DNA from: Minisyncoccota bacterium
GTDB taxonomy: Bacteria > Patescibacteriota > Minisyncoccia > Phycocordibacterales > Phycocordibacteraceae
DNA: 38,309 nucleotides
Reading direction: 5' to 3'
NCBI GenBank assembly: GCA_028687085.1
Contig: JAQUAU010000001.1
Location: 1 to 38,309 of the forward strand
Shown here: positions 1-38,309 of the stretch, one piece after another
Layout: each line of letters starts with the position of its first letter
How positions within the stretch are numbered: the first letter of the stretch is position 1
Position numbers and translations under genes: made by a program
Notes under the pieces: model-generated
Databases searched by the model: none
The model's input: only the letters and a program-made list of their open reading frames with translations
Told to the model about the DNA's origin: nothing

Positions 1-3
1 TTC

Positions 4-76
4 GCCGTTGTAGCTCAGCTGGTAGAGCAGCTCCATGGTAAGGAGCAGGTCGTCAGTTCAAACCTGACCAACGGCT
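4..76 (+). tRNA. tRNA-Thr (anticodon GGU)
   Basis: Cloverleaf read by eye: acceptor GCCGTTG/CAACGGC, D arm GCTC-AGCTGGTA-GAGC, anticodon arm GCTCC-ATGGTAA-GGAGC (anticodon GGT), T arm GTCAG-TTCAAAC-CTGAC. No CCA is encoded. Confidence 0.85.
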
Positions 77-91
77 CAAACAGAAATAACA

Positions 92-124
92 AGACCCTTT
101 CGCTTGTACAAAGCGAAAGGGTCT
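92..124 (-). terminator. Intrinsic terminator hairpin for the minus-strand gene 138..371
   Basis: Perfect 14-bp stem (AGACCCTTTCGCTT / AAGCGAAAGGGTCT) with a 5-nt loop. On the minus strand it is followed by a T-rich tract (TGTTATTTCTG). Confidence 0.6.
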
Positions 125-137
125 GAGGCGTTGGTGG

Positions 138-371
138 TTATTCCACCGACAGGGGAGCGAAGGGCTCCATGGGTTGGGTCTTGTTCGGGTCGAAGCCAGC
201 GAAGTCGAGATTGGCAGATTGCGTCTCGGTGTCACTGTGGTCGATCTCGACACCGTGGCGAACATGCGCGTCGAGCAGATCTTGTGTCACGGCCAGGCGG
301 TCACGACCGGTCTTTGAAGCGATGTCACCGGCACGGAGCTTGATTGCACCGAGAGGGACTTTTTTGCACAT
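138..371 (-). CDS. Hypothetical protein (77 aa)
   Basis: ORF preceded by GGAGGAAATC-ATG (strong SD) and followed by the hairpin at 92..124. I recognise no family. Confidence 0.55.
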   Translation of the reverse strand: MCKKVPLGAIKLRAGDIASKTGRDRLAVTQDLLDAHVRHGVEIDHSDTETQSANLDFAGFDPNKTQPMEPFAPLSVE

Positions 372-568
372 GATTTCCTCCAGAACGTTGAAAGGTACTG
401 CAATGCCTATTATATACTATAACAATACAAATGTCAATACATAGGATTATATGCTGCTTTTTCAGATAAGGATTGTATGGTAGAAATGTGTGTATTGCCG
501 GAGTAAGTAAGCTTGCTCCGGCTGCGTTCGGAAAATATAATCAAGTGCCATCATATTATTCCTCACTT

Positions 569-644
569 GCCGGAGTAGCTCAGTTGGTAGAGCATTCGCA
601 TCGTAAGCGAAAGTGCGTCGGTTCAAGTCCGACCTCCGGCTCCA
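569..644 (+). tRNA. tRNA-Thr (anticodon CGU), CCA encoded
   Basis: Acceptor GCCGGAG/CTCCGGC, D arm GCTC-AGTTGGTA-GAGC, anticodon arm TTCGC-ATCGTAA-GCGAA (anticodon CGT), T arm GTCGG-TTCAAGT-CCGAC, then T + CCA. Confidence 0.85.
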
Positions 645-652
645 AAATATCT

Positions 653-661
653 TGCTATACT
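653..661 (+). promoter_or_regulatory. Extended -10 element TGCTATACT, 7 nt upstream of the prfB ATG (leaderless arrangement)
   Basis: TGC+TATACT at 653..661 and ATG at 669, with no SD between them. The same TGCTAnnnT pattern recurs at 6771..6779, 28426..28434 and 31885..31893. Confidence 0.45.
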
Positions 662-668
662 CGCCAGC

Positions 669-1547
669 ATGGACGAGAAGAGCGAGAAGCGTTTGAGAGA
701 GCTCGAAGCGATGATGGCGTCGCCCGATTTCTGGGCGGATAAGAGTCAGGCGCAGGCGCTCGTGCAGGAATATCAGCATCTCAAGGAGGGCGGTTCAGGC
801 GATCCGCACGACGCCGGAAATGCGACCTTGGCGATACTCGCGGGCGCGGGCGGCGACGATGCTGAGGACTTCGCGCGGATGCTCCGCAGGATGTATGAGG
901 GATATGCCGCCAAGAAGGGGTGGCGTACGCGCGAGCTCCATGCAAACGAGAACGATCAGGGCGGCTACCGCAACGTGATGCTCGAGATCTCCGGCAGCGG
1001 CGCCTACGGCCGCTTGCGGCACGAGGCGGGCGTGCACCGGCTCGTGCGCCAGTCGCCCTTCAATGCGAACGCGAAGCGGCAGACGAGCTTCGCGCTTGTC
1101 GAAGTGCTCCCGACTCTCGTGGCGACCGACAAGGTCGAGCTCAAACCGGACGATCTCGAGATACAGTTCGCGCGCGCCGGAGGCGCGGGCGGCCAGAACG
1201 TGAACAAGCGCGAGACGGCCGTGCGCATCCTGCATGTGCCGACCAACCTCTCGGTGCACATCTCGAGCGAGCGCAGTCAGCTCGCCAACCGCGAGAAGGC
1301 GATGGAGCTCCTCGCGGCTAAGATATTTGCGAAAGAAGAGGAGATTCGCCTCGCCGCGGCCAAGGGCCGCTCTATCGCCGCCACGACCGCCAACGAGTGG
1401 GGGAGTCAGATCCGCTCCTATGTCCTCCATCCCTATAAGATGGTCAAGGACCATCGCACTGAGTACGAGTCTTCGAACCCCGAAAAGGTGCTCGAGGGCG
1501 ACCTAGACGGCTTCATAGACGCCGCCGAGGCAGGTGAGGTACAATAA
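669..1547 (+). CDS. prfB: Peptide chain release factor 2, short form (292 aa)
   Basis: SPF tripeptide ([11 protein letters not shown]) and GGQ motif ([23 protein letters not shown]). C-terminal [13 protein letters not shown] resembles E. coli RF2. The protein starts at the position equivalent to the post-frameshift part of E. coli RF2. Confidence 0.9.
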
Positions 1548-1557
1548 GGAGCGAAGC

Positions 1558-2235
1558 ATGATTTATTTCGACAAGGTGACGAAGCGATACGGGGACACGG
1601 CGGCGCTCGAAGAGGTTACTATCTCTGTCGCCCCCAAAGAGTTCGTCTCTATCGTCGGCCACTCGGGCGCAGGCAAGACCACGCTCCTCAAACTCCTTCT
1701 CGCCGAAGAGCGACCCTCCGAAGGGTCGGTTTTTTTTGAATCGATTGACATCAACGACCTTCCGAGCTCGGCCTTGCATCACTACCGCCGCAAGATCGGC
1801 ATGGTCTTTCAGGACTTCCGCCTTATCCCCAATAAGACCGCCTATGAGAACATCGCCTTTGCGATGGAGGCGGCCGGCCGCTCCGACGACGAGATCGCGA
1901 GCGACGTGCCCTATATCCTCGAGCTCGTGAATCTCTCTGACAAGGCGAAGCATTTTCCCGACCAGCTCTCGGGCGGCGAGAAGCAGCGCATCGCGATCGG
2001 CCGCGCCATCATCAACCAGCCCGATCTTATCGTCGCCGACGAGCCCACGGGGAACCTCGACCCTATCAACACCTACGAGGTCGTCGAGATCTTGAAGAAG
2101 ATCAATGAGCTCGGCACCACCGTCATCATCACCACGCACAACAAGGGCGTGGTCGACGCTGTGGGCCGGCGCGTCATCACGATTGATCGAGGGAGGATGG
2201 TGCGCGACGATGCAGAAGGGAAATATGTACTGTAA
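1558..2235 (+). CDS. ftsE: Cell-division ABC ATPase FtsE
   Basis: Walker [10 protein letters not shown], signature LSGGEKQR and Walker [15 protein letters not shown] lies 7 nt before the ATG at 1558. Directly followed by ftsX. Confidence 0.85.
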
Positions 2236-2244
2236 TATCAACCT

Positions 2245-3171
2245 ATGAAATGGATGCTCTCAAAACGGATGATGATTGCAGGAGGTAAGAATTTCGCGCG
2301 CGGCGGCGCGGTCTCGGCGGCCACCGTGCTTATCATGACCGTCACGCTCGCTATCATCGCTTCGCTTATCTTCCTTTCTGCTCTCTTGACCTACACGCTC
2401 CAGACGGTCAGCGACAAGGTCGATGTCTCCGTCTACTTTGTGACGACAGCGGCCGAGGCCGATATCCTCGCCGTGAAGGATCAGCTGCAGAAGTTGCCGC
2501 AAGTGGCGAGCGTGAGTTATACGTCTGCCGACGAAGCGCTCGTCGCGTTTCGCGAGCGGCACGCCACCGATCAGCTCACGCTCCAAGCATTGAACGAGCT
2601 CGGCGGGAACCCGCTCGATGCCTCGCTCGAGGTGCGGGCGAAGAATCCGTCGCAGTATGAGAGCATCGTGAAGTTCCTCGAAGCATCGCCGGTGCTCTCC
2701 TCGGGCGGCACCTCGATCGTCGATCGCATCAACTACGCCCAGAACAAAGAGATCATCGATCGCCTCTCGCTCGCGATACAGGCGACGCGCGAGGTGGGGA
2801 TTGCAGTCATCATCCTCTTCGCGCTCGCCTCTATCCTCATCGCCTTCGCAACGGTCCGTCTCGCGATCTATACGGCGAAAGAGGAGATTGCCGTCATGCG
2901 GCTCGTGGGTGCTTCTAATATCTATATTCAAGGGCCGTTCGTGGTGACCGGCGTCATCACGGGCGTCATCGCGTCTCTCCTGGTCCTCTTGCTCCTTCTG
3001 CCAGCGACCTGGTATGCGAGTTCTAAGACGGCCGGGTGGTTCGGCGGATTCGACGTGGCGCTCTATTATTCAGAGCATTTTGCACTCGTCTTTTCGATAC
3101 TGATGTTCTCGGGCATCTTTCTCGGTGCAGTCGCCTCGGTGCTCGCTATCAATAAGTATCTGAAGGTCTAG
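2245..3171 (+). CDS. ftsX: Cell-division permease-like protein FtsX
   Basis: 308 aa with an N-terminal TM, a large extracytoplasmic domain, then 3 C-terminal TMs. Positioned immediately after ftsE. Confidence 0.8.
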   Translation: MKWMLSKRMMIAGGKNFARGGAVSAATVLIMTVTLAIIASLIFLSALLTYTLQTVSDKVDVSVYFVTTAAEADILAVKDQLQKLPQVASVSYTSADEALVAFRERHATDQLTLQALNELGGNPLDASLEVRAKNPSQYESIVKFLEASPVLSSGGTSIVDRINYAQNKEIIDRLSLAIQATREVGIAVIILFALASILIAFATVRLAIYTAKEEIAVMRLVGASNIYIQGPFVVTGVITGVIASLLVLLLLLPATWYASSKTAGWFGGFDVALYYSEHFALVFSILMFSGIFLGAVASVLAINKYLKV

Positions 3172-3178
3172 TTCTGGT

Positions 3179-4837
3179 ATGGCGAAAGAAGGACACAAAT
3201 ACATATTCGTCCTCGGCGGAGTGATGAGCGGCGTGGGGAAGGGTGTCGTCGCGAGCTCGGTCGGCCTCTTGCTCCAGCAGAAGGGCTATCCGGTCAATCT
3301 GGTCAAAGTCGACCCCTATCTCAACGTCGATGCCGGCACGATGAACCCCACCGAGCACGGCGAGGTGTTCGTACTCAAAAGCGGCATGGAGACCGACCAG
3401 GACATGGGCAATTACGAGCGCTTTCTCGGGCGCGACCTGACGAACGAAGACTACATGACGAGCGGGATGGTGTACCAGTCGGTCATTGAGCGCGAACGCG
3501 CACTCGGCTACGGCGGCAAGTGTGTCGAAGCGCTCCCGCACGTGCGCGACGAGATACTCCGGCGCTTCGAGGCCGCCGCCGCCTACAACGGCAGCCGCGT
3601 CTCGGTGATCGAGATCGGCGGCACGATTGGCGACTTCCAGAACGCGCTCTTTATCGAGGCAGCGCGCGTGCTGAAGATGGAGTATCCCGAGGACGTGCTC
3701 TTCGTCATGGTCTCGTACTTGCCGACCCCGGGCACCCTCGGCGAGATGAAGACCAAGCCGACCCAGACGGCAGTCCGCGACTTAAACTCCTACGGCGTTC
3801 AGCCGGACTTCATCGTCGCGCGCTCGAAGGAGCCGGTTGACGAGAAGCGCAAGGAGAAGCTCGCGATCTCCTGCTCAGTGCGCAAAGACCGCATCATCAG
3901 CGCGCCGGACATTTCGAGTATCTATGAAGCGCCGCTCAACTTCGAGAAGGACCGGCTCGGCGACGCGATGCTCGATGCCTTGAAGCTCCCCGAGAAGAAG
4001 AAGGCGTCGCTTGCCGCCTGGAAGAAGTTCGCGACGGCGGTCTCAAACACCAAGGCGCCTGAGATTTCTATCGCCGTGGTCGGCAAATATTTCGATACGG
4101 GCGACTTCGTCCTCTCCGACGCCTACCTCTCGGTCATCGAGGCGATCAAGTTCTCTGCGGCCAAGCTGAATCGGCACGCGAAGATCAGCTGGGTGAATTC
4201 TAAGAAGCTTGAAGCGAAGGGTGCAAAGGCCTCGAGCCTGCTCGCGGGCTACGACGGCATCATCGTCCCGGGCGGCTTCGGCGAGAGCGGCATCGAAGGC
4301 AAGATTAAGGCGATTCAATACGCACGCGAGAAAAAGATCCCGTACTTCGGCCTCTGCTACGGCATGCAGCTCATGGTCATCGAGTATGCGAGGAACGTCG
4401 TAGGGCTCAAAGACGCGAACACCACCGAGATCAAGAAGAGTGCTGCCGACCCGGTGGTCGATGTGATGCTCGAGCAGAAGAAGCACCTCTCTGACAACAA
4501 ATACGGCGGCACGATGCGCCTCGGCTCCTACCCCTGTTACCTGAAGAAGGGCACGATGGCTCGCGCTGCGTATAAAAAAGAATTAGTAGAAGAGCGCCAT
4601 CGCCATCGCTACGAAATTAATCCGAGTTATGTGAAGCAACTCGAAGCGGCCGGCCTCGTCTTCTCGGGCACGAGCCCCGACGGCGTCTTGATGGAGATCA
4701 GTGAGCTCCCGCGCGAGACGCACCCTTTCATGCTTGGTACGCAATTCCATCCTGAGCTCCAGGCGCGCCCGCTTGATCCGCACCCGCTCTTTACCGCCTT
4801 CCTCTCCGCCGCTATCGCGAAGAGGCGCAAGAAGTAA
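3179..4837 (+). CDS. pyrG: CTP synthase
   Basis: 552 aa. N-terminal YIFVLGGVMSGVGKG, and a glutamine amidotransferase region GLCYGMQL...HRHRYEINP...FHPE. Confidence 0.95.
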   Translation: MAKEGHKYIFVLGGVMSGVGKGVVASSVGLLLQQKGYPVNLVKVDPYLNVDAGTMNPTEHGEVFVLKSGMETDQDMGNYERFLGRDLTNEDYMTSGMVYQSVIERERALGYGGKCVEALPHVRDEILRRFEAAAAYNGSRVSVIEIGGTIGDFQNALFIEAARVLKMEYPEDVLFVMVSYLPTPGTLGEMKTKPTQTAVRDLNSYGVQPDFIVARSKEPVDEKRKEKLAISCSVRKDRIISAPDISSIYEAPLNFEKDRLGDAMLDALKLPEKKKASLAAWKKFATAVSNTKAPEISIAVVGKYFDTGDFVLSDAYLSVIEAIKFSAAKLNRHAKISWVNSKKLEAKGAKASSLLAGYDGIIVPGGFGESGIEGKIKAIQYAREKKIPYFGLCYGMQLMVIEYARNVVGLKDANTTEIKKSAADPVVDVMLEQKKHLSDNKYGGTMRLGSYPCYLKKGTMARAAYKKELVEERHRHRYEINPSYVKQLEAAGLVFSGTSPDGVLMEISELPRETHPFMLGTQFHPELQARPLDPHPLFTAFLSAAIAKRRKK

Positions 4838-4845
4838 TACGTGTT

Positions 4846-4874
4846 TTGACTGTAGGGCTTAAAAGCGGCATACT
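4846..4874 (+). promoter_or_regulatory. Sigma70-like promoter TTGACT-N17-CATACT for the 4938 gene
   Basis: TTGACT at 4846..4851, a 17-nt spacer, CATACT at 4869..4874. AGGAGGGG SD lies before the ATG at 4938. Confidence 0.5.
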
Positions 4875-4937
4875 ACCGTCTGGTTGCTGTACACCAGTGG
4901 TTCAACCTGCAACAGTGCTCATCGACAGGAGGGGAAC

Positions 4938-5198
4938 ATGCCAAAAGCTCGGATTCGTGTTCACACAGACAAAAGAATACCGCCGCTGAAAGTGATACGG
5001 GGGACTCGTTACTCGCCGCCGGCCAAGACAGCGATGAAAAAGAAGCCACCGGAGATCGGCCTACGCGTCGTGGGACGCGAAATGGGTCTCTACGACGGAG
5101 AAGAGAGCGAGGTCGAGCCGGACCTGTCTCCTCCGGTCATAGGGAATGTGGAAGACGATGTCGATGCCTCAGCAATGGCTTTGAAAATGTTCGGCTGA
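4938..5198 (+). CDS. Hypothetical protein (86 aa)
   Basis: The internal ATG of ORF 4884..5198 has a strong SD (AGGAGG) and a terminator downstream. No family recognised. Confidence 0.5.
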   Translation: MPKARIRVHTDKRIPPLKVIRGTRYSPPAKTAMKKKPPEIGLRVVGREMGLYDGEESEVEPDLSPPVIGNVEDDVDASAMALKMFG

Positions 5199-5220
5199 CC
5201 TCTCAAGCCCCATATCCCCC

Positions 5221-5248
5221 AAAAGGCCGTCAGTGACGGCCTTTTTTT
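5221..5248. terminator. Bidirectional intrinsic terminator between convergent genes
   Basis: AAAA-GGCCGTC-agt-GACGGCC-TTTTTTT: a 7-bp GC stem flanked by A and T runs. Confidence 0.7.
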
Positions 5249-5993
5249 ATGAAATGGTGCGGATGACCTCGGTGAGGTGATCAACTTCTTTAAAGAATTG
5301 CTCTCCGCGCACCTCGCGCGGGCGCGCGAGGTCGACGTCGAGTATTTTTTCAACATGCCCCGGGTGTGCGCCCATGACGATAATCTGGTCAGAGAGCTCG
5401 ATAGCGTCGGGTATCAAGTGGTTCACCATGATGACGGTCATGCCGTAGCTTCGCCAGATCTTCAGGAGGTCGGTCTTGAGCGCTTCGGCGGTAATGGTGT
5501 CGAGATTTGAAAACGGTTCGTCCATGACGAGAAGATCGGGCAGTATCGCGAGCGCGCGCGCGAGCCCTACCCGCTGGCGCTGGCCGCCCGAGAGCATGGC
5601 GGGGTAATGCTTCTCGAGATGCAGGAGGCCGACCTCTTTCAACTTCTCCCGCGCGACGTGCTCGCGCTCGTGCAGGCTGGCGCCGTCCATCCGCAGGCCA
5701 AAGGCGACGTTCTCGAGCGCGGTGAGCCAAGGGAAGAGCGCATAATTCTGAAAGACCATCGCCGGTCGCGCGAAATTGCGCACGATCTCACCGCTCTCGT
5801 GTTCCATGAGGCCGAGGATGACGCGCGCGAGAGTCGATTTGCCCGCTCCCGAAGGGCCGATGATCGAGGTGAACGAGCCCTTTGCTACGCCGAAGGTGAT
5901 GTCCTTGAGCGCATAGGCACCGCGCGCTTCTTCGTCGGCGAAGCGCGCACTGACGCGCGAGAGGACGAGGGTCATCTGTTGAGTGCCGGTCAT
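5247..5993 (-). CDS. ABC transporter ATP-binding protein, NitT/TauT (SsuB/TauB-like) family
   Basis: Walker A GPSGAGKST, ALFPWLTALENVAFGL, signature LSGGQRQR, Walker B LLVMDEPF. The start at 5993 was chosen because it lies 1 nt after the permease stop; 6005 and 6026 are alternatives. Confidence 0.8.
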   Translation of the reverse strand: MTGTQQMTLVLSRVSARFADEEARGAYALKDITFGVAKGSFTSIIGPSGAGKSTLARVILGLMEHESGEIVRNFARPAMVFQNYALFPWLTALENVAFGLRMDGASLHEREHVAREKLKEVGLLHLEKHYPAMLSGGQRQRVGLARALAILPDLLVMDEPFSNLDTITAEALKTDLLKIWRSYGMTVIMVNHLIPDAIELSDQIIVMGAHPGHVEKILDVDLARPREVRGEQFFKEVDHLTEVIRTIS

Positions 5994-5994
5994 A

Positions 5995-6744
5995 TTATTC
6001 GGCATAGCGCTTCGCGCTCTCGGCAAGGAGTGGCGCCCAGATGATGCGATTTAGCACGAAGACGATGACAAGGATCGCGAGCGTGCCTGCGATCGAGGCC
6101 TGCGTGATGCCGGTGGCGCTCGCTGTCTTGATAAAATCGCCGAAGCCGGCGATATTCGTGATAATCTCTGCGCCGATGACTGCCTCCCAGCCGATGGCGA
6201 TACCGACAATAGAACCGGTGAGTATAGAAGGGTACGCAAGCGGCGCGAGATAGTAGGGGATGCGTTTTAATCCGCGTGCGCCGAATATGGTTGCCGCATC
6301 AGAGAGGTCTTTATGCGCGCTCTTGATGGTGTTGAGGACGGCGAAGAGGATAGGCCAGATAATGGAGCTCACGGCGAAGAAGATGATCATGCGATCGGTG
6401 AAGCCGAAGAAGAAGATAAAAAGAGGGATGAGGGCGAAGGAGGGGAGATTCTGCAGGACGTCAAAGAACGGGAAGAAGAAATCGGCATACGGGCTCCAGC
6501 CGACAAGCAGGGCGACGGTAATGCCGATGATAAGCGCGATGCCGTAGGCGAGTGCGAGACGGTAGGTCGTTTCGAGAACCGCCGTGCCGAGCACCGGCCA
6601 CGCGACACTGCTGAAGTCACCGAGAGTGTAGAGGAGTAGAGCGGCGCCGATGACGCCGGCCATGAGAAACCATGCGCGGCGATAGTTGCGCGCATGCGAT
6701 CGGTGCCACGCGTGGTTCTGCGGATGTCCGACGCTGCGTATCAT
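5995..6744 (-). CDS. ABC transporter permease (SsuC/TauC-like)
   Basis: 249 aa polytopic membrane protein, coupled to the downstream ATPase. No binding-protein gene is adjacent. Confidence 0.7.
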   Translation of the reverse strand: MIRSVGHPQNHAWHRSHARNYRRAWFLMAGVIGAALLLYTLGDFSSVAWPVLGTAVLETTYRLALAYGIALIIGITVALLVGWSPYADFFFPFFDVLQNLPSFALIPLFIFFFGFTDRMIIFFAVSSIIWPILFAVLNTIKSAHKDLSDAATIFGARGLKRIPYYLAPLAYPSILTGSIVGIAIGWEAVIGAEIITNIAGFGDFIKTASATGITQASIAGTLAILVIVFVLNRIIWAPLLAESAKRYAE

Positions 6745-6785
6745 GCGTTCATTCTAGCGCGTTTTGCGCGTGCTAAAATTATTTT

Positions 6786-7322
6786 ATGAACATTCATCCG
6801 CTGTTCGTACATTTTCCGATAGGGCTCTTGGTTGTGTATTCGATATTCGAGATAGGGGCGTACTTCTCTCCGGCGCTTCGCCGACAGAGCTGGCTTTTCC
6901 CCGTAAAGGCATTCCTTCTTTTTATCGGCGTTCTTGCCGCCTTTGCCGCGCTTATCACCGGCGGCATCGCCGAAGAGCTCGTTGAGGGGACGGGGCGCGC
7001 GTATATTCTCGAAATGCATTCGCCAATCGCCGGCATCACCACGGTCCTCTATCTTATCCTGGCCGCCGCGTACCTGATTCGCGTATTCGATGTTAAAGGG
7101 TGGGGGAATTATGTGGCTGGTGTCGCCAGCCCGTTCATTCGTGTCTGGAGCTTCAAGAAGTATGTCGCGCATCTTGTCTTAGACACCTGGTTTCTGCCGG
7201 TACTCGCGCTCCTCGCCCTTATCGGGATGACCATCACGGGAGCGCTGGGTGCAGCGATTGTCTACGGACCGGATGCCGATCCCTTCGTTTCTCTGGTGTA
7301 TCACTTCTTTTGGGCGCAGTAG
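6786..7322 (+). CDS. DUF2231-like membrane protein
   Basis: N-terminal HPLFVHFPIGLL motif plus 4-5 TM segments. TGCTAAAAT lies 6 nt before the ATG. Confidence 0.55.
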   Translation: MNIHPLFVHFPIGLLVVYSIFEIGAYFSPALRRQSWLFPVKAFLLFIGVLAAFAALITGGIAEELVEGTGRAYILEMHSPIAGITTVLYLILAAAYLIRVFDVKGWGNYVAGVASPFIRVWSFKKYVAHLVLDTWFLPVLALLALIGMTITGALGAAIVYGPDADPFVSLVYHFFWAQ

Positions 7323-7385
7323 CTGGTGATATAATTCTTGCTGAGAGCACGTTCGTATCTTTATTCGCTTATAGATATTTTGTGT

Positions 7386-8276
7386 ATGCATACCTCTAGA
7401 ATCATCACGGTCGCCGGCGCTTCGCTCGCCTTCCTTTTCGCGGGCGTCGCGTTCGCTCAGACTGCCGAGGTGCCCCCACCGCCCCTCTCGCCGTCGGCTG
7501 TTGTCCCTCCAGCGAAGAAACCGGCGCTTGATACGCGGGCGTCTGCGCTCACGCCTTCGCCGGTGAAGCAGGCGGCGCTAGAGAAGTTGCAGGCGGCTCG
7601 CGCAGAGGCGAAGAATAAGATGGAGACTGCCCGCGCAGATGCGCAGATGCGGGTAGAGAAGGCTCGTCTCGAAGCGCAGGCGCGCATTCAGGAGAAGAAA
7701 GAGAAGACGGCCGAGCGCCTGGCCAGTATCCAAGATGCACAGAAAAAGCAGATGGCCGAGAAGGCCGCAGCGCAATTCGAGAATCTGAACACCGTATGGA
7801 CCGACCGTTTCTTACAGCTCTTGAATCGCTATGACGACATTCTGCAGAAGATGCGCGACCGTGCCAATCTAGCTACTTCGAGCGGCAAGGAGGTGACTGC
7901 TGCCGATGCGGCGAGCAAGTCGGCAGGGACTGCGATCGAGAACGCTCGCGCCGCTGTTGTCGCACAAGCGGCAAAGAGCTACACGCTCGATGCTTCAGCT
8001 ATCGACACCGCCACCTCGACGGTCGCCTCAACGACTCCCGACCAGCAAGATCAGCAAGAGAAGTTTATGCGGAGCTTGCGAACGGCATTGCAGAATCTCC
8101 ACAAAGCTCTGTTTAAGGATCTCTTCACGCTTCGTGATGGCGTCATGAAGGATGCTCGCACGAGCGTGCAGAACGCTCTGCAGTCGCTCGGTAAGATTCC
8201 CCACATCGATACCGAGAATCCGGCGACTTCAGTTGCGCCGATTGCACCGGTCGCAACGACTACTTCAAACCAATAA
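7386..8276 (+). CDS. Secreted Ala/Gln/Lys-rich coiled-coil protein
   Basis: The signal-peptide-like start MHTSRIITVAGASLAFLFAGVAFAQT is taken at an internal ATG of ORF 7338..8276. It is followed by long amphipathic repeats (ARAEAKNKMETARADAQMRVEKARLEAQARIQ). Confidence 0.6.
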   Translation: MHTSRIITVAGASLAFLFAGVAFAQTAEVPPPPLSPSAVVPPAKKPALDTRASALTPSPVKQAALEKLQAARAEAKNKMETARADAQMRVEKARLEAQARIQEKKEKTAERLASIQDAQKKQMAEKAAAQFENLNTVWTDRFLQLLNRYDDILQKMRDRANLATSSGKEVTAADAASKSAGTAIENARAAVVAQAAKSYTLDASAIDTATSTVASTTPDQQDQQEKFMRSLRTALQNLHKALFKDLFTLRDGVMKDARTSVQNALQSLGKIPHIDTENPATSVAPIAPVATTTSNQ

Positions 8277-8288
8277 CCCTTACCTACT

Positions 8289-8747
8289 ATGGACGACAAT
8301 CAGCCAATGGGACAGATGCCGGTACCAGTCTCGGCACCGGTCGTGCCGCCAGAACCGGCAGCAGCACCGACTCCAGAGCCGACACCGGCAGCAGCAGCAC
8401 CAGCACCGGTGGCGACACCAGAGATAGTCATCACGCAGATGCCGGTGTCGTCGCACCGCAGTGTCGCCGGATATGCTATCGGCGGCATAGTGCTCCTCGT
8501 CGTTATCGCACTCGGCGTCTGGTATTTCACCAGTATGAAAGAGGCTCCGATACCGGAGGTGCCGATTGTTCTTGCGCCGGAGCCGGCGACTACCACGCCG
8601 CCGGTCATCGATCCGGCACAGCTGCCCGCGCTCGTTTCTGGCAATACGACGGCAGATATCGCGGCCGATCTTAGTCAGATCCCGGACACCTCGCTCTTGC
8701 TCGATGCAGATGCCGCCGCCGCCTCGTCTACCATCAGCGGCATATAG
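8289..8747 (+). CDS. Pro/Ala-rich single-pass membrane protein
   Basis: 152 aa with a low-complexity PAPE-rich N-terminus and one TM (YAIGGIVLLVVIALGVWYF). Confidence 0.5.
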   Translation: MDDNQPMGQMPVPVSAPVVPPEPAAAPTPEPTPAAAAPAPVATPEIVITQMPVSSHRSVAGYAIGGIVLLVVIALGVWYFTSMKEAPIPEVPIVLAPEPATTTPPVIDPAQLPALVSGNTTADIAADLSQIPDTSLLLDADAAAASSTISGI

Positions 8748-8827
8748 CCAGGCTGTTGAATAAAGGACGGTTTTCAAGTATCGTGCAGAAGTGCGCGGCG
8801 CAAGGCGCCGCGCCTGTGCGTGAGAAC

Positions 8828-8878
8828 ATTGCCGATTCGTCTAATGGCGTGTCTCTATTGCCAGATCGTCTAATGGTA
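8828..8878 (+). repeat. Two tandem fragments of the tRNA-Gln 5' half
   Basis: 8857..8878 (ATTGCCAGATCGTCTAATGGTA) is identical to 8989..9010 at the 5' end of the real tRNA. 8828..8849 matches at 17 of 22 positions. Neither fragment has an anticodon or T arm. Confidence 0.8.
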
Positions 8879-8990
8879 AGCCCTTCGGGCTTTCTGCATC
8901 GCTCGCTCGGAAAGAATAAGTGCAGACACTCATTCTTTACCTCGCTTCGCTTGCAGTAGGACCTCGGTCCTCATTCAACCGCTCTTTCAT

Positions 8991-9061
8991 TGCCAGATCG
9001 TCTAATGGTAGGACCTCAGACTCTGAATCTGAGTATCTTGGTTCGAATCCAAGTCTGGCAG
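8991..9061 (+). tRNA. tRNA-Gln (anticodon CUG)
   Basis: Acceptor TGCCAGA/TCTGGCA, D arm GTCT-AATGGTA-GGAC, anticodon arm TCAGA-CTCTGAA-TCTGA (anticodon CTG), T arm CTTGG-TTCGAAT-CCAAG. Confidence 0.85.
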
Positions 9062-9249
9062 CAAAAATAAGCGCAGCGTTTTTTGCTGCACAGAAGCAGT
9101 CACGGGGTGACTGCGACTTGGATTCGAAGACCTTGTGAGCATTTTATGGAGCGGAGCGAACAGAAAATCCACAAGGTATACTGAAACTGTAAGTTTCGAA
9201 AAACGTACTCGTGGTCCACGACTGGCAGCAAAAAGAATATACTCATCCA

Positions 9250-9873
9250 ATGACAAAGAATTTTATACTATTCGATTTTGACGGAGTCATCGCTGATTCT
9301 TTTCGCGCGGCATATGGAGTAGCAAACATGATGTGCCCGCACCTCACTGAAGATGAACACCGGCGAAGATTCGAGGGTAATATTCATGACTGGGAAGAAC
9401 CTGTTGATCGGCATACCAAAGACTGTCGGCAAGATATTGATTTTTTTGAAGAATACGTACCCAGATTGAAGAAATCGGAAATATTTTCTGGCATGAAGGA
9501 GATAATCGCCGGTTTAGCACAAGGGTATACACTTGTTATCGTTTCTTCGACGGTCACGAGTCCTATTCAGGACTACTTAAACACCCGCGATCTTGCCACG
9601 TACTTCTCGTGGGTCATGGGTGCAGACGTGCACACAAGCAAGGTTGAGAAAATAAAAATGGTGTTTGAGAAATATGAGATTGGACCCGAAAGCTGCGTCT
9701 TTATTACCGATACTTTAGGGGACATTCTGGAGGCGGAGAAAACTGGTATCGGGGCAATCGGTGTGACATGGGGGTTCCACAAACCTGAAACACTTAAGAG
9801 AGGAAATCCTTTTCGCCTCGTCGACAGTCCGGACGTGTTGCCAGTCGCCATTTCCGACTATTTTTCTCAGTAG
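9250..9873 (+). CDS. HAD-superfamily hydrolase (phosphoglycolate-phosphatase-like, subfamily IA)
   Basis: Motif I FDFDGVIADS, motif II VSST, and a C-terminal GD...E region. TATACT lies 6 nt before the ATG at 9250. Confidence 0.75.
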   Translation: MTKNFILFDFDGVIADSFRAAYGVANMMCPHLTEDEHRRRFEGNIHDWEEPVDRHTKDCRQDIDFFEEYVPRLKKSEIFSGMKEIIAGLAQGYTLVIVSSTVTSPIQDYLNTRDLATYFSWVMGADVHTSKVEKIKMVFEKYEIGPESCVFITDTLGDILEAEKTGIGAIGVTWGFHKPETLKRGNPFRLVDSPDVLPVAISDYFSQ

Positions 9874-9946
9874 AGTTTCCGCGTCGTACCAGATGGCCAG
9901 CAAAAAGTGCAGAGCTATGAATTAAAACGTTTGTTATAATTTTGAT

Positions 9947-10231
9947 ATGGAAAAAAATGAAGGTACTCGAAAATCGAATAGTTATGAATCTGATTCTGAA
10001 GGTTTTGTGTGCTTCCCCGATGTCGCAATTGGTGAATTAAGACAACAAGCTCAATATGCAAGCCGGTATGTTGATGGCGTTATAGAGGGTTACCCAAACT
10101 TAGGTGAAGGTCTGCGTTTCAAAGGTGATACTGACGATTACCACTCTTTGCGGATTCACAAGGACGACATTAGAGAATTTGTCGAACGTGTTCTAGTTTA
10201 TAAGAAATCAACAGGGAATCCCTTTGCGTGA
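9947..10231 (+). CDS. Hypothetical protein (94 aa)
   Basis: AT-rich ORF with TGTTATAAT 6 nt before the ATG. No family recognised. Confidence 0.45.
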   Translation: MEKNEGTRKSNSYESDSEGFVCFPDVAIGELRQQAQYASRYVDGVIEGYPNLGEGLRFKGDTDDYHSLRIHKDDIREFVERVLVYKKSTGNPFA

Positions 10232-10402
10232 AAAGTTCCCATGTCGTTCCAGACGGCGAGCCCGAATCAAACTAGTATCGTTTGTTATTATCAACTATAT
10301 GATCGTCATTATCATTATCGTGATTGTCGTTGTCGGCTCTGCAATCGCTGTCTACTTCACCTCAAGATAGTTTAGAACCGCGAGGTACGATATTGTTCCT
10401 CT

Positions 10403-10645
10403 ATGTATTTCGTTTACATTCTCAAATGCAAAGACGGGTCGTTCTACACCGGTATCACGACCGATGTGGCGCGCCGCTTCGCAGAGCACCGAAGCGGCAC
10501 GGGCGGTCATTACACTAGGGCAAAAGAGGCCGTAGAAATCATCTATACCGAGCCGCATCCGGATAGGTCTTCTGCGTCAAAACGCGAAGCAGAGATAAAG
10601 AGCTGGCCTCGAGAAAAGAAGCTGAGCCTGATCCGACCCTCATAG
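10403..10645 (+). CDS. Small GIY-YIG nuclease-family protein (YhbQ/UPF0213-like)
   Basis: MYFVYILKCKDGSFYTGITTDVARRFAEHRSG...REAEIKSW matches the GIY-YIG/URI layout. Confidence 0.8.
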   Translation: MYFVYILKCKDGSFYTGITTDVARRFAEHRSGTGGHYTRAKEAVEIIYTEPHPDRSSASKREAEIKSWPREKKLSLIRPS

Positions 10646-10666
10646 GGTTGAGGTATACTTATCAGC

Positions 10667-11713
10667 ATGATGCAAATACAGACGATCCGACCGTACTTCT
10701 TGTTGATCGCCATTCTCGGCGCCGGTGCGCTCGCGGCCGCGGTCTTTCTCCCATTCCTGAAGCCGCTCGCGCTCGCTGCCGTCTTCGCGGTGGTGCTCCA
10801 GGGCTTCTATCAGAAGATGTCCCGGCTCCTTGGCGGCTGGCCGAGCACCGCCGCGCTTCTCACGGTCGTGCTGAGCGTCTTTCTGGTGCTCCTCCCGCTC
10901 TCGCTCGTCGGTGTGCTGGTCGGCAATCAGGCTCGCGACCTCTACGTCTCCCTTGATCAGGTGGGCGGGCGGAGCGCCGTCGCACAAATGTTCTCTCGTG
11001 CTGACCAGGAGTTTGGCGGCATCATACCGGGATTGAGCGAATTTTCGCGCAACGCATCGACCAATATCGACACCTACGCAAAAGATGCTCTGCAGTGGGT
11101 CACCGGACACGCGGGGGACATCTTCTCCAGCATCTCAGGGCTCCTGCTCTCACTCTTTATTTTCTTTATCGCACTCTATTATCTCTTGCGCGACGGCAAA
11201 CGCGTGCGCCAGGTGCTGATCGAACTCTCGCCGCTCTCTGATAGAGAAGACGAGGGAGTCTTCGATCGTCTCGAGCTCGCGATCAACTCGGTCATCAAGG
11301 GCAACCTCACCCTCGCGCTCGTGCAGGGTGTCCTCACGACGGCCGGCTTCACGCTCTTCGGGGTGCCAAACGCTATCCTCTGGGGCACGGTCGCCTCGGT
11401 CGCGGCACTTATCCCCGGCATCGGGACCGGGCTCGTCATCATCCCGGCAGTCGCCTTTCTCTTCTTCGCCGGCGCGACAGTACCGGCACTCGGGCTCCTT
11501 ATCTGGGGCGCACTCGGCGTCGGCCTTATCGACAACCTCCTCGGCCCGCGGCTCGTCGGGCGGGGGATCAATCTCCATCCGCTCCTCGTCTTGCTCTCGG
11601 TGCTCGGCGGGCTTAGCTACTTCGGCCCCACCGGCATCTTTCTCGGCCCCCTCACACTCAGCCTGCTTTTCGCGCTTCTCTCCATCTACTCAAACGTCTC
11701 TCGTTCCGCATAA
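10667..11713 (+). CDS. AI-2E family transporter (PerM/UPF0118)
   Basis: 348 aa with about 8 TMs. Its size and topology are typical of the family. TATACT lies 7 nt before the ATG. Confidence 0.7.
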   Translation: MMQIQTIRPYFLLIAILGAGALAAAVFLPFLKPLALAAVFAVVLQGFYQKMSRLLGGWPSTAALLTVVLSVFLVLLPLSLVGVLVGNQARDLYVSLDQVGGRSAVAQMFSRADQEFGGIIPGLSEFSRNASTNIDTYAKDALQWVTGHAGDIFSSISGLLLSLFIFFIALYYLLRDGKRVRQVLIELSPLSDREDEGVFDRLELAINSVIKGNLTLALVQGVLTTAGFTLFGVPNAILWGTVASVAALIPGIGTGLVIIPAVAFLFFAGATVPALGLLIWGALGVGLIDNLLGPRLVGRGINLHPLLVLLSVLGGLSYFGPTGIFLGPLTLSLLFALLSIYSNVSRSA

Positions 11714-11848
11714 CCGCACAAGGGTTGACAGTGGATTAGAGAGAGTGTACTGTCCTGCGAGTCGACCACCCGGGTCGATTTCGCGTTTTGCCTGCGCCCT
11801 TTTTGGGGTGGCGGCAAATCTCTGATTTTAGTTGCAAAGGAGAAGAGT

Positions 11849-12028
11849 ATGGAAGTTACAAAAAACCGCTTCACTCCGGCATGGTTGTTGGGAACAATCC
11901 ACGACCCGACGTTTAATCTCGGTCCCCGCACATCTCCGAAGGAGGTCAAAGGACCAATTGGTCGTCCGGAGCAGTCTGGCGACACCGTGGTTGTTCTGTC
12001 AGTAGAGAAGAAGCTTCGCGCGGCCTAG
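11849..12028 (+). CDS. Small hypothetical protein (59 aa; below the ORF-track cutoff)
   Basis: AAAGGAG SD lies 6 nt before the ATG at 11849, the stop is TAG at 12026, and a strong terminator follows. Translation: MEVTKNRFTPAWLLGTIHDPTFNLGPRTSPKEVKGPIGRPEQSGDTVVVLSVEKKLRAA. Confidence 0.5.
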   Translation: MEVTKNRFTPAWLLGTIHDPTFNLGPRTSPKEVKGPIGRPEQSGDTVVVLSVEKKLRAA

Positions 12029-12043
12029 CCGCAGACAACGACA

Positions 12044-12082
12044 GGCGATTTCCCCGAGGGGGAAATCGCCCGTTATTTTTTA
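12044..12082 (+). terminator. Rho-independent terminator
   Basis: 12-bp stem GGCGATTTCCCC-gag-GGGGAAATCGCC followed by CGTTATTTTTTA. Confidence 0.8.
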
Positions 12083-12130
12083 TACGATCTTGAAGGTAAC
12101 TTGCGCGCGTATATGCACGTTTATACCAGT

Positions 12131-12442
12131 ATGAGCAAAAACCCATTCATAAACGCGTTATCGGCAGCGGCGTACATCTCTCTCCTCGTCTCCGTTATTT
12201 TCTACGGGTCGCAGCTGGTGACGATCCCAGAGCCGAGCGTCATGATCCCTATCACGATGCTCTCGCTCTTTGTGCTCTCGGCCGCACTGATGGGCTACTT
12301 CTTCGTCTATCAGCCGGTGCAGCTCCTTATCGAGGGCGACAAAAGGGGAGCGACCAAGCTCTTCCTCACGACTGTCTTCGCCTTCGCCTGCATCACGGGC
12401 GTGATGGTCCTCTCCTGGCTCCTCCTCAGCGGGGTGTTCTAG
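12131..12442 (+). CDS. Small membrane protein (103 aa, 3 TM)
   Basis: Hydrophobic ORF. The ATG at 12131 was chosen inside ORF 12101..12442. Confidence 0.5.
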   Translation: MSKNPFINALSAAAYISLLVSVIFYGSQLVTIPEPSVMIPITMLSLFVLSAALMGYFFVYQPVQLLIEGDKRGATKLFLTTVFAFACITGVMVLSWLLLSGVF

Positions 12443-12458
12443 CATTTTGCAAAAAGCT
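12441..12458. promoter_or_regulatory. Copy 1 of the 18-bp palindrome AGCATTTTGCAAAAAGCT (candidate operator)
   Basis: 8 of 9 symmetric pairs. The 23-nt block TTCTAGCATTTTGCAAAAAGCTG (12437..12459) is identical to the blocks at 21321 and 21607. It overlaps the stop codon of the 12131 gene. Confidence 0.45.
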
Positions 12459-12468
12459 GCAATAAGTT

Positions 12469-12493
12469 CTGAGCAAGGGGAGTCCTTGCTCAG
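12469..12493 (+). terminator. Hairpin terminator after the 12131 gene
   Basis: Perfect 10-bp stem CTGAGCAAGG-ggagt-CCTTGCTCAG. The downstream T tract is weak (GGTGGTTTTCGG). Confidence 0.45.
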
Positions 12494-12533
12494 GGCCGGT
12501 GGTTTTCGGTGTAGTTAGGAGTAGTATTACTGC

Positions 12534-13544
12534 ATGAACAACAAACTCGGTTTCTTGCCCGGGTACATCTCGTGGCTCACCATCGTGTTCGCATTTCTCG
12601 CGATAGTCACCTTCTTCGCAGTTTCTGATCCGAGCGTGCAATATGCAACACGCATGGGATTTGGTGGGGGTGGAGGGTACTCCGAAGGTACTAAGGCGGT
12701 GCCGCCCACACTCGGCGGAGTGCCGATGATGGATAGCGGTGTCACAAATTCCGCAGGCGGAATGACGCGTCCGGATTACTATCCGTATCCAAGTCCTGAT
12801 GTTCCGGTGACCGACACGCGGGAGTTCTTGAAGATTTATTACAACGCCGCGATGCAGACGCGCGACGTGCCCGCGCTCACGCGCCGCGTAGAGACGACGG
12901 TGCGCGGATACGACGGTCGAATCGACAATGAGTCCAGCGCGGACAAATACGGCTATGTGAGCTTCGCGCTCCCGCAGGCTAAATATGATGCCTTCCGCGC
13001 CGAGCTCGAGAGTCTCGTGGGTAGCCGCTTCCTTAAGGTCAACATCTCGTCTCAGAATCTCCTCTCGCAAAAGGTGAGCATTGAAGAACAGCAGAAGCAG
13101 GCCGACCAAGCGCTCGCCGACTATACGACAGCGCGACAGAAGTTGGTAGCCGCACACGCAAACATCGTGCAGTCGCTTGAGGCGCAGATAGCTGATGCAA
13201 ACACGACTGCCGACGCGAAGACCCAGCTTCAGCTCCAGCTCGCGAAAGAGAACAGCTCATATACAAGAAATCTGAGTAACGCGGATGCGAACATCAAATA
13301 TGCCCAGAACTGGGTGAAGGGCGTGAAGACGCAGGATGCGACCCTCCTCGCGAATGTCGCGACGGTAAACGGCACGGTCTCTATCCAATGGATACGCCTC
13401 TGGGACATGGCGCTTCTCTATCTGCCGGGCTACTGGATCCCGACCATCTTCGCCCTGCTCACGCTTCTCTCCTTCACCAGCGACCGCCGCGCCGAGATTT
13501 TTAACAAGCGAAGCGACTATAAAAATCCAAGTGGGGTCGTGTAA
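12534..13544 (+). CDS. DUF4349-like membrane-anchored coiled-coil protein
   Basis: N-terminal TM, a central region (YGYVSFALPQAKYDAFRAELESLVG) followed by a coiled coil, and C-terminal TMs. This layout is typical of DUF4349. Confidence 0.45.
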   Translation: MNNKLGFLPGYISWLTIVFAFLAIVTFFAVSDPSVQYATRMGFGGGGGYSEGTKAVPPTLGGVPMMDSGVTNSAGGMTRPDYYPYPSPDVPVTDTREFLKIYYNAAMQTRDVPALTRRVETTVRGYDGRIDNESSADKYGYVSFALPQAKYDAFRAELESLVGSRFLKVNISSQNLLSQKVSIEEQQKQADQALADYTTARQKLVAAHANIVQSLEAQIADANTTADAKTQLQLQLAKENSSYTRNLSNADANIKYAQNWVKGVKTQDATLLANVATVNGTVSIQWIRLWDMALLYLPGYWIPTIFALLTLLSFTSDRRAEIFNKRSDYKNPSGVV

Positions 13545-13567
13545 TCACGAGCCCCCGCTAACCACCT

Positions 13568-14326
13568 ATGAAAACTACTACCGCTGTCGGGGCCGCTGCA
13601 GCGCTCATTATCGGATTCGGGGCGTGGTACTGGCTGGGGAATACCGCAGTAGAGTCGCCCGCGCCGCTCACTGCAGACTACAAGAACGCGACGTATATCA
13701 TCGAGGGTCAGCCGGTACAACTCGTAGACGGCCGGGCAGAGACCGCCGCCGCGCCTGGTTCAGCATCAACAGTCGCCACGCAATATTTCGGTAATGAGGC
13801 GGTCGGCGACCTTAACGGCGATGGTCTGCGTGATATCGCATTTCTCCTCACCCAAGATCCTGGAGGAACGGGGACATTTTTCTTCGTTGTTGCCGCGATT
13901 AAGACCGCTGATGGATATCAGGGTACGAGCGCTGTGCTCCTCGGCGACCGCATCGCGCCACAGACGACCGAGATCAGAGAGGGAACACTGATCGTGAATT
14001 ATGCGGAACGCAGACCAGACGACCCGATGACCGCACCGCCGTCGGTCGGCGTGAGCAAATACCTGAAGCTCGATGTGGCGACGATGCAGTTTGGCGAGGT
14101 GGTGCAGAACTTCGAGGGCGAGGCCGACGCAAGCAAGGGCGGCTACTGCACGGCGGACCAGCGGAAGGCTGACGTCTGCACACAGGACTACTCTCCAGTC
14201 TGTGCCACCGTGAATATCCAATGCATCAAGGCGCCTTGCAATCCGATACAACAGACTTTTTCTAATTCTTGCAACGCCTGTAAGAACTCGCTCGTCAGCT
14301 CCTATCTCGTCGGGGAGTGTAAGTAG
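13568..14326 (+). CDS. Secreted protein with an FG-GAP-like repeat and a C-terminal Kazal-like Cys-rich domain
   Basis: Signal/TM start MKTTTAVGAAAALIIGFGAWYW, a GDLNGDGLRDIAF repeat, and a C-terminal CTADQRKADVCTQDYSPVCATVNIQCIKAPCNPIQQTFSNSCNACKNSLVSSYLVGEC. Confidence 0.55.
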   Translation: MKTTTAVGAAAALIIGFGAWYWLGNTAVESPAPLTADYKNATYIIEGQPVQLVDGRAETAAAPGSASTVATQYFGNEAVGDLNGDGLRDIAFLLTQDPGGTGTFFFVVAAIKTADGYQGTSAVLLGDRIAPQTTEIREGTLIVNYAERRPDDPMTAPPSVGVSKYLKLDVATMQFGEVVQNFEGEADASKGGYCTADQRKADVCTQDYSPVCATVNIQCIKAPCNPIQQTFSNSCNACKNSLVSSYLVGECK

Positions 14327-14343
14327 GGTGGTACCATTGAGCG

Positions 14344-14739
14344 ATGGACTCCTACACCTCATACGCAACACTCATCAAACCGAGCTGGTCACCGCCGGCA
14401 TGGGTCTTTGGCCCGGTGTGGACAGTGCTCTATATCATTATCGCCGCGACCTACGGCACCGTCTTCTATAAAGCGTTTACGAGAGAGCTGCCCTGGGTGG
14501 TCGCGCTCCCGTTTGCGCTCAACCTCGTCTTCAATTTCTCCTACACGTATCTCCAGTTTGGGCTCAAGAATTACACCCTCGCCTCGGTAGATATTCTCCT
14601 CGTTCTCGGCACCCTTATCTGGGCGCTTATCGCCGTCTACCCGTACCTGAAATGGGTCGCACTCGCCAACATCCCGTACCTCCTCTGGGTAAGCTTCGCC
14701 ACGGTACTTCAGCTAACGGTCACGTATTTGAATCGATAG
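14344..14739 (+). CDS. TspO/MBR family protein (short, apparently lacking TM1)
   Basis: LIKPSWSPPAWVFGPVWTVLYIIIA and a Trp-rich C-terminus (YLLWVSFATVLQ). There is an in-frame stop 2 codons upstream of the ATG. Confidence 0.7.
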   Translation: MDSYTSYATLIKPSWSPPAWVFGPVWTVLYIIIAATYGTVFYKAFTRELPWVVALPFALNLVFNFSYTYLQFGLKNYTLASVDILLVLGTLIWALIAVYPYLKWVALANIPYLLWVSFATVLQLTVTYLNR

Positions 14740-14954
14740 GCCGTGGCTTTAATTTCACTATCCTAGTTCAAACATGGTCGAATAATGTGGATTATCCACA
14801 CCAAGAAATAGCCATATTTTATTAATACTCATAAGATACGCCATTTTACTATCTATAATCTGATTATCTTCGGTTTATTGCCTAAATCTCATTGCATTTT
14901 AATTATTATTAGTTTAATATGTCGTTATTAACAGAATTCTGATAAAATCCCGCA

Positions 14955-16160
14955 ATGATTCATAAAATATCGTTCAGCAACTTCTTTTCCTTTATGGACG
15001 AGGTTTCCATCGATTTTGTTGTAGACAATCATGCTCCGGATACGAATGCCTATTTCACAGATAGTTTTGGGAATCGAATAAGTAAAATTATGACCGTTGT
15101 GGGAGGCAATGCTTCGGGGAAAACAAATTTACTCAGGAGTGTAGCCTTCCTAAGATGGTTTATAGCTGACTCTTTTACGGATCTAGAACCAACGCAGAAA
15201 ATAAGCGAGAAAGATATCTACCAACCCTTTTTATTTTGTGAACAGAGTGGGCCTAGTACATTTGAAATTACCTTCGCTATAGAGAAAGAGATTTATAAGT
15301 ACAACCTTTCCCTAAACAACGAAAGGGTTCTTAACGAAGTACTCTCTATCAAAAAAGAGACGAACTACTGGAATAAGATATTTACTAGAAACTATGACGA
15401 TCAAAGAAAGGAGTACAGTGTTAACTTTGCAAAGCTGGATTTGCCGTCCGACTTCGAAAAGCTTGTAAGACCGAATTCCTCTGTACTGTCTTCAGCAAAG
15501 CAAATTAACAATCCACACGCAGTGAAGATTGTAAATTATTTCTCAAGCATTCAATCTAGCTTTGATGAAATGGGGGCACCGAATAAAAATGCATACCAAG
15601 CGCTTTATAAAGCCGCTGAGTTTTATCATAATAAGCCTGAAATAAGGGACAAGGTAGAGAAGATACTTAAGAGTTTCGATCTCGGTATCTCAAAATTCGA
15701 AATCCAGAAGTTTAAAAGAGCCGACAATACTGAAGTTCATCTTCCGTTGTCTTATCACAAGCGAATAGACTCCGAAAAAGAGGCTATGCTTCTAATGAAT
15801 GAAGAGTCTGGCGGGACGCGCAACCTTTTCCTTCTTCTAAAGGATATATTCGCGGCCCTAGAAACCGGCAACATTGTTATTTTCGATGAGCTGGACAATA
15901 ATCTCCATCCGTTAATGGTTCCTGAGATCATAAATCTATTTAGATCGGTTAATCACAATCCGCACAATGCTCAATTGTTCTTTAGTTCACACAATGTACA
16001 GATTCTAAATGAATTAGACAAACAACAGATAGTCCTTGTTGAAAAAGATAAAAATATAAGCGACGCGTGGAAACTTAGTGATATTGAGGGAGTGCGCCCA
16101 GGGGAGAATTATTACACCAAATATCTAGCTGGTGTATATGGAGGAATACCGCGTCTCTAA
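14955..16160 (+). CDS. ABC-type (AAA_15/AAA_21-like) ATPase, AbiLi/AriA-like
   Basis: IHKISFSNFFSF start, Walker A GGNASGKTN, signature-like ESGGTRNLF, Walker B IVIFDELDNNLHP, H-loop FFSSHN. TGATAAAAT lies 6 nt before the ATG. Confidence 0.75.
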   Translation: MIHKISFSNFFSFMDEVSIDFVVDNHAPDTNAYFTDSFGNRISKIMTVVGGNASGKTNLLRSVAFLRWFIADSFTDLEPTQKISEKDIYQPFLFCEQSGPSTFEITFAIEKEIYKYNLSLNNERVLNEVLSIKKETNYWNKIFTRNYDDQRKEYSVNFAKLDLPSDFEKLVRPNSSVLSSAKQINNPHAVKIVNYFSSIQSSFDEMGAPNKNAYQALYKAAEFYHNKPEIRDKVEKILKSFDLGISKFEIQKFKRADNTEVHLPLSYHKRIDSEKEAMLLMNEESGGTRNLFLLLKDIFAALETGNIVIFDELDNNLHPLMVPEIINLFRSVNHNPHNAQLFFSSHNVQILNELDKQQIVLVEKDKNISDAWKLSDIEGVRPGENYYTKYLAGVYGGIPRL

Positions 16161-16174
16161 TAAATGTTCGTTAT

Positions 16175-16681
16175 ATGCGTCAACCTAAGATAACAGTTCT
16201 CGCTTATGGTGAAGGGGATGATGAAAAGATATTTCTTCGACACCTAGAAGCATTATATTGTCGTAGGAAGCTTGTAAGTGTAAGAACAGGCTCAGCCGGT
16301 GGAGGCAGTCCCTCGTCGATACTTATGAGGGCCAAGAGTTTCCGCTGGGGGTATAGGAGAGATTTTGAATTTATCCTGCTAGATACAGATAAGACTTGGC
16401 CTCCTGAAATGATAGATCTTGCAGCAGAAGAGGAAATAAAGCTAATCGGGAGTAGCCCATGTCTAGAAGCGTTTTTCTTGGACATTCTTCAATCTCCACA
16501 TTCTTGCAAAGGCGTTGGATCTAAAAAATGCAAGGAGATATTTGAGACGCACCACTGCAGTGGCCACAACTTCACAGAAGAAGAATGCGCTCGGCTTTTT
16601 CCTAAAGCATTTTTAAATGAAGCTCGAAAACGCAATGAGGACCTTAATTATATAATTACCGCAATGGAGGGCACTTTGTAA
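16175..16681 (+). CDS. Toprim-like RloB/DUF4276-type protein (AbiLii/AriB-like partner)
   Basis: VLAYGEGDDEKIFLRHL (Toprim-type Glu), ILLDTDK (DxD) and SSPCLEAFFLDIL (resembles the RloB SNPCFE motif). The gene starts 14 nt after the ATPase stop. Confidence 0.55.
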   Translation: MRQPKITVLAYGEGDDEKIFLRHLEALYCRRKLVSVRTGSAGGGSPSSILMRAKSFRWGYRRDFEFILLDTDKTWPPEMIDLAAEEEIKLIGSSPCLEAFFLDILQSPHSCKGVGSKKCKEIFETHHCSGHNFTEEECARLFPKAFLNEARKRNEDLNYIITAMEGTL

Positions 16682-16747
16682 TTCCACGGGCAAACGACGG
16701 TTCTAGCGCCATATCTCGCAGTCAACATACGTGAATGCATACCCGGC

Positions 16748-17143
16748 ATGGCGAGTATTCAAATAAGGAGTAGACTTAATCGGAACAGGCAGAATATGAA
16801 GAAAATAGACGAATTTACAAAGAGAATAGTTGCTTTCAGGAACGCTCGGGACTGGAAGCAGTTTCATAATCCCAAGGACCTCTCGTTGTCCCTCGTGCCC
16901 GAGGCTGCAGAGGTTATGGAGCATTTCCAGTGGAAGAGCAAGGAAGAGATAGAGAAGTACGTTGTCGATGCAAAGGAAGAAATAGGGGAAGAACTCGCCG
17001 ACGTTCTGTACTGGGTTCTCCTGATGGGTCACGACCTAAATATAAATGTACTCACTGCGCTCGACAAAAAGATGAAAAAAAACGAAGCAAAGTACCCGGT
17101 CGAGAAAGCGAAAGGGAAGCATACGAAGTACAACAAGCTTTGA
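16748..17143 (+). CDS. MazG-like nucleotide pyrophosphohydrolase (alternative start at 16796)
   Basis: FRNARDWKQFHNPKDLSLSLVPEAAEVMEHFQW...EELADVLYWVLLMGHDLNI...KMKKNEAKYP matches the MazG/DCTPP1-type all-alpha NTP-PPase pattern. Confidence 0.75.
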   Translation: MASIQIRSRLNRNRQNMKKIDEFTKRIVAFRNARDWKQFHNPKDLSLSLVPEAAEVMEHFQWKSKEEIEKYVVDAKEEIGEELADVLYWVLLMGHDLNINVLTALDKKMKKNEAKYPVEKAKGKHTKYNKL

Positions 17144-17146
17144 TTC

Positions 17147-19168
17147 ATGATCCAGATCGAAACATTTCCGTTTGAGAAAGAAAAATTCGATCAACTGAAG
17201 GGCTATCATTATGGGCTGAATTGGCCGGTCGTTTACATACAAGAAAATGGAAAGGAAATGTACATCGGGCAGACTACCGATGTGTATAGTCGAAGTAAGC
17301 AGCATTACGAAAATCCTGCCAGAGCTCGTCTGACTAAAATTCACATACTCACCGACGAGGAATTCAACTTATCTTCAGCTTTTGATTTCGAGTCACTCTT
17401 GATTCAATACGTCTCAGCAGAGGATGGTTTCAAGTTGCAGAACAGAAATGGCGGCTTAATAAATCACAATTATTACGACAAAGAAAAATATACAGCGAAA
17501 CTCGAGACAGTCTGGCCAAAACTTCAAGAAATTGGTTTAGTTAAACAGGAAATAGCCGACATCAAGAATAGTGAATTTTTTAAATATTCTCCATATAAAG
17601 CCCTAACCGAAGACCAGTTATTGGTAGCTAAGAAGATAGAAAAAAGTATTAGGAAAGGAAATACAGCAGCGCATGTTATTAACGGTGGCCCTGGAACGGG
17701 AAAGTCTATACTTGCTCTCTATCTTCTTAAGCATATGAAAGAGGAAGAGGATACGAAACACCTCAAAATCGCTCTGGTTGTTCCAATGAGTGGATTGAGA
17801 AATACGCTGCAACGAGTATTAAAACGGGTCCCGGGCATGGGGGCCGATTTGGTGATAGGTCCAAGCGATGTTGTTAAAAAAGAGTATGACGTACTTATTG
17901 TAGATGAAACGCACAGATTGCGTCGTCGAGTAAATTTGGCCAACTTTGGGTCCTACGATTCAACCAATAAGAAACTGGGTCTTTCTAAGGACGCAACACA
18001 GCTTGATTGGATCATTGCATCTTCCAAGCAGCAGATATTTTTTTACGACAGCAGACAGACTGTGGTTCCCGGGGATGTTCGACCCGGAGATTTTAGGAAA
18101 CTAGGAGCCGTGCAGTACGAGCTAACAAGCCAAATGCGTATACAGGGCGGTGAGGATTATTTGCAATTCGTTGATGATTTATTAGATCTTAAATTAGAAG
18201 GTAGTTTCCAATCGGCAAAATATGATTTCAAAATGTATGAAGACATTGGCGAAATGGTGCGAGATATTAAAATCAGAGATTCCGAGCACAAACTGGCTAG
18301 AGTTGTTGCAGGATATGCATGGTCTTGGAACACAAAAGGAGGTAAGGAGGGACATGATATCGAGATTGGTGACCTAAAACTCGTATGGAACAGTACCAAT
18401 ATTGATTGGGTAAATTCAAAAAATGCGATAAATGAAGTCGGCTGCATCCATACCGTTCAAGGGTATGACTTAAATTATGCGGGAGTGATTATCGGACCAG
18501 AGCTCTCTTACGATGAAAATTCGGGAACATTAGTGGTTGATGAGAAGAAATATAAAGATATCAATGGCAAACGATCGATTACCGACCCGGATGAGTTAAA
18601 GCGATATGTCATCAATATTTACAAAACATTATTAACGCGAGGTATAAAAGGAACCTACGTGTATGTAGTAGATGAGAAGTTGCGAAAGCATTTTAATGAT
18701 CTAGTTTCGGACACTTCAAAAGATACTGAAATCCTTTATACAGCACCTGTTTTGTCGCCGATTACTATAGACATGATTCGCGTGCCCCTTGTCGGTTCTG
18801 CCCCTTGTGGCAATCCGTTGGTAGGAGAACAAAACATAGAAGAGTATATTTTGGTGGAGAAGTCGAAAATCAAGCCAGGATTTGAATATTTCATACTAAG
18901 GGCTGAAGGCGATTCTATGAATCTTAGAGACATAAATGACGGCGATCTTGTGTTATGTCGTTTGCAAGAAAAGGCCGAAACAGGCGACCGTGTCGTGGCT
19001 CTCCTTGGAGGTGAAAATGTCACTATTAAAGAATATGGCCCACGAGTAGACGGTGTCCGCTTACTGATTCCGAAGAGCACAAATAAAAAGCATATGCCGA
19101 TTACTCCCGACGAGGGCGACAGCGTACAGGGTGTTGTGCAGGAAGTTATTAAATCGGAAAATGAATGA
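17147..19168 (+). CDS. Fusion protein: GIY-YIG nuclease + DUF2075 (Schlafen-helicase-like) P-loop NTPase + LexA/UmuD-type S24 peptidase
   Basis: aa 25-105 form the GIY-YIG domain (VVYIQENGKEMYIGQTTDVYSRSKQH...N). Walker A is GGPGTGKS (aa 180-187) and the DExH-like motif is VLIVDETHRL (aa 249-258). DUF2075-type LTSQMRIQGGEDYLQFVDDLL and IHTVQGYDLNYAGVIIG are present. aa 545-667 match LexA/UmuD: RVPLVGSAPCGNP...AEGDSM...VTIKEY. Confidence 0.75.
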   Translation: MIQIETFPFEKEKFDQLKGYHYGLNWPVVYIQENGKEMYIGQTTDVYSRSKQHYENPARARLTKIHILTDEEFNLSSAFDFESLLIQYVSAEDGFKLQNRNGGLINHNYYDKEKYTAKLETVWPKLQEIGLVKQEIADIKNSEFFKYSPYKALTEDQLLVAKKIEKSIRKGNTAAHVINGGPGTGKSILALYLLKHMKEEEDTKHLKIALVVPMSGLRNTLQRVLKRVPGMGADLVIGPSDVVKKEYDVLIVDETHRLRRRVNLANFGSYDSTNKKLGLSKDATQLDWIIASSKQQIFFYDSRQTVVPGDVRPGDFRKLGAVQYELTSQMRIQGGEDYLQFVDDLLDLKLEGSFQSAKYDFKMYEDIGEMVRDIKIRDSEHKLARVVAGYAWSWNTKGGKEGHDIEIGDLKLVWNSTNIDWVNSKNAINEVGCIHTVQGYDLNYAGVIIGPELSYDENSGTLVVDEKKYKDINGKRSITDPDELKRYVINIYKTLLTRGIKGTYVYVVDEKLRKHFNDLVSDTSKDTEILYTAPVLSPITIDMIRVPLVGSAPCGNPLVGEQNIEEYILVEKSKIKPGFEYFILRAEGDSMNLRDINDGDLVLCRLQEKAETGDRVVALLGGENVTIKEYGPRVDGVRLLIPKSTNKKHMPITPDEGDSVQGVVQEVIKSENE

Positions 19169-19205
19169 ATCAGAACTGCCGATGGGGAAGTACAGGTACG
19201 GAGTG

Positions 19206-19580
19206 CTATAACCTTCCTTTTACAGGAAATGTTTTCGGTGTTTCATTATGATTGAGCAGGCTTCTCACGATCTCTTCCGGTTCATGGCCGTTTTTGAGTT
19301 TGTACCATCTGAAGACAGATCGTACTGCGAGGACTAGGGTGATGATTCCCAAAACGATGAAGATGGATCGTATGGTCTCGCCCGGAATGTAGCCGATATC
19401 TCGGAAAGTTTCTGTGAGATATCCGGTGGAGAGCGAAGCAAAGGCGATACCGCCGAATCCGAAGGCTGAGTTCGATGAATTGTAGAATTCCTTTGAGCGA
19501 AACAACCTTAAGACAAGGGAATCTTTGTTGATTATGATAACGTCCCTGTCTCTGTTGTCGTGTTCTTTAAATATTTTCAT
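19206..19580 (-). CDS. Hypothetical 2-TM membrane protein (124 aa)
   Basis: ORF with two hydrophobic segments, divergent from the XRE gene. No family recognised. Confidence 0.45.
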   Translation of the reverse strand: MKIFKEHDNRDRDVIIINKDSLVLRLFRSKEFYNSSNSAFGFGGIAFASLSTGYLTETFRDIGYIPGETIRSIFIVLGIITLVLAVRSVFRWYKLKNGHEPEEIVRSLLNHNETPKTFPVKGRL

Positions 19581-19635
19581 GCGGTGACATCTTAGCGAAG
19601 GGTATTTTAGTTGTCAACTATTCGACCAAGATGGA

Positions 19636-19685
19636 TTGACTTCTTTACATCATTTGTGTATGCTTGCTCATATGAGCATGCATAC
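19636..19685 (+). promoter_or_regulatory. Promoter (TTGACT-N17-TATGCT) overlapped by a 28-bp near-perfect palindrome (candidate XRE operator)
   Basis: TTGACT at 19636..19641 and TATGCT at 19659..19664. The palindrome GTATGCTTGCTCATATGAGCATGCATAC at 19658..19685 has a perfect core TGCTCATATGAGCA and covers the ATG at 19672. Confidence 0.55.
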
Positions 19686-20364
19686 ACAAAAAATAAAGGA
19701 ATTACGGCTCGAAAAAGGATTGAGCCAGGATCGAGTTGCCCAAGCCATTGGCGTCTCGCGCCCCACCTATACCGCTATTGAGGCAGGGAAGCAGAAGCTC
19801 GACCTTGAAGAGGCGAAGAAGCTGGCAGACCTCTTTGGCATCGATGTAGATGCGCTCCTCTCGGGGAACATCCCCAACTTCGAGAAGTATAAGCACATGA
19901 TCCTCGCGTACCTGCGCATGAAGCTTTCTGCTGACTGCAAGGTTCCCAAAACGAAGCTCGCGAAGCTTCTCTACCTCGCCGACTTCGCGTGGTTCTATGA
20001 CCATCTCGAGAGCATGAGCGGTATGCAGTATAGGAAGATTGCTTACGGCCCAGTGCCGGACTTATTCTTCAGGGCTATCGATGAACTCGAAGAGAGCGGC
20101 AAGATTGTGATTGAAAGGAAGAATGACGATGGCAGAGAGATGTTCCTAATATGCGAGGCTGAAAGCAATAAGAATGAGAAGCTCGAAACTATCACTAAGA
20201 ATGAAAAGGGCTTGATGTCTGACATCGCGAAGAAGTGGAAGGATAAGAAGACGAAAGATATCGTTAATTTCACGCATAATCAGTTGCCGTATTTTCTCTG
20301 CAGAGAGGACGAGCTCATTCCCTACGAGCTCATCACGCAGGAGGATCCCGATAAGGTGTATTAA
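19672..20364 (+). CDS. XRE-family HTH + DUF4065 (Panacea) domain antitoxin-like protein
   Basis: HTH region IKELRLEKGLSQDRVAQAIGVSRPTYTAIEAGKQ. DUF4065-like region KTKLAKLLYLADFAWFYDHLESMSGMQYRKIAYGPVP. The start is uncertain (19636 TTG, 19672 or 19678). Confidence 0.7.
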   Translation: MSMHTQKIKELRLEKGLSQDRVAQAIGVSRPTYTAIEAGKQKLDLEEAKKLADLFGIDVDALLSGNIPNFEKYKHMILAYLRMKLSADCKVPKTKLAKLLYLADFAWFYDHLESMSGMQYRKIAYGPVPDLFFRAIDELEESGKIVIERKNDDGREMFLICEAESNKNEKLETITKNEKGLMSDIAKKWKDKKTKDIVNFTHNQLPYFLCREDELIPYELITQEDPDKVY

Positions 20365-20371
20365 AAGAGGT

Positions 20372-20764
20372 ATGGACGTTCTGTACTCTGTACATGTTGA
20401 AGAGTTTGCAGAACGATACTTCATAAAGAAATTCCACAAGAAATATCAAGAGAAATGGGACACTACCTTAATTGCTATCAAGGCCGAGCTTAGCCGCATT
20501 GACAACTTGCTGCTGTCAAGTCGCGCAACTACCATTGCCCAGGGCGATGATGTGAAGATCATAAAGACTGAATTCAGAGTGGTGGGGACGAAGGAGTCTG
20601 CGAAGTCATCGGGTAACAGATGCATTGTGGCGTGGCATCCAAAAGAATTGTCTGTCTCTGTCCTGCTCGTATACAACAAGACAGATTTGAGTGGCAAGAA
20701 CGAGACGGCCGAATGGCAAGACATGATTCGAGAGAACTATCCACAGTATAAGAGCCTGTTTTAA
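20372..20764 (+). CDS. Putative toxin partner, RelE/ParE (Gp49/HigB-like) fold
   Basis: 130 aa, starting 7 nt after the antitoxin stop. KTEFRVVGTKESAKSSGNRCIVAWHPKELSVSVLLVYNKTD resembles the RelE-superfamily core (R...GKSGG.R.I......i.ll.vY.K.d). Confidence 0.45.
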   Translation: MDVLYSVHVEEFAERYFIKKFHKKYQEKWDTTLIAIKAELSRIDNLLLSSRATTIAQGDDVKIIKTEFRVVGTKESAKSSGNRCIVAWHPKELSVSVLLVYNKTDLSGKNETAEWQDMIRENYPQYKSLF

Positions 20765-20881
20765 TCACCGCTCTAGTGCCGTGATTCGCGGGGAGGGGCA
20801 GAAGGTCCCGCGGTTTAAGAGAGTTATGTAATCAGGGACTCACCCTCGCGGCATAAAAGTATTATCCATAATACATTTCAT

Positions 20882-21280
20882 ATGAAAGGATTCGTCACCA
20901 ATATTGAGCAGGCATCGATTGAGAACGACTATTTCAGAAAGGTGCTCTATACCGATGAACACGTCCAGCTCGTCGTGATGAGCTTGAAGCCCAGCGAGGA
21001 CATCGGCGAGGAGGTGCACCAGCTCGACCAATTTATCCGCGTCGAGGCGGGCGAGGGGAGCGCAGTCTTAGACGGCGTCGCGCACCCGATACAAGACGGC
21101 TCGGCGATTGTCATCCCGCAAGGCACGCGGCACAATATCATCAACACCTCGTCGGAGAATCCGATGAAGCTCTACACGCTCTATGCACCGCCGAACCATA
21201 AGGACGGCAAGGTGCACGAGACGAAGGCAGAGGCAGAGGCCGACGAGGCCGAGCACTTCGACGGCACAACGAGCGAATAA
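20882..21280 (+). CDS. Cupin-domain protein
   Basis: GEEVHQLDQFIRVEAGEGSAVLDG...IVIPQGTRHNIINTS matches the cupin_2 pattern. Confidence 0.7.
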   Translation: MKGFVTNIEQASIENDYFRKVLYTDEHVQLVVMSLKPSEDIGEEVHQLDQFIRVEAGEGSAVLDGVAHPIQDGSAIVIPQGTRHNIINTSSENPMKLYTLYAPPNHKDGKVHETKAEAEADEAEHFDGTTSE

Positions 21281-21324
21281 TAAGTCAGGCCCGCCGCCGG
21301 CAATCCACTTAGTTATTCTATTCT

Positions 21325-21342
21325 AGCATTTTGCAAAAAGCT
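21325..21342. promoter_or_regulatory. Copy 2 of the palindrome AGCATTTTGCAAAAAGCT, 20 nt upstream of the ArsR-family gene
   Basis: The 31-nt block 21321..21351 (TTCTAGCATTTTGCAAAAAGCTGAAATGATA) is identical to 21607..21637. Confidence 0.5.
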
Positions 21343-21362
21343 GAAATGATACACTAGGGGGT

Positions 21363-21635
21363 ATGACAACGAACTATCGGAAGATCGAAGGGGTGGTGAA
21401 GGGGTTCGCGAACCATCGGCGGCTCCAGATTATGGAGCTTTTGCAGGAGGAGCCGGAACTCTCGGTAGATGACATCGCCGAGAAGCTTCGCATCGGCTAT
21501 AAGAATACATCGGATCATATCCGCAAGATGGCGATTGCCGGCTTAGTGCTGAAGCGCAATGACGGTCCCTACGTTCGGCACAAGCTCGCCCCGCGTGGCG
21601 AGAACATTCTAGCATTTTGCAAAAAGCTGAAATGA
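21363..21635 (+). CDS. ArsR/SmtB-family winged-HTH transcriptional regulator
   Basis: FANHRRLQIMELLQEEPELSVDDIAEKLRIGYKNTSDHIRKMAIAGLVLKR matches the family pattern. Confidence 0.75.
   Translation: MTTNYRKIEGVVKGFANHRRLQIMELLQEEPELSVDDIAEKLRIGYKNTSDHIRKMAIAGLVLKRNDGPYVRHKLAPRGENILAFCKKLK
21611..21628. promoter_or_regulatory. Copy 3 of the palindrome, inside the last codons of the ArsR-family gene and 69 nt upstream of the 21698 gene
   Basis: Same 31-nt block as copy 2. It is read here in a different frame from copy 1, so conservation is at the DNA level. Confidence 0.5.
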
Positions 21636-21697
21636 TATAGGGACAGGAGGTGGAAGCAGGGTGATTGAAAGAAGGAGTGGAGTGGTAACATAAAGGC

Positions 21698-21931
21698 ATG
21701 GAACAAGAAACAAAAATGGATAGCTCGACGTGTTGCGGCAATCACGGTAAGAAGTGCGGGAAGATGCACGGGGGCGGTATGGGGTGCGTGTACGGGCTCG
21801 GATTTGTCGGCGCGGCTATTTACTATATCCAGCTCGCACCGACCTTCTGGGCGGGTGTCGTCGGATTCTTAAAGGCACTCGTCTGGCCGGCATTTCTCGT
21901 CTACAACGCACTCACGTACTTCGGTGTATGA
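21698..21931 (+). CDS. Small membrane protein with a Cys/His/Gly-rich N-terminus
   Basis: MEQETKMDSSTCCGNHGKKCGKMHGGGMGC followed by 2 TMs. The stop overlaps the next start (ATGA). Confidence 0.5.
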   Translation: MEQETKMDSSTCCGNHGKKCGKMHGGGMGCVYGLGFVGAAIYYIQLAPTFWAGVVGFLKALVWPAFLVYNALTYFGV

Positions 21932-22128
21932 AGAAGCTGTATCGTTCGCGCACCAATAAGATATTTGGCGGGGTAGCGGGCGGATTCGCCGAATACTTCG
22001 ACCTTGATCCGGTGATTATGCGGCTCTTCTTCTTCGGCCTCGTGTTCTCAGGAGCATTTCTCCTGGCCTATATCGCCGCGTGGATATTCGTCCCGCTCGC
22101 TCCTGAAGGAAAGGAGAACGGAATATAG
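21928..22128 (+). CDS. PspC-domain membrane protein
   Basis: LYRSRTNKIFGGVAGGFAEYFDLDPVIMRLFFF matches the PspC domain. An internal ATG of ORF 21754..22128 was used. Confidence 0.75.
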   Translation: MKKLYRSRTNKIFGGVAGGFAEYFDLDPVIMRLFFFGLVFSGAFLLAYIAAWIFVPLAPEGKENGI

Positions 22129-22153
22129 AATAATCTAGGGTACACTGTCCAGA

Positions 22154-23110
22154 ATGAAGGCTCGGATGGTTATATATCAAGCGAAGAACGGCGCAATTGA
22201 ACTGCGGGGTGATGCTTCGCGCGATACTCTGTGGGCTACACAGGCGCAGATTGCCGAAGTCTTTGGTGTTGAGCGGTCGGTCGTTACTAAACACATCAGG
22301 AATATCCTCAAAGATAAGGAACTAGAGACGCATGCAGTATGTGCAAAATTTGCACATACTGCCGCGGACGGGAAGGTCTACCAAGTCGAGCACTATAATC
22401 TCGATGCCATCATCTCGGTCGGCTACCGAGTCAATTCAAAGACCGCGACGCAGTTCAGACAATGGGCGACGAAGACGCTTCGCGAACATATAACGAAAGG
22501 ATATACGCTTAACCGAAAGCGGATTGGCGCGAACTACGTCGCTTTTATGAAAGCTGTGGGAGATATTCAAGCGCTCTTGCCGGAGCATGTCGCCCTCGAC
22601 CCAAAGAACATTCTGGAACTCGTGAAGGAGTTTTCAACGGTCTGGGTGTCGCTTGATGCGTACGACAAGGAGAAACTTACCGTAGTCGGCACAACAAAGC
22701 GCGCAATTAAGCTCACTGGATTGGAACTCGAAGAGACTATCGCGGATCTTCGTGCAGAGCTCATGAGAAAAGCGGAGGCTACTGAACTGTTCGCTCAGGA
22801 GAGGACAAAGGGAAGCGTCGAAGGAATCGTGGGGAACGTCATGCAGTCGTTTGGCGGCAGGCCCGTGTATCCGACTATTGAAGAAAAAGCGGCTCACCTG
22901 CTCTACTTCATGGTTAAAAATCACCCCTTTACCGACGGTAATAAGCGTTCGGGAGCGTTCTCGTTCATCTGGTTCTTGCGAAAGGCGAAAGTGAAAACGG
23001 CTCGGAACATCAATCCGGGCGCGCTTACGGCGCTCACTCTCTTGATCGCTGAAAGTAATCCAAAACGAAAGGATCAAATGGTCGCGCTTATCACTCAAAT
23101 CTTAAAATGA
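22154..23110 (+). CDS. RhuM-family N-terminal domain fused to a Fic/Doc domain (Doc-type motif)
   Basis: The RhuM-like region is VERSVVTKHIRNI...YNLDAIISVGYRVNSKTATQFRQWATKTL. The C-terminal motif HPFTDGNKR fits the Doc-type HxFx(D/N)(A/G)NKR. Confidence 0.7.
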   Translation: MKARMVIYQAKNGAIELRGDASRDTLWATQAQIAEVFGVERSVVTKHIRNILKDKELETHAVCAKFAHTAADGKVYQVEHYNLDAIISVGYRVNSKTATQFRQWATKTLREHITKGYTLNRKRIGANYVAFMKAVGDIQALLPEHVALDPKNILELVKEFSTVWVSLDAYDKEKLTVVGTTKRAIKLTGLELEETIADLRAELMRKAEATELFAQERTKGSVEGIVGNVMQSFGGRPVYPTIEEKAAHLLYFMVKNHPFTDGNKRSGAFSFIWFLRKAKVKTARNINPGALTALTLLIAESNPKRKDQMVALITQILK

Positions 23111-23826
23111 AGCATATCTTCTTCGACACCGAGACGACCGGCAATGGCGATAAGGACCGGCTTGTTCAGCTTGCGGTAAAGGAGCGGTTTATCGACGAGC
23201 CTCTCGTAAACGCCACCTACAAGCCGCCGGTCGCGATCTCGATCGAGTCGATGGCGATTCACCATATCACCGAGCGGATGGTAGCGAGTAGGCCGGCGTT
23301 TACCGACGCGCCGGAGTATGGGAGTGTGAAGGATCTCTTTGAGAGCGCTGAGACGATCGCGATCGCGCACAACGCGGCCTTCGACGTGGCGATGCTCGCG
23401 CGCGAGGGTATCACCCCGCGTCAGACCATCTGCACCTACAAGGTCGCCTACGCGCTCGACCCTGATGACGTGATGCCGAACTATCGGCTCCAGTACTTGC
23501 GCTATCTGCTCGACCTCGATGTTGAGGCCGAGGCGCACGACGCCTGGGGCGATGTGCTCGTCTTGGAGGCGCTCTTCGAACGGCTCCTCGATAAGATGAA
23601 GGAGCGGCACGGGACCGAGGAGGCCGCGCTCGAAGCGATGCTCGAGATCTCGGCGCGGCCGCTCCTCTTCACGACGCTCCGCTTCGGCAAATATAACGGC
23701 AAGCGGCTCGAGGACGTGGTGAAGACCGATCGCAGTTACCTCGAATGGTTGCTGAAAGAGAAGGAGCAAAATCCAGCAGGAGAGGCAGATTGGATATACA
23801 CGCTCAGGCAGTATCTGGGGAGGTAG
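23107..23826 (+). CDS. DEDDh 3'-5' exonuclease (ExoX/DnaQ-like) with a DUF3820/ExoX-C-like tail
   Basis: Exo I FFDTETTG, Exo II AHNAAFDVAML, Exo III HDAWGDVLV. The tail is RFGKYNGKRLEDVVKTDRSYLEWLL. The start overlaps the upstream stop (ATGA). Confidence 0.75.
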   Translation: MKHIFFDTETTGNGDKDRLVQLAVKERFIDEPLVNATYKPPVAISIESMAIHHITERMVASRPAFTDAPEYGSVKDLFESAETIAIAHNAAFDVAMLAREGITPRQTICTYKVAYALDPDDVMPNYRLQYLRYLLDLDVEAEAHDAWGDVLVLEALFERLLDKMKERHGTEEAALEAMLEISARPLLFTTLRFGKYNGKRLEDVVKTDRSYLEWLLKEKEQNPAGEADWIYTLRQYLGR

Positions 23827-23865
23827 AAGCGGTATACTAGGGGCATTAGCCATCAGTAACCCATT

Positions 23866-24237
23866 ATGGACATTTCACTCGTTATCGCGAAAGTGTTGGG
23901 GGTGTATCTGGTTGTCAGCGGTCTCTTTCTTATCTTCCGCGGTAAGACGGTCCCGCATCTCTTGAAGGACTTTTTCGGCCATCCGGCCGTCGTGTATCTC
24001 ACAGGCGTTATCCTCATCTTTCTCTCGACGCTCATGTTGCTCGAGAATAATATCTGGGACGGCACGTGGCGCACGATCATTACGATATTCCTCTGGCTCG
24101 TCCTCTTGAAGGGTTTGGCCTATATCTTCGTTCCTGATGCGCTCCAGAAGTTTGCGAACAAGAAGCTCCTCGAGATGGTAAGCGCCTACGGCCTTATCGC
24201 GATTATCGCCGGCGTCTCGCTCTTCTATCTCGGCTGA
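23866..24237 (+). CDS. Membrane protein (123 aa, about 4 TM)
   Basis: Hydrophobic ORF. No family recognised. Confidence 0.5.
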   Translation: MDISLVIAKVLGVYLVVSGLFLIFRGKTVPHLLKDFFGHPAVVYLTGVILIFLSTLMLLENNIWDGTWRTIITIFLWLVLLKGLAYIFVPDALQKFANKKLLEMVSAYGLIAIIAGVSLFYLG

Positions 24238-24289
24238 TTCTTCTCGGGTGAGATTGCTGAAGGCGCCCTAGTAGCGGTACTATACGAGC

Positions 24290-24667
24290 ATGATTACCTG
24301 GACCATTGAATTCTTCGACAAGCTCGAAGACAAGATACGCATCGCGCTCAGCCATCGCCCGATCTCCTACGCGATTATCGGCGGCGTCGGCATTATCCTC
24401 TTCTGGAAGGGTGTGTGGGAGACCGCCGAATATTTCCCGATGCTCTTCGGTCCGGCCTCAGCTATTCTCGGTGTCGTGATACTGCTGCTTACGGGACTCA
24501 TGGTCTCGTTCTTCGTCGGCGACAGCATTATCCTCTCAGGCGTCAATCGAGAGAAGAAGCTGGTAGAGAAGACCGAGGGCGAGGTGCGTTCTGAATGGGA
24601 TGTAGATAAACACATCTTGAAGAAGCTCGAAGATATCGAAGCAGAGTTGAAGAAGATGCAGGAGTAG
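24290..24667 (+). CDS. Membrane protein (125 aa, 2 TM plus a charged C-terminal helix)
   Basis: ORF with TACTAT 6 nt before the ATG. No family recognised. Confidence 0.5.
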   Translation: MITWTIEFFDKLEDKIRIALSHRPISYAIIGGVGIILFWKGVWETAEYFPMLFGPASAILGVVILLLTGLMVSFFVGDSIILSGVNREKKLVEKTEGEVRSEWDVDKHILKKLEDIEAELKKMQE

Positions 24668-24710
24668 GCGCTGCATATGCACCTGCGCATCGGCTGATAC
24701 GATAGAAGAA

Positions 24711-24926
24711 ATGAAACCTACAGAGACGCATCGTCGTTCACTCACAAAGTCGGTCAGCTATCGCGTGCTCAGTCTCAGCGTCGATGCGTGTGTCGCTTAT
24801 TTTTTTACTCGCGACGTCGCGCTCTCGGCCGGCATCGTGATTCTCGTCAACGCCTATAGCACCTTTCTCTACTACTTCCACGAGCGCATCTGGGCGCACG
24901 TTCGCTGGGGCCGCCAGCCGAACTAA
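24711..24926 (+). CDS. DUF2061-domain membrane protein
   Basis: ETHRRSLTKSVSYRV...TFLYYFHERIWAHVRWG matches the DUF2061 pattern. Confidence 0.65.
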   Translation: MKPTETHRRSLTKSVSYRVLSLSVDACVAYFFTRDVALSAGIVILVNAYSTFLYYFHERIWAHVRWGRQPN

Positions 24927-25634
24927 CTACTTCATCCCAATGTGGGCGAGAAAGGTGGCGAGCTCATCGCCCTCGATGGCGCGCCACTCGCCCGGCTCGA
25001 TGCCGTCGAGTCGGATATTTAAAATGCGCACGCGCTCGAGCTCCTGGACCGTGTTGTGCATCGCAGAGACCATGCGGCGTATCTGATGTTTCTTGCCCTC
25101 GGTCAGCGTGATATTGAAACTCTTCGGCCCTGTCTTGCGCACCACGCAGGGTGCCGTGAGATAGCCCTCGATGTTGACGCCCGCCTCCATCACCTTCTTG
25201 AAGCTCTCGCGCAAGGGCTCGCTCACGCGCACCCGATACTCCTTGTCGTGCTCGTAGTTCGGCGAGAGCAAGCGGTCGGTCACGCGGCCGTCGTTGGTGA
25301 GGATGATAAGCCCGCTCGAATCCTTGTCGAGGCGGCCGACCGGGAACACGTCCTTGGGGAGCGAGACGCTCTGCTTGATGTCCTTTTCTCCCATCTGCGG
25401 CGAGTGGGTGATAACGCCGACCGGCTTGTGGTAGGCGAAGTAGAGATACTTTTTGGTCGAACCGCCGCCGCGCATCTCGACCTTGTCGCCCTTTTGTACC
25501 TTGTCGCCAAGAAGGGCGACACGGCCATTAATAAGCACCTTTCCTCGAGCGATCATCTCGTCGGCGCCTCGGCGCGTCGAAATACCCTCGTGGGCGAGGT
25601 ACTTATTGATGCGCATCGGATACTCATTTTCCAT
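24927..25634 (-). CDS. Pseudouridine synthase, RsuA/RluB family (S4 domain + catalytic domain)
   Basis: MRINKYLAHEGISTRRGADEMIARGKVLINGRV forms the S4 domain. The catalytic Asp motif is VGRLDKDSSGLIILTNDG. Confidence 0.85.
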   Translation of the reverse strand: MENEYPMRINKYLAHEGISTRRGADEMIARGKVLINGRVALLGDKVQKGDKVEMRGGGSTKKYLYFAYHKPVGVITHSPQMGEKDIKQSVSLPKDVFPVGRLDKDSSGLIILTNDGRVTDRLLSPNYEHDKEYRVRVSEPLRESFKKVMEAGVNIEGYLTAPCVVRKTGPKSFNITLTEGKKHQIRRMVSAMHNTVQELERVRILNIRLDGIEPGEWRAIEGDELATFLAHIGMK

Positions 25635-25685
25635 CTCGGCACTATACGACTATTTTCGTTGGTAATCCAACGAGCAAATAGAAGT

Positions 25686-25727
25686 GCCGAAAATGAGCAC
25701 ATTTTCGGCCTGGCTTTTCAATTATTA
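25686..25727 (+). promoter_or_regulatory. Leader hairpin overlapping an 11-codon uORF upstream of the ABC-F gene (possible attenuator)
   Basis: Perfect 10-bp stem GCCGAAAATG-agca-CATTTTCGGC at 25686..25709. A uORF at 25692..25727 encodes MSTFSAWLFNY. Confidence 0.3.
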
Positions 25728-25750
25728 GCGAAATAGGTTAGGGTGAGCAG

Positions 25751-27211
25751 ATGGCCAAAGAAGAAAGCGTTATACGCTTCGAAGAAGTGTCGTTTGAATA
25801 CGGGCACAACAAACCGATCCTCGAGGAGGTAGACTTCGCGCTGCGCCGCGGGATGAAGATGGCCGTGATGGGCCAGAACGGCGCGGGGAAGTCGACCCTC
25901 TTTAGCTTGATGACCGGCGAACGCAAGCCCGAGAGCGGCGAGATACACGTGAGCCACGGTATGAAAGTCTCGATAGCGGCGCAGGTGATCCCGCGCGAGA
26001 AGATGGACCTCACCGTGCGTGACTTCTTCTCTTCTTATTTTGACAAAAAGGTATACGACATCGACCCGAAGATTGATGCCGTGCTCGAGGTGGTGAACCT
26101 GAAAGGTCATGAGAAACTGCATGACCGAACGGTAAAGAGCTTCTCGGGCGGACAGCAGGCGCGGCTCCTTCTCGCCTCGGCACTTATCCAAGACCCAGAC
26201 CTCCTGCTTCTCGATGAGCCGACGAACAATCTCGACAAGGCCGGTATCGAGCACCTCACTAAGTTTCTCGTGGACTATTCCGGCACCTGCGTCGTGATCT
26301 CGCACGATGCAGAGTTCCTCAACGCGTTTACGACCGGCGTCCTCTATCTCGACGTCTTCACCCGTAAGATCGAGCAGTACCCGGGCAACTATCACGACGT
26401 GCAGCGGGATATCCTGATGCGCATCGACAAAGAGAACCGCAAGAACGCCCAGCTCGAGAAGAAGATTCAAGAAAATAAAGACAAGGCGAACTTCTTTGCG
26501 CAGAAGGGCGGCAAGATGCGCCTCGTCGCCAAGAAGATGCGCACCGAGGTCGAGGAGATGGAGGAGGCGAAGGTGGATGTGCGCAAAGAGGATAAGACTA
26601 TCCGCCCCTTCATCATCCCCGCACAAGAAGAGTTAAGTGGTGTCCTCTTCGAGCTCAGCTCCTACACAATCCCGCACGGTAAGAAGCCTTTAGTAAAGAA
26701 GGCGCGCGTCTCGCTGCGCAAAAACGAGCACCTCTTGCTTAAAGGTCCAAACGGTATCGGCAAGAGCACACTCCTGGAGGCGATCGCGAAAGGGGTCGCC
26801 GAGGGGGCGACGATAAGCGAGGGAGTGAAGGTCGGGTACTATCGCCAAGACTTCTCGACGCTCGACTTCGAACAGACGGTCTTTGATGCGCTCATGAACG
26901 TTATGGGACAACCAGATGAGAAGCGATTGCGCTCGGTGGCCGCGAGCTTCCTTATCACAGGCGACACGATCTATATGAAGATCGGCAGCCTCTCAGAAGG
27001 GCAGAAGGGCTTGGTTGCCTTTGCCTCGCTCGTCTTGGAGCGGCCCGGGCTCCTGATCCTCGACGAGCCGACCAACCACATCAACTTTCGTCATCTGCCG
27101 AGCATCGCCACAGCGCTCGACCAGTATGCCGGGGCGATGATCCTCGTCTCGCACGTGCCCGAATTCGTCGCCCAAATCCGTATCGACGAGATCCTCGACT
27201 TGGAGAAATGA
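25751..27211 (+). CDS. ABC-F family ATPase (two tandem ABC domains, no TM domain)
   Basis: Two Walker A motifs (GQNGAGKST, GPNGIGKST), two signatures (FSGGQQAR, LSEGQKG), and a charged inter-domain linker (KENRKNAQLEKKIQENKDKANFF...). Confidence 0.85.
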   Translation: MAKEESVIRFEEVSFEYGHNKPILEEVDFALRRGMKMAVMGQNGAGKSTLFSLMTGERKPESGEIHVSHGMKVSIAAQVIPREKMDLTVRDFFSSYFDKKVYDIDPKIDAVLEVVNLKGHEKLHDRTVKSFSGGQQARLLLASALIQDPDLLLLDEPTNNLDKAGIEHLTKFLVDYSGTCVVISHDAEFLNAFTTGVLYLDVFTRKIEQYPGNYHDVQRDILMRIDKENRKNAQLEKKIQENKDKANFFAQKGGKMRLVAKKMRTEVEEMEEAKVDVRKEDKTIRPFIIPAQEELSGVLFELSSYTIPHGKKPLVKKARVSLRKNEHLLLKGPNGIGKSTLLEAIAKGVAEGATISEGVKVGYYRQDFSTLDFEQTVFDALMNVMGQPDEKRLRSVAASFLITGDTIYMKIGSLSEGQKGLVAFASLVLERPGLLILDEPTNHINFRHLPSIATALDQYAGAMILVSHVPEFVAQIRIDEILDLEK

Positions 27212-27216
27212 ACGAC

Positions 27217-27681
27217 CTACCTTTTTTGAAGGATCAATGGAGTTGCGTACAAAACACCCAGGGTCAATAACAGTGTCACAACAATTATAAAAGATTTAGA
27301 AAGACCACCAGAGGCATTTTTACCCGTTCCATAGAAAAATTGAAGAAGGGCTCCAATTGCAGCAAAACAGAGCATAATAATTACGAATAATGTTGGAGTG
27401 AATGTGTTGTTAAACATCAACTCAAAGAATGGAATCGAAGAAAACATAATCAAAACCATAACAATAAAGAACACCAAAACAGCTCCCATTAACCGGTCTA
27501 TGATCGTCTCTTGGCCAGGCGCTGGAAATTCGTTTCGAAATCGTTGATGAGTTGCCGCTCCTCCCACGCAGCCAGCAATAATCAGAAGTATTATTTGGAG
27601 AGGTTGGTTAAGTCTGAGGGCGACTACAATAAGGACGGTTGCAATCAGCCAAAGGGTATTTGCCCGTGTCCAAAGTTTCAT
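27217..27681 (-). CDS. AT-rich hypothetical membrane protein (154 aa, 4-5 TM)
   Basis: Hydrophobic ORF whose composition differs clearly from its neighbours. Confidence 0.5.
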   Translation of the reverse strand: MKLWTRANTLWLIATVLIVVALRLNQPLQIILLIIAGCVGGAATHQRFRNEFPAPGQETIIDRLMGAVLVFFIVMVLIMFSSIPFFELMFNNTFTPTLFVIIMLCFAAIGALLQFFYGTGKNASGGLSKSFIIVVTLLLTLGVLYATPLILQKR

Positions 27682-27764
27682 ATTGCTAGAACAATAACAT
27701 TAGTATAAAGGTCAGAATATCAAATATCCCCAATGAGCAGCGTGAATTATTCCCACTGCTCGCA

Positions 27765-27818
27765 CCGGAATTTGTGGCGCAGATACGCATTGACGAGATA
27801 CTCGATCTAGAAAAATAA
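27765..27818 (+). pseudogene. Orphan fragment: second copy of the last 17 codons plus stop of an ABC-F gene
   Basis: It translates to PEFVAQIRIDEILDLEK*, identical to the C-terminus encoded at 27158..27211. 14 of 54 nt differ, all at synonymous positions or in the stop codon. Confidence 0.75.
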
Positions 27819-27828
27819 GGTCCGAGAA

Positions 27829-28398
27829 TCAGAATGATCGTGCGATGAGGCCGATCGCGACGATACCGAGAAAGTTGAAGACAAACGAGAGCAGGGCGAA
27901 GAAGCGCACGCGCATCTTCGAGAAGCCGAGGACGGCGATGCCGAGTTCGTCGGGCAAGGGAGAGGCGAGGATGAATCCGCCGACGAAGAACGTAATCCAC
28001 CTGAAGAAGCGGCGCTTGAACAAGAGATGAAAGCGCCGCCAGATGCTCTCGTGCATCAATATCTCGGACACATGCTCCGAGAAGCGGTCGCGGACGAATC
28101 GAAAGATGATAAGGTCGCCGATCACCGCTCCCACCGCTCCGAAGAGCGCCGTGCTCCAGATGCCCTGCAGGAGCGATATCTCTCCGAGAGCTGCGATGGC
28201 GGGGGCTGTCGTGAAGATGGAGGTGAAGAATGAGCCGGCGATGAAGGCGCCCCAGATCCCTTTCTCTCCTGAGGCCGCAAGGAGGCCGCTGAGCGCACTG
28301 GTGCGCACCAGGAGCACGGCGATGAGCACGCTGAGCACCACAAGACCGATGTCCTGCAGAATGTGGTTCTCGCCGTTGTTCCGTCTCTTCGTTTTCAT
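27829..28398 (-). CDS. Membrane protein, possibly DedA/VTT (TVP38-like) family
   Basis: 189 aa with about 5 TMs and a PLPDELG motif. TACACT lies 7 nt before the ATG on the minus strand. Confidence 0.4.
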   Translation of the reverse strand: MKTKRRNNGENHILQDIGLVVLSVLIAVLLVRTSALSGLLAASGEKGIWGAFIAGSFFTSIFTTAPAIAALGEISLLQGIWSTALFGAVGAVIGDLIIFRFVRDRFSEHVSEILMHESIWRRFHLLFKRRFFRWITFFVGGFILASPLPDELGIAVLGFSKMRVRFFALLSFVFNFLGIVAIGLIARSF

Positions 28399-28448
28399 TT
28401 CGTACAGTGTACTGTATCTGCGACGTGCTACAATCCACCTCTATTTAC

Positions 28449-29225
28449 ATGACTGACCTCGCACTTGAAATTAATAATCTCGAGAAGACGTATGCCGGCG
28501 GTACACGGGCGCTGAATGGTGTCTCACTTGCCGTACCGCAAGGCGACTTCTTCGCCCTGCTTGGCCCCAACGGGGCGGGGAAGACGACGCTCATCGGCAT
28601 CGTGACCGGACTCGTGAACTCGACCGCAGGGACAGTCTCGGTATTCGGCATCGACGCCGCCCGCTCCCCGGAGCAATCGCGGGCGACTATCGGCCTCGTG
28701 CCGCAAGAGGTCAACGTGAATCCGTTTGAAAAGCCGCTCGATATTCTCGTCAATCAGGCGGGCTACTACGGCATCTCGCGCGCGGTCGCCGTCCCGCGCG
28801 CCAAGCAGATACTGAAAGACCTCGGGCTCCACGACAAAGGCGGTATGCCTTCTTCTCAGCTCTCGGGCGGGATGAAGCGCCGGCTTATGATTGCGCGCGG
28901 CATCATCCACGAGCCGAAACTGCTGATTCTGGACGAGCCGACGGCTGGTGTAGATGTGGAACTGCGCCGGAGCATGTGGGACTACCTCACCGGGCTCACG
29001 AAGAAGGGTGTCACCATTATCCTCACGACGCACTACCTCGAAGAGGCGGAACAGCTCGCCAAACACGTGGCGATAATCAACAAAGGAGACATCGTGGAGC
29101 AGGGGACGATGGAAGAAGTGCTCGCGAAGCACCCCTCGACTCCGCTCGGGGCAGGCGATGAGGGAAAGTACCGAGGGGGTAAATTGGAGGAAGTGTTCTT
29201 GAAGCTCACGCAGAATCCGACATGA
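28449..29225 (+). CDS. ABC-2-type exporter ATP-binding protein
   Basis: Walker A GPNGAGKTT, signature LSGGMKRR, Walker B LLILDEPT. TGCTACAAT lies 14 nt upstream. The stop overlaps the permease start. Confidence 0.85.
   Translation: MTDLALEINNLEKTYAGGTRALNGVSLAVPQGDFFALLGPNGAGKTTLIGIVTGLVNSTAGTVSVFGIDAARSPEQSRATIGLVPQEVNVNPFEKPLDILVNQAGYYGISRAVAVPRAKQILKDLGLHDKGGMPSSQLSGGMKRRLMIARGIIHEPKLLILDEPTAGVDVELRRSMWDYLTGLTKKGVTIILTTHYLEEAEQLAKHVAIINKGDIVEQGTMEEVLAKHPSTPLGAGDEGKYRGGKLEEVFLKLTQNPT
29131..29158 (+). repeat. 28-nt element ACCCCTCGACTCCGCTCGGGGCAGGCGA inside the ABC ATPase gene (encodes PSTPLGAG)
   Basis: Identical to 32541..32568 inside cfa and read in the same frame. Confidence 0.85.
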
Positions 29226-29998
29226 CATACTACCAAAAATGGATTTCGTTCTACACCATCGTCCGCAAAGACGTCTTGCGCATGTTCCGTATCTGGGCGC
29301 AGACATTCCTTCCGTCGGTCGTGACCTCAGCGCTCTACTTTCTCGTGTTCGGCGCGTTTCTCGGTTCTAAGATAGGGGAGGTACAGGGCGTACCGTACGT
29401 GATGTTCGTCGTGCCGGGTCTCGTAATGCTCGCAGTCATTACCAATGCATATGCGAACACCTCGTTCGTGATGTTCTCTGCGAAGTTCTTCGGGCGCAAC
29501 ATCGACGAGATCCTCGTCTCGCCGACGCCGCCGTGGGTGCTCGTCTCCGGATACGTCGCGGGCGGCGTCATCCGCGGCGTACTTATCGGGCTCATCGTCC
29601 TCTCGGTGTCGCTCTTTTTCACTCACCTCACGATTCACAGCCTGTTTGTCGTCGTCGCGTTCCTCGTCCTCACGAGTATCGTCTTCGCGCTCGCCGGGCT
29701 GGTCAACGGCGTCTACGCGAAATCGATTGACGGCATCAACATCGTCCCGACCTTCGTCCTCACGCCGCTCGTGTACCTGGGCGGGGTGTTCTACTCGGCC
29801 GATGCCTTGCCGGGCATCTGGGGCACGATTACCAAATTCGACCCGGTCTTCTACGTCATCAACGGCTTCCGCTACGGCTTCCTCGGCACCTCGGATGTCC
29901 CACTCCTTCTCTCTTTCGGCGTCCTCGCCGCCTTCGCACTCGTCTTCTTCGGCATCGCCTGGTACCTCATCCGCACCGGCCTCGGCCTGCGCCAATGA
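29222..29998 (+). CDS. ABC-2-type transporter permease
   Basis: 258 aa with 6 TMs, translationally coupled to the ATPase by an ATGA overlap. Confidence 0.8.
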   Translation: MTYYQKWISFYTIVRKDVLRMFRIWAQTFLPSVVTSALYFLVFGAFLGSKIGEVQGVPYVMFVVPGLVMLAVITNAYANTSFVMFSAKFFGRNIDEILVSPTPPWVLVSGYVAGGVIRGVLIGLIVLSVSLFFTHLTIHSLFVVVAFLVLTSIVFALAGLVNGVYAKSIDGINIVPTFVLTPLVYLGGVFYSADALPGIWGTITKFDPVFYVINGFRYGFLGTSDVPLLLSFGVLAAFALVFFGIAWYLIRTGLGLRQ

Positions 29999-30063
29999 AA
30001 CGTTGCACATAAGACGTAATTGTTGTATATTGAACGCATAGCCCACGGGCATTTTTTATTTTT

Positions 30064-31860
30064 ATGGAAATCAGGAACATCGCTATCATCGCGCACGTCG
30101 ACCACGGTAAGACGGCCCTTACCGACGCCATCCTCAAGCAGACAGGAGCGGTGAAGGAGGGGACGACGATGGACTCTAACGCGCTCGAGCTCGAGCGCGG
30201 CATCACTATCTACGCCAAGAACGCGGCGGTGGAGTACAAGGGCACCAAGATCAATATCGTCGACACGCCAGGTCACGCCGACTTCGGCAGCGAGGTCGAG
30301 CGCGTCTTGCGCTCGATCGACTCGGTCTTGCTCGTCGTTGATGCACAAGAAGGGCCGATGCCGCAGACGCGCTTCGTCTTGAAGAAGTCGCTCGACCTCG
30401 GGCTGAAGCCCATCGTCGTCCTCAATAAGATCGACAAGCCGGCCGCCGACCCGGCGCGTTCGCATGATCAGGTGCTCGAACTCTTTATGGAGCTCGGCGC
30501 TTCAGACGAGCAGTGCGACTTCCCGGTGGTGTATGCAATCGGCCGCGACGGCCGTGCGTCACTTAGTCCCGATGATCTGTTGATGGGTGATGAAAAGGAT
30601 CTCTCACCGCTTCTCGACCTTATCCTCGAGAAGGTCCCGCCGGCAAACGAAAACGCATCGGCTGAAGCGCCCCTTATGCTCCAGCCGTTTAACCTCGCCT
30701 ACGACAACTTCATGGGCCGACTCGCCGTGGGCCGCATCTACGAGGGTACCGTTCGCCCCAACCAAACGGTCTTCATCAAGAAGCCAGACGGCACAACGCG
30801 CACCGGCCGCACGACAAAGATATTCACCTTTAAGGGTCTCGAGCGCGTTGAGACTCCCGAGGCGAGCGCCGGCGACATCGCGCTCATCGCCGGATTGCCC
30901 GACATTTACATCGGCGAGACAGTGACGACGAACGAGTCGGCCGCTCCCTTGCCGGCCATCGCCGTGGACGAGCCGACCATTGCGCTCAACTTCTTGGTGA
31001 ACAACTCGCCCTTTGCCGGCCGAGAAGGGAAGTATGTGACCAGCCGCCAGATCCGCGACCGCCTCGAGAAGGAGCTCGAGGTGAACGTCGGGCTCAAAGT
31101 CGATTTCGATAAAACTGAAGTGTTCCATGTGAGCGGTCGCGGCGAGCTCCACATCGCTATTCTGCTTGAGAACATGCGTCGCGAGGGCTACGAGATGCAG
31201 GTCTCTCAGCCGCACGTCATTATCCGCGAGGAGAATGGCGTGAAGCTCGAGCCCTTTGAAGAGGTTATTATCGACACACCGTCTGAGTTTCAAGGCGCCA
31301 TCATCGAGAAGCTGGGTCAGCGCGCCTTCGTGCTCCAGAACCTTGCTCAGCACGGCAATATCGTGCGCCTCACACTCGTCGGCCCGACGCGCGGACTCCT
31401 CGGCTACCGCAACATTTTCATCATTGATACGAAGGGTGAGGGCATCCTCTCGTCGCGCGTGCTCGGCTTCCAGCCATACGCAGGTGAGATACGTCACCGC
31501 ATCGTGGGTTCGATGATCTCGATGGCGACGGGCAAGGCGCTCGGCTACTCGCTCTGGTATCTGCAGGATCGCGGTCAGCTCTACATCAAGCCGGCGACCG
31601 AGGTCTATGAGGGTATGGTGATCGGCAATACCTCTAAGGGCGAAGAGATGATGGCGAATCCAACCAAGGGCAAGAATCAGTCAAATGTCCGCTCCTCGGG
31701 CATGGATGAGGCGCTCACGCTGGTGCCGATATTCGACCTCACCATCGAACGCGCGATGGAGATCATGTCTGACGACGAATATCTGGAGATCACTCCGCTC
31801 TCGGTGCGCCTGCGCAAGCAGTACCTCACCGAAAACGATCGCGCCAAAGCCCGTCGCTAA
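30064..31860 (+). CDS. typA: Translational GTPase TypA/BipA
   Basis: [26 protein letters not shown] and NKID motifs. 598 aa with the EF-G-like domain order. Confidence 0.95.
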
Positions 31861-31884
31861 CCAAGTTGAACCTTATAGGGGTCT

Positions 31885-31893
31885 TGCTATAGT
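31885..31893 (+). promoter_or_regulatory. Extended -10 TGCTATAGT, 7 nt upstream of the cfa ATG
   Basis: Same TGCTAnnnT motif and spacing as at prfB and the 6786 gene. No SD is present. Confidence 0.45.
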
Positions 31894-31900
31894 GCGGTTT

Positions 31901-33040
31901 ATGGCGTCTGCACGGGCATTCGTGACGGAGCTTCTAAGGAAAGCTGATATTGAGATCGGCGGGAGTCGCCCGCAAGATATTCAGGTACACGACGAGCGGC
32001 TTTTTAATCGCGTGATTCGCTACGGCACACTCGGCCTCGGCGAAGCGTATATGGAAGGCTGGTGGGATTGTAAGGCGCTCGATGTGTTCATTCATCAGGT
32101 GCTCACCGCGCATCTTGAAAAAGAAATCAGGATTAACTTTGCGTCCGCTTTTACCGTTGCGAGAGCTTTCCTTCTTAATCTACAGACCAGTAATCGCGCT
32201 TTTAAGGTCGGCGAGGTGCATTACGATCTGGGGAATGATCTCTACGAGGCGATGCTCGATTCGCGGATGGTGTATACCTGCGGATACTGGAAAGATGCTA
32301 CGACACTTGATCAGGCACAAGAGGCGAAGCTCGACCTTGTCTGCAAGAAAATAGGACTCAAAAAAGGCGACCGTGTGCTCGATATCGGCTGCGGGTGGGG
32401 CAGCTTCGCGAAGTTTGCTGCTGAAAAGTATGGAGCGTCGGTCGTCGGCATTACCATTTCAAAAGAACAAGCAACGCTCGCGCGCGAGCTCTGCAAGGGA
32501 TTACCAGTTGAAATCCGCGTTCAAGATTATCGCGACGTGGACCCCTCGACTCCGCTCGGGGCAGGCGAGCAGTTCAATCGTATCGTCTCTTTGGGAATGT
32601 TCGAGCACGTGGGGGTGAAGAATTATCGCAAGTATTTCAAAGTTGCGAACCGATGTCTTAAAGAGGACGGACTCTTTCTTCTCCACACTATCGGGTATAA
32701 GTTTTCGCAGCTCACCAGCGACCCGTGGATAAACAAGTACATCTTCCCGGGCGGCGTGCTCCCATCCATCGCACAGATAGGGAAGGCGATCGAGGGGCTC
32801 TTCCTCGTCGAAGATTTGCACAACTTCGGCACTGACTATGACAAAACGCTGCTTGCGTGGTTTAAGAACTTTGACGTCGCATGGCCGAAGTTGAAAGAGA
32901 AATATGGAGAGCGGTTTTATCGGATGTGGAAGTATTATCTGCTCACCTGCGCGGGCGTTTTTCGCGCACGCGAGTCACAGCTCTGGCAGATCGTCCTCTC
33001 TAAAAACGGCGTCCCGGGCGGCTATACGAGCGTACGCTGA
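31901..33040 (+). CDS. cfa: Cyclopropane-fatty-acyl-phospholipid synthase
   Basis: VLDIGCGWG SAM motif, MFEHVG, DPWINKYIFPGG and YYLLTCAGVFRA. The 379-aa length matches Cfa. The ORF-track start at 31685 overlaps typA and was rejected. Confidence 0.9.
   Translation: MASARAFVTELLRKADIEIGGSRPQDIQVHDERLFNRVIRYGTLGLGEAYMEGWWDCKALDVFIHQVLTAHLEKEIRINFASAFTVARAFLLNLQTSNRAFKVGEVHYDLGNDLYEAMLDSRMVYTCGYWKDATTLDQAQEAKLDLVCKKIGLKKGDRVLDIGCGWGSFAKFAAEKYGASVVGITISKEQATLARELCKGLPVEIRVQDYRDVDPSTPLGAGEQFNRIVSLGMFEHVGVKNYRKYFKVANRCLKEDGLFLLHTIGYKFSQLTSDPWINKYIFPGGVLPSIAQIGKAIEGLFLVEDLHNFGTDYDKTLLAWFKNFDVAWPKLKEKYGERFYRMWKYYLLTCAGVFRARESQLWQIVLSKNGVPGGYTSVR
32541..32568 (+). repeat. Second copy of the 28-nt element, inside cfa
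   Basis: Identical to 29131..29158. It adds PSTPLGAG between DYRDVD and EQFNRIVS. Confidence 0.85.
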
Positions 33041-33111
33041 TTTTGGAAAAAGAAGAGAGCCGCAACCTTGGTTGCAGCCCTTTTGAATACGCGTGGGACA
33101 CGTCTGTAGAA

Positions 33112-33312
33112 TCACAGGTTCGGCACCACGGCGAGCCGCGCCAGATCAATCTCCGTTTGGCTCATCGTTTCGTTCTGCGCGGGAATTTCACCTGATCCCC
33201 CGCACTGCGTGCAGGTCTCATAGGAGCCCTCGACCTCTGGGCCATAGTCTTGTCCCTGAACAACTCCCGTTTGGATGAAGACACGGCCGTTCCTACATCT
33301 CGTGCATTGCAT
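33112..33312 (-). CDS. Small zinc-ribbon protein (66 aa)
   Basis: GAGGAG SD lies 6 nt before the internal ATG. Two CxxC pairs are present (CTRC, CTQCGGSG). Confidence 0.5.
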   Translation of the reverse strand: MQCTRCRNGRVFIQTGVVQGQDYGPEVEGSYETCTQCGGSGEIPAQNETMSQTEIDLARLAVVPNL

Positions 33313-33492
33313 CTCGATCTCCTCTTCGATTGAAGAACGTCGAACCACATCCGGACACCCGGCTAATTACAGGAGTTACATTACGTATAATTGCTTGCAA
33401 AGTCAACAGGACGGTGCATAAGGTCTCCATTGTTCGTACTCGTTGGTATTCTTGTATATAGGCCCGTTCACAACGCAATGAAGGAGGACAGC

Positions 33493-33633
33493 ATGGAGCT
33501 CTTAAAAAGAATTTTCGGCGGGATAGTCGCTTCGTTCGGGGTCTTTCTATTCCCCATGGACGAAGTGAATCCCAAGAGGGAATTGGACGAAGATCCGCAG
33601 ATAACGATACTGCGCGGAATCCCGTTCAATTGA
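33493..33633 (+). CDS. Small hypothetical membrane peptide (46 aa)
   Basis: AAGGAGG lies 5 nt before the ATG at 33493, and a terminator follows at 33667. Confidence 0.35.
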   Translation: MELLKRIFGGIVASFGVFLFPMDEVNPKRELDEDPQITILRGIPFN

Positions 33634-33666
33634 CGATACTGCGCGGAACCTTCTAACCCGCAAAGC

Positions 33667-33701
33667 AAAAAAGGGCCGCCTCACCGAGGCGGCCCTTTTT
33701 A
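33667..33701. terminator. Bidirectional intrinsic terminator
   Basis: AAAAAA-GGGCCGCCTC-acc-GAGGCGGCCC-TTTTTA: a 10-bp stem. Confidence 0.75.
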
Positions 33702-33741
33702 TTAGAACCCGCTCAAGCCATACACGAAAGGCTAAAGATGA

Positions 33742-34008
33742 TTACTGTTTTGTGGGGAGACCTTTTTGGAACCTATCTATAAGAACTTCTTTCTTGTCGC
33801 GGCGCCATTTTTTGATTTGGATTTCTCGCTTCCGTGCTTCGACTAATGTCCTATGTTGTTCAAGAAATATGATTTCAAATTTAGAATCACGTTTCGTGAA
33901 TAGTGCGCCGCGTTTTTCGTTGTGATATGTAAGGCGGTGTTCGGGATTGTCGGTGATACCTGTATATAAATCGCCGTATGAGTTTCGAATCATGTAGATG
34001 AAATACAT
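33742..34008 (-). CDS. Small GIY-YIG nuclease-family protein (YhbQ/UPF0213-like), AT-rich
   Basis: MYFIYMIRNSYGDLYTGITDNPEHRLTYHNEKRG...REIQIKKWRRDKK. The internal ATG was chosen because the longer ORF reads through a repeat element. Confidence 0.75.
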   Translation of the reverse strand: MYFIYMIRNSYGDLYTGITDNPEHRLTYHNEKRGALFTKRDSKFEIIFLEQHRTLVEARKREIQIKKWRRDKKEVLIDRFQKGLPTKQ

Positions 34009-34050
34009 AAACGAAATTATACATTCCTCGTTGTTACTCGGAATAAACAG

Positions 34051-34258
34051 TCCCTCGACGATGCTCGGGACACTCGACTCGCCTATACACAAAACACCCC
34101 TTGCGAGGTGTTTGTGCGCTTGCTGTTTCGAGGTGGTTTACCACAGCCCTTCGACTTCGCTCAGGGCACTCGATTCGTATAAACAAACTACCTAGTCGAA
34201 CATTTTAGGTGGCTTGCCGCGAGTGAGTCCCGAGTCCGTCGAGGGACGAATCGAGTGG
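34051..34258. repeat. Three copies of a short GC-rich hairpin element (CCCTCGAC-N3-GCTCGGGRCACTCGAYTCG family), one inverted
   Basis: Copies at 34051..34083 (TCCCTCGACGATGCTCGGGACACTCGACTCGCC), 34146..34176 (GCCCTTCGACTTCGCTCAGGGCACTCGATTCG) and, inverted, 34224..34258. They are related to the 28-nt coding-region element. Confidence 0.6.
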
Positions 34259-34660
34259 AGGTGGCGGAAATTGAATCCGCGTCCGAATCTGGCCAAGAAA
34301 GCGAGTCTACGACGCATAGTCAGCGTTAGATTTAGAGTAGGGTGCGAGGAACGCAGACGAAACCACTCCTATCCGATCCCTTATTTAAGCGCACTCTCCG
34401 GGAGCAGAGGCGCCGATTCTACAGACCATTCCGCCCATTCCTCTCGCTGTAGAAGCCGGGGAGGATGAACGTCGCGAGGCGAGTGGCCGTTAGGCGACCG
34501 CGTACGCGAACGTGAAGTCCTTAGCACCGAAGTACGGGGACTTCACGCTTGCAAGAGTGTTCTTGGCAAGTTTGGTTGCTCGTTGGATTGTGAGTGTCAT
34601 ACGAGCGTGCACTGCGTCGCACGTCTTTCAAGGTACAGACCGTCAAAGCCGGTCACCCCC
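34256..34660 (-). ncRNA. ssrA: tmRNA (SsrA), 405 nt, CCA not encoded
   Basis: The 5' end GGGGGUGACCGGCUUUGACGG pairs with the 3' end ...GGACGCGGAUUCAAUUUCCGCCACCUCCA, giving an acceptor stem with a G3:U70 pair and a T arm GCGGA-UUCAAUU-UCCGC. It lies immediately downstream of smpB. Confidence 0.85.
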
Positions 34661-34723
34661 GAGGAATTCAGAAAGCAGTTTGCAGAAGGCAGTTAGCAGG
34701 AAATCCTTCTGAACTTTTCGGGA

Positions 34724-35167
34724 CTACCGATTCTTTAGTATTCTACCGGTTTCGCGCTCGGCGTCGCGCTTCTTCAAGTCTTCGCGGCGGTCAGACTTAC
34801 CCTTGCCGCGGACGATTGAGACACGCGCCTTCACGAACCTCTTACTATTATACACCTCAAAGGGTATGATTGTCAACCCTTTTTTCGATTCTGCAGCGAG
34901 GAGTGTCGCGATCTCTTTCTTGTCTAAGAGGAGCCGGCGAGCGCGCTCTGGGTCATAGCTCTTGGGCGCATTGGCCGCCTGGTAGGGGGGAATGGTCATC
35001 CCGATGATAAACGCCTCGCCACCGCGAATCACCACGCGTGCGCCATCCAAGGAGCCGAGCTTAGCGCGGAGCGCTTTTACCTCGGTGCCCAACAGCTCGA
35101 TACCCGCCGAGAAGTTCTCAAGCGGGGCGTACTTCAAATGGGCCTTTTTGTTGGCGATGAGGGTCAT
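34724..35167 (-). CDS. smpB: SsrA-binding protein SmpB
   Basis: IANKKAHLKYAPLENFSAGIELLGTEVKALR...GKGKSDRREDLKKRD matches the SmpB pattern. Confidence 0.9.
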   Translation of the reverse strand: MTLIANKKAHLKYAPLENFSAGIELLGTEVKALRAKLGSLDGARVVIRGGEAFIIGMTIPPYQAANAPKSYDPERARRLLLDKKEIATLLAAESKKGLTIIPFEVYNSKRFVKARVSIVRGKGKSDRREDLKKRDAERETGRILKNR

Positions 35168-35991
35168 GTGAATAGTCTCTCTATTTCTGTGCGCTTTGCA
35201 AGCAGGTCGTCCCAGCCCATCTGATACGACTCGGTCACGGCGCGTCTGTTCCGAGTGAAGAGACCGGCCGGGAGCGGGAAGGAGGGGCCGACGACCAGTA
35301 TCTCGACATCAGAGGGGAGATGATCGAAGTGGGTGCGCTTGAGGTCATAGAGCGCGAGTTGGCGGATAATGGGGCTTACGAAGAAGGCATAGATGCGGAG
35401 GAACCACTTCTGCAGGCTCGTCAGAGCGATGGTGTTGGTGATGACGAGTATCTTTGTCGCACCCTCTTTGCGCGCTTTGCGGATGAGATTGGTCATGTTC
35501 ATGTTCAGATCACCGTCGATGAAAGAACGGGAGCCGAGCCGCACGGCGCCGCCGTAGAGAAAGGGGATCGCCTTTGCCGCACGCATCACCTCGTAGGGGT
35601 TGAACCACGTGTTGTTACTGATGAACTCGGCGCGGCCAGTGTCGAGGTCGGTGACCGGGACGAACCAGCGCGTCTTTGTTGTACTGAAGGCGTGCTCGTC
35701 GAGCGGGAGCTCTTGGCGCATAATGTCGTCGATGATGTAGTCGAGCTCGAGGCGCGGCGGGAAGCGGTGCACAACCTCTTTCGAAGGGAGATAGCGGAGC
35801 CAGATCTTCTCGATGTGGTCGTACTGCTTCGCGAGATAATAGAACATCGCGCCGACTGATCCCGAAGCAGAAATGAAGATGTCCGGCTCAGTGATGCCGA
35901 GCCTCTTGGTGAGCGCGCCGAGTGCGCCGGCAGCATAGGCGCACTTCATCCCGCCGCCGCTCGTGACAATCGCGACTTTTTCTTCTCGCAT
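35164..35991 (-). CDS. Patatin-like phospholipase
   Basis: TSGGGMKCAY (oxyanion Gly-rich loop) and ASGSVGA (GxSxG). The stop overlaps the smpB start. The start was chosen at 35991. Confidence 0.7.
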   Translation of the reverse strand: MREEKVAIVTSGGGMKCAYAAGALGALTKRLGITEPDIFISASGSVGAMFYYLAKQYDHIEKIWLRYLPSKEVVHRFPPRLELDYIIDDIMRQELPLDEHAFSTTKTRWFVPVTDLDTGRAEFISNNTWFNPYEVMRAAKAIPFLYGGAVRLGSRSFIDGDLNMNMTNLIRKARKEGATKILVITNTIALTSLQKWFLRIYAFFVSPIIRQLALYDLKRTHFDHLPSDVEILVVGPSFPLPAGLFTRNRRAVTESYQMGWDDLLAKRTEIERLFT

Positions 35992-35997
35992 GTAGAG

Positions 35998-36005
35998 AGT
36001 ATACT
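35998..36005. promoter_or_regulatory. Palindromic AGTATACT giving a TATACT -10 hexamer on both strands for two divergent leaderless genes
   Basis: Plus strand: TATACT at 36000..36005, 7 nt, then the ftsH ATG at 36013. Minus strand: TATACT (complement of 35998..36003), 6 nt, then the patatin ATG at 35991. Confidence 0.45.
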
Positions 36006-36012
36006 GCCTTTC

Positions 36013-37938
36013 ATGGCGCCTCTCACTCCAAAAAAGCAGAAACAAAAAAAGGCCGCTCCTCGTCGCGGTTTGAAAGCGGCGCTCGGCGGCCCGTCATTCT
36101 TCGGCAACCTCATAACGACGGTACTCATCTTCTTGCTCCTCATGAGCGCGTACTCGCTCATCTCGGGCTTCATAGAGCCGAACAATAGCGAACCGCTCTC
36201 GGTCGTCGCCGCTGATGTTGCGGCAGGCAAGGTGAGCACGATTATCGTGAGCGGCGACGCGCTCGATCTCACTTACGCAGACGGATCGAAGAAGATCTCG
36301 CGCAAGGATCCGGCCGCGGGGCTCCCCGAAACCTTGGCGACCTATGGCGTCACGCCTGCAGAACTCAGCAAGGTCTCGATCACTATGCAGGGGCAGTCGG
36401 GATTCCAATTCTGGTTTCTCACCCTCGCGCCGACGCTACTCACGTTTATCTTCTTCGGGTTTCTCTTCTGGTTTCTCTCGCGCCAGGTGAAGGGCGCGGG
36501 GATGCAGGCATTTTCATTTGGCCAGTCTAAGGCGCGCGTCATTGACCCGGCCGATCTCTCTCAGCGCGTCACCTTCGCGGACGTCGCAGGTGCGCGCGAG
36601 GCCAAGGAAGAGCTCCTCGAGATCGTCGACTTTCTCAAGAGTCCGAAGAAGTTCCTCGATATCGGCGCGCGCATCCCAAAGGGCATCATCCTCATGGGCG
36701 CGCCGGGTACCGGTAAGACGTTGCTTGCTCGCGCGGTGGCGGGCGAAGCGGGCGTGCCCTTCTTCTCGATTTCGGGTTCAGAGTTCGTTGAGATGTTTGT
36801 CGGCGTCGGTGCCTCTCGCGTGCGCGACCTCTTTCAGATGGCGAAGAAGGCCGCGCCCGCGATCATCTTCGTTGACGAGATCGACGCGGTGGGGCGCGTG
36901 CGCGGCACCGGAGTCGGTGGCGGCAACGACGAGCGCGAGCAGACACTGAACCAGATCCTCGTTGAGATGGACGGCTTCGAGCCTACTGAAAAGGTGGTGG
37001 TGATGGCGGCGACGAACCGGCCCGACGTGCTCGACCCCGCCTTACTTCGCCCCGGACGCTTCGACCGCCGCGTGACCATCGACCTGCCGGATCGTCGCGA
37101 TCGCGAAGAGATACTCCAGATCCATGCGCGCAAGAAGCCCTTGGGTCCTGATGTGGCGCTCGCCGTGATCGCCGAGCGCACACCGGGCTTCTCGGGTGCC
37201 GAGCTCTACTCGCTCATGAACGAGGGCGCAATCCTCGCCGCGCGCGAGAGCCGCACCGAGGTGACGCAATACGATTTAATACGTTCGATTGAGAAGGTGA
37301 TGCTCGGCCCTGAGCGAAAGAGCCACTTGCTCAGCAAGAAGGAGAAGGAGCTCACGGCCTATCACGAGGCCGGCCACGCGCTCGTCTCGTCGATCCTCGA
37401 GTACGCCGATCCGGTGCACAAGATATCCATCATTAGCCGTGGCCGCGCAGCCGGCTATACCTTGAAGCTCCCGTTCGAGGACCGCAAGATGCAGTCGAAG
37501 AAGCAGTTTCTCGACGATATCGCGGCGACGCTTGGCGGCTATGTCGCTGAGGAGATGCTCTTCGACGATGTGACGACCGGGCCCAGTAACGATCTGATGG
37601 TCATCACTGCGCTTGCACGCGACATGGTCACGCGCTTCGGGATGAGTAAGAAGCTGGGACCGGTCGCCTTCGGCGAGCGCGCTCTCGGCAATGAACCGTA
37701 TTCAGAAAAGGTTGCGGCCGAGATTGATGCCGAAGTTTCGCATATCATCGACGATGCGAAGGGGCGTGCGAAGAAGGTCCTCGAGGAGCACCGCAGCGCG
37801 CTCGATGCGATTGCGAAGGAGCTTATCGAGAAGGAGACAATCGAGCGCACCGAGTTCGAAAAGCTCCTCATCGCAAACGGCATTACGCCGAAGAAGAAGG
37901 AAGAAGAGGGTATCACCATTACTCCGCCGCACATTTAA
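36013..37938 (+). CDS. ftsH: ATP-dependent zinc metalloprotease FtsH
   Basis: Two N-terminal TMs, Walker A GAPGTGKT, Walker [12 protein letters not shown], and the zinc motif HEAGHA. Confidence 0.95.
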
Positions 37939-37944
37939 AAAATG

Positions 37945-37975
37945 AAAAACCCCGGGCACTGCCTGGGGCTTTTTG
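37945..37975. terminator. Bidirectional intrinsic terminator
   Basis: AAAAA-CCCCGGGC-act-GCCTGGGG-CTTTTT: an 8-bp stem including one G-U pair. Confidence 0.65.
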
Positions 37976-37988
37976 TGAGGCCTTTTCC

Positions 37989-38162
37989 TCACTTTTTCTT
38001 AGGTTCTTCTTCTTTTACCAGCACACGTTGGTTGCGCACGAGAAGAGGTCTCTCGTACTGCGCAATCCAACCGAAATAACCGGCTCCGCCCGTTTCTGTC
38101 CTCGGGCCGAGCGTGCCGCGTTGATTCAAGTGCCGGTCTTGCCGATACAGCTCCTTAGCCAT
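37989..38162 (-). CDS. Small hypothetical protein (57 aa; below the ORF-track cutoff)
   Basis: GGAGAGGAA precedes the ATG at 38162 on the minus strand. Translation: MAKELYRQDRHLNQRGTLGPRTETGGAGYFGWIAQYERPLLVRNQRVLVKEEEPKKK. It ends at the terminator. Confidence 0.4.
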   Translation of the reverse strand: MAKELYRQDRHLNQRGTLGPRTETGGAGYFGWIAQYERPLLVRNQRVLVKEEEPKKK

Positions 38163-38256
38163 TTCCTCTCCTACCTACGGTTAGTTAAAAAAACAACAGC
38201 GTACTACAACAACAGACTGCACGATAGCATTTTGCATCGGTATTTTCAATTTCTAG

Positions 38257-38309
38257 TCCGTCCCCCTGGACTCGAACCAGGAACCGCAGAGGTATAAGCT
38301 CTGTGCTCT
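38257..38309 (-). tRNA. Partial tRNA (3' two-thirds), anticodon UAU, so tRNA-Ile(UAU); the 5' part lies outside the window
   Basis: The reverse complement reads ...GAGCA-CAGAG-CTTATAC-CTCTG-CGGTT-CCTGG-TTCGAGT-CCAGG-GGGACGG-A. Anticodon-loop positions 34-36 are TAT. Confidence 0.65.

Follow-up and report, generated by a model that had tools for sequence, protein, structure and literature searches.

A MazG-like gene paired with a GIY-YIG nuclease-helicase carrying an S24 domain: a mobile cassette that is probably an undescribed variant of the Nhi anti-phage nuclease-helicases

The gene pair and its genomic island

We analysed a stretch of 38,309 nt, called here the window. The gene pair of interest and its functional parts are located as follows.

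16748-17143, plus strand: MazG-like ORF in its longest form, 131 aa
16796..17143, plus strand: MazG-like gene from its likely start, ATG 16796 (115 aa; predicted DCTPP1-type all-alpha NTP pyrophosphohydrolase)
17147..19168, plus strand: 673-aa fusion protein (GIY-YIG nuclease, DUF2075/SLFN-type SF1 helicase, linker, predicted S24 autoprotease)
17219..17461, plus strand: GIY-YIG nuclease domain, aa 25-105, with catalytic Y30, Y39-I-G41, R49, H53, E82 and N99
17564..18706, plus strand: SF1 helicase/NTPase domain, aa ~140-520 (PF09848 at 224.9 bits, invariant motifs, Foldseek)
18779..19147, plus strand: S24 (LexA/UmuD-type) peptidase domain, aa 545-667 (PF00717, TIGR00498, LexA structures)
18806..18811, plus strand: predicted self-cleavage site Cys554-Gly555 (alignment to LexA structures)
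18914-18916, plus strand: catalytic Ser590
19028-19030, plus strand: catalytic Lys628

The two ORFs lie on the same strand with a gap of 3 nt, as in the operon-like pair described by the original prediction. The three modules proposed for one chain were all supported in the 673-aa protein, and the Pfam families expected for the pair (PF01541, PF09848, PF00717 and PF03819 or PF12643) were all matched, PF01541 only marginally in the window protein.

The pair sits in an AT-rich island, as had been noted from the sequence, with a GC content of 0.39-0.47 compared to about 0.55-0.60 in the flanks. Upstream, Pfam and PADLOC profile searches identified AbiLi (2.9e-77) along with a weak AbiLii/RloB match; of the earlier label 'AbiL/PARIS-like' the first half is the better reading and the second was dropped. 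Downstream come an HTH-Panacea antitoxin gene and then an ORF of 130 aa, and the defence or toxin-antitoxin (TA) neighbours in the window also include RhuM-Fic/PDC-S23. No att-like direct repeats were found around the island in the window, and no tRNA gene lies beside it, the nearest being tRNA-Gln at 8991-9062. A promoter and terminator scan of the window was uninformative, with counts no higher than in shuffled sequence.

The MazG-like protein

The MazG-like ORF matches PF12643 at 4.1e-18 (65.8 bits, cut-off 27) as well as PF03819. Judging from aligned homologues, translation most likely starts at ATG 16796 and not at 16748, since most homologues are 115 aa long and the alignments begin at residues 16-23. 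In the PDB, the protein matched the 4qgp pyrophosphatase at 9.5e-19 and mouse/human dCTP pyrophosphatase 1 (DCTPP1) at 1.6e-16, with 63.7 bits for mouse DCTPP1; a PADLOC search gave no match.

The protein shows the ExxE...ExxD metal-binding motifs and the four-helix core of MazG-like, DCTPP1-type enzymes. Residues E36, E39, E42, E66, D69, K92, W20, H24, W46 and Y100, all common to DCTPP1, are kept in the 87 partner MazG-like proteins, and by these residues the partner is predicted to be a catalytically intact DCTPP1-like dNTP pyrophosphohydrolase. While the acidic metal ligands and the last four residues are shared with the DCTPP1/RS21-C6/PF12643 family, the predicted enzyme differs in being a stand-alone protein of 115 aa whose gene is tied to that of a nuclease-helicase. 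DCTPP1, the closest characterised relative, is a pool-sanitising enzyme for modified dCTPs, with 5-modified dCTPs as its preferred substrates, and not a bulk depleter. Nucleotide depletion is one possible role for the MazG-like enzyme.

At two loci (L080 and L104), ORFs of 498 and 659 aa suggested MazG fused to larger proteins. We rejected these candidates; the N-terminal extensions contain no Pfam domain, and the long ORFs are probably an effect of calling ORFs from the earliest start codon.

Nuclease and helicase domains of the 673-aa protein

Full-length homologues of the 673-aa protein, all about 670 aa long and 59-85% identical to it, were found in more than 120 clusters. The catalytic residues and the Cys-Gly cleavage site are kept in 117-120 of the 120 close homologues. 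The motifs predicted earlier were found at their places, with GGPGTGKS at 180, VDETHR at 252, TSQMR at 327, IHTVQGYD at 434, and S590 and K628 in the C-terminal part.

The full window protein scored 20.1 bits against PF01541, below the cut-off of 22.6, and its isolated N-terminus scored 22.7 bits. Despite this marginal score, we consider the GIY-YIG assignment secure on profile and residue evidence, because 29 of 29 diverse N-termini of the family matched PF01541, Bacteroidetes homologues scored 29-32 bits, and a family N-terminal profile matched T4 EndoII, UvrC-N, I-TevI and Slx1 in the PDB (the best match being T4 endonuclease II at 5.4e-4). Besides, Y39, G41, R49, H53, E82 and N99 are present in every representative covering those columns, and Y30 in all but one.

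The helicase family PF09848 (SLFN-g3_helicase) matched aa 176-509 at 2.4e-66. The helicase residues are K186 (Walker A), D253-E254 (Walker B), Q329/R331, Q438-G439 and R498, with invariant Walker A, Walker B, Q and R motifs. Foldseek searches with the AF2 model (pLDDT 77.4) gave SLFN11, UPF1, RecD, RecD2 and Dna2 as top matches. The best of them was human SLFN11; this match and that of PF09848 bear out the proposed relationship to Schlafen helicases. The 673-aa protein is predicted to carry both an intact GIY-YIG endonuclease and an intact SF1 ATPase/helicase of the Schlafen group III type.

The S24 domain and its predicted cleavage site

PF00717 (Peptidase_S24) matched aa 547-664 at 4.4e-18 (65.5 bits). 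TIGR00498 (lexA) was matched at 9.7e-19 over model positions 79-200 only, with 67.8 bits compared to a cut-off of 110.95, and the domain matched LexA in the PDB at 7.7e-13. In the AF2 model, the C-terminus aligns structurally with the LexA CTD at about 3 Å (TMt 0.74-0.79), and the cleavage loop, aa 551-562, has a pLDDT below 50. The cleavage-site region 'VPLVGSAPCGNPLVGEQNIEEY' is LexA-like in an alignment to E. coli LexA. We observed S590, K628 and Gly555 in 120 of 120 close homologues and Cys554 in 117, with Ala in the other 3. The protein has the Ser-Lys dyad and the Ala/Cys-Gly scissile bond upstream of the core that characterise S24 peptidases; self-cleavage itself is a prediction. UmuD cleaves itself at a Cys-Gly bond.

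The dyad, the LexA-like cleavage region, the UmuD-type bond and the LexA CTD fold are thus common to the domain and to LexA, UmuD and lambda CI. The placement is different: here S24 is C-terminal on a nuclease-helicase, not on an HTH domain or a polymerase accessory tail. No HTH was detected in the 673-aa protein by Pfam, therefore the protein is not a LexA-type repressor. The complete S24 module that had been predicted is indeed present in the window protein, but it does not belong to the conserved core. Only about 20 of 149 representative clusters have it, and it is an optional C-terminal add-on occurring in both nuclease classes described below.

A serious, if unlikely, rival to immunity is that the pair serves a DNA-damage response and nucleotide-pool hygiene. 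The GIY-YIG/helicase, activated by RecA* in UmuD-like fashion, would act on damaged DNA or stalled forks, and damaged or non-canonical dNTPs would be cleared by the DCTPP1-like enzyme before re-incorporation. Such a role agrees with the UmuD-type site and LexA-like cleavage region, with the place of the MazG-like protein in the 'house-cleaning' DCTPP1 family and with the fact that the GIY-YIG profile also matches the UvrC N-terminus and Slx1. It agrees as well with the top fold match, since SLFN11 responds to replication stress. On the other hand, the validated relatives of the nuclease + DUF2075 architecture are anti-phage, and, with S24 missing from most family members, the core function cannot be one linked to RecA.

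Conserved linkage to MazG

Conserved linkage to MazG had been named beforehand as a test of the pair, and the pair withstood it. Of 87 testable loci, 72 have a MazG-like gene immediately next to the helicase gene and on its strand. Two classes of nuclease occur at the N-termini of the partner helicases, GIY-YIG (50/61 loci linked) and PD-(D/E)xK (22/26). The MazG-like gene may be upstream or downstream of the helicase gene, with gaps of about -50 to +36 nt, and in many loci the stop and start codons of the pair overlap. The sources of the linked loci are Patescibacteria, Bacteroidetes, Bacilli, Bacillus megaplasmids, gut metagenomes and the record of a cyanophage, Microcystis phage Mwe-JY31. 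The pairing across phyla is not a matter of chance.

The remaining 15 loci had no adjacent MazG on the same strand: in 11 none was present in the sequence covered, and in 4 one was nearby, though not directly beside the helicase gene on its strand. A separate look-up outside the 87 added two three-domain loci (L149 and L150) that have no MazG either. Therefore, the MazG partner is not obligatory. No substitute partner was shared among the MazG-less loci. Nor did we see a conserved third gene, either in the 14 S24-type loci (109 Pfam families among 125 neighbour ORFs, with at most three recurrences) or in 54 loci of the wider family (126 families among 147 ORFs, none conserved). Genes with EVE domains, which are PUA-like and bind modified bases, were near only the two three-domain loci that have no MazG, a sample too small for conclusions.

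The EVE genes bear on a variant of the defence reading that we regard as distinctly unlikely, modification-dependent (type IV-like) restriction. The nuclease-helicase would target DNA with modified cytosine, and the DCTPP1-like partner would destroy the matching modified dCTPs, preventing the autoimmunity that could arise when degraded phage DNA is salvaged. The DCTPP1-shared residues of the MazG-like protein, including W20, H24, W46 and Y100, and the preference of DCTPP1 for 5-modified dCTPs are consistent with this proposal, in which the same preference is ascribed to the MazG-like enzyme by analogy. C5 DNA methylases are found among the neighbours of the 54 wider-family loci, and DUF2075 NTPases have been noted beside modification-dependent endonucleases (PMC6765204). 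However, Pfam finds no modified-base reader domain (SRA, EVE, PUA) in the 673-aa protein, and the EVE association amounts to two loci.

Mobility and genomic neighbourhoods

The GC content of the pair was below that of the distal flanks in 17 of 19 loci. The 673-aa protein has 82% identity to a protein on a contig labelled Saccharibacteria and 59% to one on a contig labelled Nomurabacteria. At one locus (L014) the nuclease-helicase core is swapped (31% identity), with near-identical MazG (88%) and S24 (92%) ends. In syntenic genomes, a TspO...Cupin hotspot holds the pair together with cargo that differs, AbiL and the Panacea module in the window and Fic with ExoX in L147. We detected 14 related loci in IMG/VR viral contigs, and matches in 110 plasmid records, 70 of them from Bacillus. 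We read the gene pair as a self-contained, horizontally mobile cassette.

Its mobility could also be that of a weapon or addiction module of mobile elements, although we hold this to be very unlikely. The nuclease-helicase would attack host or competitor DNA and the dCTPase-like enzyme reshape the dNTP pool, or the two would act as toxin and antidote stabilising islands or plasmids. Phage T4, which pairs the GIY-YIG enzyme EndoII with the gp56 dCTPase, offers an analogue, and T4 endonuclease II is the best PDB match of the N-terminal profile, but the analogy combines a weak profile match with general knowledge of T4. The viral and plasmid records (the Mwe-JY31 record among them), the tight gene coupling with stop/start overlap and the TA modules as frequent neighbours point the same way. 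Most loci, however, are chromosomal; in the window the pair has no integrase beside it, nor any gene for phage structure or replication, and no flanking repeats were found. MazG is at times absent, which is unexpected for an essential antidote.

With respect to neighbours, one locus (L152) has Fic, NYN, MTase+HinfI and Panacea, and the census of 14 loci contains PemK, Mrr, SoFic, AbiEii and a type IV REase. By a plain listing of neighbours, defence or TA genes are clear around the pair in the window, L147, L152 and several CPR loci, but not evident in the 54 wider-family loci, where neighbours were mostly housekeeping or miscellaneous, nor in the CPR loci L153 and L154, which lie among housekeeping genes.

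The purely housekeeping neighbourhoods are in line with a role in DNA damage, as are a MazG-less locus adjoining dnaG-rpoD and a UvrD-PDDEXK gene, another near Smr and a separate S24 protein, and ExoX in L147. Conversely, the patchy distribution, the low GC compared to the flanks and the presence on plasmids and viral contigs indicate an accessory, mobile cassette and not core repair; the exchange of the core between conserved ends and the variable hotspot cargo also speak against that role.

Comparison with known systems

Nhi (S. epidermidis SERP2475; Bari et al. 2022) and Nhi-like (B. cereus FSL H8-0482; Millman et al. 2022) are validated single-gene anti-phage systems combining a nuclease with DUF2075; AbiO is likewise a validated anti-phage protein, and all of these are often found in defence islands. 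All three share with the 673-aa protein an N-terminal nuclease fused to a DUF2075 (PF09848) SF1 helicase. Their PD-(D/E)xK N-terminus resembles that of the second MazG-linked class, whereas the nuclease of the 673-aa protein is GIY-YIG. Moreover, Nhi and Nhi-like are single genes, while the pair has its MazG-like partner in 83% of loci and S24 in a subset.

The 673-aa protein has a DUF2075 helicase with intact ATPase motifs, but neither an N-terminal PD-(D/E)xK nuclease nor full-length homology to the validated Nhi members, to which its similarity is weak and limited to the helicase region. PADLOC scores were 46.4 bits for Nhi and 46.7 bits for AbiO, covering aa 142-351 only, and BLASTP against the first 399 residues of the 611-aa Nhi-like protein gave 29% identity over 110 aa in the P-loop region (E = 0.002). 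There were also weak partial PADLOC matches of PDC-S41 to the C-terminal half of the helicase domain and of PDC-S14 to the GIY-YIG region, and PDC-S41 matches the PD-(D/E)xK class across the N-terminus; with 18-66 bits against models of 300-657 positions, these are distant relatives, not members. Membership in Nhi, AbiO, PDC-S41 or PDC-S14 was rejected since the matches are weak and partial.

Group III Schlafens (human SLFN11, SLFN14, SLFN5, SLFN13) have in common with the 673-aa protein the Pfam family of the helicase and an SF1 ATPase coupled to a nuclease. The response of SLFN11 to ssDNA and replication stress is conceptually similar to a RecA*-sensing S24. However, Pfam gave no Schlafen-core match in the 673-aa protein, which has a GIY-YIG DNase domain in place of the Schlafen (AlbA_2-type) RNase core, and in recent descriptions of bacterial Schlafens the RNase domain, not the helicase, is the defining feature.

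MazG-type NTP pyrophosphohydrolases have been proposed as nucleotide-targeting defence components elsewhere: as rare replacements in the dNTP-depleting PUA-Calcineurin-CE-HAD defence (bioRxiv 10.64898/2026.01.15.699771) and as MazG systems predicted by DefensePredictor (PMC13092281). The partners in those cases are different, PUA and HAD, and neither a DUF2075 helicase nor S24 takes part; the role of MazG is a prediction there too.

The original prediction knew of no described system with this architecture. The nuclease + DUF2075 part is that of Nhi and Nhi-like; new relative to this precedent are the use of a GIY-YIG nuclease, the conserved partnership with MazG and the fusion to S24. In the literature searched, with subscription journals thinly covered, we found no account of the pair or of the S24 fusion, and both are absent from the NAR 2026 domain-centric screen and from the papers on bacterial Schlafens, DefensePredictor and PUA-Cal-HAD. 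The cassette is probably an undescribed variant of the Nhi anti-phage nuclease-helicases.

Defence reading and proposed mechanism

The best reading of the cassette, to which we give about an even chance, is Nhi-type nuclease-helicase immunity against phage or other invading DNA. The helicase would load on DNA of the invader or on intermediates of replication, which the GIY-YIG domain would then cut, as Nhi does. The MazG-like enzyme would hydrolyse dCTP-type, possibly base-modified, dNTPs, which would either starve phage replication or block the re-incorporation of modified phage nucleotides into host DNA. The S24 domain may dimerise the 673-aa protein and serve as a switch. Where phage replication intermediates or damaged DNA give rise to RecA-ssDNA filaments, these would promote cleavage at Cys554-Gly555, splitting a 554-aa nuclease-helicase from the dimerisation domain. 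The outcome could be activation, by UmuD-like logic, or shut-off as a brake on autoimmunity. The existence of S24-less relatives implies that the core works without this switch.

The MazG linkage, the validated precedent of the Nhi/Nhi-like core, the signs of mobility and of an arms race and the defence/TA neighbours argue for defence, and so does the independent prediction of MazG-type enzymes as defence components. On the opposite side, the island association is not general (54 wider-family loci, L153, L154), and DCTPP1-type enzymes and S24/UmuD-type switches are classic DNA-damage or housekeeping parts. The weak, helicase-limited similarity to Nhi, Nhi-like and AbiO, the negative PADLOC search with the MazG-like protein and the loci in which MazG is absent also count against it. 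An identity of 60-85% across CPR lineages is also rather high for a fast-evolving immune gene, but horizontal transfer can explain it.

More tentatively, and with the chances rather against it, the S24-bearing form could be a new immune switch in which S24 fused to a nuclease-helicase provides gating by RecA-ssDNA through proteolysis and a DCTPP1-like enzyme handles (modified) dNTPs. On this view, MazG and S24 would serve as portable 'accessory ends' flanking interchangeable nuclease-helicase cores, and the signal sensed, the RecA-ssDNA filament, would be one that universally marks phage replication or broken DNA. Human SLFN11 would offer a parallel, since there too the sensing of ssDNA and replication stress is coupled to a Schlafen-type helicase.

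If the defence reading is true, the Nhi family extends to a large cross-phylum two-gene system with a nucleotide-pool enzyme as an obligate-like partner, and DNA degradation is linked to dNTP control. The S24 domain would be, in the literature searched, the first self-cleaving one found wired to an immune effector and not to a repressor, and RecA filaments could then be a signal of infection that is read directly by a protein. Should repair be the true role, the cassette would be a mobile, RecA-gated unit for DNA processing and pool sanitising, a more modest finding. The SLFN11- and DCTPP1-like parts add to the immune and replication-stress modules common to bacteria and animals. The source organisms are uncultured CPR bacteria with few recognised defences, and the S24-less pair is present on megaplasmids of the culturable Bacillus mycoides, B. 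thuringiensis and B. cereus, which give experimental access.

Domain composition and conserved residues

The pair consists of two closely spaced genes:

16748-17143, plus strand: ORF1, MazG-like gene (longest ORF in the ORF scan)
17147-19168, plus strand: ORF2, nuclease-helicase-S24 gene (ORF scan), 3 nt after ORF1

The ORF1 product matched PF12643 (MazG-like) with an E-value of 4.1e-18. The original prediction had opened this gene at 16748; the ORF is indeed there, but, judging by the length of its homologues, the gene probably starts at the ATG at 16796, giving the 115-aa product seen in most of them. Among 87 non-redundant partner MazG-like sequences, the metal ligands E36, E39, E42, E66 and D69 were kept, as were W20, H24, W46 and Y100, which are common to mammalian dCTP pyrophosphatase 1.

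In ORF2, Pfam detected the helicase (PF09848, SLFN-g3_helicase, formerly DUF2075; 2.4e-66, aa 176-509) and a C-terminal Peptidase_S24 domain (PF00717; 4.4e-18, aa 547-664). Taken alone, the GIY-YIG nuclease was marginal, PF01541 (cut-off 22.6 bits) scoring 20.1 bits on the full-length protein and 22.7 bits on the N-terminus by itself. We consider the assignment secure because the family evidence backs this score: all 29 diverse family N-termini matched PF01541, a profile of the N-terminus matched T4 endonuclease II, the UvrC N-terminal domain, I-TevI and Slx1 in the PDB, and the catalytic residues Y39, G41, R49, H53, E82 and N99 were present in all representatives covering those columns (Y30 was missing from one). 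The GIY-YIG domains of Bacteroidetes homologues scored 29-32 bits. The three-domain organization proposed originally for ORF2 (GIY-YIG, DUF2075, S24) agrees with the Pfam matches, the family N-termini and the LexA alignment. The helicase motifs were kept as well (Walker A K186, Walker B D253-E254, Q329/R331, Q438-G439 and R498), and both proteins of the pair retain their catalytic residues.

The S24 domain aligned with LexA and UmuD structures. Its LexA-like cleavage-site region reads 'VPLVGSAPCGNPL', and the alignment places the predicted scissile bond at Cys554-Gly555; Cys-Gly is the cleavage bond of UmuD too. Among 120 close homologues, position 554 was Cys in 117 and Ala in three, while Gly555, Ser590 and Lys628 were kept in all 120, leaving the catalytic dyad and the scissile site intact. 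An AlphaFold2 model of ORF2 (pLDDT 77.4) had human SLFN11 as its best fold match in the PDB, followed by UPF1, RecD, RecD2 and Dna2, and superposition of its C-terminus with the C-terminal domain of LexA gave about 3 Å.

Linkage of the two genes

Of 15 loci taken from species-representative genomes, 14 had a MazG-like gene directly upstream of the helicase gene on the same strand; the 15th locus was truncated by the contig end. A further 94 loci from metagenomes and viral contigs were found with a diverse alignment and scanned with custom HMMs, and the count covered those with 350 nt or more on each flank and an ORF of 450 aa or longer. A same-strand adjacent MazG-like gene was present in 50 of the 61 loci of the GIY-YIG class (44 upstream, 6 downstream) and in 22 of the 26 loci of the second class, with a putative PD-(D/E)xK nuclease (15 upstream, 7 downstream). 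The conserved linkage to MazG on which the original prediction had staked its case was thus observed in 72 of 87 loci (83%). MazG-type genes are rare in genomes, therefore the pairing is not by chance, and the variable gene order speaks for a functional link between the genes and against synteny by inheritance.

The adjacency of the two genes is conserved; still, the linkage is not absolute, since two loci with the three-domain protein, L149 and L150, have no MazG gene. EVE genes (PUA-like, modified-base-binding) were seen near both, at 10019-10480 in L149, where the gene lies directly downstream on the opposite strand, and at 13831-14298 in L150. In L150, the nearest gene upstream of the helicase gene, at a distance of 2 nt, is glyoxalase/bleomycin-resistance-like; this domain is among the defence domains predicted by DefensePredictor (PMC13092281). 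With two loci, such neighbours could be a coincidence.

The pair was also found on megaplasmids of Bacillus mycoides, B. thuringiensis and B. cereus, annotated as 'nucleotide pyrophosphohydrolase' beside 'DUF2075 domain-containing protein', and in the record of Microcystis phage Mwe-JY31. For B. mycoides pBM482, the two proteins are WP_016096863.1 and WP_215561373.1. By analogy with T4 EndoII and dCTPase, the pair might be an element-borne weapon or addiction cassette, a reading that we consider quite improbable.

Family spread and exchange of modules

More than 120 clusters (90% identity) of full-length homologues of about 670 aa, with 59-85% identity, came from Patescibacteria (CPR) MAGs. 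An exhaustive search of representatives at 50% identity produced 472 clusters at E <= 1e-30 and 1951 clusters at E <= 1e-10. Most members of this wider family were 520-600 aa long, with the GIY-YIG and helicase domains only, and S24 was observed on about 20 of the 149 listed representatives. Most relatives have no S24 domain, which makes it a regulatory add-on outside the core. The actual unit is a widespread cassette of a MazG-like gene and a nuclease-DUF2075 helicase gene, of which the S24 version in the window is one variant.

The 260-aa N-terminus of the second class had no match in Pfam. Its invariant E...D...ExK pattern ('RIDFIITG...IIELKQW') marks it as a PD-(D/E)xK nuclease, as in Nhi. 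S24 domains were found in both nuclease classes. A mosaic relative of the window pair was observed in another Paceibacterota MAG:

L014, 5299-7608: mosaic relative with a second-class nuclease

Its MazG, linker and S24 sequences are 88%, 87% and 92% identical to those of the window, whereas identity falls to 31% in the helicase core, and the nuclease domains (PD-(D/E)xK instead of GIY-YIG) are non-homologous. Different nuclease-helicase cores have thus been exchanged between the conserved MazG and S24 ends, and we take this mosaic as evidence of a recent recombination that swapped the effector core.

Genomic context

The AT-rich stretch noticed originally around the pair is 6 kb long, with a GC content of 0.39-0.47 compared to about 0.55-0.60 in the flanks. 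Of the 19 loci examined, 17 had a lower GC content in the pair than in its distal flanks. Identity to the window ORF2 was discordant with taxon labels, reaching 82% in a Saccharibacteria-labelled contig and 59% in a Nomurabacteria-labelled one. The features around the pair are:

14344-14739: TspO/MBR gene, upstream island anchor (5785-6183 in L147)
14955-16681: AbiLi-like AAA_21 ATPase (PADLOC AbiLi, 2.9e-77), then a 168-aa RloB/AbiLii-like protein, upstream of the pair
19636-20764: HTH_3 + SocA_Panacea antitoxin-type gene, then a 130-aa ORF, downstream of the pair
20882-21635: Cupin_2 + ArsR-type HTH pair, downstream island anchor (11694-12442 in L147)

In the syntenic locus L147, the cargo between these anchors is Fic, the pair, DUF218 and ExoX, while in the window it is AbiL, the pair and the Panacea module. 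The site has the appearance of a hotspot for integration or recombination, its cargo being exchanged; no integrase or flanking repeats were detected at it.

Defence, toxin-antitoxin and mobile genes were common around the CPR copies. For example, the neighbours in L152 were Fic, NYN, a methyltransferase with a HinfI-type endonuclease, and Panacea, and a census of 14 loci added PemK, Peptidase_M78, Mrr, DUF4411, SoFic, AbiEii and a type IV endonuclease. Some other copies were flanked by housekeeping genes, and in 54 loci of the wider family the neighbours were mostly unrelated housekeeping genes, with methylases, integrases and HNH genes only occasionally. The association with defence islands is therefore partial, being visible in the window and in CPR loci such as L152 but not evident in these 54 loci.

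Relation to known systems and possible function

A nuclease joined to DUF2075 is the architecture of Nhi from S. epidermidis (Bari et al.) and Nhi-like from B. cereus (Millman et al.), validated single-gene anti-phage proteins that both have PD-(D/E)xK nucleases. The PADLOC matches of the window ORF2 to Nhi/AbiO (46-47 bits) did not reach beyond the N-terminal portion of the helicase region, and when the printed portion of Nhi-like was compared by BLASTP, 110 aa around the P-loop aligned; by these comparisons ORF2 is only distantly related to either protein. Fusions of DUF2075 to GIY-YIG or PD-(D/E)xK domains were described in 2019, as was its adjacency to modification-dependent endonucleases (PMC6765204). 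Modification-dependent restriction, as a sub-variant of a defence role, has in our estimate a small chance of being correct. MazG-type enzymes have been predicted, though not validated, as defence components of other systems (bioRxiv 10.64898/2026.01.15.699771; PMC13092281). In a literature search with incomplete coverage of subscription journals, we found neither the MazG-DUF2075 pairing nor the fusion of S24 to an effector of this kind described. Hence, the original statement that no described system has this architecture stands, within this search, for these two features and fails for the nuclease-DUF2075 core. The cassette is an Nhi-type nuclease-helicase outside the validated families, not a categorically new one.

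From sequence comparison, we give a defence function of the cassette an about even chance. The helicase-nuclease would attack invading DNA in the manner of Nhi, while the DCTPP1-like enzyme would deplete dCTP-type precursors or remove modified dNTPs freed from degraded phage DNA. ORF2 could be dimerised via its S24 domain, with RecA-ssDNA filaments stimulating cleavage at Cys554-Gly555 and releasing a 554-aa enzyme. LexA is disabled by separation of its DNA-binding domain from its dimerisation domain, and UmuD is activated by cleavage; the cleavage of ORF2 may likewise either disable or activate the enzyme. The main alternative is a mobile module for DNA damage and nucleotide hygiene. It would agree with a UmuD-like switch, with a partner enzyme of a house-cleaning family and with those copies that have housekeeping neighbours; we regard it as possible though rather unlikely, as the patchy, mobile and core-swapping behaviour fits it poorly.

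Other genes in the window

The AbiL-like pair was absent from the homologous loci checked, and is therefore an independent cargo of the same island. The matches of its 168-aa protein were weak and sub-threshold (PF13707, 25.3 bits against a cut-off of 31.5; AbiLii, 4.8e-05). The 130-aa ORF after the Panacea gene had no match in Pfam, NCBIfam, PHROGs or PADLOC and is presumably the toxin of the module. L007 has both genes beside its MazG/helicase pair, too, at 71% and 65% identity; in L152 a Panacea gene and a 126-aa gene also follow the pair. Further features were:

19653-19690: 38-bp near-perfect palindrome, overlapping the listed TTG start of the Panacea gene
19206-19580, minus strand: candidate 124-aa ORF between the helicase gene and the Panacea module
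22154-23110: RhuM-family N-terminus fused to Fic/DOC, 3 kb downstream (PADLOC PDC-S23, 6.9e-111)
10403-10645: stand-alone 80-aa GIY-YIG protein ('MYFVYILKCKDGSFYTGITTDVARRFAEHRSG...'), motifs identified by eye

The palindrome is probably the operator of the Panacea module, in which case the true start of the Panacea gene would be the ATG inside it (MSMHTQK...). The candidate 124-aa ORF, which had no counterpart at the equivalent place in L007, showed hydrophobic stretches when its translation was read by eye, and it is closely preceded, at 19617-19589, by a good sigma-70-like site (TTGACA-17-TAAGAT, 10/12). The RhuM-Fic/DOC gene is a further defence candidate, PDC-S23 being a single-gene PADLOC candidate. 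The 80-aa GIY-YIG protein lies outside the island and is unrelated to the MazG-helicase module.

What the first reader, a model, noticed from the sequence alone, without database searches (positions are those of the whole stretch)
18779..19147. S24 module of the fusion protein keeps a UmuD-like Cys-Gly cleavage site and the Ser/Lys dyad at canonical spacing
Seen directly: VPLVGSAPC554-G555NP, then GDS590M 36 residues later, then VTIK628EY 38 residues after the Ser. From memory, UmuD is cleaved at Cys24-Gly25 with Ser60 and Lys97. LexA is cleaved at Ala84-Gly85 with Ser119 and Lys156. The spacing here therefore matches an active autoprotease rather than a degenerate dimerisation domain. Cleavage would separate a nuclease-NTPase of about 554 aa from a C-terminal fragment of about 119 aa. 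That makes it a plausible activation switch tied to RecA* (ssDNA produced during phage replication or DNA damage). LexA-like domains normally control DNA-binding repressors, so one attached to an enzymatic effector is unusual.
Basis: partly seen in the sequence, partly recalled or inferred. Interest (0 to 1): 0.8.

Follow-up and report, generated by a model that had tools for sequence, protein, structure and literature searches.

The report
LexA-type self-cleaving switch on nuclease-helicase
A probable anti-phage nuclease-helicase in an uncultured Patescibacteria genome ends in an intact LexA-type self-cleaving domain, a conserved and portable module that probably links the enzyme directly to the cell's DNA-damage signal (RecA on single-stranded DNA).

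Summary
ORF 17147..19168 (+, 673 aa) is GIY-YIG nuclease + DUF2075/Schlafen-type SF1B helicase + Peptidase_S24. HMM alignment puts Cys554-Gly555, Ser590 and Lys628 on LexA Ala84-Gly85, Ser119 and Lys156.

All 120 close homologues (59-85% identity) keep them. So do 116-119 of 120 members of a second, distant S24-bearing clade found in cultured Pseudomonas, Achromobacter and Marinobacter.

The site is not specifically UmuD-like. The module is 50-57% identical to Patescibacteria LexA C-terminal domains, which also use Cys-Gly.

- **Portable cassette.** Linker plus S24 (18743-19156) is 66-91% identical across three nuclease-helicase cores that share at most 38% identity, at the same locus. dN/dS is about 0.03.
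- **Conserved partner.** A MazG-like pyrophosphohydrolase gene (16748-17143) abuts these genes in Patescibacteria, Proteobacteria and Bacillus plasmids.
- **Optional module.** Most relatives lack S24 and end near the predicted cleavage point.
- **Setting.** The gene lies in a low-GC defence island.

Best reading: a RecA*-responsive autoproteolytic switch on an Nhi-like enzyme. Cleavage itself, RecA dependence and the direction of the switch are untested. I found no paper on this fusion. Verdict: new variant of known kinds.

The parts
16748..17143 (+). MazG-like nucleoside-triphosphate pyrophosphohydrolase gene. It ends 3 nt before the fusion gene. The true start is probably the ATG at 16796, by comparison with orthologues.
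   Evidence: Pfam PF12643 MazG-like, E = 4e-18. An orthologous gene abuts or overlaps the nuclease-helicase gene in L001-3, L005-11, L013, L026, P. putida L021 and A. insolitus L022, and lies about 150 nt upstream on Bacillus plasmids L024/L025. Window and L005 share 85% nt identity over 16757-17151.
17147..19168 (+). Fusion gene of 673 aa: GIY-YIG nuclease, DUF2075/Schlafen-type SF1B helicase, flexible linker, LexA-type S24 autoprotease module.
   Evidence: P0001 is the identical protein in a Candidatus Pacebacteria MAG. AlphaFold2 pLDDT is 83.
17147..17566 (+). GIY-YIG nuclease domain, residues about 1-140.
   Evidence: Pfam PF01541 scores 20.1 bits, just under its 22.6 cut-off, but 18 of 24 relatives match it. 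Y30, Y39, G41, R49, H53, E82 and N99 are invariant in 120 homologues.
17672..18673 (+). SF1B helicase/NTPase core (PF09848, Schlafen group 3 / DUF2075), residues 176-509.
   Evidence: Pfam E = 2.4e-66. Walker A (G180, G183, K186), D253-E254, Q329, R331 and R498 are invariant. Foldseek hits RecD2, SLFN11, RecD, Dna2 and Upf1. PADLOC gives partial AbiO/Nhi hits.
18713..18781 (+). Flexible, poorly conserved linker, residues 523-545.
   Evidence: pLDDT is below 50 for residues 523-539. The linker averages 32% identity among homologues, against 68-78% for the domains.
18743..19156 (+). Portable 'linker end + S24' cassette, residues 533-670. Nucleotide similarity to loci that carry a different nuclease-helicase core resumes here.
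   Evidence: blastn of window against L005 gives no similarity over 17152-18742, then 81% nt and 91% aa identity over 18743-19156. S24 modules are 66-91% identical across three core classes that share at most 38% identity. dN = 0.048 and dS = 1.57.
18785..19138 (+). Peptidase_S24 domain, residues 547-664.
18806..18811 (+). Predicted scissile bond Cys554-Gly555 within PLVGSAPCGNPL.
   Evidence: Aligned to LexA A84-G85. Cys-Gly occurs in 117 and Ala-Gly in 3 of 120 homologues. It is invariant in the alignment with Patescibacteria and Flavobacteria LexA proteins. pLDDT is below 50 in both models, as expected for a mobile loop.
18914..18916 (+). Ser590, the predicted nucleophile, in GDSM.
   Evidence: Aligned to LexA S119. 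Invariant in 120 of 120 homologues.
19028..19030 (+). Lys628, the predicted general base, in VTIK.
   Evidence: Aligned to LexA K156. Invariant in 120 of 120 homologues.
18890..19021 (+). Residues equivalent to the LexA determinants of RecA* binding. F582, L584 and V625 form the pocket for the RecA L2 loop. G621-G622-E623-N624 replace the D150-D151-E152 acidic patch.
   Evidence: The determinants are taken from PMC9926225 and mapped through the alignment. F582 is conserved in 120 of 120, position 584 is L, V or I, V625 is conserved in 119 of 120, and position 623 is E or D in 118 of 120.
14800..21000 (.). Low-GC island (39-47% GC against a 55-60% backbone). It holds AbiLi/AbiLii-like genes (14955-16681), the MazG-like gene, the fusion gene, a small membrane ORF (19206-19580, minus strand) and an HTH_3-SocA/Panacea gene followed by a 130-aa ORF (19636-20764).
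   Evidence: The slot between TspO and the MazG-like gene holds different genes in syntenic genomes: Fic in L001, and HTH-M78/IrrE plus DUF4411 in L005.

Best explanation
The gene encodes one polypeptide with four parts: a GIY-YIG nuclease, a Schlafen/DUF2075-type SF1B helicase, a disordered linker of about 25 residues, and a catalytically intact LexA-type S24 autoprotease. It is co-transcribed with a MazG-like NTP pyrophosphohydrolase gene and lies in a defence island.

Proposed mechanism:
1. At rest the enzyme is held in a restrained state, probably as a dimer through the S24 domain. This is inferred.
2. Phage replication or DNA damage produces RecA-ssDNA filaments. The S24 domain docks in the filament groove using the conserved F582/L584/V625 pocket. 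The long linker keeps the bulky enzyme outside the groove.
3. The mobile Cys554-Gly555 loop becomes fixed over Ser590 and Lys628, and the bond is cut in cis.
4. This frees a 554-aa nuclease-helicase that corresponds to the many natural homologues lacking S24. That enzyme then degrades DNA at or near the ssDNA-bearing intermediates.

Shown here: the domain identities, the intact and strongly conserved catalytic and cleavage residues, the modularity of the S24 cassette, the MazG partnership, and the island context. Inferred: that self-cleavage happens (about 0.7), that RecA* stimulates it (about 0.55), that cleavage activates rather than removes the enzyme (about 0.45), and that the role is anti-phage defence (about 0.65). 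The overall confidence of 0.45 refers to the core claim, a RecA*-responsive self-cleaving switch on the nuclease-helicase, and not to every step at once.
For: **Catalytic register and fold**
- The register is exact: HMM and pairwise alignments put C554-G555, S590 and K628 on the LexA residues. The predicted fold matches LexA C-terminal domains at TM about 0.8.

**Conservation**
- G555, S590 and K628 are invariant and P1 is only Cys or Ala in 120 homologues.
- S24 is the best-conserved part of the protein: 78% mean identity against 68-69% for the nuclease and helicase, with dN/dS about 0.03.
- An independent type-B clade in Proteobacteria keeps AAG in 118, GxSM in 119 and Lys in 116 of 120 members.

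**Origin**
- The nearest non-fusion relatives are genuine Patescibacteria LexA repressors, 50-57% identical and with the same PLVG(S/T)APCG site. LexA is a RecA*-responsive protein in every system studied.

**RecA-docking residues**
- The F111/L113/V153 equivalents are conserved and one acidic residue of the patch is kept.

**Modularity**
- The same cassette, including its linker junction SPITxDMIRVPLVGSAPCG, sits on three cores that share at most 38% identity at one syntenic locus.
- Among 150 family representatives, S24 is present in 19. These are scattered on the core tree, often next to S24-less sisters.
- Alignments to S24-less relatives end at query residues about 515-525, close to the cut site.

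**Precedent**

**Defence context**
- The low-GC island carries AbiL-like and toxin-antitoxin-like genes.
- The neighbouring slot is variable.
- The A. insolitus homologue lies beside PARIS-like, Z1/DUF4420 and integrase genes.
Against: - No experiment bears on this. Self-cleavage, RecA dependence and the effect of cleavage are all inferred.
- The LexA acidic patch D150-D151-E152, which contacts the RecA groove, is reduced to a single acidic residue (GGEN or GDN). Patescibacteria LexA proteins keep IDDE. RecA* affinity may therefore be lower, or different.
- AlphaFold2 gives pLDDT below 50 at the Cys-Gly loop in both models and no coordinates were available. Whether the loop can reach the pocket could not be measured.
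- Invariance is weaker evidence inside a domain that is 78% conserved overall.
- The PADLOC hits to Nhi/AbiO are partial and weak.
- Some copies sit among housekeeping genes.
Confidence: 0.45

Rival explanations
1. The switch runs the other way. RecA*-stimulated cleavage switches the enzyme off during the SOS response. It could do so by breaking an S24-mediated dimer needed for double-strand cutting, or by exposing a C-terminal degron on the nuclease-helicase fragment. This would protect host ssDNA gaps and repair intermediates.
For: LexA cleavage is itself an inactivation. Nhi works as a dimer. In the type-B clade the new C-terminus would end in ...AAA or ...RAAA. From general knowledge, that resembles the VAA end that marks the LexA N-terminal fragment for ClpXP, and the LAA end of the ssrA tag. 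ClpP is encoded near one homologue.
Against: S24-less homologues are the majority and are presumably active without any such dimerisation module. The type-A site would leave ...SAPC, which is not a recognised degron. Full-length Nhi is the inactive form in vitro.
Confidence: 0.2
2. The S24 domain is used mainly for dimerisation, or for recruiting the helicase-nuclease to RecA filaments. Cleavage would be negligible or incidental.
For: LexA, UmuD and CI C-terminal domains are dimerisation and RecA-groove-binding modules. The RecA-pocket residues are conserved.
Against: Binding alone would not constrain the scissile dipeptide, the Ser or the Lys. Yet all are invariant in type A, are kept in type B, and P1 varies only between Cys and Ala. 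One divergent representative, P0156, lacks the Ala/Cys-Gly site and has Arg in place of Lys. This shows that decay is visible when it happens.
Confidence: 0.12
3. Self-cleavage occurs but is not governed by RecA*. It could be constitutive maturation, or it could be triggered or blocked by another ligand, for example a phage antirepressor-like protein that binds S24 domains, or a phage recombinase filament.
For: The acidic patch that LexA uses on RecA is mostly lost. S24 proteins self-cleave without RecA at high pH (general knowledge). No recA gene was seen in the held loci, though that sample is tiny.
Against: The module is closest to RecA-responsive LexA proteins of the same phylum. The L2-loop pocket is intact. 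From memory, lambda CI has a similar LGGDE motif and is still RecA*-dependent.
Confidence: 0.1
4. The MazG-like plus nuclease-helicase pair is a DNA-repair or replication-stress module, not a defence system. S24 would give it UmuD-like post-translational SOS control. This rival concerns the biological role and is compatible with any of the cleavage models.
For: MazG-type enzymes sanitise nucleotide pools. Some copies lie among housekeeping genes. The family is common in small Patescibacteria genomes. Human SLFN11, which shares the helicase fold, acts at stressed replication forks (PMC6765204).
Against: The gene sits in a low-GC island with abortive-infection and toxin-antitoxin genes. The distribution is patchy. 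Whole cores are swapped at one locus. Relatives occur on plasmids and viral contigs. Nuclease-DUF2075 proteins have demonstrated anti-phage activity.
Confidence: 0.2

Closest known systems
LexA repressor C-terminal domain (Peptidase S24), especially Patescibacteria and Flavobacteria LexA proteins with a Cys-Gly site
   Same: Same fold, Ser/Lys dyad, cleavage-site region (PLVG..APCG.PL) and spacing. The module is 50-57% identical to Patescibacteria LexA and 32% identical to E. coli LexA. The hydrophobic pocket for the RecA L2 loop is conserved.
   Different: There is no LexA winged-helix DNA-binding domain; a 520-aa nuclease-helicase takes its place. The score is below the TIGR00498 cut-off (67.8 against 110.95). 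The linker is long and disordered. The acidic RecA-contact patch is reduced from three acidic residues to one.
UmuD to UmuD' (RecA*-mediated cleavage that activates DNA polymerase V)
   Same: It has a Cys-Gly scissile bond, a 36-residue distance to the Ser, and the logic that cleavage changes the activity of an enzyme rather than of a repressor.
   Different: The module is less similar to UmuD than to LexA (42.3 against 67.8 bits; PDB E = 4.5e-6 against 7.7e-13). UmuD is a separate subunit and cleaves in trans. Here the S24 domain is covalently joined to the effector and looks like a cis-cleaving LexA type. No umuC partner was noted next to the gene.
Nhi / Nhi-like / AbiO (single-protein nuclease-helicase anti-phage defence with a DUF2075 helicase)
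   Same: It shares the layout of an N-terminal nuclease plus a DUF2075 SF1B helicase, has PADLOC partial hits to Nhi and AbiO, and lies in a defence island. Full-length Nhi is autoinhibited and an active truncated form exists.
   Different: The nuclease in the window protein is GIY-YIG, not PD-(D/E)XK. Sequence similarity is low and partial. Nhi has no S24 domain; it carries a poorly conserved glyoxalase/bleomycin-resistance-like C-terminus. A MazG-like partner gene has not been described for Nhi.
Schlafen group III proteins (human SLFN11, SLFN14)
   Same: The helicase domain belongs to the same Pfam family, PF09848 (224.9 bits), and the model matches SLFN11 and SLFN14 structures. Conceptually, both would be effectors tied to ssDNA or replication stress.
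   Different: Sequence identity is only about 10%. Schlafen proteins have an N-terminal RNase domain, not GIY-YIG, and no S24 domain. Any functional parallel is speculative.

Membership tests
Peptidase S24 (LexA/UmuD/CI-type autoprotease) | S24 domain recognised above the curated threshold over its full length | tested here: met
   PF00717 scores 65.5 bits against a 23.3 cut-off, covering profile positions 1-115 of 116. Foldseek TM is about 0.8 to LexA C-terminal domains.
Peptidase S24 (LexA/UmuD/CI-type autoprotease) | Ser nucleophile and Lys general base at the aligned catalytic positions | tested here: met
   S590 aligns with LexA S119 and K628 with K156. Both are invariant in 120 homologues.
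Peptidase S24 (LexA/UmuD/CI-type autoprotease) | Ala/Cys-Gly scissile bond in a cleavage-site region about 35 residues before the Ser | tested here: met
   C554-G555 aligns with A84-G85. It is Cys-Gly in 117 and Ala-Gly in 3 of 120 homologues.
Peptidase S24 (LexA/UmuD/CI-type autoprotease) | Self-cleavage at alkaline pH | not testable with these tools
   This needs purified protein.
Peptidase S24 (LexA/UmuD/CI-type autoprotease) | Cleavage stimulated by RecA-ssDNA filaments; residues that dock in the RecA groove | tested here: inconclusive
   The pocket F111/L113/V153 is conserved as F582/L584/V625. The acidic patch DDE is reduced to one acidic residue, E/D623. The activity itself cannot be tested here.
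LexA transcriptional repressor (TIGR00498) | N-terminal LexA winged-helix DNA-binding domain and a full-length match above the equivalog cut-off | tested here: not met
   The score is 67.8 bits against a cut-off of 110.95, and only profile positions 79-200 match. No PF01726 domain is found.
UmuD (NF007621) | Full-length match above the cut-off, as a stand-alone small subunit | tested here: not met
   The score is 42.3 bits against a cut-off of 110. The domain is the C-terminus of a 673-aa enzyme.
DUF2075 / Schlafen group 3 helicase (PF09848), SF1B | Domain match with intact Walker A and B motifs and arginine fingers | tested here: met
   The score is 224.9 bits. G180, G183, K186, D253, E254, Q329, R331 and R498 are invariant. 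Foldseek hits RecD2, SLFN11, Dna2 and Upf1.
GIY-YIG nuclease (PF01541) | Domain match and catalytic Tyr/Tyr/Arg/His/Glu/Asn residues | tested here: inconclusive
   The score is 20.1 bits, just under the 22.6 cut-off. However, 18 of 24 relatives match, and Y30, Y39, R49, H53, E82 and N99 are invariant.
Nhi / AbiO anti-phage nuclease-helicase | Match to the PADLOC Nhi/AbiO models over the full length; PD-(D/E)XK N-terminal nuclease | tested here: not met
   Only partial hits were found (46-47 bits, residues about 142-351). The nuclease is GIY-YIG. It resembles Nhi in architecture but is not a member by sequence.
Nhi / AbiO anti-phage nuclease-helicase | Protection against phage | not testable with these tools
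   Only context is available: the low-GC island and the defence-gene neighbours.

The most novel reading that the evidence does not exclude
The linker-plus-S24 unit is a portable trigger cassette. It would turn different nuclease-helicase effectors into zymogens that are fired directly, at the protein level, by RecA-ssDNA filaments or phage recombinase filaments. This would be an immune-sensing route that bypasses transcription. It would be shared by Patescibacteria and Proteobacteria, would always be teamed with a MazG-like nucleotide pyrophosphohydrolase, and would parallel the ssDNA-triggered action of human SLFN11.
Probability: 0.3. Interest if true: 0.85.

Novelty: new variant of a known kind. 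Interest (0 to 1): 0.68.

Why it matters
The well-studied RecA*-responsive S24 proteins (LexA, phage CI-type repressors, UmuD) control transcription or a polymerase subunit. A LexA-type autoprotease covalently attached to a nuclease-helicase would be a direct, post-translational link between the universal signal for excess ssDNA and a DNA-degrading effector. That would be a new way to arm, or to disarm, an immune or genome-maintenance enzyme.

The cassette behaviour suggests the S24 unit is a reusable regulatory part: the same module sits on three unrelated cores and is gained and lost across the family.

The conserved MazG-like partner defines a two-gene system that I did not find described in the literature searched.

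Close architectural relatives exist in cultured Pseudomonas putida, Achromobacter, Marinobacter and Pseudohongiella, so the idea can be tested with standard genetics and biochemistry.

It also shows that genome-reduced Patescibacteria maintain LexA-type damage signalling wired into accessory genes.

Tried and rejected
- **Loop geometry.** I tried to judge from AlphaFold2 whether the Cys-Gly loop reaches the Ser/Lys pocket. Both models give pLDDT below 50 exactly at residues 552-556, and no coordinates or PAE are returned. Foldseek rmsd values to cleavable (1jhe) and non-cleavable LexA forms are indistinguishable at 2.8-3.0 A. The result is inconclusive.
- **'UmuD-like' reading.** Rejected in favour of LexA-like.
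- **recA search.** No recA gene was found in the window or in 26 related loci, about 330 kb in all. The sample is far too small to mean absence.
- **Stand-alone S24 proteins.** Small ORFs P0302, P0317 and P0322 looked like UmuD-like proteins. Where the DNA was checked (P0302 and P0322), tblastn shows that similarity to the fusion gene continues upstream of the called start, to residues 473-669 or 528-669. These two are 5'-truncated relics.
- **Phage or plasmid copies.** Only S24-less relatives were found in PLSDB plasmids, INPHARED phages and IMG/VR.
- **Literature.** Seven full-text searches (DUF2075+S24; S24 peptidase+anti-phage+RecA; LexA-like+defence; GIY-YIG+S24+helicase; MazG-like+anti-phage, among others) found no description of the fusion.
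- **Alternative cores.** The N-terminal 255 residues of the alternative core in L005 match no Pfam, PDB or PHROG entry. Calling it PD-(D/E)XK-like rests only on a D...ExK-like motif seen by eye.
- **Promoter and terminator scan.** It gave nothing above the shuffled expectation.
- **S24-only protein search.** The word-indexed search returned mostly gene fragments and LexA proteins, so it could not reveal other effector fusions.
Full report
**1. The observation**

ORF 17147..19168 (+) encodes 673 aa. C554, G555, S590 and K628 lie at nt 18806, 18809, 18914 and 19028, in the motifs PLVGSAPCGNPL, GDSM and VTIKEY.

Pfam finds three domains:
- Peptidase_S24 at residues 547-664 (65.5 bits, E = 4.4e-18, nearly the full profile).
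- The Schlafen-group-3/DUF2075 helicase at residues 176-509 (E = 2.4e-66).
- A borderline GIY-YIG domain at residues 32-61.

NCBIfam's LexA model matches its C-terminal half at E = 9.7e-19, and the UmuD model at 6.6e-11. Both are below their family cut-offs.

phmmer against PDB returns only LexA and UmuD chains. The printed alignment to E. coli LexA puts A84-G85 on C554-G555, S119 on S590 and K156 on K628.

**2. Is the domain degenerate?**

The protein is identical to a database entry from a Candidatus Pacebacteria MAG contig of 38,309 bp.

The 120 best homologues are 59-85% identical, all come from Patescibacteria-type MAGs, and all carry PF00717 plus PF09848. Among them:
- The P1-P1' pair is Cys-Gly in 117 and Ala-Gly in 3.
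- G555, S590 and K628 are invariant columns.
- S24 is the best-conserved segment, at 78% mean identity to the window protein. The nuclease and helicase are at 68-69% and the linker at 32%.
- Between the window and locus L005 the module has dN = 0.048 and dS = 1.57.

The GIY-YIG catalytic residues and the helicase Walker A/B and arginine residues are also invariant. The enzyme part therefore looks active too.

AlphaFold2 gives a confident multidomain model (pLDDT 83) with a disordered linker at residues 523-539. Confidence is low exactly at residues 552-555. A model of the module alone shows the same pattern.

Foldseek matches RecD2, SLFN11, RecD, Dna2 and Upf1 for the core, and LexA, UmuD and CI C-terminal domains for the tail. 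No coordinates are returned, so the loop-to-pocket distance could not be measured.

**3. Where the module comes from**

Searching with residues 533-673 alone finds fragments of fusion genes. After those come genuine LexA repressors of Patescibacteria (PF01726 + PF00717) at 50-57% identity, and Flavobacteria LexA proteins at about 50%.

These LexA proteins have the same PLVG(S/T)APCG site. Cys and Gly are invariant in a 52-sequence alignment dominated by them.

So Cys-Gly is the local LexA site, not a UmuD hallmark. The module is best described as a captured LexA C-terminal domain.

**4. The module is a portable cassette**

Genome loci found with the S24 segment show the same neighbourhood: TspO, a variable slot, the MazG-like gene, the nuclease-helicase-S24 gene, and a cupin gene.

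In L005, L006, L007, L009 and L011 the gene after the MazG-like gene encodes a protein of 767-771 aa. Its core is a different, longer nuclease-helicase:
- DUF2075 scores E = 1e-105.
- The N-terminal 255 aa are unassigned.

blastn of the window against L005 gives three segments:
- 85% identity through the MazG-like gene, up to nt 17151.
- No detectable similarity from 17152 to 18742.
- 81% nt (91% aa) identity from 18743 to 19156. This segment starts inside the disordered linker, 21 residues before the cut site.

A pairwise matrix shows three core classes with at most 38% identity between classes. Their S24 modules are 66-91% identical, and the junction SPITxDMIRVPLVGSAPCG is conserved.

The core has therefore been exchanged between a conserved MazG-like 5' flank and a conserved S24 3' flank.

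The two small 'S24-only' ORFs that I checked at the DNA level, in L016-18 and L019/20, are truncated relics of such genes.

**5. Breadth of the family**

A full HMMER scan of 1.84 billion cluster representatives gives 472 proteins at E <= 1e-30. The whole Patescibacteria clade collapses to one representative.

Most relatives are 520-600 aa GIY-YIG-DUF2075 proteins whose alignment ends near query residue 520, so they have no S24.

A local S24 HMM finds the domain in 19 of the 150 best representatives. On a rough neighbour-joining tree of the cores these are scattered, often as sisters of S24-less proteins. That pattern implies repeated gain or loss.

Most of these carry a 'type B' S24 with an AAAG or AACG site.

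A search with the Pseudomonas putida member P0140 (WP_064301751) returns 120 proteins at 58-99% identity. They come from Pseudomonas, Marinobacter, Pseudohongiella, Natronospirillum, Achromobacter, Allopusillimonas and Mariprofundaceae. All have S24, with AAG in 118, GxSM in 119 and Lys in 116 of 120.

One divergent representative, P0156, has lost the site and has Lys replaced by Arg. This shows what decay looks like.

No S24-bearing copy was found in plasmid, phage or IMG/VR collections. Only S24-less relatives appear there.

**6. A conserved partner and the setting**

A gene of about 106-131 aa for a MazG-like protein (PF12643) sits directly upstream of the nuclease-helicase gene, with a gap or overlap of 1-4 nt. 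This holds in:
- the window;
- nearly all Patescibacteria loci examined;
- P. putida;
- A. insolitus.

It also lies upstream (about 150 nt away) of S24-less homologues on Bacillus plasmids, and downstream of them on two IMG/VR contigs. The proteins align well across all of these. The one exception is L004, where a glyoxalase/Ble-like gene takes that place.

In the window the pair lies in a 39-47% GC island on a 55-60% GC backbone. The island also holds AbiLi/AbiLii-like genes and an HTH-SocA/Panacea pair.

The slot next to the MazG-like gene carries Fic in L001, and HTH-M78/IrrE plus DUF4411 in L005. In A. insolitus the neighbours are AAA_15/21 plus DUF4435 (PARIS-like), an integrase, and Z1/DUF4420.

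This is defence-island behaviour, although one copy sits among housekeeping genes.

**7. Mechanism**

Cryo-EM work on E. coli identifies what LexA uses to dock in the RecA filament groove (PMC9926225):
- A pocket formed by F111, L113 and V153, which receives RecA F203.
- An acidic patch, D150-D151-E152.
- Contacts that fix the otherwise flexible cleavage loop.

Through the alignment these map as follows:
- F582 is conserved in 120 of 120 homologues.
- Position 584 is L, V or I.
- V625 is conserved in 119 of 120.
- The acidic patch becomes G621-G622-E623-N624, with one acidic residue kept in 118 of 120.

Patescibacteria LexA proteins keep IDDE at this position. The docking pocket is therefore intact but the electrostatic part is weakened. 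From memory, this resembles the slower-cleaving lambda CI.

The same paper notes that the LexA N-terminal domain clashes on the filament. Here a disordered linker of about 25 residues could keep the 520-aa enzyme out of the groove.

The Nhi preprint reports three relevant points:
- A truncated fragment is active.
- The authors suggest that truncation may be part of the mechanism.

In addition, the predicted N-terminal product (residues 1-554) matches the extent of natural S24-less enzymes.

This leads to the preferred model of a RecA*-fired zymogen. The step estimates are:

| Step | Estimate |
|---|---|
| Self-cleavage occurs | about 0.7 |
| RecA* stimulates it | about 0.55 |
| Cleavage activates the enzyme | about 0.45 |
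| The role is anti-phage defence | about 0.65 |

The main rival is the reverse switch. SOS-triggered cleavage would remove a dangerous nuclease-helicase. The type-B site would leave an ...AAA C-terminus that resembles ClpXP degrons (general knowledge). Other rivals are listed separately.

**8. Comparison with known systems, and novelty**

The module meets every sequence-level criterion for an S24 autoprotease. It is not a LexA repressor, because it has no DNA-binding domain and scores below the cut-off. It is not UmuD either.

The enzyme resembles Nhi, Nhi-like and AbiO proteins in architecture, but it matches their models only partially and has a different nuclease. It shares the Schlafen helicase family.

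Full-text searches of PMC and bioRxiv found no description of a DUF2075-S24 or nuclease-helicase-S24 fusion, or of the MazG-like partnership. Automatic annotations do list the three domains side by side.

I class it as a new variant of known kinds. It is real, conserved, widespread and uncharacterised, and testable homologues exist in cultured bacteria. Interest is 0.68.

Noticed in passing
window 17152-18742 compared with L005:6125-8006, and also L006, L007, L009 and L011: At one syntenic locus the nuclease-helicase core is replaced wholesale. There are three core classes with at most 38% identity. The upstream MazG-like gene and the downstream linker-plus-S24 stay 80-85% identical at the nucleotide level. 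The 3' breakpoint falls inside the disordered linker.
   Followed up: yes
window 16748-17143; L021:7681-8001; L022:7684-8004; L024:3422-3751; L028:4723-5031: A MazG-like (PF12643) pyrophosphohydrolase gene is tied to GIY-YIG-DUF2075 genes with or without S24. This holds in Patescibacteria, Pseudomonas, Achromobacter, Bacillus plasmids and IMG/VR contigs, where it lies downstream. It appears to be an undescribed two-gene unit. Its role is unknown.
   Followed up: partly
window 14955-16681; L001:4408-5601; L005:4001-5709: The slot between TspO and the MazG-like gene is a variable hotspot. It holds AbiLi/AbiLii-like genes (AAA_21 + RloB) in the window, a Fic protein in L001, and HTH-Peptidase_M78 (IrrE/RmrA-like) plus DUF4411 in L005.
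   Followed up: partly
window 14800-21000: A low-GC island (39-47% GC) sits in a 55-60% GC backbone of housekeeping genes: RF-2, FtsX, CTP synthase, BipA and FtsH.
   Followed up: partly
window 19636-20764: An HTH_3 + SocA/Panacea antitoxin-like gene (242 aa, TTG start) is followed after 7 nt by a 130-aa ORF with no family match. This is probably a toxin-antitoxin pair whose toxin is undescribed.
   Followed up: no
L016:5001-5615; L019:4788-5381: Short 'S24 family peptidase' ORFs of 126-204 aa in Paceibacterota are 5'-truncated relics of fusion genes. They keep the intact Cys-Gly, Ser and Lys residues. L016 also encodes a true LexA (7632-8303) whose aligned site reads VGCD rather than APCG. 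L019 has DUF4238, HNH and a Y-family polymerase gene nearby.
   Followed up: partly
P0342, P0345, P0370, P0398 (alignment A3): LexA repressors of many Patescibacteria and Flavobacteria use a Cys-Gly scissile bond rather than the textbook Ala-Gly. It is invariant in all 52 sequences of alignment A3.
   Followed up: partly
L004:5519-5998: In one homologue's locus a glyoxalase/bleomycin-resistance-like gene occupies the position of the MazG-like gene, 3 nt upstream of the fusion gene. Nhi carries a glyoxalase/bleomycin-resistance-like domain at its C-terminus, so this may be a recurring association.
   Followed up: no
window 22154-23110: A RhuM + Fic/DOC protein gene lies just outside the island, next to an ExoX-like exonuclease gene (23107-23826).
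   Followed up: no
window 669-1547: The release-factor ORF matches the PCRF profile only from position 95 onward and is short at 292 aa. It may be a prfB gene with the usual programmed frameshift, or it may have a mis-set start.
   Followed up: no
L025:955-5581: A Bacillus plasmid carries a MazG-like gene, then a 686-aa GIY-YIG protein with a different, unassigned body and no S24, then a second MazG-like fragment (3587-3748), then an S24-less DUF2075 gene. This looks like tandem modules of the same kind.
   Followed up: no
P0246 (700 aa): One GIY-YIG-DUF2075 representative ends in an HTH_3 domain instead of S24. This is another C-terminal add-on in the family.
   Followed up: no
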